Shown here in pieces: positions 1 through 36,835 of a stretch of DNA of 36,835 nucleotides. The DNA is from Promethearchaeia archaeon. GTDB taxonomy: Archaea; Asgardarchaeota; Lokiarchaeia; Sigyniarchaeales; SOKP01. The position numbers and the translations under genes are program-made. Positions within the stretch are counted from its first letter, which is position 1, and each line of letters opens with the position of its first letter. The notes under the pieces were generated by a model. The model was given only the letters and a program-made list of their open reading frames with translations. It was not told the DNA's origin and searched no databases. Location of the stretch: positions 1 through 36,835 of the forward strand of contig JAHQWJ010000061.1 of NCBI GenBank assembly GCA_029856125.1, given 5' to 3'.

Positions 1-2491
1 TTCTAGGTGAAACAACATTCACTCTTAATTTCGAGCCTTCTGGAACAATTTCAGGTGGATTATCCTCATCATAACGAATAAATACGATTCCTGCTTCACG
101 TGCCATTCTATAATACTTTTCTTTAAAACCATAAGTTCTGATATCTCTAAATAAAATAACAATTTCAGTAGAAGGGCTTTGCTTTTTAGCCACTATTGCG
201 TTTTTAATTGCTTCCGCACAACACATTTTACTACAATAAGGATGTTCTTCGTTTCGTGATCCTACGCATTGAATCATAACAATTGATTTCTTATTTTTAA
301 TATCATCAGTCGTGTTTATTACCTTCTCGAATTCAGATTGAGTAATGACATTATCGTTTGTACCATATAAAAATTCATTAGGTTCATATTCTTTAGCGCC
401 TGTTGCTACAACTACAACCCCGTGCTCAAATTCTGCTCTAGTCTTTTCTGGTCCGTGAATTACCGCTGATTTGAAATTTCCAATATAACCATTAATAATT
501 TCTATTGTAGCATTCGTGAAAACATGGATATTTGCGTGTGTTTTTACTTTCTCAATTAAGTCTGATAGAAAGGCTTGGACATTTCCCCCCTCAAGCGTCG
601 TATATATGTTCTGGGCAAATCCTCCTAATTCCTTTTCTTTTTCGACTAAAAACGTTTCGAAATTTTGATTCGCAAAATTAAGAGCAGCAACCATACCAGT
701 AATACCCCCTCCTATGACAAGAGTTTTAGGAGTAACTCCCAATTTTATTCTTTCTAATGGCTGAATGTTTCTCGCTTTATTTACTGCCATTCTTACGAGA
801 TCCATTGATTTCTCTGTGGCCTCTTTATATTGATTCATATGAACCCAACTACATTGATCTCGAATATTCGCCATTTGAAATAAGTATCTATTCAATCCTG
901 CTTCTCTAATAGTTTCTTGAAATAATGGTTCGTGAGTTCTTGGAGTGCAAGAAGCTACGATAACTCTATTTAAATTATATTCCTTGATTTTATCCTTTAT
1001 TATTGTTTGAGTGTCAGCCGAGCATGTATACAAGTTTTGATCTGCTAAAACAACATTTGGAAGCGATTTTGCATACTTCACTACTTGTGGAACATCTACG
1101 TATCCTCCAATATTCACTCCACAATGACATACAAAGACACCAATTCTAGGTGGTTGACCGGCGACAAATATCTCTGGTGGTAATGTCTTTTCTGTTATTA
1201 ACGTATCTCTTTTTTCGTGTAATAGCGTATTAACACAGCCCGCAGCCGCACTGGCTTGAGTAACCGTCTCAGGAATATCTTTTGGTGAAGAAAATGCTCC
1301 ACACGCAAAAATTCCTGGAACTGTTGTCTGAACGGGATTAAATATATCCGTTTTAGCAAAGTTATATTCGTTTAATTCAATTCCAAATTTATCTGCTAAA
1401 TAGTTAGCATCATCTGGAGGGTTCAATCCAACAGATAGTACAACCATCTCAAAATTCTCTTGAATAATTTTCCCATCTTCTGTTTCATACTTCAATATCA
1501 GATCCTTAGTTTCTGGATCTTCATCGACTGAAGAAATACGACTTCGTATATAGCGCACTCCATATTCTTCTTGCGCACGAATAATATATTTATCAAAGTC
1601 TTTTCCATATGCCCTTATATCCATGCTAAAAATTGTTGGTCTTATTTGATGCATGTGTTCGTGGGCAATTACTGCTTCTTTTGCAGTATACATGCAACAC
1701 ACAGAAGAACAATAAGGTTGGCCATTTCCTGTAAAGTCTCGAGAGCCAATACATTGAAGAAACGCTACTTTTTCTGGTACATCTCCATCAGACGGTCTTA
1801 ATACTTTTCCTGTATAAGGACCACTAGCGCTTAAAATTCGCTCGAACTCAATGCTTGTAACTACATTTTTGTATTTGCCATAACCATACAAATTACCTTC
1901 TGGAGGTACGTATTCATCATATCCAGGTGATAATACAATACCACCTACTTTTAATTCAATAATCTCATCTTCTAAATCGTATTCTACGGCATTTGCTTTA
2001 CACACTCCTTTACAAATTCCGCACCCAATGCAATAATCTTTATTTATAGCGTACACAAGTGGGACTGCTTGTGGGTACTTGACTGCTGTTGCAGCGAATT
2101 TAGATAATTTTTCATTAAATGAATCAATCGCCTCAACGGGGCACGCTCGACCACAAACACCACAACCCGTACATTTATCCATGTTAACATACAATGATTT
2201 TTTTAATACTTTTACCGTAAAATTACCGGCTTCTCCTGTAACATCTAAGATTTTACAATTTATACTTAAATCAATATTATGATGACGACCCGTCTCTACT
2301 AGTTTAGGGCTTACGATACACATCGCACAATCGTTAGTTGGGAATGTTTTATCCAACTGAGCCATTACGCCGCCAATGCTTGTTGTTGATTCAAGTAAGT
2401 AAACTTTGAAACCAGCGTCGCCTAAATCCAAAGCTGTTTGAGATCCTCCAATTCCAGCTCCTACAACTAATACCGCTCCTACTTTTTCCAT
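1..2491 (-). CDS. hdrA: Large fused heterodisulfide reductase subunit A-like flavoprotein (two HdrA modules); 3' end outside window
   Basis: Not in the ORF track (no stop inside the window). Manual translation from ATG 2491: MEKVGAVLVVGAGIGGSQTALDLG...MAQLDKTFPTNDCAMCI...CTGCGVCGRACP...CIGCGICKGVC...QCIGSRD...YCSSVCCMY, then a second module PRIGVFVCHCG...ASCTPRTHEPLF...NIRDQCSWVH...VIGGGITG. GAGGG SD-like motif upstream. Confidence 0.95.
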   Translation of the reverse strand, partial: MEKVGAVLVVGAGIGGSQTALDLGDAGFKVYLLESTTSIGGVMAQLDKTFPTNDCAMCIVSPKLVETGRHHNIDLSINCKILDVTGEAGNFTVKVLKKSLYVNMDKCTGCGVCGRACPVEAIDSFNEKLSKFAATAVKYPQAVPLVYAINKDYCIGCGICKGVCKANAVEYDLEDEIIELKVGGIVLSPGYDEYVPPEGNLYGYGKYKNVVTSIEFERILSASGPYTGKVLRPSDGDVPEKVAFLQCIGSRDFTGNGQPYCSSVCCMYTAKEAVIAHEHMHQIRPTIFSMDIRAYGKDFDKYIIRAQEEYGVRYIRSRISSVDEDPETKDLILKYETEDGKIIQENFEMVVLSVGLNPPDDANYLADKFGIELNEYNFAKTDIFNPVQTTVPGIFACGAFSSPKDIPETVTQASAAAGCVNTLLHEKRDTLITEKTLPPEIFVAGQPPRIGVFVCHCGVNIGGYVDVPQVVKYAKSLPNVVLADQNLYTCSADTQTIIKDKIKEYNLNRVIVASCTPRTHEPLFQETIREAGLNRYLFQMANIRDQCSWVHMNQYKEATEKSMDLVRMAVNKARNIQPLERIKLGVTPKTLVIGGGITGMVAALNFANQNFETFLVEKEKELGGFAQNIYTTLEGGNVQAFLSDLIEKVKTHANIHVFTNATIEIINGYIGNFKSAVIHGPEKTRAEFEHGVVVVATGAKEYEPNEFLYGTNDNVITQSEFEKVINTTDDIKNKKSIVMIQCVGSRNEEHPYCSKMCCAEAIKNAIVAKKQSPSTEIVILFRDIRTYGFKEKYYRMAREAGIVFIRYDEDNPPEIVPEGSKLRVNVVSPR

Positions 2492-2503
2492 TTTTAAATC
2501 CCT

Positions 2504-3265
2504 CTATATTCTCATATATAACGGAGTATTTCCGTCAATTTTTTGATAATCTATTTCTCCTCTACTCTTTAAAGTTAGCATGTTTTCTAAAATTTCACTT
2601 GGATCCAGTTTTAGTTCAGCAGCTAAATCTTTAACCGATAAAACTTTAGTACTTAATGAAAGTAATATTCGGTGCCTTACAAATTCATCGTGGATTGCTT
2701 CGTCAAAAATAGCGTTGAATTCATCGATAGGTACTTTCTCTCCATACTCGTTTTCAACTTCTGTAATTTTTCTCTGCCGTCCTACTAAAGCCCTAATCCT
2801 ATCACTTGAAACGGAATTTTCCATAGCTTTTAGATTATCGAATAACTCTTGATCAATGTTCTCTCCGCTAAGGGGAGATGGTCCTTGTTCGCGAATTGAT
2901 TCGATAAACTCGGTAACTACCTTACCAAACCTTACTCCTTCAGAAGCAGAAACCCAATCTAATCTTATTCTTTTATCAAAATCGACCATTTTAAGAAATT
3001 TTTGTACCATGATAAACTTCTTTTCCGCTTCGTAGTTTCCTTCCAAATAATGGCAATCTCCCGGATGACAACCCAAGACAAATACGCCATCTATTCCTGT
3101 TAAAAGAGCCTTAAAAATAAATACAGGATCAACCCTACCACTGCACATAACTCTAATAACTCTCATGTTAGGGGGATATTGAATTCTACTTACTCCTGCT
3201 AAATCTGCTCCTGCATAGGAACACCAATTACATAAAAACCCTAAGATCCTTGGTTCAAACGTCAT
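2504..3265 (-). CDS. mvhD: MvhD/FlpD-family [2Fe-2S] hydrogenase iron-sulfur subunit with C-terminal helical + winged-helix-like extension
   Basis: FLCNWCSYAGAD, RVMCSGRVDP, GCHPGDCHY, WVSASEG motifs; ~120 extra C-terminal residues ending in SVKDLAAELKLDPSEILENMLTLKSRGEI. Confidence 0.92.
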   Translation of the reverse strand: MTFEPRILGFLCNWCSYAGADLAGVSRIQYPPNMRVIRVMCSGRVDPVFIFKALLTGIDGVFVLGCHPGDCHYLEGNYEAEKKFIMVQKFLKMVDFDKRIRLDWVSASEGVRFGKVVTEFIESIREQGPSPLSGENIDQELFDNLKAMENSVSSDRIRALVGRQRKITEVENEYGEKVPIDEFNAIFDEAIHDEFVRHRILLSLSTKVLSVKDLAAELKLDPSEILENMLTLKSRGEIDYQKIDGNTPLYMRI

Positions 3266-4950
3266 TATACTTCTTTCCCTCCATATGCGTATATTTCAGA
3301 AAGTATTTGTTGATCTGTAAAATGCCTTATAATAATCGCGTGGTTAGTACAGGTAGCACCACATACACCACAACCTTTACATAAAACTTGAGTTATTACT
3401 ATCTCTTCTTCTTCATTCTTGCTTATAGCATTATACGGACAGACTTTTATACACACTTCGCAACCTGTGCACAAACTTTTGTTGTAATCAGGCAAAAATG
3501 ACGTAGCACCCTCAACTTCTATTGTATCGTGAGAAATTATCGTACTAGCTCTTGCTGCTGCCGCATAACCTTGAGAAATCGACTCCGTAATGTCGACAGG
3601 CCATTTTGCTGAACCACAAACAAAAACTCCTGCAGTAGCGAAATCCATTGGACGCAGTTTTACGTGTGCTTCTAAAAAGAATCCATTTTCTTCTAACGGA
3701 ACTTTTATCATTTGTGCTAGAGCTTTATTATCATTATTTGAAACTAAAGGTGTTGACAGTACACAAAGATCGTATGGTATTAACAACTCTTCTCCAAGAT
3801 ATTGGTTATATACTTTTATTTGATTCTCTTCTACAGAAGGCACTTTTTCAGGAGAATATTCAATAAAAACAATGCCTGCTTCTCGAGCTCTTCTATAATA
3901 ATCTTCATAATGAGTACCAGGTGTATATAAATCTCTAAAAAGTATGGATACATTTGCTTCAGGATTGTTTTCCTTTAAAATGAGCGCATTTTTTAAAGCA
4001 GTCATACAACACACGCTTGAACAATATACTCTCTCAACATTACGAGATCCAACGCACTGTATCATCACAATATCTTTGGCTTTAACATCATTATTTTTTA
4101 ATTTACTTTCTAATTCGTGTTGTGTAATTCGTATCTTACCATCATAGCCGAAATATCCGGTTGGCGTAAAAAGTGAGGTTCCAACCGCAACGATAATAAC
4201 ACCAATAGTTAAATCAATATTACTCCCATTTTCTTCAACGCTTATCTCAAAATTACCTACAAAACCTTCTATATTTTTTACCTGTGCTGAAGTATGTATT
4301 TTCAGATTTTCCTTACTTTCAATATTTTTCTTAAGATTGTCTAATAATAATTGAGCTTCTTGGTCATTTGGGAAAAGTTTATGCAGTGTTTTCAGCCTTC
4401 CACCTAATTCGTTTTCTCTTTCAATTAAGTGTGTTTCAAATCCTTGATTTGCTAAACTAAGTGCAGCAGTCATCCCTGAAACACCTCCACCAATTACTAA
4501 CGCTGTAGGAGTTGCATCAACTATAATATTTTCGAGTGCTTCAAGCTTAGCTGCTTTTGCCACACCCATACGAATTAAATCTTTAGCCTTGTCAAACGCT
4601 TCCTGTGGATATTTCTGATGGCACCATGTATTTTGGTCTCTTATGTTTACAAAATTAAAGAGATACTCATTTACGCCTTCTTTTTTAACACAATCTCGGA
4701 ATAAAGGTTCATGGGTTCTTGGAGTACATGATGCGACAATTACTCTATTCAAATCATGGTCTTTGATTCCATTCTTAATTTGTGCTAATCCTGTTTCTGA
4801 GCAAGTATAGAGATTATCCTCAGTAAACACTACATTCGGTAGAGTTTTAGAAAATTCGGCAAGAGCTTTAACGTCTATAAGCCCTCCAATATTACTTCCA
4901 CAAGAACAGACAAATACTCCAATTCTAGGTTCTTCTTCTTTATCGGACAT
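3265..4950 (-). CDS. hdrA: HdrA-like protein, equivalent to the C-terminal module of the fused HdrA
   Basis: PRIGVFVCSCG, ASCTPRTHEPLF, VIGGGVSG FAD motif, QCVGSR, YCSSVCC, EAHVKLRP, two C-terminal CxxCxxCxxxC motifs. Confidence 0.93.
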   Translation of the reverse strand: MSDKEEEPRIGVFVCSCGSNIGGLIDVKALAEFSKTLPNVVFTEDNLYTCSETGLAQIKNGIKDHDLNRVIVASCTPRTHEPLFRDCVKKEGVNEYLFNFVNIRDQNTWCHQKYPQEAFDKAKDLIRMGVAKAAKLEALENIIVDATPTALVIGGGVSGMTAALSLANQGFETHLIERENELGGRLKTLHKLFPNDQEAQLLLDNLKKNIESKENLKIHTSAQVKNIEGFVGNFEISVEENGSNIDLTIGVIIVAVGTSLFTPTGYFGYDGKIRITQHELESKLKNNDVKAKDIVMIQCVGSRNVERVYCSSVCCMTALKNALILKENNPEANVSILFRDLYTPGTHYEDYYRRAREAGIVFIEYSPEKVPSVEENQIKVYNQYLGEELLIPYDLCVLSTPLVSNNDNKALAQMIKVPLEENGFFLEAHVKLRPMDFATAGVFVCGSAKWPVDITESISQGYAAAARASTIISHDTIEVEGATSFLPDYNKSLCTGCEVCIKVCPYNAISKNEEEEIVITQVLCKGCGVCGATCTNHAIIIRHFTDQQILSEIYAYGGKEV

Positions 4951-4957
4951 AGTTTTT

Positions 4958-6271
4958 TTAACCTCCTTTTATTACTTCTGCCGCTCTTGCTGCTGCCCCG
5001 CTGGCTTCAGCAACAGACCGAGGGATATCCATTGGTTCCCGAGCGCATCCGCAAGTATAAATTCCTTCTGCACTTGTTTCCACAGGTAGAAATGGATTCG
5101 TTTTCACATAATCGTAATGATCTAAATCAATACCTAATACATCTGCTAATTTATTTATCCCTCTCGATGGGATAATACAGGTTGCTAATACAACCAAATC
5201 TACTGTTAATTGTTTTATTTCAGATGTTTCGTAATCTTCATACGTGATTATCGGATTATCATCCTTATCAATATCTACATGAGAAATTTTACTTTTTAAA
5301 TACTTAATATTATACTCTTCGGCACCCCTTTGTAGAAATTTTTGAAATCCTTTGCCTCCAGCTCTCATATCAATATAAAATACATAAGATTCCAACTCAT
5401 TGTCGTGCTCATATGCAATCATAGCTTCTTTTGTAGTGTACATGCAACAAACAGAGGAACAATACATTTGTCCTTTCTGAGAGCGTGAATCAATACATTG
5501 AAGATAAGCGATTTTTTTTGGGTGCTTTCCATCGCTTAACCTGCTTAAATGTCCTGCTTGTGGACCTGAAGCACAAATCAATCTCTCAAGTTCCATTGCT
5601 GAGATAACATTATCATATTTTTGATAGCCATAGATATTTAAAGTATGAATATCTTCTGCTAAATCTAAACCTGTAGCAACTATAATTGCTCCAACATTAT
5701 CTAAACTAAGTATTGAATCTTTTTGCGTGAAGTCAATCGCATCCGCACCACAGTTTTGATAGCATAACCCACAAATTTCATAATTTAAATATAAACATTT
5801 ACTTGGATCAATACGATACGCAGCAGGAACTGCTGCTGGAAAGGCTATTTGTGCTGCTGCTTGAGTAACCAAATCTGCGTCAAAAAAGTTAGTAATCCCT
5901 CTTACAGGACAGATAGTTCCACAATCACCGCAGTTGGTACAAACACCTTCTTTAACGTACCGAGCGTGTTTTAGCACATCGACAGAAAAATTACCTACTG
6001 AACCTCCTATTTTTTCGATCTCTGAAAGAGTATGTAGTGTAATATTATCATGTCTATAACATTCTGAAAGTTTAGGAGCGAGGATACAAATTGAACAATC
6101 AAGTGTAGGAAAAGTTTTATCTAATTGGGCCATTCTGCCTCCTATACAAGGTTGTTTTTCGATCAAATGTACTTTTATTCCCATATCGCCTAAATCTAGG
6201 GCAGCTTGAATGCCAGCAATTCCTGCTCCAATAATTACAACTGATTTTGAATTTTCTCCCAAATTTTTCAC
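4958..6271 (-). CDS. hdrA: HdrA-like protein, equivalent to the N-terminal module of the fused HdrA
   Basis: GTG start; IGAGIAG, MAQLDKTFPTLDCSICIL, inserted ferredoxin (CTNCGDCGTICP; CGLCYQNC), YCSSVCCMY, DIPRSVAEASGAAA. Confidence 0.93.
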   Translation of the reverse strand: MKNLGENSKSVVIIGAGIAGIQAALDLGDMGIKVHLIEKQPCIGGRMAQLDKTFPTLDCSICILAPKLSECYRHDNITLHTLSEIEKIGGSVGNFSVDVLKHARYVKEGVCTNCGDCGTICPVRGITNFFDADLVTQAAAQIAFPAAVPAAYRIDPSKCLYLNYEICGLCYQNCGADAIDFTQKDSILSLDNVGAIIVATGLDLAEDIHTLNIYGYQKYDNVISAMELERLICASGPQAGHLSRLSDGKHPKKIAYLQCIDSRSQKGQMYCSSVCCMYTTKEAMIAYEHDNELESYVFYIDMRAGGKGFQKFLQRGAEEYNIKYLKSKISHVDIDKDDNPIITYEDYETSEIKQLTVDLVVLATCIIPSRGINKLADVLGIDLDHYDYVKTNPFLPVETSAEGIYTCGCAREPMDIPRSVAEASGAAARAAEVIKGG

Positions 6272-6274
6272 CTT

Positions 6275-7396
6275 TTAAGATTTATTTATTTTATTATTTG
6301 TCATTCTCCTAAGCAAGTCAATTTTTTTTGCCTTCCATTCCGTAATTGTAGACTTCTTAGGAGTAAATTTATCAATATAGCCTGCAACCATTGCATTTTT
6401 GATAAGTTCTTCACCTTTTTCGGTGCGTATTACAACCATTGAATTTTGTTGAACTGCCCCGGAACCACCAAAGCTCACATCAGAAAATCTGCTTGTGAAC
6501 TCATCGCAATCATGGCAATGACTTCTTACAGCATCGTCAAACTTATGGAGTTCGACTTCATAAACTTTATTTTCATTATTTGTTATGAAAAAATTCTTTT
6601 TTATGTTCATCTTAGCTATACTTGTTGGATCTTCGTTAGTCTCCTTTTTCACTAGCTGGAACAATTTCTCATAATCAAAGTTTTCCATACAAAACAAACC
6701 AAAGACGTATTTAATGACATGGGCAGGGCTGATACTTAATAGTTGCATTTTTCGGACAGCTCTACACTGACAAGGAGTTCCAACAAAGGCCATACGAATT
6801 TGATTTATATCATAAATTTGATGATGCTTTTCAACAATTTCCTGCGCAATAGTATAAAGATCTGCTAGAGGTAAAATGTTTGACGATATTGAATATCTTG
6901 TCCCTGAAGATTTCAATAGTTCCTCTTTGTTGTATATGATTTTTGGAATCGGTTTTAATTTCTCGTCATATTCAGACACAATAGCGGCATCAATTTTATT
7001 TTTATCAAATAAATACGACAGAAGAGTGGTTACTAAACCTCCATCTTGTCCCATTTCTTTTATTTTTTCATCCTTTGTTTTTGCCGCAATTACATTTTGA
7101 ATAAACCCAATCTCATCTTTGATTCGATAATCCTCCTTTAAATGTTTCATCAACGGTTCTGTTTGCGGACAGATATAATAACATACTCCACATTCTTTAC
7201 AATTTTCAACATTCGCATCTGAAATGAATTGAGGCGTATATCCTTCCATTTTGATAACATCAAAAGTCTGGCTTGAACAATAAGCTACGCAAGCGCCACA
7301 AGCACAACACTTATTAGCTTTAATGATTTCCTCCTCAAGATCCTTGAAGACTTTAACATCTTTTAATACTGTTTTTTTGGGTAATACATCTGCCAT
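6275..7396 (-). CDS. Coenzyme F420 hydrogenase/dehydrogenase beta subunit family (FrhB/FdhB/FpoF-like) with N-terminal 2x[4Fe-4S]
   Basis: CCACGACVAYC and CKECGVCYYICP; GQDGGLVT, FVGTPCQ, GLFCMENF, CHDC, DVSFG motifs. Confidence 0.9.
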   Translation of the reverse strand: MADVLPKKTVLKDVKVFKDLEEEIIKANKCCACGACVAYCSSQTFDVIKMEGYTPQFISDANVENCKECGVCYYICPQTEPLMKHLKEDYRIKDEIGFIQNVIAAKTKDEKIKEMGQDGGLVTTLLSYLFDKNKIDAAIVSEYDEKLKPIPKIIYNKEELLKSSGTRYSISSNILPLADLYTIAQEIVEKHHQIYDINQIRMAFVGTPCQCRAVRKMQLLSISPAHVIKYVFGLFCMENFDYEKLFQLVKKETNEDPTSIAKMNIKKNFFITNNENKVYEVELHKFDDAVRSHCHDCDEFTSRFSDVSFGGSGAVQQNSMVVIRTEKGEELIKNAMVAGYIDKFTPKKSTITEWKAKKIDLLRRMTNNKINKS

Positions 7397-7452
7397 AAAA
7401 TATCAATTCCTCTAATAATTCCTGAATATTTTTTATATTTTTATTGTGAATT

Positions 7453-8328
7453 TCAAACTGTAAAGTTAATACTTTCAAATAGTTTACTTGGTTTTATCCT
7501 GTGAAATTTGAAACCTAACTCTTCTGGTACGAAACCAAAAGCCAATGCAATTAACTCTGAGAGATAGAAAATAGGGAAATCATATTCTGAATTGTTTTTT
7601 TTATTGAGTTCTCGTTGGTTAAACTCAAATTGTTGATAGCAAGCAGGACACACTACAACAACACAATTAGCTCCTGAATCTTTAATAGCTTTCAATTTGT
7701 TATCAATCATCTGCAAAGATAAATCTTTATCTGATTTTTCTACAGGGTTTCCACAACATTCCATCTTTAAATCGTAATTAATAGATTGAGCTCCAAGATT
7801 TTCAACAATTTCATCTAAAGTAACTGGTTCGAAAGGATCGTCCCATTCAATAATTTCTGAAGGTCTTAAATAATGACAACCGTAATGAACCGCAACCTTA
7901 AAGCCTTCTAGTGGTTTTTCAACATTATCTTTAACTTTATCGAGATTTTCATATAATACCTGAGCAAAGTGTTTTACTTCTACTTTACCATCATAAACTT
8001 TTCCTACTTTGTTTAAGTAGTCATTTACTTCTTTCTTAACATCGTCATCCTTGTTTAGACTATAGTTAACGCCCTTTAAAGTTTCAACACAACCAGAACA
8101 AAACGATATTATCCCACCATTACTGTCGCTCAAACTTAAATTTCTCGCCCCTAAAGTCAGCCAAGTCTTATGATCTATTTGTTCAATCCCTGTTGGGTCA
8201 GGACAACAACTGAAGCCATCAATATCGCGCAATTCAATACCAAGTTTTTCAAAAATCTTCCTTGAAGATACTTCTAAATAAGGTAATCTTGCAGGTATAA
8301 CGCACCCTAGAAATAAGTCAAATACCAT
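7453..8328 (-). CDS. hdrB: Heterodisulfide reductase subunit B (CCG domains)
   Basis: FLGCVIP, FSCCPDP, CSGC, AVHYGCHYLRPS, ECCGNP, CPACYQQFE motifs. Confidence 0.95.
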   Translation of the reverse strand: MVFDLFLGCVIPARLPYLEVSSRKIFEKLGIELRDIDGFSCCPDPTGIEQIDHKTWLTLGARNLSLSDSNGGIISFCSGCVETLKGVNYSLNKDDDVKKEVNDYLNKVGKVYDGKVEVKHFAQVLYENLDKVKDNVEKPLEGFKVAVHYGCHYLRPSEIIEWDDPFEPVTLDEIVENLGAQSINYDLKMECCGNPVEKSDKDLSLQMIDNKLKAIKDSGANCVVVVCPACYQQFEFNQRELNKKNNSEYDFPIFYLSELIALAFGFVPEELGFKFHRIKPSKLFESINFTV

Positions 8329-8329
8329 T

Positions 8330-8827
8330 TTATTTGGTCCCCTTTAGAATGTTTTTTTCAAAATTAGTTTCTTTCATTAGTGTTTGAATCTCCTCTATAG
8401 GTGCAGTTTTAATTTCAGGAAGACCTAGATTTTTCCTCCTAACAACAATCGCATTCGAATAAGGAATTGCAACTCCGTTTTCAAACACTGAATGACCCTG
8501 CACATAAAATGCTTCGGGATACTTCTGATTTTCAAAACATCTGTTTTTAATCAGAGTAAAAATCTCTGTTAACTCGACATTTTGAGGACAAAGCTCAACA
8601 CATTTTTGACATGTTGAACATAACCAAGGATTCGGATCTTGGTCCTCTACTAATTTATCGTGTAACCCTAAGATCGCTTCTTCAATTATTTTTCTTGGAT
8701 TATACTTACCATTGGTCATTAAAGCGATAGGGCATCCTCCAGAACAAGTCGAACACTGATAACAATAACTTAAAGAAGCATTATGTTTGAGGACTTCATT
8801 CCTAAATTCAAAATTGATGACGCTCAT
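8330..8827 (-). CDS. hdrC: Heterodisulfide reductase subunit C
   Basis: CYQCSTCSGGCP, NPRKII, WLCSTCQKCVELCPQNV; immediately upstream of hdrB. Confidence 0.93.
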   Translation of the reverse strand: MSVINFEFRNEVLKHNASLSYCYQCSTCSGGCPIALMTNGKYNPRKIIEEAILGLHDKLVEDQDPNPWLCSTCQKCVELCPQNVELTEIFTLIKNRCFENQKYPEAFYVQGHSVFENGVAIPYSNAIVVRRKNLGLPEIKTAPIEEIQTLMKETNFEKNILKGTK

Positions 8828-8952
8828 GTCAATACTTTTTTCTATTCTATTGTGTTTTTTAATTATATATCTAATATAAATTTTAATGGAACTTTGACAT
8901 TTTTATATAAATTTAACTGCGAAGGAACAAATTCATACTTCATGGAATTTAT

Positions 8953-9231
8953 TTATTCGAGATGTTTTTTAAGATCAATATATATTGGTATTTCTTCGCC
9001 CTTATTCTCTATTACAACTCTTAAAAAACTTCCTTCTATTGAGGAACTAATAAGTTTTAATTCTCCTTCGATACCTTTCGAAACAGAATCATCATCTAGA
9101 TGTTTTGTTTGTGATGATAAACAAGTATGAGTTTCGTTATAAAGAAAACAGTGGGAGCAACAAAAACCAAACGGAAGATAGCCTACTATAGAACATTTAT
9201 CATAACCGTCGCAATTACAATTATTACACAT
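8953..9231 (-). CDS. Small hypothetical protein with Cys-rich N-terminus
   Basis: 8 Cys in the first 37 aa (CxxCxC...C...CCxxC...C); fills an otherwise empty gap, same strand as the hdr operon. Confidence 0.65.
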   Translation of the reverse strand: MCNNCNCDGYDKCSIVGYLPFGFCCSHCFLYNETHTCLSSQTKHLDDDSVSKGIEGELKLISSSIEGSFLRVVIENKGEEIPIYIDLKKHLE

Positions 9232-9592
9232 GTTTTAAGTCTTTTCTTCTCTTATTTTTAATTGTGAAGTTATTCTCACTATTTTTTTTACATGTTACAA
9301 AACAATAAAATATAATATTTAAAAATTCTTGTTGGTGAAAAATAACTTTTTCAACAAAAAAGATTATACAATTACGGAAAAAGTAAAAATTAAGTTTTTT
9401 TAACCCGGAGATCTCAATAGATTAGGTTTTTCCGAGAAAAGAATGCAAAATTATATTATTCCACAATTTTATAAACAAGATTGATAATATTATTAAGTAA
9501 AATCGTAATTTATATAAATAATTTTTACATAATTGATCGTATACTGTTTGAATAAATAAAAAAAATAACTGTAAGTGATAAGGGTTAATAAA

Positions 9593-10021
9593 ATGGCGTC
9601 CGTAGATCCAATAGATATTAAGATTTTAGAAGAATTAAAGAAAGACGGTAGAAAGTCATTCAAAGAAATAAGTGATATTATCGAAAAAACCGAAGCAACC
9701 GTCAGAAGAAGAGTATCCAAAATGCAAGATGATGGGACTATCACGCGTTTTACCGTAGTATATGAGCTTGATACAAAACCGAAAACATCCGCAACTATAA
9801 AAATTGAGCCAGATTTCAAAGAGATTAAACGGATTCTTGTTGAATTAAAGAAAATCGAAGAAATAACCTCCATTTGGAGACTATCTGGAGATTGTGGATT
9901 ATTTATGAAAGTCGATATTCCTTCAATTGAACAATTTAATCCCCTCATAGAAGACAAGATTTCACAAATTGCAGGAATAAAAATAGTAGAAACCTGCTTT
10001 ATAACTGATATCATAAAATAG
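9593..10021 (+). CDS. Lrp/AsnC family transcriptional regulator
   Basis: DPIDIKILEELKKDGRKSFKEIS...EATVRRRVSKM HTH plus RAM-like C-domain (LSGDCGL); ATG 9593 preferred over the ORF-track GTG 9575. Confidence 0.93.
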   Translation: MASVDPIDIKILEELKKDGRKSFKEISDIIEKTEATVRRRVSKMQDDGTITRFTVVYELDTKPKTSATIKIEPDFKEIKRILVELKKIEEITSIWRLSGDCGLFMKVDIPSIEQFNPLIEDKISQIAGIKIVETCFITDIIK

Positions 10022-10024
10022 AAA

Positions 10025-10033
10025 TTTTTTTTT
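10025..10033 (+). terminator. Oligo-T archaeal intrinsic terminator candidate
   Basis: T9 run 4 nt after the Lrp stop codon. Confidence 0.4.
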
Positions 10034-10165
10034 GTTTCATACTCTTATTAAATGAAGAAATAATATCAAAAATTAATAATTTCTCGCACACAGCTTTTTT
10101 TAATTATTTTGGGACAATATACCAGTCATAAGTAATTCCTATTTTCCATTAATAATAATTAAAAG

Positions 10166-10351
10166 ATGCTACAAATAATGATTAGTGAATCAAATTTTAA
10201 CCTTGAGGGGAACATTTTATCGTGCCCTTTTTCTCACAAATGTATCCTTCCTAAGATTGAAAACTTATGTGTTTTTCCCGAATATAAAATTTGTCCGGAT
10301 TACGATTCGAAATTAAAAAGATTGAAAGCCTCTACAAAAATATTACATTAA
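10166..10351 (+). CDS. Small hypothetical 4-Cys protein
   Basis: CPFSHKC-x8-C-x7-CPDY pattern; no competing gene in the gap. Confidence 0.55.
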   Translation: MLQIMISESNFNLEGNILSCPFSHKCILPKIENLCVFPEYKICPDYDSKLKRLKASTKILH

Positions 10352-10422
10352 ATGGTTTTTTAATCCCATTTTTAGGATTCCATTTAATTTTCTTTTTCAA
10401 TTCGATAATCTACAAGTATATT

Positions 10423-11610
10423 TTAGACGTATTCAATTGTTGCTGGTGGTTTCGGCGTAATATCAAAATAGATATCTTTCGTGTCTGGGAATTCTAACAA
10501 TTTATATTTTAATTCTTCAATTAAACCTATCGGTAAATTTGTAACACTAGCTGTTCTGGCATCTACACTATTGATAGAACGGATAATTACATCATAAACA
10601 CCCTCGTGACTCTCGTGTAATTCGTAGAGGATTCTAGCATAACCTTGTACCTGAGATGAAAAATGAACTAATTTATCAAAATCCCATTCACCTTTAATCG
10701 ATAATGGAACTTCGTAAGTTCTATGACCATTAATGATGCCAGTTACTTTTCTTAATAAAACATCTGTGGTTGTTGCTGCAAACGCTTGAAAAGGCTCTTG
10801 TTCACCCTTTTCATTGATAATCATTGGGGTTCCAAACTTTTCCGAGTAATAATCGTTAATAGTGGATTCTACAATGTCATGCACTTTTTTTTCAAATTTT
10901 AAATTTTCTAATGTTACAGGACCAATAATCCTCGCTGAAAGCGCAGGTCCCGGGAATGCTTTCCTAAATACTAACTCTTTAGGCATATTGAAATATTCAA
11001 GCGTTTTTCTAACTTCTGGTTTGGTAAGACTAGCAACAGGTTGGATTGTAGCTTCTACATCATATTCAATATCTAAATTATGCTGGCTTTTAACAAATCC
11101 TTGCGGATTTTTAGCTTTTAATGAAAGTTCTTCTTCTAATGACATAGTTTCTTTCAGATCTGAGATTTTCACGCCAAAACTCTCCTCTATATCTGGTAAA
11201 ATAGTACCATCAGATAGTAATTGGCAATTCTCTTCTTTAATTATTCTACTAATGGTATCAGAGTAAGCGTTTTTAAATAATTTTCTTTTAACTTCAGCAT
11301 CTTCTTCTCCGAAAATCCTTGGTAGAAAAGTTTCTCTAATATCTATAACTAAAACGTCAGGAAATAGTTTTTTAATTTGCTCTCTTTCTTCTAAACCTCT
11401 GATTATTCGCATAAGTCCGTGATCTATGAAAACCGGAATCGTTTCGATTTCAGCTTCTTTAAGTAGAAGATAAGTTAAGCTAGAATCCACACCACCTGAT
11501 AAAGCACAAAAGACCTTCTTATTACTTGCGTGCCGCTGTAAGAACTGAACTGCCATTTCGACAAACTTTTCGGGCTCACGAAATATCTCTATTAATCGAT
11601 GATTAAGCAT
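10423..11610 (-). CDS. guaA: GMP synthase ATP-pyrophosphatase/synthase subunit (subunit B; no glutaminase domain)
   Basis: PP-loop ALSGGVDSS, IDHGLMR, GTILPDIEES, KSQHN, FPGPALSARI, C-terminal DITPKPPATIEY. Confidence 0.9.
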   Translation of the reverse strand: MLNHRLIEIFREPEKFVEMAVQFLQRHASNKKVFCALSGGVDSSLTYLLLKEAEIETIPVFIDHGLMRIIRGLEEREQIKKLFPDVLVIDIRETFLPRIFGEEDAEVKRKLFKNAYSDTISRIIKEENCQLLSDGTILPDIEESFGVKISDLKETMSLEEELSLKAKNPQGFVKSQHNLDIEYDVEATIQPVASLTKPEVRKTLEYFNMPKELVFRKAFPGPALSARIIGPVTLENLKFEKKVHDIVESTINDYYSEKFGTPMIINEKGEQEPFQAFAATTTDVLLRKVTGIINGHRTYEVPLSIKGEWDFDKLVHFSSQVQGYARILYELHESHEGVYDVIIRSINSVDARTASVTNLPIGLIEELKYKLLEFPDTKDIYFDITPKPPATIEYV

Positions 11611-11716
11611 AAAATAAATTAAGCTTCTTCATAAAAAAAGTGTAATTATTAATTGGTTATGATTCGCCTAATTTTTTATATAAGAATAATTAATTTTGAC
11701 GCTACTTTGTTGATTT

Positions 11717-12169
11717 TTAGTTTTTTTCATGGTATTTTTGATGATATTCCTCTGCTTTATAATACTCAGCAACAGGAACTATTTCAGTAACAATTGACTT
11801 CTTATATTTTCCGGACCTTTCCAACTTTTCTTTTAATTTTATTGCAGACAATCGTTGTTCCTCATTACTGTAAAACACAGCAGATCTATATTGAGTTCCA
11901 ATGTCCCAACCTTGGCGATTAAGCGTAGTAGGATTGTGAATATTCCAAAAGATTTCCAATAACTCCTCATAAGACACAATCAAAGGATCAAAGGTAACTT
12001 TAACCACTTCAGCATGTCCTGTTTTATTAGTACAGACATCTTTATAAGTTGGATTCTTTGTAGCCCCGCCAGTGTATCCGACTTCAGTTTCAATTACTCC
12101 TTCCACCTTTCCAAATTTAGTTTCGACTCCCCAAAAACAACCTGCTCCAAAAATAGCTTCTTCCATCAT
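11717..12169 (-). CDS. msrA: Peptide methionine sulfoxide reductase A
   Basis: GAGCFWGVE, TGHAEVV, RQGWDIGTQYRS, AEEYHQKY; start reassigned to ATG 12169 (or 12166). Confidence 0.96.
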   Translation of the reverse strand: MMEEAIFGAGCFWGVETKFGKVEGVIETEVGYTGGATKNPTYKDVCTNKTGHAEVVKVTFDPLIVSYEELLEIFWNIHNPTTLNRQGWDIGTQYRSAVFYSNEEQRLSAIKLKEKLERSGKYKKSIVTEIVPVAEYYKAEEYHQKYHEKN

Positions 12170-12313
12170 TAATACAATTAAAATAGAATATACTAAAAAA
12201 AATGATGGTGATATCTTATAAAAAAAAAAGGCGAGACGCAAATATTATTAAAAATAAATTAAAGGAAGTCTAATAAAAAAGAAACAAGCATATATTAACA
12301 TTCTATTTTTATT

Positions 12314-13954
12314 TTACTTCTTTTGTGCTTCTAGATCTTTCAATTCGCGATGAAGAACTTTACCTACAACTGTTTTCGGAATCTCATTGATAAATTCAAC
12401 AAATCGGGGATACTTATCTCCTGCCATATTTTCTTTTGCCCAGTCGATGATATCTTGTTCGTTGATTTCTTTATCTTTATAATTCTCCTTTATTACAACA
12501 TAGGCTTTGATATTTTCCTTTCCTTCGTCATCAATTATTCCGATAACACCACATTCCTCAATAGCTTCGTGATAATACAAGAGATCTTCGACTTCCGTAG
12601 GATAAACAGAATGTCCCTTATATTTGATTAAATTCTTCAGCCGATCCTTAATGACAAAATAACCATCTTCGTCCATTAGTGCTAAATCACCCGTCCACAA
12701 CCAACCATCCTTGATTGTATTATTAGTTTCTTCCTCACGTTTATAATATCCCTTCATCATCTGTGGACCTCTTGTTACAAGTTCTCCAACTTCTCCAATC
12801 CCAAGCGTATTACCATTGGAATCACATATCTTTACATCTGTATTAGGAAAGGGCATTCCAATCGTTCCCGGTTTTAATTTACCCTCGAAAGGAGTTGCTG
12901 TGACAGCTGGGGACATCTCGGTTAATCCATATGCTTCTCGAAGCTTGGATCCCGTCAGTTCTTCGAATGTTTTTCTCACATCGTCGGGAAGAGGTCCTGC
13001 TGAGCTTAAGCAATATTTAATACTCGACAAGTCGTGATTTTGAATTCCTTCGTAATTATTTAGATTATTATAAATAGCCGCAACTCCGGGAAATACCGTA
13101 ACTTTGGCTGCTTCAATAACTTCAATAACTTCATGTGCCTCCCTAGGGTTGAAAACACACGCTAACTTCCACCCGTTATGGATACACATATTCATCATAA
13201 AACCCATATAAATGTGATAAAATGGTAAAGCTGCAAGTAGGACTTCCTTTCCTAATTCCTTTTCTACAAACCATGATTCTGCTTGAAAAATATTAGCGGC
13301 AATACTTCCGTGAGTTAACATTGCTCCCTTAGGGAATCCCGTTGTTCCACCCGTGTATTGTAATTGAGCTAAGTCTTCTAAACCGATATCGATTTTTGGT
13401 GGGTTTGGAGCAGTTTCTCTTATTAAATCCTCTATCATGGGCTCTCCTCCCATAGAAAATTCTGGAGGTGCCATGGGGTCAGGTGATAAATAAGGCGATA
13501 GATTGCTATAAAACTTGTGCTTTACACCGGTTTCGTCAATAATAGGATCTACTAATCCTGAAAATCCTTCCCATCCAATATAAACTTTTGCGTCACTGTC
13601 GTTTAATTGCCGTTTTATCTCAAGTTTTTTAAATAATGGCGAGATGGGAGTAACAATTCCACCAATCTTTAAAATACCGTAATAATAAGCAATAAACGCT
13701 GGATTATTGGTAAATTGGATTGCTACACAATCTCCTTTCTTAATACCAAGTTCGGTTAATTTTGCTGCTACTCGATAAACAATATCGAGTAACATAGAAT
13801 AAGTCAGTTCGAATCCCATAAAATATGTTACAACATTATTAGGATAGAGCTTAACAGAATCTTCAAGAAAATCCACTAAATTCTTCTTTGGTATATTGAC
13901 TTCTTTTGGAACTCCTTCAGGCCAATATTTATAATAAATTTTTTGATCTGACAT
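12314..13954 (-). CDS. Long-chain fatty acid--CoA ligase (ANL family)
   Basis: QYTGGTTGFPKG, YGLTE, RGPQMMKGY, WLWTGD, DRLKNLI, PKTVVGK. Confidence 0.93.
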   Translation of the reverse strand: MSDQKIYYKYWPEGVPKEVNIPKKNLVDFLEDSVKLYPNNVVTYFMGFELTYSMLLDIVYRVAAKLTELGIKKGDCVAIQFTNNPAFIAYYYGILKIGGIVTPISPLFKKLEIKRQLNDSDAKVYIGWEGFSGLVDPIIDETGVKHKFYSNLSPYLSPDPMAPPEFSMGGEPMIEDLIRETAPNPPKIDIGLEDLAQLQYTGGTTGFPKGAMLTHGSIAANIFQAESWFVEKELGKEVLLAALPFYHIYMGFMMNMCIHNGWKLACVFNPREAHEVIEVIEAAKVTVFPGVAAIYNNLNNYEGIQNHDLSSIKYCLSSAGPLPDDVRKTFEELTGSKLREAYGLTEMSPAVTATPFEGKLKPGTIGMPFPNTDVKICDSNGNTLGIGEVGELVTRGPQMMKGYYKREEETNNTIKDGWLWTGDLALMDEDGYFVIKDRLKNLIKYKGHSVYPTEVEDLLYYHEAIEECGVIGIIDDEGKENIKAYVVIKENYKDKEINEQDIIDWAKENMAGDKYPRFVEFINEIPKTVVGKVLHRELKDLEAQKK

Positions 13955-14159
13955 AATTTTAGTTTTATCCTATATGGTATTTATTATTTTTCTTCTATAA
14001 ACATGTCTTAAATTAAAGGATTATTTATCTTACCATTAGAAGATTCTTTTATTAAGAAGTTATCTTTATAAATAAATATAAAAGAAAGTTTTATTTTTAG
14101 ATAAGAAATCAAATATAATATATAATTGGTTAAAATTATATTAAAAAAAGATTAGTATT

Positions 14160-14699
14160 ATGACAGATCGTGAAGGTACGTTTAAGTTATGTATATTTGG
14201 TGACGGAGGAGTAGGTAAAACCACTCTCGTTAATCGCTATCTGACAAAAGTATTTGACGAAAGTATTAAAATGACAATTGGTGCAGATTTCTATGTAAAA
14301 GATTTAGAAATTGAGGGCAAGAAAGTTGTCATTCGTATATGGGATTTTGGGGGAGAACAACGCTTTAAAGTCCTATTACCGAGTTTTGCAAAAGGTGCTG
14401 ATGGTGGAATATTTATGTACGATATTACTCGATATACTAGCGTAAAAAATATAGATGATTGGCTCTCAATTTTTGAGAAAAGCGCTCAGGATAAGCAGAT
14501 TAATATACCAATTGTTATGGTTGGTGGCAAATTAGATCTTCAAGAAAAACGATCTGTGGCGACTGAAGACGCTGTGGAATTATCTGAAAAGCACAATTTA
14601 CAAGGTTATCATGAATGTTCTTCTAAAACTGGTGAGAATGTCGAAGAAATATTCATATCGATCACTAAAAAAATAATGGAAAGCATAAAGCTAATCTAA
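14160..14699 (+). CDS. Rab/Ras-like small GTPase
   Basis: G1 GDGGVGKT, G2 TIGADF, G3 IWDFGGE, G4 GGKLD, G5 CSSK; RabF-like segments; no C-terminal Cys. Confidence 0.93.
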   Translation: MTDREGTFKLCIFGDGGVGKTTLVNRYLTKVFDESIKMTIGADFYVKDLEIEGKKVVIRIWDFGGEQRFKVLLPSFAKGADGGIFMYDITRYTSVKNIDDWLSIFEKSAQDKQINIPIVMVGGKLDLQEKRSVATEDAVELSEKHNLQGYHECSSKTGENVEEIFISITKKIMESIKLI

Positions 14700-14733
14700 A
14701 TTCATCAATTTCCTAATAAAATAAAAGTATTCA

Positions 14734-15270
14734 CTAACTGGATGTCCTTTTAATAACTTTAACCAATCCTTTCTTTCTTAATTTATCAAGCATCTTTTCG
14801 ACTTTATCGATCGGTTTTTGGGCAATCTCAGCGCATTGCTTTACTGAATTCATTCCATCGCATACCTTCAATAATGTAAACTCATCTAATGATATCATGC
14901 CTAATTGAACACTCATCGGTTGTACTTCCTTAACTACGATAGGTATCCTCACTTCTCCACCCTCCTCAATAGTTCCGCGACCAACATCTTTCATATTAGG
15001 TGAATCCCCAAAAAAAGATCGTACACCTGTTACATCATAGTTATCATTTATATAAATAAAAACAGTATGTTCTTGATTGGAAATATCTTCGTCGTCTTCA
15101 AGATCAGGATGAGGGTTAATGTGCTTATGTTCTTTCGTGTAAATACCCATTTTTAATCCCGCTTTAATTTCGTCTTTATCTACTCTTATATTAACCATTT
15201 CGGTGCATATTTCGCACCAAGCCCAAGCTTCTATAAGACTAAAATATTTCTTCACTTTATTGTCCGGCAT
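14734..15270 (-). CDS. Hypothetical protein: N-terminal CxxC/His metal-binding-like domain + C-terminal winged helix
   Basis: WCEIC...HKH...EHTVFIYIND; C-terminal LLKVCDGMNSVKQCAEIAQKPIDKVEKMLDKLRKKGLV. Confidence 0.8.
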   Translation of the reverse strand: MPDNKVKKYFSLIEAWAWCEICTEMVNIRVDKDEIKAGLKMGIYTKEHKHINPHPDLEDDEDISNQEHTVFIYINDNYDVTGVRSFFGDSPNMKDVGRGTIEEGGEVRIPIVVKEVQPMSVQLGMISLDEFTLLKVCDGMNSVKQCAEIAQKPIDKVEKMLDKLRKKGLVKVIKRTSS

Positions 15271-15467
15271 TGCAATTTTCCAAAAAAACCAAATTTCGTA
15301 TAAAATAAAATAAGCTTTATAATAATTATGTTGTGAATTTATATAAATATTGATTAAGAATACAACCTCGAAATAGTAGATAAAACAATTCTTTAAAATC
15401 GAAAATAATTAAAGTTATTGGATATTTTAATATCCATTAAAGATAACTATAACCAATTGTAATAACG

Positions 15468-15644
15468 ATGTCTGCTTATAAAAAAAATATGTGTTTCTCT
15501 TGTGGACGGCCTATTGCCCCTTTCGAAGGTGCAGTTAACTTTCCATGCCCCCAATGTGGAGATGTTACTATATGGAGATGTGAAAGGTGTAGAACTATGG
15601 GAAACCAATATACTTGCCTCAAATGTGCGTTTGAGGGTCCATGA
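15468..15644 (+). CDS. Archaeal small double Zn-ribbon protein (COG2888/DUF1610, HVO_2753-like), 58 aa
   Basis: Missed by the ORF track. MSAYKKNMCFSCGRPIAPFEGAVNFPCPQCGDVTIWRCERCRTMGNQYTCLKCAFEGP*; four CxxC, FEGP C-terminus, typical position upstream of EF-1beta. Confidence 0.93.
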   Translation: MSAYKKNMCFSCGRPIAPFEGAVNFPCPQCGDVTIWRCERCRTMGNQYTCLKCAFEGP

Positions 15645-15944
15645 TTGATGTTCGACTATTGAACATGAATATCCGTAAAATCTAACAATTTTAAAGGTTC
15701 TAGTCCTTTTAAATTTTGTTTTAAATTTAAAAATCCAACCACATTACAACATTAGTAATAATTATAGGAGAGGATGATGTATTTATAAAGGGCCATCTTG
15801 GATTTTTGCTAGAAGAGATAGAGAAGTTCAAGATTCAACGTTAGAGAAGAAGATTTGAAAAACACAAATTTTTTCAATATTGCTTAATTTTGTAAATTAA
15901 TTTGATATAAGCCTATAAATAATAAAGCAAAAGGTCTGAGTAAA

Positions 15945-16211
15945 ATGGGAGAATTTGTAGCATTAATAGATGTCATTCCAGAAGACATAGATTTGGATTT
16001 TGAGGAATTTGTTTCAAAGCTAAAAAATGTTCTACCTGAAGCTGCTGTTATAGAAAGTTATGATGTACAACCAGTAGCATTTGGTTTAAAAAAAGCTAGA
16101 GTTCGCGTTAGATACCCCGAAGAATGGGGTGGTACAGACAAACTCGAAGGACTTTTTAAACAAGTAGAAGGTATACAAGGAATTGAAGGAATAGCCTTCA
16201 GTAAGGCATGA
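15945..16211 (+). CDS. ef1b: Archaeal translation elongation factor 1-beta
   Basis: DVIPED, QPVAFGLK, GGTDKLE motifs; 88 aa; downstream of the Zn-ribbon gene. Confidence 0.92.
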   Translation: MGEFVALIDVIPEDIDLDFEEFVSKLKNVLPEAAVIESYDVQPVAFGLKKARVRVRYPEEWGGTDKLEGLFKQVEGIQGIEGIAFSKA

Positions 16212-16219
16212 TTTTTTTT
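16212..16219 (+). terminator. Oligo-T terminator candidate
   Basis: T8 run immediately after the EF-1beta stop. Confidence 0.4.
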
Positions 16220-16294
16220 GGTTTTACTTACCTTTATTCTGTATATGTTTATTTTTATATTCAATAAAAAAATCTAAAACTTTTACTATATATT

Positions 16295-18205
16295 TTAAAC
16301 TCTTCTCTTAAAAAGCTTATCCAATTCTTTAAATGAGAAAAATTTGAGCGTAGGTCTTCCATGTGCACAATGGAACGAATCCTTACAATTTCCTAAATCT
16401 ACAATTAGCTTTCTAATACTTTTTAAACTCAAATCATCACCCCCCCGAATACTTTTGTGACAAGCCAAATAATTAATAATTTCGTCTAATTTTTCTGTAA
16501 AACTAGCTTCTTTGCCAATTTCAGTTAAATCGCTTATAATTTCAGTAATTATCTTGATGTTAAGTATTTTTCCCATAATTGTAGGAATGGCTCTCAAAAC
16601 AAATGTATTCCCTCCAAAATGTTCAAAATCAAATCCTATCCTAGAAATTTCTTTTAAATTAGCTTCTAAGAAGAATTTTTCACTTGGGCTCACTTCAACT
16701 TTAAGAGGATTAATCAAATTTTGCTTTTCTTTTTTTAAGTTCTGAAAATAATTAAAAAAATATTCTTTGTTTACGCGCTCAGATGCTGCGTGTTGATCTA
16801 GTATGTAAAAACCTTCTTCTCCATTTTCATTTATTCCCTCTAACAATATATAAGTTTTATTACTCAATTGACCAGTTTGGGAAATCAAGCGTAGTTTAGG
16901 AAAGTTTTTTATTAAGACATAATCTCCTCTCAAAAACGACTCCGCTGAAGACTTATCTATTCTTTCGCTAATATTATCCTTATCGCTCAAATTTAGTTGA
17001 ATAGTTTTCTCTAGAGGTACTTCTTCTAATGACAACGACTTCAATTGTTCAATCTCTCCTTTACTTACTTCTTTATAATTAATAACTTTAGGATGCTTGC
17101 CTTTCGCAACTATATTACTCCCGGAATCTTTGTAGAACGATGTATCGTTGAGTTCTTTTTCATTTTGAGAAAATTCACCTAAGTCTGAATATGTGTGAGT
17201 AATTTCTTTTTCTATAAATTTCTCTTCAACAAACATGCGAACAATGTTGTAAACTTTGTTGTAGACGTACTCCTCGTTTTCAAACCTTATATGCAATTTT
17301 TTAGGATGCACGTTAAAATCTATTACGGAAGGATCTATTTCTAAATGCAAAATAAAGAAGGGAAATTTTCCGATCATTAATGTGCCTTTATATGCTTCTT
17401 GCACAGCTCTAAATAAAAGGTCGCTGATTACATACCTTTTATTTAAAAATAAACTCGAGTGCGTTCTATTGTTTTTAGAGACGTCGCTATGCCCAAGTAA
17501 CCCGTGCAGTTTTATTTTGTTTTCTTTATAATTGACTAGCTCCATTAAATTTGCGACCTTTTTTCCATAAATATGGAAAACAGTGGTTCTTAAATCGTTC
17601 GAACCAGGGCAATTTAATATATTTTGTTCATTGTGATTATAAATAAAATGAATTTGAGGATAAGCTAAGGAATAACGCTGTATAATATCAGTTATATGAC
17701 CAAGCTCTGTAGGATCTTTCTTAAGAAACTTCTTTCTTGCTGGAATATTATAGAATATGTTTTTTACTTTAATATTGGTTCCGATAGGGCAGAAATTTTC
17801 TATTTTTTCTATACACTTCCCAGCCTTTAGAATTATGTTGACTCCTCTTTCATTTTCCTTAACCCTGGAAGTAATTTCAACTTGACTCACTGCTGCAATG
17901 CTAGCTAATGCTTCTCCTCTAAAGCCTAGGGTGTCCAGTTTCTCTAAATCCTCGATCTTTACTATTTTGCTGCTGGTATGTCGCTCAAACGCTATTAGAA
18001 TTTCATCTGGGGGCATTCCGTATCCGTCGTCGATAATCTGAATTAAATTTTTCCCAGCTTTCTTAACAACAATCCGTATTTCTTTAGCTCCAGCGTCAAT
18101 ACTATTTTCAATCAATTCTTTCACTATATTTGCTGGTCTATCCACTACTTCTCCAGCTGCTATCTTTTCAGAATCGATAATTTTCTTTATTTCGCGTCTA
18201 CTCAA
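16295..18205 (-). CDS. mutL: DNA mismatch repair endonuclease MutL
   Basis: KIAAGEVVDRP, KELIENSIDAGA, LGFRGEALASI, DFNVHPKK, DQHAASER, ACH, CAHGRP; TTG 18205 preferred start (ORF track gives 18244). Confidence 0.97.
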   Translation of the reverse strand: MSRREIKKIIDSEKIAAGEVVDRPANIVKELIENSIDAGAKEIRIVVKKAGKNLIQIIDDGYGMPPDEILIAFERHTSSKIVKIEDLEKLDTLGFRGEALASIAAVSQVEITSRVKENERGVNIILKAGKCIEKIENFCPIGTNIKVKNIFYNIPARKKFLKKDPTELGHITDIIQRYSLAYPQIHFIYNHNEQNILNCPGSNDLRTTVFHIYGKKVANLMELVNYKENKIKLHGLLGHSDVSKNNRTHSSLFLNKRYVISDLLFRAVQEAYKGTLMIGKFPFFILHLEIDPSVIDFNVHPKKLHIRFENEEYVYNKVYNIVRMFVEEKFIEKEITHTYSDLGEFSQNEKELNDTSFYKDSGSNIVAKGKHPKVINYKEVSKGEIEQLKSLSLEEVPLEKTIQLNLSDKDNISERIDKSSAESFLRGDYVLIKNFPKLRLISQTGQLSNKTYILLEGINENGEEGFYILDQHAASERVNKEYFFNYFQNLKKEKQNLINPLKVEVSPSEKFFLEANLKEISRIGFDFEHFGGNTFVLRAIPTIMGKILNIKIITEIISDLTEIGKEASFTEKLDEIINYLACHKSIRGGDDLSLKSIRKLIVDLGNCKDSFHCAHGRPTLKFFSFKELDKLFKRRV

Positions 18206-18388
18206 ATTTTTCCTCTTCAATTTTTTTAGAGTATATATAATCATGTAATTATAGAATTTAAAATAAAACTCTATTAAGATTTAAATAATTGCGATAAATT
18301 GACATATAAGAGACAGCAACAAAATTTTTTTAAATTTCTATTAATACTTACAATTAAGATTATACGATATAAAATTTTAAATGGAATC

Positions 18389-19312
18389 ATGAGTGACGAA
18401 ACACATTATACCATTCATAGGAATATGGTCATTCTTCTGATTTCAATCACCATTTTTCTTTTCATTACAAGAATCCTTGTTAATATATTTGACTTTCCGC
18501 TGCTACTTGATGGCTCAAGAGATGTTGATTTTAAAATTCTTCTTCAAGGCTTAAAAAACGGCTTGGTAAATTTCTACGATCCAGTCCCCGTCCCCGAAGG
18601 AGTACCGGATTGGCCTCCTTATTACCTTTACTTCTGGTACTTCATATTTTATCCGATGGGCTTGATTCCGTTTGAAGTAGGTGTATATATATGGGACCTT
18701 TTAAGATTAATTACCAGTAGTTATATAGTTCTCAAGGGTTTTAAATTAATCAAAAACAGAACAAACCTCTTATGGTTTTACTTTGCTATAGCAGTTGGTT
18801 TTTTCATTGACGGATGGTATAATAATTGTAATTTTCTTATCGTTTTCTTCCTCCTTTTTTCTTACACTTCTTTAGAAAAAGATAAGATGTGGTTGTCTGG
18901 AATATTTTTTGCTATTTCCACTATAAAAATTAATTCAATTCTATTTATTCCCGTTTTGTTAATAGCAAAAAAAATTAAAGTCAAAGATCTAATTTACTAT
19001 GTTATACCTTTCATACTCTTGTGTTTGCCATATATAATATTTCCAGATTATTTATTCCAGATGTTAAATAATTGGACAAATACAACTCCTGGAATTCAAG
19101 GGCTTACATTTCTTGATCCTATAATATGGAAAGCGGTTCAACCCTCACATTTAATGTTTTTAGGATTTATGGCTATCATAATATTTGAAAGTCTTGAAAA
19201 GTATAAAAGAAGTGATCAGATAAGAAACGCACTTATTTTGATTCTGATAGCGTTCTATATCTATTTAAGCATAGTAGTGATGATTCTACCAAGTATTTTT
19301 AGTCCAATCTGA
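18389..19312 (+). CDS. Polytopic membrane protein, glycosyltransferase family 87 / DUF2029-like (GT-C)
   Basis: Multiple hydrophobic segments, RDVDF acidic loop, YYLYFW...P, NNCN, IKIN; ATG 18389 likely start. Confidence 0.7.
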   Translation: MSDETHYTIHRNMVILLISITIFLFITRILVNIFDFPLLLDGSRDVDFKILLQGLKNGLVNFYDPVPVPEGVPDWPPYYLYFWYFIFYPMGLIPFEVGVYIWDLLRLITSSYIVLKGFKLIKNRTNLLWFYFAIAVGFFIDGWYNNCNFLIVFFLLFSYTSLEKDKMWLSGIFFAISTIKINSILFIPVLLIAKKIKVKDLIYYVIPFILLCLPYIIFPDYLFQMLNNWTNTTPGIQGLTFLDPIIWKAVQPSHLMFLGFMAIIIFESLEKYKRSDQIRNALILILIAFYIYLSIVVMILPSIFSPI

Positions 19313-22235
19313 GTTTAGATAATTTTTCTTTAAGATAAATTAGTTTTTTCATCGCTTCAACAGGGGTTAAAGTATCAAGATCGATTTCTTTAACGATTTT
19401 TATCAATTCTTTAATTTCATCGTCAGGTAGCGTTTCTCTCATGATTTTTGGTTTAAAAAAAGTAGTTTGTACATATTTTTTTTCCTTATTAACATCATTA
19501 CGCTGTATGTTGTCTAATTGAATAGCTGAATTCGCTCCATTACTTGGGATGTTCGATAATTCGCTCTCAGTTTTAACTAGTTTCTTGGTTATGAGAATCA
19601 GTTCGTCTTCATATTTAGATATTTTGTTTTGTTTTAATTCTAAATCTAAATTCAGTCGATCCAGCATCTTTTGTTTTTCTAAAATAAATTTATCATAATG
19701 TTTACCCTGTAAAACGTCATTTCCGTTATCCTTAACAGTTGCTTTAAACGGATCTTTTTCTTCGATTTGATCTAGAATCTCGAACGCTCTTATGATGACG
19801 TCGTCCGGAATTCCCGCAAGTCTTGCTACGTGAATTCCATAAGATTTATCAGTGCTTCCTAATTTTAGTTTGCGAATGAAATTTATACTTCCATCCTCAT
19901 TTTCAATAATATCAAGGTGATAATTTTTAACTCGAGGTAAGTTAATTTCTGTTAACTGGTGATAATGCGTACTAAAAAGAGTTTTTGCCTTTATTTCGTG
20001 TAATTTTTCCAATGTGGCTAAAGCAATACTCTGACCATCGCTAGTGCTCGTGCCTCTACCTAGCTCATCAATGATTACTAAACTTTTTTGAGTAGCAAAA
20101 TTCAATATCTTCGCAGTTTCAGTCATTTCTATCATGAATGTGCTTAGTTTTCTTGCCAAATCGTCAGAAGCACCAATTCGTGTAAATATGTGATCTATTA
20201 TACCTAAATTTGCAGATTTTGCAGGTACGAAGCTCCCCATTTGAGCAATAATACAGATTAGCGCAACTTGTCTGAGGTAGGTGCTCTTCCCAGCCATATT
20301 TGGACCGGTAATGATCAACATCTGCTCTTTATTCGTATCCATATAACAATCGTTCGGTATAAACCTATCAGAGATATTTATTTGCTCTACTACAGGGTGT
20401 CTTCCTTCTTTAATTAGGATAATGTCTTCTGCATTCATCTTAGGTTTACAATAATTATACTTCTCAGCTACTTCGGCAAAACATGCAAAAACATCGATAA
20501 AAGCTATATTTCTAGCAGTTTCTAATATCTCTAATGTTTTTCCTGCAACCTTCTCTCTTATGCTACAAAAGATATCGTATTCTATTTCGCTTATTTGCTC
20601 TTCAGCTTGAACGATTTTTTCTTCAAGTTTTTTAAGTTGGCTAGTTGTATATCTCCTAGCGTTTTTAAGCGTTTGTCGTTCTATATACTCATCTGGTATT
20701 TTTGGTATTTCTTTTAGAGTTCTAAAAGTGATTTGTATGTAATAGCCTAGTATGTTGTTGTGCCCTACTTTAAAACCCGAATTTAGCCTCCATCTCTCCT
20801 TCTGGGTTTTTTCGTATTCAAGAATATACTTCTTACCATTTTGAAGAATATCTCTTAGTTCATCTACCTTCTCATTAAAACCCGTTTTGATAAGATTACC
20901 CTCCTTTACTGTAGTTGGAGGATTGTCTTTTATAGAAACATCTATTACAGTTCTCGTTTCCTGAAAATCTTTGATTTTATCGTTGAATTTTGAAATTTCT
21001 GGAATATTAGTTTTATCTAATAAGTTTTTAATTTTTGGTATTCTTTCCAATGCATACTTGATGTTTATCAAATCCCGGGCATTACTATTTCTTGCATAAT
21101 TAATTCGGTTGATGAATCTTTCAAGGTCCCCTAAAACTTTTAATTCTTCTCTTAATTCCGATCTTAAGAAAACATCATCCTTGAATTTCTGAACGATATT
21201 AATTCTTTGGTTTATCTCATTTAGATCTGTTAATGGTTGCAGGATAATTTTCTTCAATAATCGAGAACCCATAGGCGTATGTGTCTGATTAAAAATCGAA
21301 TACAACGTGGAATCTCGCCCCTTTTCCCATAGAGAGTTAACTAACTCTAAGTTCCTCTGCGTGATATAATCTATGTGTAATATTTTTTCTTCTCGAATGT
21401 AATTTATCTTGAAAAGGTTTGGAATTACATCTCTCTGAGTTTCTTTTAAAAATGCTAATAATCCTCCTGAAGCTTGAACTGCTAATTCACGATTTTCTAA
21501 ATCAAAACTATTTAAATTGGATATATTGAAATGTCTCTTGAGAAGATCGTACGATTCATCAAATTCAAAAACTGCATCCTCGTAAGTTTTAATTAAAGCA
21601 TTATTCAAATCTGATAATAGCATAAAAAGGCGTTCGTCCTTTTTTATTGCAGTAGGTACGATTAATTCTACTGGATCGTACTGAGAATAGGTGCTAAGTA
21701 TTTTTTCAATAGGATCTTGTTCCTTTTTTAAAAATTCAGTTGTTGAAAATTCACCTGTAGAAAGATCTACGAAGGCAATGCCAAAACCATTTCTTTCCTT
21801 CACAATTGAACAAATGTAGTTGTTCTCGTTCGATTTTAACATATCGGATTCAATAATGGTTCCAGGAGAGAGTATTCGTACTACCCCCCGCTTTACGATC
21901 CTACCTTTCACTGTGGCAGGATCCTCTAATTGATCGACGACAACGACAGTTTGGCCTAAATTCACTAAATTTTTTAAATAATTACCTGCGTGGTGAGGAA
22001 TTCCAGCAAGAGGATACGCATCTTTTCCTATTTTTCGTTTAGTTAAGGTGATGCCTAAAAGTTTAGAAACCCTAACAGCATCATCGTAAAAAAACTCGTA
22101 GAAATCTCCCATTCGATAGGCAATAATATGGTCGGGGTACTTATCTTTATGATTCTGCTTAACACTGTACCAATGTTTCATCATAGGAGTTAAATTTTTA
22201 AAGTTCCTATCCGCTATCGAATCTTCATTAGGCAT
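19299..22235 (-). CDS. mutS: DNA mismatch repair protein MutS (MutS1 type)
   Basis: TPMMKHW, GDFYEFF, EGRHPVVE, TGPNMAGKSTYLRQ, STFMIEM, DELGRGTS, SYGIHVARLAG, LTPVEAM. Confidence 0.97.
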   Translation of the reverse strand: MPNEDSIADRNFKNLTPMMKHWYSVKQNHKDKYPDHIIAYRMGDFYEFFYDDAVRVSKLLGITLTKRKIGKDAYPLAGIPHHAGNYLKNLVNLGQTVVVVDQLEDPATVKGRIVKRGVVRILSPGTIIESDMLKSNENNYICSIVKERNGFGIAFVDLSTGEFSTTEFLKKEQDPIEKILSTYSQYDPVELIVPTAIKKDERLFMLLSDLNNALIKTYEDAVFEFDESYDLLKRHFNISNLNSFDLENRELAVQASGGLLAFLKETQRDVIPNLFKINYIREEKILHIDYITQRNLELVNSLWEKGRDSTLYSIFNQTHTPMGSRLLKKIILQPLTDLNEINQRINIVQKFKDDVFLRSELREELKVLGDLERFINRINYARNSNARDLINIKYALERIPKIKNLLDKTNIPEISKFNDKIKDFQETRTVIDVSIKDNPPTTVKEGNLIKTGFNEKVDELRDILQNGKKYILEYEKTQKERWRLNSGFKVGHNNILGYYIQITFRTLKEIPKIPDEYIERQTLKNARRYTTSQLKKLEEKIVQAEEQISEIEYDIFCSIREKVAGKTLEILETARNIAFIDVFACFAEVAEKYNYCKPKMNAEDIILIKEGRHPVVEQINISDRFIPNDCYMDTNKEQMLIITGPNMAGKSTYLRQVALICIIAQMGSFVPAKSANLGIIDHIFTRIGASDDLARKLSTFMIEMTETAKILNFATQKSLVIIDELGRGTSTSDGQSIALATLEKLHEIKAKTLFSTHYHQLTEINLPRVKNYHLDIIENEDGSINFIRKLKLGSTDKSYGIHVARLAGIPDDVIIRAFEILDQIEEKDPFKATVKDNGNDVLQGKHYDKFILEKQKMLDRLNLDLELKQNKISKYEDELILITKKLVKTESELSNIPSNGANSAIQLDNIQRNDVNKEKKYVQTTFFKPKIMRETLPDDEIKELIKIVKEIDLDTLTPVEAMKKLIYLKEKLSKLRLD

Positions 22236-22365
22236 TATAACAAAAGAATCAATTTTTAAAATTAAATATTACAAGAGTATAAGTTTTTAAAAGAAATATA
22301 TAATTTTTATTAGAATTTTAATAATACATAATTTAAAATTATAAAATGTCAAAGAATTGAGAAGA

Positions 22366-23157
22366 ATGTCTGAAGAAAATATCATTTTATATGAATTGAA
22401 AGGCAAAGTTGCAACTATTGTTTTAAATAGACCAGCTGCTGCTCATTCATTTAATTTGGATTTAATGAAAAAATTATATACTAAGCTCGTAGAAGCCGAA
22501 GAAGATGAAAGAGTTAAGTGCATCTTGTTAAAAAGTATCGGTAATCGAATGTTCAGTGCAGGAATTGATATTAAATCTAAATCTCTTGATGGTAACAAAG
22601 AATATTTCGAAGAAATGAAGGTTTATGGGAGATCCATCACACAAAAAATGTTAATTATGAAAAAACCTATAATTGTTCAAGTTCAAGGCACGGCTATAGG
22701 ATTTGGGATGGAACTAATAATGGCATCTGACTTGCGAATATTTGCCAATAGACCAAAAAAAGAAATGTTCTTTAGAATGCCGGAAATAGCAATCTCTATT
22801 TATCCTCAGACAGGAGCGACAATACTACCTTTGCTAGCGTTTGGTCTATCGTACGCTAAAAACATTTTATTTACAGCTGATGAGTTCGGATTGGGTGACC
22901 TTAAAAAATTTAATTTTCCGACAAGAATTTTCCCTTTAGACAAATTAGATATAGAAACTAAGAAATTTGTGAGAACTTTTAGTAAGAGAATGGATTCTTT
23001 TATGTTCTTGATTAAATCCTCGCTAAATATAATGAACACGAAATATATTGAGAGATGGTTCGATCTAGAGGACGAATGCGGAAAAATAGCATACGATAAA
23101 AAAACAGTGAAGGAACTTGATGAGTTTATAAAAACCTTATATAGCAAATATCCGTAG
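22366..23157 (+). CDS. Enoyl-CoA hydratase/isomerase family protein
   Basis: LNRP, FSAGIDI, KPIIVQVQG, AIGFGMELIMASDLR, FRMPEI; ATG 22366 preferred. Confidence 0.9.
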   Translation: MSEENIILYELKGKVATIVLNRPAAAHSFNLDLMKKLYTKLVEAEEDERVKCILLKSIGNRMFSAGIDIKSKSLDGNKEYFEEMKVYGRSITQKMLIMKKPIIVQVQGTAIGFGMELIMASDLRIFANRPKKEMFFRMPEIAISIYPQTGATILPLLAFGLSYAKNILFTADEFGLGDLKKFNFPTRIFPLDKLDIETKKFVRTFSKRMDSFMFLIKSSLNIMNTKYIERWFDLEDECGKIAYDKKTVKELDEFIKTLYSKYP

Positions 23158-23182
23158 ATATCAAATAAATTTCAAAATTTAC

Positions 23183-24040
23183 TTATTTTTGTGTTTTAAT
23201 GTGTTTTTCAAGCCATATGAACATATCTTGAAAGACTTGTGCTCTCCCTTTTTCTTGCCATAATTCATGAAGAAGCCCATCGTATTCCCGATATGTTTTA
23301 TCAGTACTCTTAATTCCTTCGAAAAATTTCTTATTTGTTTCCTTATCAACCAGTTTATCATTTCCTGCTTGTAAAATAAGGGTAGGACATAATAAATCCC
23401 GTGCGTTTTCGAGAGTCCACTTCATTGATCTTTCAATCTCAGCAGCAGATCTCCAAGATATCTTATTAATTCTCTTCTTATCTGATATGTGTTTTCGTAA
23501 AATTTTAATATCGCTCGTTAAGAGATTCTGTTCAATGTCTCTTTCCATCGTTTTATTCGGAGATATCAAAGAGATTGGTCCCGTTATTTTTCTACCCAGT
23601 TTTCTACTAAGCGAGAAATCTTTGATGTATTTTAATAGGGGTGAAGATGCTATTACACCAGGTATCGATGGGTGATTTATAGCAAAAATTAAAGACAATA
23701 AAGCCCCAAATGCGTGTCCCATTAAGAAAATTTTCTTGTCATTAGCGTGCTTTTTTATTAAATCCATAAATAGTACGATATCTTTTTGAATATGGTCCAT
23801 ACTATCAATGTGTCCAGGGAAGGCTCCTGAATTTCTCCAATGCCCTCTGATATCGAAAGCGTAGATGGCATAACCCTTTTCTGTGAAATATTCTGCTGGA
23901 ACATTTATTCTATCTGAATGTGTACCCCATCCATGCAATGCAATTATGTAAGCTTTAATCATTTCAGAATCGGGCAGCCATTTCTGATAAAATAACTTCT
24001 TAGTTTCTCTACCTTCAAAAAACCCGTTTTGGTTAATCAT
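23183..24040 (-). CDS. Lysophospholipase/monoglyceride lipase-like alpha/beta hydrolase, nucleophile motif altered (GHAFG)
   Basis: HGWGTHSDR, FDIRGHW, GHAFGA, PTLILQAGNDKLV, LLHELWQE. Confidence 0.88.
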   Translation of the reverse strand: MINQNGFFEGRETKKLFYQKWLPDSEMIKAYIIALHGWGTHSDRINVPAEYFTEKGYAIYAFDIRGHWRNSGAFPGHIDSMDHIQKDIVLFMDLIKKHANDKKIFLMGHAFGALLSLIFAINHPSIPGVIASSPLLKYIKDFSLSRKLGRKITGPISLISPNKTMERDIEQNLLTSDIKILRKHISDKKRINKISWRSAAEIERSMKWTLENARDLLCPTLILQAGNDKLVDKETNKKFFEGIKSTDKTYREYDGLLHELWQEKGRAQVFQDMFIWLEKHIKTQK

Positions 24041-24243
24041 TACTTTGATTTAGCAGAAAATTTTTGATTGATTATTCTTTGTTATGATTCATTATCTTTA
24101 TACTTTTTAACACGATTGAATTCATTCAATGAATCGTGAAGCCCTAAAGCTATAAATTACAAAAGTTTTTTATTTTTAAATAAACTCTTTAAGTAATAAG
24201 AATCTCACGAAGCAATAATGTAGAATTATTTTAGGTTTTTAAG

Positions 24244-24831
24244 ATGAGCAAATTAGAATTGATTAAAATTGTACTCCTTGGTAGAGGGGGTATGGGTATA
24301 GTAACAGCATGTGAAATCATCGCGGAAGCCGCTTATTTAAGTGGAAATTTCATTGATGTCCATGCATATCCCTCTTTTGGAGCTGAAAGGAGGGGAGCTC
24401 CAGTCCAAGCTTATGTTAAGTTATCTAGACGTGAAAAAGTGTATGATAGAGCACAAATTGAAAATCCAGATATACTAATTGTTTTTGATGATAGTGTTTT
24501 AACCCAAGTAGATGTTGATTCCCTCGAAGATCGTGGCATTTTTATCGTTAATTCTGATAAAAATCCCGAATATTTTGTTGAAAAATTTAACCTCAGTAGC
24601 AATACAAGGGTTATTGTTGCTGATATTAGTAAATTATCCCTTGAAAAGAACCTCACCATCGATGGAAGCCCAGTTATCAATACACCTATTTTAGGCTTAC
24701 TATCAAAAGCATTACCAGAACTACAACTAGAGAACCTTAAAGGTGTTGTATTAGACAGAATGGGAGAACAATTAGGAAACATAAACTTTTATCTAATTGA
24801 GCAAGGTTATAACATGGCAAAACTTTTGTAA
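24244..24831 (+). CDS. porG: 2-oxoacid:ferredoxin oxidoreductase gamma subunit
   Basis: GRGGMGIVT, PSFGAERRGAPV, PDILIVFD, INTPILG. Confidence 0.9.
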   Translation: MSKLELIKIVLLGRGGMGIVTACEIIAEAAYLSGNFIDVHAYPSFGAERRGAPVQAYVKLSRREKVYDRAQIENPDILIVFDDSVLTQVDVDSLEDRGIFIVNSDKNPEYFVEKFNLSSNTRVIVADISKLSLEKNLTIDGSPVINTPILGLLSKALPELQLENLKGVVLDRMGEQLGNINFYLIEQGYNMAKLL

Positions 24832-24850
24832 ATGTTCTTTTGTAGATAAA

Positions 24851-27103
24851 TCATGTAATTGGTAGTCTTACAATGAAGGTGCTACCTTTATTTCTTCCCT
24901 CGGATTCAGCCCTTATTTCGCCCTCGTGAGAATCAACTATTTCTTTTGAAATGTGTAAACCCAAACCAGTGCCTTGGATATCAATATATTCAAATCCTTC
25001 TCCGTATCTCTCTAATTTGCCAAATTTCGTAAATAACATATCCATTTCCTTTGGAGATATCCCGATCCCTGTATCACATATTGAAAATTCAGCGAAGTTC
25101 TCTTTCTTTATCAACTTGATTACAATCTCACCATTTGGTGGTGTATTTTTAATAGCGTTCGACAAAAGATTCATAATCACCTGTTCAATCCTAACGAGAT
25201 CTAAATTAATCTGGAACGATTCTGGTAATAGAAGCATTAAATTTAGTTTTCTATCCTTAATAGAATAATTTAATTCTTTAGAGATTTCCCGAATTATAGC
25301 GCTGAGATCGTTGGGAGTTTTTACAATTTTAAATTTCTCATAGTCTATTCTGGAGATATCAATCAAATTGTCGACTAAATATTTTAGTCTTTTTCCTCCT
25401 TTTTCTATTAGTCCAATTATTTCTAATTCTTCCTTACTTAACTGTTCTCCATAGAGTGTTAAAAGAAGTTCGCATCCTCCACTTACAGAAACGAGCGGTG
25501 TTTTTAGCTCGTGGGACACCCTCGAAATCAAATTTTTCCTGATTTGGTCAAGTTCTTTTAATTTTAGCATTTCTTCTTCTACGAGAATCTCAGCTACCTT
25601 TTTTGCTGTTACATCTGTAAATAAGGCTTGGACGTAAGTTTTATCGTTTATTTTTGTTAGGGCTGCTTGTAAATTTACCCAAAATACCACACCATCTTTT
25701 TTATTAATCTTTAAATCCATTCGATGGAATTTTTCGCCTTTAACGAACTTTCTAAAAACTTTGAGAAGATTTGGTAAATAATCTTTATGTATTATAGGAA
25801 AATTCATAAATTTTTTACCAATTATTTCATGTCTATCGTATCCAAACATTTCTTTAGCTTTTAAGTTCATGTCTACAACAACTCCTTGAGTATTAATTAA
25901 TACAACCGAGAAGGGTGTGTTATCATACAAATTGCGATATTTTTTTTCAGATTCTCGGAGTTTTTTTTCTAAATTGTATTTTTCCGTGATATCGATAAAG
26001 GTCCCTTCAATTCCATAATTCTTCCCTTGTTTATCAAACATTATATGAGAGTTTAATTGAACAACGACCTTTTTGCCATTCTTTGTTAAAGAAGGGCAAA
26101 TATAGTTCTTTGCATATGTATCTCTTAATATCTGTTCTTTATATTGCTCCCGATCTTCGGGAAATAGCCAAAAATCTGTTACTTTTTTACCTATTAAACT
26201 CTCTGAAAGGTCGTACTCTAAAATCTTATTGTGTGCGGGATTGTGATTTATCATTATTCCATCAAGAGTAACTTGATAAAAACCTACATCTAAATTATTA
26301 ATCATGTTACGATATTTAAGCTCGGATTCTTTTAATCGTTCCTCTGCTTTTTTTCTTTCTGTTATATCTTCGGTTCGCACAACTATTAAATCTGGATCGA
26401 CATAGCTATAATTTACAAGGAGAAATTTTTCTTCCTTAGAGAATTGAAATCGATAATTAATTTCTCGCCTAATATGAGTTTTATCATTCAAACACAAATG
26501 TAAATCATTTAAAATGTCTATGCGATCCTTGTACATATCAGTGGCTTTATTTCCTATATAATTTTCTATGTTCCCATTAGTTATTTTTGACGCAGCGTTG
26601 TTGTAATTAATTAAAATAAAATTACCTTCCACATTTTTCCAAGTATACGCGGGTATGGATCCTTCTTTAAACAATGCTTTGAACATATCTGCTGATTCCC
26701 TTATTTTTTTTTCTGCTATTTTACGTTCCGTTATATTTTTAGCTACCCCTAATATGGCGTATATTTCATCATCTTTCTTAAGAGGAATCCCATAAGTTTC
26801 TATGTAAATGAAATCACCCATTTTTGTTTTAAGTTTATACTCGCTCTGGGCAGATTGTTTTCCTGTTTTTCTTATTTCCTTCGTAACTTTGTATGCTTTG
26901 ATCAAATTATCTCTGTCCAGCATATCAATAAAAGAAATATTAGGGATATCTTCTTTATCCATACCAAGAGCAATTAATGTTAAATCACTAGCATCAAGGA
27001 AATTGCCATTCATATCGTTCACGTAAATTAAATCTAACGAGTGTTCAAATAATGCTTTGTATTTTTCTCTAACTTCTTCTCTATTATACTCTATCTCTAT
27101 CAC
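24851..27103 (-). CDS. Cytoplasmic multi-PAS (about 4) sensor histidine kinase
   Basis: Repeated PAS ends (NITERK, DITERK, DITEK, DVTAKK), H-box SHELKTPL, NLLSNAIK, DTGIGI, GTGLGL; no TM segment. Confidence 0.93.
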   Translation of the reverse strand: MIEIEYNREEVREKYKALFEHSLDLIYVNDMNGNFLDASDLTLIALGMDKEDIPNISFIDMLDRDNLIKAYKVTKEIRKTGKQSAQSEYKLKTKMGDFIYIETYGIPLKKDDEIYAILGVAKNITERKIAEKKIRESADMFKALFKEGSIPAYTWKNVEGNFILINYNNAASKITNGNIENYIGNKATDMYKDRIDILNDLHLCLNDKTHIRREINYRFQFSKEEKFLLVNYSYVDPDLIVVRTEDITERKKAEERLKESELKYRNMINNLDVGFYQVTLDGIMINHNPAHNKILEYDLSESLIGKKVTDFWLFPEDREQYKEQILRDTYAKNYICPSLTKNGKKVVVQLNSHIMFDKQGKNYGIEGTFIDITEKYNLEKKLRESEKKYRNLYDNTPFSVVLINTQGVVVDMNLKAKEMFGYDRHEIIGKKFMNFPIIHKDYLPNLLKVFRKFVKGEKFHRMDLKINKKDGVVFWVNLQAALTKINDKTYVQALFTDVTAKKVAEILVEEEMLKLKELDQIRKNLISRVSHELKTPLVSVSGGCELLLTLYGEQLSKEELEIIGLIEKGGKRLKYLVDNLIDISRIDYEKFKIVKTPNDLSAIIREISKELNYSIKDRKLNLMLLLPESFQINLDLVRIEQVIMNLLSNAIKNTPPNGEIVIKLIKKENFAEFSICDTGIGISPKEMDMLFTKFGKLERYGEGFEYIDIQGTGLGLHISKEIVDSHEGEIRAESEGRNKGSTFIVRLPIT

Positions 27104-27370
27104 CTAAAGGTGTGAAATTTATTCATAACTGGTGTTATTCTAAAGAGATAATGAAATTGTTGAATATAAATTTCTATCGATTTCCAAATATTATAATTCT
27201 AACTTCAAATAATTGGGATTTATGCATCTAGTTTCTTCCTCGTTAATTCGAAAAAATGATATTTTAATTAATATTTGAGGTAAATCCCTATTTCAATTAA
27301 TAGGAAGAGTTTTATTACAATAGATACTAATTTTTATATCGGTTATTATTCACTAAATTGTGTGATATCT

Positions 27371-27670
27371 ATGGTTGACACGAAAAAAGATTATCAAAAA
27401 ATCTTGGGTTCTGTTCAAAAGCCTGTTAAAGGAGAAGCTGGAAAAACTGGAACTTGGAGCCCTAAAAAACCAATAATAGATCTAGAAAAATGTATTCCCG
27501 TAAAATCTGGAAAACCTAGTTGCTTTAATTGTTGGTTGTATTGTCCAGAAGCAGTAGTAACTAGAACTATACCTCCAGAAATAGATTTAGAATTTTGTAA
27601 GGGTTGCGGAATCTGCCAGGAGGAATGTCCTGTAAAAGCAATTTCAATGGAAGAGGTGAAAATTGAGTGA
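27371..27670 (+). CDS. porD: 2-oxoacid:ferredoxin oxidoreductase delta subunit
   Basis: KTGTW, CFNCWLYCPE, CKGCGICQEECP; ATG 27371 preferred. Confidence 0.9.
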   Translation: MVDTKKDYQKILGSVQKPVKGEAGKTGTWSPKKPIIDLEKCIPVKSGKPSCFNCWLYCPEAVVTRTIPPEIDLEFCKGCGICQEECPVKAISMEEVKIE

Positions 27671-28962
27671 CAGTTACAGAAAAAAAATCAGCAATAAGCG
27701 ACAAGAAAAAAAAAATTTTGACTGGGAATCATGCTGCAGCCCACGCTCTTAGACAAGCAAGAGTTGGAGTTATTGCTGCTTATCCTATAACACCACAAAG
27801 TCCTGTCGTTGAAAAAATAGCGGAATTCGTTTCAGAAGGTAAAATTAAAACCCGTTTTGTTAAAGTAGAGTCAGAACATTCTGCTATGGCAGTATGTTGT
27901 GCTGCTTCCGCTACCGGGTCAAGAGTTGGTACGGCAACTTCGTCCCATGGCTTAATGTTGATGTATGAAATGTTGCCTTGGGCTTCTGGCAATAGATTAC
28001 CAATTGTTGTAAATTTAGCAACCAGAGCTACTGGTGCTCCATGGTCTGTCTGGACAGATCACCAAGATTTTATTACGATACGAGATGTAGGCTGGATTCA
28101 GATGTTTTGTATGGATAATCAAGAAATTTACGACACCAACATACAAGCGTTTAAGATAGCGGAAGATCCTCGGGTTTTTCTTCCAACGGTAGTCGCGTAC
28201 GATGGGTATATCTTGTCTCATACGATGATGCCTGTTTCTATAGAAAAACAAGACGAAATTGACGAATTTTTGCCTCCACTAAAACATCACATAAATCTAT
28301 CTGATGTTTCTGTAGTAAAAGGGATTGATCCAGTAACGACACCCCATATAAGAGATAGAGGAAATGAAGGTACTGTCCCGGGATATTTTGAATATAGATA
28401 TGCAATGCAAAAAGCTCTTGAAAATTCAATTGAAATCATAATGAATGTTCACGATGAATTTTCAGAAAAATTTGGACGATCCTATGGAAATGGAATTTAT
28501 AAAACCTATTTAACGGAAGACGCTGATGTCCTAATATTCTCGATGGGGTCAGTTGCTTCTCAAGCCAGAAATGTTATTAGTAAACTTCGTAAAGACGGAT
28601 TAAAAGTTGGTTTAATTAGTTTAAAATTATTCAGACCGTTCCCGGTTTTGCAATTGAGAAATTTGTTCAAAGATACGAAACTCGTAGTAGTTTTTGATAG
28701 GGATATTGGTTATGGCTATGAAGGAGTTTTATCATACGAATTAAAGGCAGCTCTATACGGTTTAAAGCAAAGCCCGTTTATTAAAGGTTTTATAGTAGGA
28801 TTAGGCGGTAGAGACGTTACTGATCAGCATATAATCCAAGGAGTGACCAAAGCAATTAACGAATCAGAAAAAGGAATTGTATCTCATGAAACCGATTTTA
28901 TCGGTTTAAAATTAGATCACCTTGGTGATTATGACGAAAAAGATTATTTTAAAGGAGGCTAA
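27667..28962 (+). CDS. porA: 2-oxoacid:ferredoxin oxidoreductase alpha subunit
   Basis: AYPITPQS, VESEHSAM, TATSSHG, DGYILSH, GLGGRD. Confidence 0.94.
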   Translation: MTVTEKKSAISDKKKKILTGNHAAAHALRQARVGVIAAYPITPQSPVVEKIAEFVSEGKIKTRFVKVESEHSAMAVCCAASATGSRVGTATSSHGLMLMYEMLPWASGNRLPIVVNLATRATGAPWSVWTDHQDFITIRDVGWIQMFCMDNQEIYDTNIQAFKIAEDPRVFLPTVVAYDGYILSHTMMPVSIEKQDEIDEFLPPLKHHINLSDVSVVKGIDPVTTPHIRDRGNEGTVPGYFEYRYAMQKALENSIEIIMNVHDEFSEKFGRSYGNGIYKTYLTEDADVLIFSMGSVASQARNVISKLRKDGLKVGLISLKLFRPFPVLQLRNLFKDTKLVVVFDRDIGYGYEGVLSYELKAALYGLKQSPFIKGFIVGLGGRDVTDQHIIQGVTKAINESEKGIVSHETDFIGLKLDHLGDYDEKDYFKGG

Positions 28963-28967
28963 AAAAG

Positions 28968-29867
28968 ATGGTTAAACTAATGGAAATTCCTGACGAGGAA
29001 TTTATATATCCTGGCACTAGAGCGTGCGCGGGATGTTCAATGGCCTTAATATATAGAATAGCTCTAAAAGCTTTAGGACCAAATACAATAATTACTGTTC
29101 CTGCATCGTGCTTAACTGTTCTACACGGAATGCAAGGGTTTTGCACCACTAAAGTTTCAGTACTTCACACTCCATTTGCCACTACAGGTGCTTCAGCGTC
29201 GGGAATCGTTGCTTCACTTGAAGACAAAGGATTAGCTGAAGATGTTAATGTAGTTGCGTTTGCAGGGGATGGCGGAACCGTAGATATTGGAATTCAAAGT
29301 TTAAGCGGGGCTGTTGAAAGAGGAACGAATTTTATTTACGCTTGTTACGACAACGAGGCTTATATGAACACCGGGGTCCAAAGGAGCGGAAGTACACCAC
29401 TTGGTGCTTTTAGTACTACTACCCCTAATGGAAAGGTAGGATATAAGAAAAATATGGCTAAAATTTTAGAAGCACATGGTATACCTTACGTAGCCACAGC
29501 AATTTCCTCTTATCCTCTGGATTTATACGAAAAATTTAAAAACGCTATGAAAATTAGTGGTCCAAAGTATATACACATTCTCGCACCATGTCCTCCCGGA
29601 TGGGGGTATAATCCAAAAGATTCGATTGAAATCGGGAGATTAGCAGTTCAAACTGGTTTTTGGCCCCTCTATGAAGTGATTGAGGGCAAATTTGTATTAT
29701 CGAAAGATAGTAGCAAATATTTAGATCCTAAAAAAAGGAAACCTATCATAGAGTATTTGAATACTCAAAAAAGGTTCAAAAGCATATCTGATGAAGATAT
29801 TGAGAGACATAACGTTTATATTGAGGATCAATGGAAGCAGATTCAAAAAAGAATAGAAAATGAATAA
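28968..29867 (+). CDS. porB: 2-oxoacid:ferredoxin oxidoreductase beta subunit
   Basis: ACAGC, TPP motif GDGG...DNEAYMNTG, PCPPGW, TGFWPLYE. Confidence 0.95.
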   Translation: MVKLMEIPDEEFIYPGTRACAGCSMALIYRIALKALGPNTIITVPASCLTVLHGMQGFCTTKVSVLHTPFATTGASASGIVASLEDKGLAEDVNVVAFAGDGGTVDIGIQSLSGAVERGTNFIYACYDNEAYMNTGVQRSGSTPLGAFSTTTPNGKVGYKKNMAKILEAHGIPYVATAISSYPLDLYEKFKNAMKISGPKYIHILAPCPPGWGYNPKDSIEIGRLAVQTGFWPLYEVIEGKFVLSKDSSKYLDPKKRKPIIEYLNTQKRFKSISDEDIERHNVYIEDQWKQIQKRIENE

Positions 29868-30031
29868 CATTACCCCGTTTATATCTCACATCATTAGTTT
29901 TTTTATTTTTTGTTTGTATATAATTTTCTGCTGCTTTATAAAAATATATTTGATACATTCATTTTGATGGTCTGATGTATTAATATAGAAAAAGATATAA
30001 ATTACCCAGAGTTAAAAATATTTGAATATCT

Positions 30032-30817
30032 ATGCTAAAAACATACATTTTCGACGAAGCTAATAAAAATTGGATTGAAGAGCGATCAAGTTTGCTTTAC
30101 CACGATCTTTGCGCACTTCTGGACGAGGAACGTAATATAATTTACATATGGAACGGACCAAAAAGTTCTCAAGAAAGATTAAAAAAAGGATACGATCTAT
30201 TAAAAAAACTAGTTTCTAATTACCCCAATATTAATTTTCAAATCTCTGAAGTGAATAAAAAAGTTCCAGATTATGTTCAGATTAAAATAGACAAAATGTT
30301 GAGTGAAATAAAGCAAGAAGATAAAAAAAAAAACGATAAATTTTCAAGATTTATTACCCTAAGGCTTTATTTCATTTTTTCAATCCCAGCATTAATCTTT
30401 CCAATAATCTCATTTCTAAATCTAAGTACTTCGTTAGCTTGGAGAAAAACGGGATATAATTATGAAGTGAGTTCAGGACTCTATGATAATTGGCTTTCGA
30501 TTTCTTTATTATTTATAGTCCTTACAATAATTTCCTTTGCGATTATCTTAACTATAGGTATCATCGAAATCGATTACAAAATAATAACTTATTCAATTAT
30601 AGGACTTGTAGTTTCCAGTGGAATTGCTATTTATCTCCAACAAGGAATATTCTTGTTTTTATTTCAAGATGGATCAACAGCTTCAATCTACTATATTAAA
30701 CAAAGCGACATACTACAATTTCTTGTAGTAATCGTTTTTGGAATCGTAATATATGAAATACCAAATCTTGTAGAATTTATCAATTTCACCATAGTTTATC
30801 ATAAATTTATTCTTTAA
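30032..30817 (+). CDS. Membrane protein: N-terminal gelsolin-like domain + about 4 TM helices
   Basis: DLCALLDEERNIIYIWNGPKSS matches the gelsolin-repeat pattern D-h-h-h-h-D...I-Y-I-W-x-G-x-x-S; four hydrophobic segments in the C-terminal half. Confidence 0.7.
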   Translation: MLKTYIFDEANKNWIEERSSLLYHDLCALLDEERNIIYIWNGPKSSQERLKKGYDLLKKLVSNYPNINFQISEVNKKVPDYVQIKIDKMLSEIKQEDKKKNDKFSRFITLRLYFIFSIPALIFPIISFLNLSTSLAWRKTGYNYEVSSGLYDNWLSISLLFIVLTIISFAIILTIGIIEIDYKIITYSIIGLVVSSGIAIYLQQGIFLFLFQDGSTASIYYIKQSDILQFLVVIVFGIVIYEIPNLVEFINFTIVYHKFIL

Positions 30818-30855
30818 TTTATGGTAACTACTACTAAAATAAAGAACTAAAAAAA

Positions 30856-31737
30856 ATGTCCAAAGCAGCGAAAATTCTTCCCGATCTAGAGAAGGAAGAC
30901 CTAAGAATTTTAATGGCAATTGAGATCGGTATGAAACGATCAGAATTTGTTACAATAAATAACATTAAATTCTATTCAAGGTACCTTATGGAAGAGACTT
31001 TATTTCGTCTTAAAAAGGTTCATAAATTAGATTTAATAATAAGAGATTCTTCTAAAAACGAAGTAGGCTATACTCTCAATTCAGTTGGTTATGATGTCTT
31101 AGCTCTTCATGCCTTAGTAGAAAAAGAGATAATTGGACAATTAGGACCATTGATTGGAAAAGGAAAAGAATCAGATGTTTATGGATGTATGGATGATAAT
31201 GGGAATATCTTCGCATTAAAAATTTATCGAATTGGGAGAACTAGCTTTAAAAGCATTAAAAGGCTAAGGAGCTTCCTTGGAAATCGAAAACACGCGTCTT
31301 GGTTGTATGTAAATAGACTTGCTGCTAAAAAAGAATATGACGCACTAAACAAGATTTATGAACTTAAATTAGACACACCCAAACCAATTGGGTTTAATAG
31401 ACACATAATAGTTATGTCTTACTTAAGAGGAAAAGAATTAGCCTATCATAGCAAAATTAAAAACCCAATTAAAATGTTTAACAAAATTATCAAGCAAGTT
31501 AAAATAATTTACCAAAAAGCAAAAATGATACACGGAGATCTTGGAGAATTCAATATTGTTGTAGATCATAAAGATAATATCTTAATTATTGATTGGTTAC
31601 AATGGGTTCCTTCAGATCATCCAAATGCAAATTCCCTGTTAGAAAGAGATATAAGAAATGTGTGTAACTTCTTTCAAAAGAAATACCATATAGAAAGCAA
31701 CCCTGTAGAGATTATTCAATCATTTGAAAAAAAGTAA
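30856..31737 (+). CDS. rio2: RIO2-type serine/threonine kinase
   Basis: N-terminal wHTH (AIEIGMK...GYDVLAL), GKGKESDVY, GRTSFK, IHGDLGEFNI, IDWLQ. Confidence 0.93.
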   Translation: MSKAAKILPDLEKEDLRILMAIEIGMKRSEFVTINNIKFYSRYLMEETLFRLKKVHKLDLIIRDSSKNEVGYTLNSVGYDVLALHALVEKEIIGQLGPLIGKGKESDVYGCMDDNGNIFALKIYRIGRTSFKSIKRLRSFLGNRKHASWLYVNRLAAKKEYDALNKIYELKLDTPKPIGFNRHIIVMSYLRGKELAYHSKIKNPIKMFNKIIKQVKIIYQKAKMIHGDLGEFNIVVDHKDNILIIDWLQWVPSDHPNANSLLERDIRNVCNFFQKKYHIESNPVEIIQSFEKK

Positions 31738-31872
31738 ATTTGGAATTAATGCTTATTTATAGTTACTATTCTGGATTCGTCTGGACATCCTCTCTGTTGA
31801 CCTGTAACTAAAGGTTTTGATCATTACATATAGACAATAGTCAAATTGAATTTTATAATCTGACATTATAAA

Positions 31873-32751
31873 TTAACTATAATTATGGTCCGCGATAATT
31901 AATACCTGATGTTCTGGAACAAGGGGTTCACTAATTCCAACATATTTATTTTCAATTACATTAAATCCATATAATTTCAGAATTTTTTTCCATCCTTCCA
32001 GCTTAAGAAAATTAAGAGGTACATTGATATCTTCGTCTCCAATTACTCGATTGTAAAACCAATCAAAAAAACTATTAGTCATACTTATATCATCTTCCTC
32101 AATATAGGCTTCTATAATTACTAAGCGTTTTTTGGTTATTCTCGTTGCTTCCTTCAATAGATGTTCGGGGTCACTCGCATGATGCAACACAGTATATAAA
32201 ATAGTAGTATCTACTTCCCCATCTGCTAAAGGTATCTGTTCCTCTGGATTATATAAGATTAATGGTAAGTCTGTATAATTATAATCCACAATATCAACCA
32301 GTACGACTTCTTTCTTAAGTTGTTTTTTTATTTCTAACGCTAAAAGACCATCTCCCGCACCAAGATCAAGTATCTTCTCTCCTACGATGTAGTCTTCTAC
32401 TAATTCAAAACTCCTTTTTACACGTTTAATTGCATTACCCTTTCGATCTTTTTCATTATCGACGCGTTTTCTGAGAAACTTTCGCAGTGTTTCTTCAACC
32501 TTAATAAGAGGTATTCCTTTTTTCAGGCCTTTAGTTATGGTTCTGTTTACATATAACCAAAAAATATATCTTTTAAGAAAATTTAGATTAGCATTTTTCA
32601 TGGCAGATAAAAATAATGACTGGATCTCATTCCAATAGTGCTTGTTTTTTTTGTTTTTCTTAGAAAATACTGGATATATGAGATCTTCCACAACATCTAT
32701 ATCGTTTTGATTAGTAGGTTTGTAAAATTTAATTATATCTTCTTGAATCAT
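31873..32751 (-). CDS. Class I SAM-dependent methyltransferase with N-terminal extension
   Basis: ILDLGAGDG, VDIVDY, VLHHASDPEHLLKEA. Confidence 0.88.
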   Translation of the reverse strand: MIQEDIIKFYKPTNQNDIDVVEDLIYPVFSKKNKKNKHYWNEIQSLFLSAMKNANLNFLKRYIFWLYVNRTITKGLKKGIPLIKVEETLRKFLRKRVDNEKDRKGNAIKRVKRSFELVEDYIVGEKILDLGAGDGLLALEIKKQLKKEVVLVDIVDYNYTDLPLILYNPEEQIPLADGEVDTTILYTVLHHASDPEHLLKEATRITKKRLVIIEAYIEEDDISMTNSFFDWFYNRVIGDEDINVPLNFLKLEGWKKILKLYGFNVIENKYVGISEPLVPEHQVLIIADHNYS

Positions 32752-32779
32752 TTATTTGTCATAATCATTTAATTTTTAA

Positions 32780-32803
32780 ATAAGTGAGTATTTACTCACT
32801 TAT
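32780..32803. promoter_or_regulatory. Palindromic operator 1 (putative TetR site)
   Basis: ATAAGTGAGTA-TT-TACTCACTTAT: perfect 11-bp arms between the divergent methyltransferase and TetR genes. Confidence 0.8.
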
Positions 32804-32810
32804 AAAATTT

Positions 32811-32826
32811 ATGAGTAATTACTCAT
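32811..32826. promoter_or_regulatory. Palindromic operator 2 (putative TetR site)
   Basis: ATGAGTAATTACTCAT perfect palindrome sharing core TGAGTAnnTACTCA with operator 1. Confidence 0.8.
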
Positions 32827-32840
32827 TTAATATTATTATA

Positions 32841-33455
32841 ATGTCAAGCAAAAAATTTTCACGAAATAAACAAGAAAAAATTAACAAGATTTATGATACA
32901 TTTTTTAAACTAATTTTAAATCAAGGATATCACAAAACAAGCACAAATCATGTTGCAAAATCAGCTAAGATTAGTATTGGTACGATTTATAAATATTTTC
33001 CGAAAGGGAAAGAAGATATTATAAGAAAATATTTTGAAGAATCGATGGAAACTTTTTTGGATAGTCAGAATTTAAGTAACATGAATGAAGAAAATATAAG
33101 AGATTCTCTCAATCATTTTGTTTTAGATTTATTTAAAAATCACGAGGAAAATAAAGGATATAATCTAGCTTTTAGGTCCGCTATACAATCTGATAAAATA
33201 TTGCATAATGCACACAAAGAGAAGATTTTAAATATTTTTAAAGATAAAGTGCAGAAATTAAGGAAGACAAATGAAAATTTGAAACAAATATCCGAGAAAA
33301 GATTAGTCGATGTATTTATCTTCTTGTATAATCTTGTTAATGCGATTATATATCATCATTTATCTGTAATGGAATTATTTGATACAGATGATAAATTTGT
33401 TGAATATCTTTCAAATTTAGTAGCTTTTTCATTAAAGTATTATCTTAAAACGTAA
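32841..33455 (+). CDS. TetR/AcrR family transcriptional regulator
   Basis: GYHKTSTNHVAKSAKISIGTIYKYFP HTH; ATG 32841 preferred because upstream starts fall within the operators. Confidence 0.92.
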   Translation: MSSKKFSRNKQEKINKIYDTFFKLILNQGYHKTSTNHVAKSAKISIGTIYKYFPKGKEDIIRKYFEESMETFLDSQNLSNMNEENIRDSLNHFVLDLFKNHEENKGYNLAFRSAIQSDKILHNAHKEKILNIFKDKVQKLRKTNENLKQISEKRLVDVFIFLYNLVNAIIYHHLSVMELFDTDDKFVEYLSNLVAFSLKYYLKT

Positions 33456-33466
33456 CGGAAAAGCTT

Positions 33467-34087
33467 TCAAATGTTTCCCTCAATAATGTTATTTTTATTT
33501 AGACTACCTTGAATAATCACATCTTCTATATTCTTTAAAAACTCAGTTTTAAGGTCTATTGTAAGTGTTTTTAAATATGCTATTAAATCATCTACTTTCA
33601 ATTGTTTTCGTAAGATTGATAACTTTAAAAGCGAATTCTTCCGACCAACTCGAATTAATTCACCCAAACCTTTCTTTATGACTGGTAAATTTTGGAGCGA
33701 TGTGATTGAAAAAATTACATTAAAAGTATCTTGTCTTAGCGGTAAGTTTTCGATATCTCCTAAAATTAGATTTATATCTTCAATATCTTTTATTTTTTTA
33801 GATTTGTCACAAAAGTTCATTAGCATTTTCCAAGAAATATCTATTCCAATATATTTGACCTTCTTCTTTAGATTATCGATATTTAAGTTAAAAACATGTT
33901 CAATTAATAGGCCTGTACCACAACCAGCATCTAGAATGGTTTTATAATTTAAATTACAATTTCTAAAAAGAATTTTATACTTTTCTTTTTGGATTTTACG
34001 ATATCTATCATCATAAAAGCTTGCAGTTGAATTATATTTGGCGATAATATTTTTTTTTCTCTCTGAATCTTTAGTTGGAGGTTTCAA
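33467..34087 (-). CDS. Class I SAM-dependent methyltransferase
   Basis: YNSTASFYDDRY, ILDAGCGTG, GIDIS, GDIENLP. Confidence 0.9.
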   Translation of the reverse strand: MKPPTKDSERKKNIIAKYNSTASFYDDRYRKIQKEKYKILFRNCNLNYKTILDAGCGTGLLIEHVFNLNIDNLKKKVKYIGIDISWKMLMNFCDKSKKIKDIEDINLILGDIENLPLRQDTFNVIFSITSLQNLPVIKKGLGELIRVGRKNSLLKLSILRKQLKVDDLIAYLKTLTIDLKTEFLKNIEDVIIQGSLNKNNIIEGNI

Positions 34088-34180
34088 TATTCTTAGAAAG
34101 GTTTTAATTGAAAAAAGTTTTTCTTTAAATTATCTTTTTAATAATAATAATATATATGTTTTTTTAATAAGTGATAAAGA

Positions 34181-34435
34181 ATGTCAAGTCAGAATAATAG
34201 AAATAAGAACCCTTTAAATATATTACAGGCCGCTCAAAACAGTCAAATCTTGCTCAGATTAAAAGATGGTACAGAATACAAGGGTTTATTAAAAGAGATC
34301 GATGCTTACATGAACATGATTCTAGAAAATGCTACGGAAATCATGGACGGCAGCCCTGTGGCAAAATACAACGAGATTTTTATACGCGGGAATAATCTGC
34401 TGTTTATAAAACCAGATGCTTCTCAAATTATGTAA
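34181..34435 (+). CDS. Sm/LSm-family RNA-binding protein
   Basis: Sm1 EYKGLLKEIDAYMNMILEN and Sm2 EIFIRGNNLLFI. Confidence 0.95.
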   Translation: MSSQNNRNKNPLNILQAAQNSQILLRLKDGTEYKGLLKEIDAYMNMILENATEIMDGSPVAKYNEIFIRGNNLLFIKPDASQIM

Positions 34436-34449
34436 GTTGAGAGCAAAAA

Positions 34450-34893
34450 TTGAAAATTAGCAACACTCCAGATTCTAATTTCATTTCAGTTATTGGTTAT
34501 GGTACGTTCATAACCCGTGGTCTTTGGAAAAATAAATTCAATGTTGAAGTGTGCACTGTAATTAATTATTCAAGGATTTTCCCCGGAAATAACTGGTTCC
34601 CTTACGCGTTAAAATCAGCTGGCTCATTTAAAGCGTTAAAATTTGATGTTACTAAAGAAGAAATATATTTCTTGGATAAAATCGAAGGCGTAAACAACGG
34701 CTTGTTTAAACGAGTAATGGTTGATATTTTATTAAAAAATAATCGGCCCTCGTCTGCTTTTATGTACGTTCCTACTGAAGAGACGATAGTTTCTCAAAAA
34801 TTAGCTTTAGAATCAGACAAAATTGATCGATGGAAAGAGAAAATCAAGAAGATACCAGAAGTTGTAAGAAAATTTCCCGATTTGTTCACATGA
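34450..34893 (+). CDS. Gamma-glutamylcyclotransferase (AIG2-like) family protein
   Basis: GYGTF, FPYAL, LDKIEG...LFKR, AFMYV. Confidence 0.8.
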   Translation: MKISNTPDSNFISVIGYGTFITRGLWKNKFNVEVCTVINYSRIFPGNNWFPYALKSAGSFKALKFDVTKEEIYFLDKIEGVNNGLFKRVMVDILLKNNRPSSAFMYVPTEETIVSQKLALESDKIDRWKEKIKKIPEVVRKFPDLFT

Positions 34894-34947
34894 TTAAGAG
34901 ATAATCTTTGAAACTACAATTTTATTCCAAATATTTGAATATGATGC
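34894..34947 (-). pseudogene. Remnant of PPP phosphatase 3' end
   Basis: Reads ASYSNIWNKIVVSKIIS* versus ASYAIIRNKTVTPKIIS* of the intact gene (35632-35685), colinear without gaps. Confidence 0.8.
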
Positions 34948-35000
34948 AAATCAGCTAAATATATAAAAACTTTGACAATAAAAACAAAAATTCATCTCTC

Positions 35001-35375
35001 TTAGGGATAGTATATTCCAGGAGGATGTAATTTATGTTGACACTGTTGATTAAACGTATAACAAGGCTCGCAATACCATGCATTTAAAACAGGGTTGTAT
35101 ACTAAATCCAAATCTCTCCTACCGCACAAACTACAATGAACAACCGAACGGGAAAAATGAAGCTTCAATTTTTCGCTTTCAAAATATATTCTCAGATTTT
35201 TTTCTTTCTTTTCGGCGTAATTCAGCGATTCGTCGTGCCTAACGGTATCCATTTCTTTAATATATCTCGAATAATGAAGCTCAAATGCCTTACAAAGCAG
35301 ATTTCTTAATTCAGTTCTAATTTTGCGCAATCGAGGATCTTTAAGTGTGATTAATCGTTTTTCCTTTTTTCTCAT
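35001..35375 (-). CDS. Hypothetical protein with C-terminal CxxC...CxxC zinc finger
   Basis: Basic helical N-terminus, CSLC-x17-CEPC. Confidence 0.75.
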   Translation of the reverse strand: MRKKEKRLITLKDPRLRKIRTELRNLLCKAFELHYSRYIKEMDTVRHDESLNYAEKKEKNLRIYFESEKLKLHFSRSVVHCSLCGRRDLDLVYNPVLNAWYCEPCYTFNQQCQHKLHPPGIYYP

Positions 35376-35431
35376 AATTTAATAATAAAAAAATTAAAAT
35401 TTAAGCTTTATTCTCTTAAAAAGGCATCTGG

Positions 35432-35549
35432 GATTCTAGAGAACGCAACTGAAATCATGGATGGTAGCCCAATGGCGAAAGACAACGAAATTTTTATATG
35501 TGGTAATAATTTACCGTTTATGAAACCAGACGCTTCCCAAATTATGTAA
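35432..35549 (+). pseudogene. Diverged remnant of Sm/LSm gene 3' half
   Basis: 118 nt ungapped match to 34318-34435, 20 mismatches by manual count (15 synonymous, 5 non-synonymous); ILENATEIMDGSPMAKDNEIFICGNNLPFMKPDASQIM*. Confidence 0.92.
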
Positions 35550-35563
35550 ATTGAGAATATTCA

Positions 35564-35631
35564 TTGAGAAAAAACATTTTACTATATTCTGATTTCATTT
35601 AAGTTGAAATATTCCCAATCTATTTACATGA
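35564..35631 (+). pseudogene. Internally deleted GGCT remnant
   Basis: TTG at the same 15-nt offset after the Sm stop as in the intact locus; ATTCTGATTTCATTTAAGTT vs ATTCTAATTTCATTTCAGTT (5' part) joined to GAAATATTCCCAATCTATTTACATGA vs GAAAATTTCCCGATTTGTTCACATGA (3' part). Confidence 0.75.
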
Positions 35632-36528
35632 TTAAGAGATAATCTTAGGTGTCACAGTTTTATTTCTAATAATTGCGTACGATGCAGGAATTATGGGTAC
35701 CGTACCTCGATAATTAGCCGAAGAAAAAATTGACAGCAATCGTTTGTTAAAAAACCACTTGTAACCCTCAGGAAACCTTTCATGAGCTCTTATTAAGTAA
35801 TCTAATTTGTTTTCTCGCATAAAATCTGTAAATACATCCTTTCCAAAGAATTTTATATCTTTTCCCCTAAAACTTTCCGTAAAGCCTTTTAGATTGGGTT
35901 TAGGATCGTTCCACATAATTTGAAGTAGACTTTTAGCTGTGTTTTCAAAAGTCCAATTAATTTCTGATGTTTTAGTACCTCTTAATCTATTAATAGCATT
36001 AATATCCTCTGGAATGCCACCATGAAGACATAATATGGATTCATTAACTAAAACACAATAGGGAAGTGCGTTGTATATAGCTTCAACTTGGTTAAATTTC
36101 TTAGGGTCCTTAAATCGTTTCAGAAAATCTTGAAAAAACCCATAATTCTTATTAACTTCTAAGGTTTCGTGGTTCCCCCTTAGAAGATAAAATTTATTAG
36201 AATCTTTAATTTTCAATGCTAGGACCAAAATAAGACATTCTAACTGATATAAACCACGATCAACGATATCACCTAAAAAGATAACATATTTCGGGTTCTC
36301 TGGTTTGATGATTTCCACCAATCTCATCAAACTTTTCAAATCCCCATGGAGATCTCCAATTACAATTACTTTCTCATGTGGATATTTTTGCTTTAACTCC
36401 AATATTATAGTTTCTTCTCTAAACAGCTTAACTGCTTCACGAAAAACTAAACTAAGCTGATCAAAATCTAATTTAGTTATTAAGTATGGATTTTTTATTA
36501 TATTATTTAGGAATGATTGTTCTATCAA
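35632..36528 (-). CDS. PPP-family serine/threonine protein phosphatase
   Basis: GDLHG, GDIVDRG, LRGNHE, LHGGI, MWNDP, IRAHE, IFSSANY. Confidence 0.95.
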   Translation of the reverse strand: MIEQSFLNNIIKNPYLITKLDFDQLSLVFREAVKLFREETIILELKQKYPHEKVIVIGDLHGDLKSLMRLVEIIKPENPKYVIFLGDIVDRGLYQLECLILVLALKIKDSNKFYLLRGNHETLEVNKNYGFFQDFLKRFKDPKKFNQVEAIYNALPYCVLVNESILCLHGGIPEDINAINRLRGTKTSEINWTFENTAKSLLQIMWNDPKPNLKGFTESFRGKDIKFFGKDVFTDFMRENKLDYLIRAHERFPEGYKWFFNKRLLSIFSSANYRGTVPIIPASYAIIRNKTVTPKIIS

Positions 36529-36692
36529 TTTTCACATATGATTAAATGGTGCTATTTTAAAAATCTCTAATAACAATATCGTTATTTTAAAATTAATATC
36601 TTACAGTTTTATAAATAAAGGCTATGATTATAAAAGTAGATATAATAAAAGCCTTTAATGAAATGATTTCTAAATCGGTTTACTGAAAAATT

Positions 36693-36835
36693 TTGCCATA
36701 TAAAAGCACTACTTTTACCTTAGAATCGGTAATTAAGAATTTCGAAGAAAAAAGAATTACTGAAAAAATCAATACCCGCAATCGAGGGGTAATATATACA
36801 CCTCAACCGATTGCTGATCTAATGGTATTAAATAT
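36693..36835 (+). CDS. Probable N6-adenine DNA methyltransferase / type IIG R-M protein, 5' part only
   Basis: From TTG 36693: MPYKSTTFTLESVIKNFEEKRITEKINTRNRGVIYTPQPIADLMVLN..., containing the G-x-x-YTP-x-x-IA motif X; truncated by the window edge. Confidence 0.6.
   Translation, partial: MPYKSTTFTLESVIKNFEEKRITEKINTRNRGVIYTPQPIADLMVLN

What the first reader, a model, noticed from the sequence alone, without database searches (positions are those of the whole stretch)
30032..30817. Gelsolin-like domain fused to a four-TM membrane domain
Seen: residues ~1-95 carry DLCALLDEERNIIYIWNGPKSS followed by a long helix, the pattern of a gelsolin repeat; then come a charged linker and four hydrophobic segments. 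Known: Asgard archaea have actin and soluble gelsolin-type regulators. Inference: this may be an integral membrane actin tether or regulator, relevant to Loki protrusions. The gene sits 38 nt upstream of rio2 on the same strand. The first loop (AW...SGLY) faintly recalls the W...GLW motif of claudin/PMP22 tetraspans but lacks their Cys.
Basis: partly seen in the sequence, partly recalled or inferred. Interest (0 to 1): 0.7.

Follow-up and report, generated by a model that had tools for sequence, protein, structure and literature searches.

The report
Membrane-embedded gelsolin-fold protein of Lokiarchaeia
This Asgard-archaeal gene joins a genuine gelsolin-type domain (the fold that regulates actin) on the cytoplasmic side to a four-helix membrane module of no known family, so it could link the archaeal actin skeleton to the membrane; actin binding is untested, and the usual hydrophobic contact on the binding helix is missing.

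Summary
ORF 30032-30817 (+) encodes 261 aa, and rio2 starts 38 nt downstream.

**N-terminal domain (residues 1-95).** It is a gelsolin domain.
- A family profile hits only gelsolin-family chains in the PDB; the best is Thorarchaeota ProGel 7c2f_B (E 7.8e-5).
- The AlphaFold2 model (pLDDT 89) matches ProGel by Foldseek (E 5.9e-5, target TM 0.69).
- hhalign gives 97% probability to a 92-aa ProGel-like protein of Ca. Lokiarchaeum ossiferum.

**Membrane module (residues 107-260).** It forms a confident four-helix bundle (pLDDT 94) with a small outer beta-sheet. It has no specific structural or sequence relative, and I found no claudin/PMP22 similarity. The positive-inside rule places the gelsolin domain in the cytoplasm.

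**Distribution.** The two-domain layout is constant and confined to one order: 111/134, 13/14 and 3/4 genomes in three families, against 2/248 elsewhere in the phylum. That order includes L. ossiferum (UYP46179.1, annotated hypothetical).

**Actin binding is unproven.** The hydrophobic positions that soluble ProGel/GelX types keep on the long helix are Lys/Gln here.

This scan has already reported the same family in at least 9 other genomes. New here: a paralogous gelsolin+4TM family lies next to a CDP-alcohol phosphatidyltransferase in 9 of 9 loci examined.

The parts
30032..30817 (+). Whole gene, 261 aa: gelsolin-fold domain plus four-helix membrane module
   Evidence: ORF list and translation; 116 homologous clusters of the same length; AF2 model pLDDT 89.2
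30032..30316 (+). Residues 1-95: ProGel-type gelsolin domain (strands 2-8, 13-16, 26-31, 36-41; long helix 47-62; strand 70-73; helix 80-98). Invariant within the family: W14, E16, D31, W40, G42, P79, L90
   Evidence: Pfam Gelsolin E 0.0034, 17.6 bits, below the 21-bit cut-off; profile vs PDB: 7c2f_B E 7.8e-5, villin 7.9e-5, gelsolin 9e-4; Foldseek 7c2f_B E 5.9e-5, TM 0.69, top 50 all gelsolin family; hhalign 97.1% to the L. ossiferum ProGel-like protein
30317..30349 (+). Residues 96-106: short basic linker, low model confidence; it ties the domain within about 10 residues of the membrane
   Evidence: pLDDT <50 at 96-101; mean K+R 3.9 in 96-111 across 44 sequences
30350..30439 (+). TM helix 1 (residues 107-136)
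   Evidence: AF2 models; hydropathy
30440..30472 (+). Outer loop 1 (137-147) with a beta-hairpin; W137 nearly invariant
   Evidence: DSSP strands 138-140 and 143-147; conservation
30473..30568 (+). TM helix 2 (148-179), ending in the invariant E179 at the cytoplasmic turn; W154 invariant
30575..30655 (+). TM helix 3 (182-208), carrying the conserved YLQQGIFLF motif
30656..30700 (+). Outer loop 2 (209-223): invariant F209 and F211, Q212, strand 219-223 that joins the loop-1 hairpin
30701..30811 (+). TM helix 4 and basic C-terminal tail (224-260); invariant D226 and Y256, P244-N245 nearly invariant
29868..30031 (+). Intergenic region after POR-beta: a T-rich run at about 29898-29917 and a TATA-like TATAAAT at about 29996-30002. 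Reading these as a terminator and an own promoter is inference in an AT-rich genome
   Evidence: Sequence read directly
30856..31737 (+). rio2 (RIO-type kinase), 38 nt downstream on the same strand; a conserved neighbour
   Evidence: Pfam. rio2 lies within 300 nt downstream on the same strand in 16 of 20 genomes from at least 12 genera; it overlaps the gene by 4 nt in L013
28968..29867 (+). 2-oxoacid:ferredoxin oxidoreductase beta subunit, the conserved upstream neighbour
   Evidence: TPP_enzyme_C in the syntenic loci; upstream on the same strand in 20 of 20 genomes

Best explanation
The gene encodes an integral membrane protein. Its N-terminal 95 residues form a single ProGel-type gelsolin domain on the cytoplasmic face. 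A roughly 10-residue basic linker holds that domain against the membrane, ahead of a conserved four-helix transmembrane bundle with a small beta-sheet on the outer face. The most likely role is a membrane docking site for the Lokiactin cytoskeleton. In this reading the gelsolin domain binds actin filaments or monomers weakly, in a ProGel/cofilin-like and probably largely electrostatic manner, and confinement in the membrane plane supplies avidity. The TM module carries conserved polar residues (E179, Q203, Q204, Q212, D226, N245), so it is more than an anchor: it may pair with other membrane components or sense the outside. Shown here: the gene is real, the gelsolin fold, four predicted TM helices, and lineage-wide conservation of the fusion. 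Inferred: the N-in topology. Not shown: actin binding and any tethering. The confidence given (0.4) is for the actin-docking function; the structural description alone I hold at about 0.9.
For: - **Gelsolin homology.** The family profile hits only gelsolin-family chains in the PDB, best Thor ProGel 7c2f_B at E 7.8e-5. Foldseek gives 7c2f_B at E 5.9e-5, TM 0.69, rmsd 3.1 over 87 columns, and all top 50 hits are gelsolin, villin, adseverin or Asgard gelsolins. hhalign gives 97.1% probability, E 6.4e-11, to a 92-aa L. ossiferum protein that UniRef names gelsolin-like.
- **Motifs.** The D...W-x-G motif that separates gelsolins from cofilins (PMC7444086) is invariant here: D31, W40, G42. The long helix shares G, K-L and N-Y-P with ProGel at identical spacing from the Trp.
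- **ProGel precedent.** ProGel binds rabbit actin in the crystal and bundles filaments (PMC7444086).
- **Topology.** There is no N-terminal hydrophobic segment. K+R average 3.9 in the linker and 2.4 in the C-tail against 0.8 in each outer loop.
- **Constant fusion.** The TM-domain profile run against 1.84 billion representatives finds 52 proteins. All are this family, and in full-length hits the TM part starts near residue 100.
- **Both halves conserved.** Mean column identity is 62% for the N-domain and 59% for the TM module.
- **Genomic setting.** The genome encodes Lokiactin (441.7 bits to Pfam Actin, about 60% identical to eukaryotic actins) and four soluble gelsolin-domain proteins. This is the only gelsolin-domain protein there with TM segments.
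Against: - No binding evidence of any kind was obtained.
- Anchored on W-x-G, soluble ProGel and the genome's own GelX-type proteins keep hydrophobic residues at positions +7, +11 and +12 (L/V, L/F, M/I). This family has Q/K, K, K there. Position +15, which is Ile103 in human gelsolin G1 (from my own knowledge of the sequence), is variable and polar here.
- Across the whole order the long helix is the least conserved part of the domain, although Lokiactin is over 80% identical among these genomes.
- The closest eukaryotic domains are G3/A3-type rather than the actin-binding G1.
- The gene was not found in some near-complete genomes of the same family: genus g6 0 of 4, at 89-100% completeness.
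- The conserved neighbours (POR, rio2, a methyltransferase) have nothing to do with actin.
- The L. ossiferum orthologue is not among the five gelsolin-homology proteins reported in a Lokiactin co-IP. That study warns that it under-samples membrane proteins.
Confidence: 0.4

Rival explanations
1. The gelsolin fold is used here as a membrane-proximal adaptor or regulatory domain that does not bind actin. It would bind acidic or inositol phospholipid head-groups, a metal ion, or another protein, and so gate or regulate whatever the conserved four-helix module does (transport, sensing or assembly).
For: The hydrophobic long-helix positions of soluble relatives are replaced by a basic stripe (K44, K/Q47, K/R49, K51, K52 within the family), and a 10-residue linker holds this stripe next to the membrane. 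The residues conserved across the whole order are E16, H24-D25, G42 and P79, not the helix face. D25 sits where gelsolin domains have the Asp of the type II calcium site. The TM module is as conserved as the head and has conserved intramembrane polar residues. A paralogous gelsolin+4TM family lies beside a CDP-alcohol phosphatidyltransferase in 9 of 9 loci; one of these enzymes is listed as a phosphatidylinositol-phosphate synthase in L. ossiferum.
Against: The basic stripe is not conserved in the more distant family that includes L. ossiferum. The lipid-synthase linkage belongs to the paralogue, not to this gene. No ligand site was identified. The nearest characterised relative, ProGel, does bind actin.
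Confidence: 0.33
2. The protein works with Rio2 in small-subunit ribosome maturation or its regulation, as suggested by the operon-like arrangement.
For: rio2 follows on the same strand within 300 nt in 16 of 20 genomes from at least 12 genera. The gap is 12 nt in L011 and the genes overlap by 4 nt in L013. A methyltransferase follows on the opposite strand.
Against: In the family that contains the cultured strains, the orthologue lies next to a TFB-like gene and RtcB (L. ossiferum, L020) or a methyltransferase (L016), and no rio2 was seen in the few kilobases read around it. In L012 a HEAT-like gene replaces rio2. Nothing in a membrane-embedded gelsolin fold suggests ribosome biogenesis. The neighbours evolve much more slowly (55-83% identity against 35-50%), which fits frozen gene order.
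Confidence: 0.05
3. The membrane half is a claudin/PMP22-like tetraspan that mediates cell-cell or cell-surface adhesion through its outer loops, with the gelsolin head as the cytoskeletal adaptor.
For: It has four TM helices with both ends inside, and a small beta-sheet built from the first and second outer loops. That layout loosely resembles claudin-type tetraspans. W137 and W154 flank outer loop 1.
Against: No Pfam claudin/PMP22 hit at E<=1. There are no cysteines in the loop and no W-GLW-C-C motif (sequence). The outer loops are only about 11 and 15 residues long.
Confidence: 0.04

Closest known systems
Thorarchaeota ProGel (PDB 7C2F chain B; Akil et al. 2020, PMC7444086)
   Same: A single gelsolin/cofilin-type domain of about 90 residues. 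It is the best sequence-profile and structural match. It shares the D...W-x-G motif and the G, K-L and N-Y-P positions of the long helix, and it also lacks a complete calcium site.
   Different: ProGel is a soluble stand-alone protein. This domain is fused to a four-helix membrane module. ProGel's L, L, M at +7, +11, +12 after the Trp are Q/K, K, K here.
Asgard 1DGelX and 2DGel (PMC7444086, PMC9433394) and the five gelsolin-homology proteins of Ca. L. ossiferum (bioRxiv 10.1101/2025.11.30.690169)
   Same: Asgard-specific small gelsolin architectures. The same genome has four such soluble proteins.
   Different: All described architectures are soluble: ProGel, a gelsolin domain plus domain X or a disordered region, and two-domain forms with a WH2-like motif. 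None has transmembrane helices. The L. ossiferum orthologue of this gene (UYP46179.1) is not in that preprint's list.
Eukaryotic gelsolin/villin/adseverin repeats (Pfam PF00626), especially G3/A3
   Same: The same fold and core motif.
   Different: The Pfam score is below the curated cut-off (17.6 against 21 bits). It is a single repeat, the Glu of the type II calcium site is absent, and it is membrane-embedded. Eukaryotic gelsolins reach membranes only peripherally through phosphoinositides (from my own knowledge).
Functional analogues: ERM proteins and talin in eukaryotes, RodZ-MreB and ZipA/FtsA-FtsZ in bacteria (from my own knowledge)
   Same: The proposed logic is the same: a membrane-bound protein presents a cytoplasmic filament-binding domain.
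   Different: There is no sequence or fold relationship. Filament binding is demonstrated for those proteins and not for this one.

Membership tests
Gelsolin repeat (Pfam PF00626) | Score at or above Pfam's curated gathering cut-off | tested here: not met
   17.6 bits, E 0.0034, against a cut-off of 21. Only 4 of 36 family members reach even E<=0.01. This explains why the family is annotated as hypothetical.
Gelsolin repeat / ProGel-type gelsolin domain | Significant profile-level sequence similarity to proven gelsolin domains | tested here: met
   Family profile vs PDB: 7c2f_B E 7.8e-5, villin E 7.9e-5, gelsolin E 9e-4, and 22 of the first 23 hits are gelsolin family. hhalign gives 97.1% probability, E 6.4e-11, to the L. 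ossiferum ProGel-like protein.
Gelsolin repeat / ProGel-type gelsolin domain | Gelsolin fold: a mixed beta-sheet packed between a long helix and a shorter helix | tested here: met
   AF2 model pLDDT 89, with elements E-E-E-E-H-E-H. Foldseek probability is 1.00 to 7c2f_B (TM 0.69, rmsd 3.1 over 87 columns), and all 50 listed hits are gelsolin-family domains. The structure is predicted, not solved.
Gelsolin (as opposed to ADF/cofilin) | D...W-x-G motif instead of cofilin's W-P (PMC7444086) | tested here: met
   D31, W40 and G42 are invariant in 44 sequences. G42 is invariant across the whole order, and W is W or Y there.
Calcium-regulated gelsolin domains | Type II calcium site: an Asp at the start of the core strand plus a Glu at +9 from the Trp on the long helix | tested here: not met
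   The Asp equivalent, D25, is invariant in 36 of 36 sequences. Position +9 is R/K, whereas the genome's own 2DGel has Glu there in both domains. ProGel also lacks the sites.
Actin-binding gelsolin domains | Binds actin through the exposed face of the long helix | not testable with these tools
The sequence comparison shows only that the hydrophobic helix positions of soluble relatives are not kept.
Claudin/PMP22 tetraspans (Pfam PF00822) | Family profile match and the W-GLW-C-C motif in outer loop 1 | tested here: not met
   No such Pfam hit at E<=1. The loop has no Cys and no GLW.
Claudin/PMP22 tetraspans | Claudin fold: four helices plus a five-stranded outer sheet | tested here: inconclusive
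   Foldseek, VIA-align wide and the VIA re-ranking list only generic helical bundles (best Z 14.3, a de novo designed bundle) and no claudin. The model has a sheet of only about three strands.

The most novel reading that the evidence does not exclude
This protein, together with its L. ossiferum and Promethearchaeum orthologues, is the direct transmembrane link between Lokiactin filaments and the cell envelope. It would shape or anchor the actin-filled protrusions, with the conserved outer sheet and intramembrane polar residues passing information across the membrane. That would be an integrin-like or tetraspan-like actin coupling device that predates eukaryotes.
Probability: 0.15. Interest if true: 0.9.

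Novelty: new variant of a known kind. Interest (0 to 1): 0.62.

Why it matters
How Asgard archaea attach their actin filaments to the membrane is unknown, although actin-filled protrusions and actin-dependent crawling have been reported in cultured strains. All Asgard gelsolin architectures I found described are soluble. A conserved, integral-membrane gelsolin-fold protein is therefore a concrete candidate that can be tested at once. It has orthologues in cultured Ca. L. ossiferum (UYP46179.1) and in closed genomes of the same family. If it binds actin, it would be the first archaeal actin-membrane linker. If it does not, it shows the gelsolin fold recruited to a membrane function before eukaryotes. 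The separate linkage of its paralogue to an inositol-phospholipid-type synthase hints at an ancient tie between gelsolin domains and head-group lipids.

Tried and rejected
- **Complex prediction.** The job with the N-domain alignment A3 and Lokiactin alignment A4 was counted but not folded, because the actin chain looks eukaryotic.
- **Fold searches of the TM module alone.** Foldseek against the PDB gave a best E of 0.85. VIA-align wide gave only generic four-helix bundles, best Z 14.3 to a de novo designed protein. The VIA re-ranking gave the same. The ESM Atlas shape search gave CopD at TM 0.63 over a generic bundle and connexins at about 0.39. The language-model atlas returned only the protein's own cluster. 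None of these names a family.
- **Claudin/PMP22.** No support.
- **Stand-alone or larger forms.** The 'shorter' search with residues 1-100 found six fragments at 62-79% identity and no separate family. The TM profile found no other context.
- **Literature.** Searches for a membrane-anchored Asgard gelsolin found nothing. NEF87_002464 appears in no held paper.
- **L. ossiferum proteome and co-IP tables.** The accessions are absent. By gene order the orthologue should be about GNAMCCOK_02484: 02486 has the mass of the neighbouring RtcB. That id does not occur in the held part of the table, which was cut when stored, so this is uninformative.
- **Paralogue in this genome.** It was not found with a protein query, and the corresponding locus beside the phosphatidyltransferase lacks it.

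Full report
**1. The observation**

The ORF at 30032..30817 (+) is real and encodes 261 aa.
- A charged linker and hydrophobic segments follow, which the AF2 models resolve into four helices.
- The next gene, 38 nt downstream on the same strand, is rio2 (Pfam RIO1 E 2.7e-50 and Rio2_N E 2e-19).
- The word-index search returned 116 cluster representatives. Nearly all are 259-264 aa, at 37-98% identity, come from Lokiarchaeia/Promethearchaeota metagenome bins, and are named hypothetical with no Pfam domain on record.
- An alignment of 44 of them (A1) is collinear from the first Met. It has 13 invariant positions spread over both halves: W14, E16, D31, W40, G42, P79, L90, W154, E179, F209, F211, D226, Y256.

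**2. The N-terminal domain is a gelsolin domain**

- Pfam alone is not enough: Gelsolin scores E 0.0034 and 17.6 bits, below the 21-bit cut-off. Only 4 of 36 members of the wider family reach E<=0.01. This explains the lack of annotation.
- The family profile searched against all PDB sequences returns almost only gelsolin-family chains. The best are Thorarchaeota ProGel 7c2f_B (E 7.8e-5), villin (7.9e-5) and gelsolin (9e-4).
- The AlphaFold2 model built from A1 is confident (mean pLDDT 89.2). It has the order strand-strand-strand-strand-long helix-strand-helix.
- Foldseek's 50 best PDB matches to that model are all gelsolin-family domains. ProGel again leads: E 5.9e-5, target TM 0.69, rmsd 3.1 Å over 87 columns.
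- hhalign of the N-domain alignment against a 92-aa protein of Ca. Lokiarchaeum ossiferum gives 97.1% probability, E 6.4e-11, over 82 columns. That protein is UYP47970.1, which UniRef names gelsolin-like.
- The D...W-x-G signature that Akil et al. use to tell gelsolins from cofilins (PMC7444086) is invariant here.

**3. The membrane module**

- Modelled alone, residues 101-261 give pLDDT 93.9 and pTM 0.86. There are four long helices (107-136, 148-179, 182-208, 224-260 in full-length numbering). A beta-hairpin in the first outer loop pairs with a strand in the second.
- Structure searches find nothing specific:
  - Foldseek's best E is 0.85.
  - VIA-align lists generic up-down helical bundles, with a de novo design at Z 14.3. 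The tool's own note places that value within the range seen for helical models.
  - The Atlas searches add nothing.
- A profile of this module run against 1.84 billion representative proteins finds 52 proteins, all of this family. The full-length ones carry the module behind a roughly 100-residue head.
- The fusion is therefore constant, and the module is known only in this context.
- The module is as conserved as the head (59% against 62% mean column identity). It keeps polar residues within or at the ends of the helices, so I do not regard it as a passive anchor. That last step is inference.

**4. Topology**

- There is no N-terminal hydrophobic segment.
- Across 44 sequences, K+R average 3.9 in the linker and 2.4 in the C-terminal tail, against 0.8 in each of the two longer loops.
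- By the positive-inside rule, both termini and the gelsolin domain are cytoplasmic, and the small sheet faces outward. This is a prediction.

**5. Distribution and neighbourhood**

- In 400 genomes of the phylum, matches occur in 111/134, 13/14 and 3/4 genomes of three families of one order (f1, f3 and f4). Elsewhere there are only 2 in 248, both partial.
- Family f3 contains closed genomes of 6.0 and about 4.3-4.4 Mb. The 6.0-Mb genome is Ca. L. ossiferum. Its orthologue is UYP46179.1 / NEF87_002464: 283 aa, 26% identity over 236 residues, E 5e-16.
- The gene was not found in some near-complete genomes of f1, the window's own family (genus g6, 0 of 4), so it is probably dispensable.
- In 20 genomes from at least 12 genera of f1:
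  - POR-beta lies directly upstream on the same strand in 20.
  - rio2 follows within 300 nt on the same strand in 16.
  - A methyltransferase related to the window's 206-aa ORF follows on the other strand in 14.
- Gaps to rio2 range from a 4-nt overlap to 38 nt in the loci read in detail.
- In f3 the neighbours I read differ: a TFB-like gene and RtcB in L. ossiferum, a methyltransferase in another genome.
- The neighbours are far better conserved than this protein (55-83% against 35-50% identity). I read the arrangement as conserved gene order, possibly with co-transcription with rio2, and not as a functional clue.
- A T-rich run after POR-beta and a TATA-like element about 30 nt before the ATG suggest the gene has its own promoter. 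In DNA this AT-rich, that is weak evidence.

**6. Does it bind actin?**

This could not be tested. Lokiactin (P0118) scores 441.7 bits to Pfam Actin and is about 60% identical to eukaryotic actins.

What the sequence says is mixed.

In favour:
- The closest characterised relative binds actin and bundles filaments.
- The long helix shares the Gly at +13, Lys-Leu at +19/+20 and Asn-Tyr-Pro at +23 to +25 from the Trp with ProGel.

Against:
- ProGel and this genome's two GelX-type proteins keep hydrophobic residues at +7, +11 and +12 (L/V, L/F, M/I). This family has Q/K, K, K there.
- Akil et al. state that ProGel sits one helical turn away from gelsolin G1 on actin. G1's key Ile is at +15 (from my own knowledge of the sequence). 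So +11 is a plausible position for ProGel's hydrophobic contact, and it is a conserved Lys here. This step is inference.
- Across the order, the exposed helix face is the least conserved part of the domain, and the family-level basic stripe is not kept in f3.
- The residues conserved order-wide are E16, H24-D25, G42 and P79.
- D25 occupies the position of the type II calcium-site Asp, but the partner Glu at +9 is missing. The genome's own 2DGel has that Glu in both domains.

Earlier follow-ups in this scan reached a similar view. I re-derived it from my own alignments, but only at the sequence level.

**7. Verdict**

- *Structure:* a cytoplasmic ProGel-type gelsolin domain fused to a new four-helix membrane module. 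My confidence is about 0.9.
- *Function:* a Lokiactin-membrane docking protein is the best single reading at about 0.4. A non-actin adaptor or regulator, with lipid, metal or protein as ligand, follows closely at about 0.33.
- *Rio2-linked and claudin-like readings:* unlikely.
- *Novelty:* I found no description of a membrane-embedded gelsolin in the papers held. I class it as a new variant of a known kind.
- *Repeat finding:* the scan has reported the same family in at least nine other genomes.

**8. New side observation**

A paralogous family of gelsolin-like head plus four TM helices (228-277 aa; E 1e-9 to 1e-18 against the A1 profile) lies next to a CDP-alcohol phosphatidyltransferase in 9 of 9 loci examined, across all three families of the order.
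- It is directly upstream on the same strand in five loci and divergent in four.
- In L. ossiferum the gelsolin-like partner is the soluble 92-aa protein, and the neighbouring enzyme (UYP47972.1) is listed as a phosphatidylinositol-phosphate synthase in the supplement of bioRxiv 10.1101/2025.11.30.690169.
- The window's genome has that synthase but not the paralogue.

Noticed in passing
L014:1081-2512, L019:1039-2496, L024:1474-2919, L025:1324-2813, L029:1088-2534, L023:5388-6724, L026:2037-3842, L027:2102-3797, L028:1198-3066: A second, paralogous family of gelsolin-like head plus four TM helices lies next to a CDP-alcohol phosphatidyltransferase (PF01066; motif DG..AR..G...D...D) in 9 of 9 loci from three families of the order. 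In L. ossiferum the partner is a soluble 92-aa ProGel-like protein and the enzyme is listed as a PIP synthase. This suggests a gelsolin-domain/inositol-lipid link.
   Followed up: partly
L015 (G058:C98), minus-strand open frame 1383-2672: In a genome of another family, on an 8-kb contig, a 430-codon open frame joins residues 34-131 of this protein to an EamA-like multi-pass transporter. That is a truncated gelsolin domain plus the start of TM1. It is probably an assembly chimera, contamination or a rearranged pseudogene.
   Followed up: no
window 33467-34087 (-) and 31873-32751 (-): Two SAM-methyltransferase genes flank a TetR-family gene just after rio2. The 206-aa one is the conserved partner that follows rio2 on the opposite strand in 14 of 20 related genomes, and an LSM gene follows it in L011 and L013. 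Its N-terminal pattern recalls Bud23-type rRNA methyltransferases (from memory, not tested). The 292-aa methyltransferase was not found in any of the 20 related loci; the TetR gene was not searched for there.
   Followed up: partly
L001 (G000:C36:21817-22881), 355-codon frame: The genome's two-domain gelsolin carries a C-terminal extension ending in a CxxC...CxxC zinc-ribbon-like motif. The other soluble gelsolin-domain proteins (C126, C19, C94) have long charged tails. None has TM segments.
   Followed up: no
L023:3562-3936 and 6761-7819: In L. ossiferum the ProGel-like gene and the PIP synthase gene are flanked by two Ras/Arf-family small GTPase genes.
   Followed up: no
L030:1069-1365 (-) and L021:1282-1563 (+): A conserved ORF of about 95 aa (shared motifs TTTK, KF and PSKHLG in both copies) sits beside the CDP-alcohol phosphatidyltransferase both in the window's genome and in L. 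ossiferum. Function unknown.
   Followed up: no

Follow-up and report, generated by a model that had tools for sequence, protein, structure and literature searches.

The region lies within a 36,835-nt stretch of DNA from a Promethearchaeia archaeon (contig JAHQWJ010000061.1), hereafter called the window; the genome is denoted G000. An intact Sm/LSM gene (34181–34435, forward strand; Pfam LSM, E = 3.7e-21) is followed by an intact gene for a GGACT/AIG2-like (gamma-glutamyl cyclotransferase-like, GGCT) protein (34450–34893, forward; Pfam GGACT, E = 5.7e-5), and an intact PPP-family metallophosphatase gene (35632–36528, reverse; Pfam Metallophos, E = 1.8e-31) closes the locus. Between GGCT and PPP lie a remnant formed by the last 55 nt of a PPP gene (34894–34948, reverse) and the left junction (34943–34966, forward), in which a GATGCA microhomology precedes an 18-nt stub of an alternative Sm C-terminus (NQLNI-stop). 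These are followed by an intact 124-aa cargo ORF, ZnF (35001–35375, reverse), and its promoter or 5' flank (35376–35431, reverse), which is conserved in alignments with G016, L069, a lineage denoted Lx and G015. Within this flank, from ~35416, a degenerate stub of a second ORF (ORF371) meets Sm codon 41 at the right junction. An Sm 3' remnant (35432–35549, forward; codons 47–84 plus stop) and a copy of the intergenic spacer with a deleted GGCT remnant (35550–35631, forward; the 5' ~42 nt joined to the 3' 26 nt) complete the insert, and tblastn places Sm residues 47–84 at 35433–35546. The Pfam, repeat and tblastn results confirm the gene order given in the first-pass annotation, Sm-GGCT-[PPP 3' remnant]-ZnF-[Sm 3' remnant]-[deleted GGCT remnant]-PPP, with the remnants of the three neighbouring genes inside the repeats and the intact genes outside.

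A repeat search of the window defines two duplicated blocks. Block D1 (34318–34491 versus 35432–35605, 174 nt, 78% identity) begins in copy 1 with the 3' part of the intact Sm gene from 34318, and block D2 pairs 34868–34948 with 35606–35686 (81 nt, 77%). The two blocks are the ends of one contiguous host segment that runs from Sm codon 41/47 to PPP nucleotide 55 and from which GGCT has been deleted in copy 2. The cargo is therefore flanked by direct repeats of a single host segment, as in a Campbell product. A transposon or insertion sequence was considered and rejected: no inverted repeat brackets the region, and the duplication consists of ~640 bp of host genes rather than a short target-site duplication.

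The 21-bp repeat and the clean locus

A perfect 21-bp direct repeat across the convergent stops of GGCT and PPP had been described, and it is present: copy 1 (34888–34908, forward) covers the stops of GGCT and of the PPP remnant, and copy 2 lies at 35626–35646 (forward). These are the only two copies in the window, against 0.01 expected, and in the whole 3.69-Mb genome, even with two mismatches allowed. In silico removal of the 738 bp between them leaves a locus colinear with that of G010, G007 and G134, the clean Sm-GGCT-PPP order that excision had been predicted to restore. Empty sites are likewise found among relatives, with the canonical order and no cassette in G010, G007, G134, G020, G024, G011 and G014; G007 holds the 21-mer once, at 20 of 21 positions. 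Two further genomes, G135 and G142, carry a cargo-free Sm-ΔGGCT-PPP arrangement, as would be predicted if excision had run through the other repeat. The endpoints of their deletions lie within 7 nt of those in G000, near-identical but not identical, and sequence comparison makes a common origin of these deletions likely.

On first inspection the composite had been attributed to a small circle, carrying the Sm 3' part, GGCT, the PPP 3' part and ZnF, which entered a clean G000 locus by one Campbell-type crossover at the 21-mer. Taken literally, the circle would measure ~740 bp, or ~1.1 kb with GGCT still whole. The topology and the empty sites in close relatives fit this origin. In addition, similarity switches at both 21-mers (28 of 40 positions of the PPP remnant match G010, versus 37 of 40 at the 3' end of the intact PPP), and the flanks are backbone-like right up to them. 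The intact Sm gene shows ~90% nucleotide identity to G010 and G007, which is the backbone level, and the intact GGCT has 84% amino acid identity to G010, G007 and G134. When the flanks were compared for a G135-like backbone, under which copy 2 would be the resident one, G134 reached 93–94% on the left and all relatives ~90% on the right. Copy 2 is itself a mosaic, in which old codons 41–46, young Sm codons 47–84 and an old intergenic/GGCT 5' stretch follow one another.

The perfect repeat, however, has another reading. The 21-mer encodes the C-termini of both genes and is conserved at 20 of 21 positions in G007 and G135. For a perfect run of at least 21 between the homologous copies, column shuffling gave P = 0.03 within D2 and P = 0.18 when all 255 aligned columns were used; given the homology of the copies, such a run is not very unlikely. 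Since Lx carries the same junctions without a perfect flanking repeat, the 21-mer is not the att-like core it had been taken for; it is the conserved overlap of the two gene ends.

It is scarcely credible that two strains were joined artificially through their common 21-mer. The window is a contig assembled from a metagenome and stops 300 bp beyond PPP, the contamination of the genome is 6%, and the repeat has the length of a usual k, assemblers commonly starting at k = 21. Against this, a separate ENA assembly (ERZ25073474, NODE_17277; L058) matches window positions 34382–36835 at 98.5% identity without gaps, in the same order and with both 21-mers; it differs at 36 positions and extends 3.5 kb past the window end. 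Contigs of Lx from at least five samples (both contig versions counted) also have this gene order. On the strength of the independent, colinear assembly, an artefact, which the original description had raised as a concern, is rejected.

Ages and affinities of the remnants

The phylogenetic signals described here all come from segments of 40–120 nt. Outside the 21-mer, the PPP remnant is 68–75% identical to any functional PPP, with G135 nearest, and on this divergence it looks old. By comparison, the Sm remnant is still in frame, with five replacements at residues invariant in the genus, and contains an ORF of 30 codons (35457–35549). It differs from the intact Sm of G000 by 15 synonymous and 5 non-synonymous changes, and from the Sm of G135 by only 7 and 5, respectively; with ~5% non-synonymous decay it looks young. 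The remnant probably derives from a functional Sm of another lineage, because synonymous changes prevail (15 versus 5) and its nearest relatives are G135, G142 and G134, the closest functional Sm being that of G135 and not that of G000. The adjoining ~35-nt stretch of the intergenic/GGCT 5' remnant (~35557–35590) is far more diverged than the Sm remnant and matches no sampled lineage, no closer relative being present among 135 family genomes.

The surrounding genes carry traces of exchange as well. Of the 36 positions at which the sister strain differs, 28 fall in the 3' part of the intact PPP (35651–35929) and 2 more further into PPP, which suggests a recombination patch starting at the cassette edge. 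Upstream, positions 33460–33990 form a patch that is 93–100% G016/G020-like. This patch, and the PPP patch that differs between strains, suggest that recombination is frequent at the Sm-GGCT-PPP locus. Lineage affinity differs between the remnants inside and the intact genes outside, which implies at least one inter-lineage recombination event in the shaping of the G000 copy.

These affinities bear directly on a purely local origin, in which a tandem duplication within the G000 lineage decayed after ZnF had been inserted at its junction, with no transfer between lineages. Formally, the region does have the layout of a tandem duplication whose junction carries an insert, and the junction microhomology is typical of replication-based duplication. 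Neutral decay, however, predicts ~3:1 non-synonymous changes; ~30 would be expected where 5 are seen, and pN/pS between the Sm remnant and the intact gene is ~0.08 instead of the ~0.5 expected. The remnant is also nearer to the Sm of G135 than to that of its own genome, and the mosaic GGCT of Lx (see below) shows import. We regard a strictly local history as very improbable; a local duplication whose intact copy was overwritten later is a variant within the explanation favoured below.

Native place of the cargo and shared junctions

ZnF is a basic protein of 124 aa with a C-terminal CxxC...CxxC zinc ribbon. It has no family match in Pfam, and neither NCBIfam nor the protein atlas yielded anything of use; a profile search likewise found no family identity for ORF371. 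With dN/dS of 0.13–0.24 against its orthologues, ZnF is under purifying selection. Its pS is 0.49–0.52, versus 0.47–0.78 for neighbouring genes, when its transfer age is set against that of the backbone. An orthologue occurs in only 6 of the 135 family genomes. In G016, G080, NCBI GCA_019058245.1 and L066/L069, the gene has a native arrangement directly downstream of Sm, convergent with it and downstream of a 371-aa ORF, ORF371 (Sm-> <-ZnF <-ORF371). All orthologues in long enough context lie in the Sm neighbourhood, except L059, and in GCA_019058245.1 the Sm end that precedes ZnF is canonical and bears no insertion signature. The cargo is not a foreign gene at this locus: in G016, G080 and GCA_019058245.1 it natively sits immediately downstream of Sm.

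The cassette retains stubs of both native ZnF neighbours, joined at GATGCA and GAT microhomologies. Its left edge is the alternative end that Sm has in the G016 clade, set after GATGC; the NQLNI-stop ending is otherwise found in G016, G020, G008 and G004. At the right edge, an 18-nt stop-proximal stub of ORF371 is joined to Sm codon 41, clearly in Lx and in degenerate form in G000.

These edges could be read as those of a site-specific mobile element or satellite that uses the 21-mer or GATGC as attachment or target site, with its recombinase encoded elsewhere: three breakpoints fall at GATGC/GAT motifs, the left edge coincides with the point at which the G016 clade switches to its alternative Sm end, and the direct repeat is perfect. 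We nevertheless consider such an element very improbable. Searches of ZnF, ORF371 and the neighbours with Pfam and NCBIfam found no recombinase, transposase or integrase in or beside any copy, cassette or native, in line with the original remark that an integrase is lacking. The 21-mer is restricted to this locus in the genome and no identical core flanks the Lx copy, the repeat search found no terminal inverted repeats around the cassette, and the orthologues keep to the Sm neighbourhood, in one case without any insertion signature. Nothing points to the satellite mobilised in trans that had been envisaged. The idea that members of the ZnF family regularly go together with duplicated host genes was rejected too, as eight paralogue loci contain only tandem paralogues, with no host remnants or flanking host-gene repeats.

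Comparison with Lx, a much more divergent lineage, is informative for the origin of the composite. Both junctions of G000, that between the PPP remnant and the alternative Sm stub and that between the ORF371 stub and the Sm remnant, occur at the same site in Lx, and G015 has the same right junction with a different left one. In the Lx Sm-to-GGCT alignment, the first ~490 nt (Sm, spacer and first half of GGCT) are G130/G013-like (80–94%), and the last ~220 nt of GGCT, which adjoin the cassette, are G000-clade-like (77–85% versus 54–70%). The Lx PPP remnant is likewise of the G000-clade type, and the G000 remnant has a derived motif in common with it. On these alignments, the cassette entered Lx from the G000 clade together with ~220 nt of GGCT. 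The pattern of homology-facilitated illegitimate recombination, with one homologous junction and one at 3–10 nt of microhomology, is present: the crossover in Lx lies inside GGCT, and on the opposite side codon 77 of the Sm remnant meets the PPP stop region. In the ZnF tree, the two cassette-type copies do not fall together. G000 ZnF is nearer to G016 (76% amino acid identity) than to Lx (69%, pS 0.52), and Lx ZnF is nearest to the native-type L069 (85%), so that either an additional conversion of the ZnF core or a twofold origin of the junctions is needed.

The shared junctions change the standing of the circle. Its topology, the empty sites and the other-lineage source of the Sm remnant stand, but the composite was not created by a single integration in G000, because its junctions also occur in Lx (the second also in G015) and its remnants are unequal in age, which one crossover cannot yield. 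The composite is older than G000, Lx lacks the perfect repeat, and the 21-mer is the conserved dual-coding stretch described above; an origin of the composite by circle integration is thus unlikely. As the route by which G000 acquired an already existing allele, circle integration is possible.

A probable duplication-insertion allele and known systems

The alignments show directly what the junctions and stubs look like and that lineages have junctions in common; from these we infer origin and behaviour. The region is probably an old duplication-insertion allele of Sm-GGCT-PPP that was built at microhomologies, has spread by homologous recombination and is not self-mobile. ZnF would have been cut out of its native place with short stubs of both neighbours and joined by illegitimate recombination, at microhomologies of 3–6 nt (GATGCA, GAT), into a partial duplication comprising Sm (codon 41 to end), GGCT and the last 55 nt of PPP. 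With ZnF lying between direct host-gene repeats, the allele could then be lost by homologous recombination, giving clean Sm-GGCT-PPP or Sm-ΔGGCT-PPP according to the repeat used. Homologous recombination that uses the flanking genes as anchors could also bring it into other species, for which no recombinase of its own is needed. Against this reading stand the separation of the cassette-type copies in the ZnF tree, the strongly diverged ~35-nt stretch beside the Sm remnant and the deletion endpoints in G135 and G142, which are not identical with those in G000. G000 may have received it by import, through a single crossover near the 21-mer or a double crossover, or have inherited it, the left copy being overwritten later. 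The homology-driven gene delivery between lineages suggested at first fits the absence of a recombinase gene and the co-import of the Lx cassette with GGCT sequence.

A more speculative view, which we hold as doubtful, is that ZnF belongs to a recombinase-free, homology-riding mobile cassette whose truncated neighbour copies serve as its own recombination arms. Such a cassette would pop out as a small circle or be taken up as a fragment, and would enter the same locus in other Lokiarchaeial species. Excision through the wrong repeat would destroy a host gene, as GGCT loss in G135 and G142 would illustrate.

Under the favoured duplication-insertion reading, the locus offers a base-pair-resolved case of accessory-gene shuffling between uncultured Asgard species without mobile-element machinery. 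Microhomology joins, homologous recombination at 10–25% divergence and gene-conversion patches would all be visible within 1.4 kb, and loss of the allele through the wrong repeat could cost the host a gene. The mechanisms themselves are already known from bacteria and archaeal genetics; the case can help in considering how genes flow within the lineage that is closest to eukaryotes.

Campbell-type insertion-duplication is known from pop-in/pop-out genetics and from the integration of circularised fragments. The ZnF locus resembles it in that a duplicated host segment encloses the cargo as direct repeats, the original locus returns on excision through these, and no dedicated recombinase is needed. 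It differs in that the repeats are 22% diverged and of mixed age, and in that the composite is common to distant lineages and so was not made by the event that placed the cassette in G000.

Closer to the junctions is homology-facilitated illegitimate recombination, described in naturally competent bacteria and in E. coli conjugation, in which homology anchors one end while a microhomology of a few bases suffices to join the other (PMC3240628). This fits the Lx copy and the GATGCA and GAT junctions; in bacteria the process is documented by experiment, whereas in uncultured Lokiarchaeia it is deduced from sequence alone. The T6SS loci of Vibrio cholerae (PMC5361080) keep orphan immunity genes as sequential displacement arrays: new modules enter a conserved locus by recombination, and what remains of those that occupied it before likewise yields lineage-specific arrays. 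The T6SS remnants are retained functional genes, whereas those at the ZnF locus are truncated housekeeping genes and the cargo is a single small gene for a predicted zinc ribbon. Finally, integrated elements that bear integrases are described for Asgard archaea (PMC11529989, PMC8813620). The likeness lies in insertions with flanking repeats in Asgard genomes; the ZnF cassette differs from those elements in having neither an integrase nor a reused att site, in its cargo of 0.5 kb and in its occurrence at one locus only.

Two-copy structure of the locus

The locus comprises a TetR gene (32784–33455, forward strand), a methyltransferase (MT) gene (33467–34087, reverse), the Sm/LSM gene (34181–34435, forward), the GGACT-like gene GGCT (34450–34893, forward), ZnF, a 124-aa zinc-ribbon ORF without a family match (35001–35375, reverse), and the PPP-type metallophosphatase gene (35632–36528, reverse). 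The window sequence, metagenome contig G000:C61, ends at 36835, ~300 bp beyond the PPP start. ZnF and truncated gene remnants form a cassette between intact GGCT and intact PPP, and two direct-repeat pairs are present: D1 (34318–34491 and 35432–35605, 78% identity) and D2 (34868–34948 and 35606–35686, 77% identity), the latter holding a perfect 21-mer whose copies start at 34888 and 35626. The first copy is closed by a 55-nt PPP 3' remnant, and the second consists of Sm codons 47–84, a spacer, a GGCT remnant in which ~42 nt of the 5' end are fused to 26 nt of the 3' end, and intact PPP. Gene order, remnants, repeats and 21-mer pair are thus as the first-pass annotation described them, and its two-copy topology holds.

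An assembly artefact is ruled out by L058, a contig from a separate ENA assembly (coverage 3.7), which matches 34382–36835 without gaps at 98.5% identity, contains both 21-mers and extends 3.5 kb beyond the window end. The locus is a real, unusually legible structural allele. The G000 and L058 strains show no differences in GGCT and all remnants and four in ZnF; PPP holds 30 of their 36 differences, and 28 of the 36 fall within 35651–35929. This interval is a recombination patch starting at the cassette edge, in parts of which the sister strain is 95–96% identical to the relative G134 and G000 86–93%. At the window end (36693–36835; L058:1650–3683) begins a gene for a 677-aa MmeI-like N6 methyltransferase/restriction protein, assigned by precomputed Pfam matches on L058 (N6_Mtase, MmeI_Mtase, Eco57I).

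Empty sites, predicted loss products and recombination at the locus

MT-Sm-GGCT-PPP is the usual arrangement in the genus (G010, G007, G134, G020, G024, G011, G014 and others). The empty site, which the first-pass annotation had proposed to look for, is present in the nearest relatives: G007, G010 and G134, 90–94% identical to G000 in nucleotides across the remaining window, all have the canonical site, and G007 carries a single 21-mer counterpart (20 of 21 positions). Recombination through D2 would restore canonical Sm-GGCT-PPP, while recombination through D1 would leave Sm, spacer, an internally deleted GGCT and PPP, with ZnF lost. Exactly this predicted arrangement, without ZnF, is found in G135 and G142 of the same clade, with deletion endpoints no more than 7 nt from those of the second G000 copy; from this positional agreement the deletions likely share a common origin. 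In L073 (G135:C269) and L075 (G142:C32) the whole GGCT gene is gone, leaving Sm, a ~68-nt deleted remnant and PPP.

Recombination at this locus is frequent. Most of the MT gene (33460–33990) is 93–100% identical to G016/G020 but only 45–70% identical to the closest relatives of G000, and from ~34000 on the sequence is 90–96% G010/G007-like. TetR and one more gene (31734–33481) are absent in G007 and G010 and present in G020 and G130. The interval 31734–33990 is a very recent import between species.

Origin of the cassette

ZnF orthologues occur in six of the 135 family genomes, usually immediately downstream of Sm and convergent with it, preceded on the ZnF strand by a 371-aa ORF (ORF371); this order is found in G016, G080, NCBI GCA_019058245.1 and metagenome contigs L066 and L069/L070. 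ZnF is under purifying selection (dN/dS 0.13–0.24), and the two cassette-type copies do not group together in its tree. Stubs of both native neighbours persist in the G000 cassette. The left edge (34949–34966) is an alternative Sm C-terminus (NQLNI-stop), as in G016, G020, G008 and G004, which the PPP remnant meets at GATGCA microhomology. The right edge contains a conserved promoter followed by the stop-proximal ORF371 end (18 nt, unmistakable in the more divergent lineage Lx, degenerate in G000), and this stub meets Sm codon 41 at GAT.

In four species (L054 of G020, L031 of G008, L032 of G004, L050 of G016) Sm ends in an alternative C-terminus (DANQLKI-stop), and the canonical last 16 nt follow just upstream of GGCT as a decayed, displaced copy; G020, G008 and G004 retain this scar without ZnF. 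In L052 (G010:C96, ~4889–4920) the Sm stop region is tandemly duplicated (15 bp). The closest ZnF relative (90% in nucleotides), L065 (ENA ERZ27251120 k141_380680, 629 bp), has after ZnF, on the same strand, a GGCT fragment from codon 21 that matches G000 at 97% across 35 nt; either this short contig is chimeric or it shows a different arrangement. L084 (G090:C46), from another genus, is a further architecture of the Sm-ZnF neighbourhood: MT, Sm, convergent ZnF, a 16-residue ZnF fragment and PPP on the ZnF strand, with GGCT and ORF371 absent.

The first-pass annotation had the composite formed in G000 by integration of a ~740-bp circle. The recurrence of its junctions and the mixed ages of its remnants contradict this. 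Lx, represented by contigs L067 and L068 from at least five samples between them, shows the order Sm-GGCT-PPP remnant-ZnF-Sm remnant (41–77)-PPP with both G000 junctions, at identities of 69% (ZnF, amino acids), 64% (GGCT) and 64–69% (PPP). The PPP remnants of G000 and Lx have a common derived motif and are of G000-clade type, whereas the PPP of Lx itself is of a different type. In G015, whose ZnF is a pseudogene, the right junction is the same and the left joins a GGCT copy at ~codon 27 to Sm at ~codon 67. Because the junctions recur in Lx (both) and G015 (right), the composite is older than G000. Lx is a mosaic: in its aligned Sm-to-GGCT stretch, identity to G130/G013 is 80–94% over the first ~490 nt, and over the final ~220 nt of GGCT, which adjoin the cassette, identity is 77–85% to the G000 clade against only 54–70% to G130/G013/G011. 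A homologous-recombination crossover within GGCT therefore brought the cassette into Lx, in keeping with the homology-driven delivery between lineages suggested earlier.

The Sm remnant differs from intact G000 Sm by 15 synonymous and five non-synonymous changes, all five at residues invariant across the genus. Local duplication followed by decay is ruled out, since it would predict ~30 non-synonymous changes. Compared with functional Sm genes, the remnant shows 7+5 (G135), 8+5 (G142) and 10+5 (G134) synonymous and non-synonymous differences, and thus goes back to a functional Sm gene in the G135/G142/G134 subgroup, with only ~5% decay since. The PPP remnant outside the 21-mer is 68–75% identical to any functional PPP, and a ~35-nt spacer/GGCT 5' stretch (35557–35590) is ~40% diverged from all sampled relatives, while the adjoining Sm remnant shares 90% identity with G135. 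A single crossover cannot give such mixed ages; a conversion patch across the highly conserved Sm segment can.

The 21-mer and comparison with known mechanisms

The convergent genes GGCT and PPP both have their C-termini encoded in the 21-mer, which is conserved in the clade; a perfect run of this length between homologous copies has P = 0.03–0.18. A crossover at the 21-mer is possible, as similarity switches there in both copies. Nothing points to a site-specific system: Pfam and NCBIfam searches of the cassette, ORF371 and neighbours found no recombinase, the whole 3.69-Mb genome has no other 21-mer copy, and the Lx cassette lacks a perfect flanking repeat or any equivalent of the 21-mer repeat. 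The att-like core and the satellite reading are accordingly not upheld.

Illegitimate joining at microhomology, homology-anchored import and direct-repeat loss are familiar from laboratory archaeal genetics. The same three processes are known from bacteria (PMC3240628). Since these mechanisms are already known, what is new here is an example in Lokiarchaeia rather than a new kind.

Follow-up and report, generated by a model that had tools for sequence, protein, structure and literature searches.

A truncated copy of an Sm gene end marks a probable between-lineage recombination that inserted a small zinc-finger gene in a Lokiarchaeia genome

The end of an Sm gene occurs twice in this Lokiarchaeia genome, once as part of an intact gene and once as a severed piece on the same strand, which raises the question of how the second piece came to lie there and from which lineage it descends. 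In the window, by which we mean the whole stretch of 36,835 nucleotides that was analysed, the intact Sm/LSm gene encodes 84 aa (34181-34435, + strand; PF01423 LSM, E 3.7e-21, residues 14-78) and has orthologues in 39 of the 41 relatives searched. The second copy, hereafter the remnant (35432-35549, + strand), is a 5′-truncated Sm 3′ half of 118 nt that holds codons 46-84 and the stop. It represents only the Sm2 part (codons 46-84) and not a complete Sm protein; no usable start precedes the Met at 35457, and the invariant Arg of the I-R-G motif is lost. We argue below that the remnant is the scar of a between-lineage recombination that inserted a small zinc-finger gene, ORF124. Relatives are designated by genome handles (G), with contigs (C) and loci (L) where needed.

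The usual gene order in the genus is methyltransferase(-), Sm(+), ORF147(+), phosphatase(-), and the remnant is part of a longer direct repeat of this region. Repeat unit A (34318-34948, + strand), delimited by repeat search and alignments, comprises the Sm 3′ half, an intact ORF147 and a 55-nt dead phosphatase 3′ end. ORF147, a GGACT/AIG2-like gene (34450-34893, + strand; PF06094, E 5.7e-5), is whole only in this unit, and the dead phosphatase piece that forms its tail (34894-34948, - strand) aligns with 35632-35686. Repeat unit B (35432-35686) comprises the remnant, leftovers of ORF147 (35550-35631, + strand; the first ~42 nt and the last 26 nt, with ~376 nt missing) and the real phosphatase end, contiguous with the intact calcineurin-like phosphoesterase, hereafter phosphatase (35632-36528, - strand; PF00149, E 1.8e-31). 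The repeat thus exceeds the extent given in the sequence-only reading: 34318-34491 matches 35432-35605 and 34868-34948 matches 35606-35686, so that the stretch duplicated in both units starts at Sm nucleotide 138 and ends 55 nt into the phosphatase end. The arms are of equal extent and in direct orientation, and each interrupted gene is present once intact and once truncated: Sm is intact on the left and truncated on the right, the phosphatase truncated on the left and intact on the right, and ORF147 intact on the left and deleted on the right. Both units contain a perfect 21-nt direct repeat, ACATGATTAAGAGATAATCTT (34888-34908 and 35626-35646), and they are separated by an insert of 483 nt (34949-35431). 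An Rfam scan of 33400-36835 gave nothing relevant. Further right, an ORF running off the contig end (36693-36835) bears the motif TPQPIADLM typical of N6-adenine DNA methyltransferases and is syntenic in relatives.

Aligned without gaps, 35432-35549 differs from 34318-34435 at 20 of 118 nt (15 transitions, 5 transversions), with no indel; 15 of these differences are synonymous and five replace an amino acid (V>M, Y>D, R>C, L>P and I>M), exactly the counts made beforehand from the sequence alone. The R>C codon bears one synonymous and one replacement change, and one Leu codon two synonymous changes. All five replaced residues, including the IRG arginine whose loss had been pointed out, are invariant across the 36 genus orthologues read. 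The Nei-Gojobori method yields Sd 15, Nd 5, dS 1.61 and dN 0.057. As a model of a decayed local duplicate, we let one copy drift neutrally beside a neighbour under selection, with a transition bias of 1 to 10; the synonymous share expected under this model is 35-46%, versus 75% (15/20) observed (P 0.0003-0.008).

The 20 differences divide in a telling manner. Nine are private to the remnant (five replacement and four synonymous, a neutral-decay ratio), six are private to the intact Sm and all synonymous, and five fall at sites where functional alleles of sister species show both states. The derived codons GAG-AAC-GCA are common to the remnant, G048, G049 and G056; the intact copy reads GAA-AAT-GCT, like G010 and G007. 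Counted across 102 nt, the remnant shows 11 differences to G049, 12 to G056, 14 to G048 and 19 to the intact copy beside it; it is 87-90% identical to these three alleles versus 83% to its neighbour. The synonymous excess, the split into private and shared differences and the allele affinity together indicate that the remnant descends from a different functional allele, as had been claimed, and not from local decay. A simple decayed local tandem duplicate is accordingly rejected, by the synonymous excess and by the nearest alleles being those of G049, G056 and G048 instead of the neighbour's, even though the AU test described below allows a sister relation between the two copies. Judged from these substitutions, the remnant would have been the working 3′ half of some Sm gene until it was severed from its 5′ half, with about nine neutral hits since. 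Nor is there a second intact Sm paralogue in the genome from which it might instead derive, the alternative source that had been named; the sole other match is a 26%-identical paralogue on C126.

The remnant is less decayed than the other dead pieces, with replacement changes at 5/91 replacement sites versus 16/76 in those pieces (Fisher p 0.004 against the ORF147 leftovers). The 5′ leftover of ORF147 in unit B shows private changes at 14/56 positions. To the right of the 21-nt repeat, the dead phosphatase piece of unit A has private changes at 8/40 positions, versus 1/40 in the functional copy. This order fits the remnant being the most recently orphaned piece, the last to lose function. The sequence-only reading had proposed a long phase of purifying selection followed by brief neutral decay in this genome. 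The two-phase history is supported, with nine private neutral hits on the remnant against six private synonymous changes on the intact copy, but "brief" holds only in a relative sense, as a private change of 7.6% is on the scale of the species splits in this group.

We then consider the relatives. Over the upstream 30 kb this genome groups with G048, G010, G007, G049 and G056, the closest being G048 (94-95%). None of these five carries the insert or the remnant: their empty sites read Sm-ORF147-phosphatase in G010, G007 and G048, and Sm-phosphatase in G049 and G056. ORF147 is syntenic after Sm in most of the genus and absent in G049, G056, G023, G009 and G002. Unit B is colinear with the ORF147-less loci of G049 and G056 across the deletion point (87% over 35432-36835), with deletion edges that differ from theirs by ~6 nt. 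In G049 and G056 (L064, L065), the first ~42 nt and the last ~25 nt of the deleted ORF147 are almost unchanged; the deletion there therefore looks recent, unlike the strongly diverged leftovers of unit B.

A tree of 36 taxa on 102 nt did not resolve the position of the remnant, and a tree forced to unite the remnant with the intact copy is worse by 6.65 log-likelihood units (AU p 0.33). With 11 taxa and 194 nt (the Sm half plus leftovers), the remnant falls within its own seven-member species group with support 97/99; the best tree joins it to G049+G056 weakly (40/70), and the sister constraint gives AU p 0.089. The expected grouping with the allele of another species is seen as this weak join, while the sister relation to the intact copy stays unrejected because alignments of 102-194 nt are too short to resolve the trees within the clade. 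A comparison with 42 genomes from the genus and a single metagenome scan yielded no allele closer to the remnant than that of G049, at 89.8%. With so low a best match and trees of this kind, the donor is not identifiable, and the assertion that it could be named from the sequence does not hold; the source of the remnant lies within its own species group instead of a distant lineage.

The unrejected sister relation gives some room to a partial duplication in situ at the time of the ORF124 insertion, followed by decay of the remnant, in which case the synonymous excess would have arisen when the intact copy was later converted or replaced, or while both copies stayed complete and functional for a long time. 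As the locus recombines heavily, a later replacement of unit A is conceivable. However, this account faces the synonymous excess itself. It also predicts only about two synonymous changes on the intact copy for nine neutral hits on the remnant, whereas six private and five shared-polymorphic ones are seen. Moreover, no relative carries two Sm copies at this locus, and unit B is devoid of ORF147, with leftovers that look much older. We consider it improbable. Of the synonymous changes, whose mapping to the intact copy had been set down as a sign of local origin, six are private to the intact copy and four to the remnant.

The insert contains a single intact gene, ORF124 (35001-35375, - strand), which encodes a small basic protein of 124 aa with two CxxC pairs (CxxC...CxxC). 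It has no match in Pfam or PHROGs, and a pattern scan of IMG/VR found no relative. With a dN/dS of 0.19 versus G016, ORF124 is under purifying selection; it is a member of a multi-copy family that reaches up to 10 copies per genome in the genus. The left insert end carries the last 8 codons (DANQLNI and the stop) of a G016/G020-type Sm gene (34943-34966, + strand), and the whole insert, this foreign end included, aligns colinearly, at 82.5% identity, with the interval between the Sm end and ORF124 in G016. At the left junction, J1 (~34948), the phosphatase end and the Sm end share a GATGC microhomology; the right one, J2, is at 35431/35432. No recombinase or integrase is encoded in or adjoining the insert (Pfam, PHROG), and no integrase domain is found in the larger G016 insert either. 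That insert, 3.4 kb at the Sm end, contains ORF124, a 371-aa ORF, a 120-aa ORF and a TPR protein. In the metagenome contig Ga0114923_10043198, ORF124 adjoins ORF147 in another orientation.

Could the two arms have been brought together by the assembler, as a chimera of two strains or species co-occurring in the metagenome? The assembly comprises 153 contigs with 6% estimated contamination, the contig ends 300 nt past the phosphatase, and the window is a mosaic with a tract 95-100% identical to G020, all of which would be compatible with such a chimera. A scan with ORF124, however, recovered the JGI metagenome contig Ga0209979_1003153, in which the parts follow one another in the same order, both junctions recur and the remnant matches at every base, in a different flanking context: another methyltransferase gene stands at its left, and its outer flanks are 3-10% diverged from this genome. 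The region 34319-36040 is nearly identical between the two, except for the centre of ORF124 (15%). An independent contig of identical structure indicates that the scar is not an assembly artefact. In addition, the remnant and the phosphatase fragment bear disabling private changes that are foreign to any intact genome piece, and we regard a chimera as highly improbable. The divergent centre of ORF124 (35079-35316; ~15%, 36 sites), with 750 nt to its left and 700 nt to its right identical in both contigs, looks like a conversion patch inside the cargo gene.

Partial duplicates also flank members of the ORF124 family elsewhere, at the Sm locus in three lineages, at a GTPase locus in G052 and at an actin-like locus in G051. 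Such loci are only three of the ~17 examined: no flanking duplicates occur within 1.5 kb at 12 other ORF124-family loci, nor at the second copy in this genome (C93). An independent parallel is G052 (C282; L062 1177-2038 and L136 3327-4188): a Roc-type GTPase gene comes first, then, on the opposite strand, an ORF124 homologue, and after it a 5′-truncated end of the same GTPase. This GTPase remnant corresponds to the last 150 nt of the gene and is 82% identical in nucleotides to the intact end (Sd 15, Nd 6, dS 1.46, dN 0.06). This remnant, like the flank on either side of it, is 95-96% identical to G056, G010, G048 and G000, and the intact end resembles those of G003 (94%) and G007 (92%). By these affinities, the G052 remnant is the resident end and the intact end an import that arrived with the cassette. 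Note that G052 thereby offers, at 95-96%, an allele much closer than the spread within the group, as is not the case for the Sm remnant.

In G015 (C16; L106 9790-10330), an ORF124 pseudogene with two in-frame stops lies between Sm fragments; the flanking pieces are a G002-type Sm codon 67-83 stretch, a decayed 75-nt copy of the ORF147 start and Sm codons 45-57. The Sm fragment on the side of the ORF124 promoter starts at the same GATTCT as the remnant in the window and resembles G015's own Sm; it has the same Arg-to-Cys codon (TGT) as that remnant. G051 (C170; L038 636-1012 and 2018-2394) has an ORF124 homologue between an actin-like gene and a 132-aa truncated N-terminal copy of it (70-73% nt identity), which may be either a scar or an old paralogue. 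In the G020 group (L013, L078, L015, L014, L081 and L082), Sm ends in ANQLKI and the stop, and TCTTAAATTATGTAA, a relic of the SQIM-stop end of other groups, is found ~50-60 nt past the Sm stop, directly before the conserved ORF147 spacer; this relic points to an older 3′-end replacement of Sm at the same gene. A single origin of the junction in G000, G015 and the G020 clade, based on a "CATCT" relic, was also considered: local alignments there score no better than shuffles, and such an origin is only suggestive.

Our preferred reading, to which we give an even chance, is that the Sm-ORF147-phosphatase locus holds an insertion-duplication scar whose arms are two alleles of one species group. 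A small cassette, which would have carried ORF124 and, at its left end, the last codons of the Sm gene of a third lineage, would have recombined into the locus and produced two overlapping copies, different alleles of the same species group, unit A with ORF147 and unit B without. Direct arms of equal extent, with one intact and one truncated copy per gene, are the layout that Campbell-type integration produces; the presumed route is such an integration of a circle with host homology, or else a homology-anchored illegitimate joining of linear DNA. The divergence between the arms may then guard the insert against loss by recombination between them; this would plausibly account for the strong divergence of the arms in surviving scars, since near-identical ones would recombine and delete the insert.

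Which arm is the resident one bears on the claim of an inter-species transfer. The remnant may be the original end of the resident gene, pushed aside by a substitute 3′ half that came with the cassette; on our analysis the odds of this are about even, and the direction is favoured by the G052 GTPase locus, which shows it. The sister relation to G048 that is seen upstream is absent both in unit A and in unit B plus the phosphatase, and the Sm gene of G048 is G049/G056-like, so that G048 itself looks recombinant at Sm. G048 was tried as a proxy for the backbone and failed for these two reasons, and resident and immigrant are hence indistinguishable at this locus.

In the opposite direction, the remnant would have come with the ORF124 cassette from a species devoid of ORF147. 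The resident sequence would then comprise the intact Sm gene, ORF147 and the 55-nt dead phosphatase end, with the crossover at or right of the 21-nt repeat. The ORF147-less state of unit B, as in G049 and G056 whose Sm alleles are also the nearest, is in keeping with this, as are the foreign Sm sequence at the other end of the insert and the perfect 21-nt repeat, a plausible crossover point. It would place the decay in the wrong order, however, since decay is further advanced in the phosphatase piece of unit A and in the ORF147 leftover than in the Sm remnant. It also runs counter to G052, where the remnant is the resident allele, to G015, where the fragment right of the junction resembles that genome's own Sm, and to the best "donor" match of only 89.8%. 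We judge this direction rather unlikely. The proposed transfer between species is therefore retained as a scar of between-lineage recombination, with a direction that is probably the reverse of the one first proposed, the remnant being perhaps the resident piece as in G052.

The parallels to our preferred reading suggest a broader conjecture, which we put forward tentatively and consider on balance doubtful, namely that the ORF124 family constitutes a kind of very small, recombinase-less cassette, undescribed so far, in Lokiarchaeia. Such cassettes would spread between species by providing a working 3′-end replacement for a conserved host gene (Sm, Roc-type GTPase, perhaps actin-like) and leave the native end beside it; diverged ends would block excision, which would explain the saturated synonymous but little replacement divergence of every surviving remnant.

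The Sm locus with its surroundings is a recombination hotspot. A 2.3-kb tract at ~31,700-34,000, with genes for a 292-aa methyltransferase, a TetR-type regulator and a 206-aa methyltransferase, is 95-100% identical to G020, which belongs to a different species group from this genome, with flanks at ~80%. Neither of its first two genes occurs at this position in the genome's own species group or in Ga0209979_1003153, and the tract may have been imported very recently or may reflect a switch in the local assembly. If it is an import and not an assembly switch, near-identity to a more distant species would mean ongoing gene flow in the genus. The Sm remnant itself is a dated, sequence-level record of recombination between related Lokiarchaeia (Asgard) species at a core gene of RNA metabolism. 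A family of small zinc-finger genes repeatedly sits at such scars, and, should the pattern hold, this would be an integrase-free entry route for accessory genes. For Asgard phylogenomics it matters that a core gene like Sm can combine two lineages in one chimera.

How does the scar compare with known systems? Asgard genomes harbor integrated elements with short attachment motifs, and small cysteine-rich zinc-binding proteins are encoded in variable hotspots of some Asgard viruses (PMC11529989). The published Asgard mobile elements are kilobases long and encode tyrosine integrases or other replication genes (PMC11529989; PMC8813620). The insert described here, by contrast, is 483 nt long with one small gene, and the pattern scan gave no IMG/VR match. 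Beyond Asgard archaea, tRNA-gene islands and archaeal SSV-type and pNOB8-type integration involve elements that insert at the 3′ end of a gene and bring a substitute for that end. As with these elements, the target gene is intact on one side, the 5′-truncated displaced end lies on the other in direct orientation, direct repeats of the 3′ part of the target bound the insert and relatives have empty sites. In contrast to them, the scar is without an integrase, no recombinase is present in the element and the target is a protein-coding Sm gene; in place of a short identical core, the arms measure 255-631 nt and are 17-25% diverged, and other ORF124-family loci hit different host genes.

In Campbell-type insertion-duplication, as in integrative plasmids and insertion-duplication mutagenesis, a circular DNA with a piece of the host recombines into it. 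The scar resembles this in the direct duplication of carried homology that flanks the insert (34318-35686), with one functional and one truncated copy per gene, and differs from it in that the arms come from different alleles and that the circle is only presumed; moreover, whereas a Campbell-type crossover falls at random, the apparent crossover is at one extreme of the arm in G052 and possibly in the Sm scar too. Homology-facilitated illegitimate recombination in natural transformation combines one homologous anchor with one microhomology joint, and usually deletes or replaces recipient DNA, seldom leaving overlapping duplicates of equal length to the left and right. The GATGC microhomology at J1 and the foreign DNA beside a homologous tract are as expected from this process, but the Sm scar does keep such duplicates. 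Its nearest known counterparts are 3′-end-replacing integrative elements, Campbell-type insertion-duplication and homology-facilitated illegitimate recombination, with each of which the Sm scar shares a part of its architecture.
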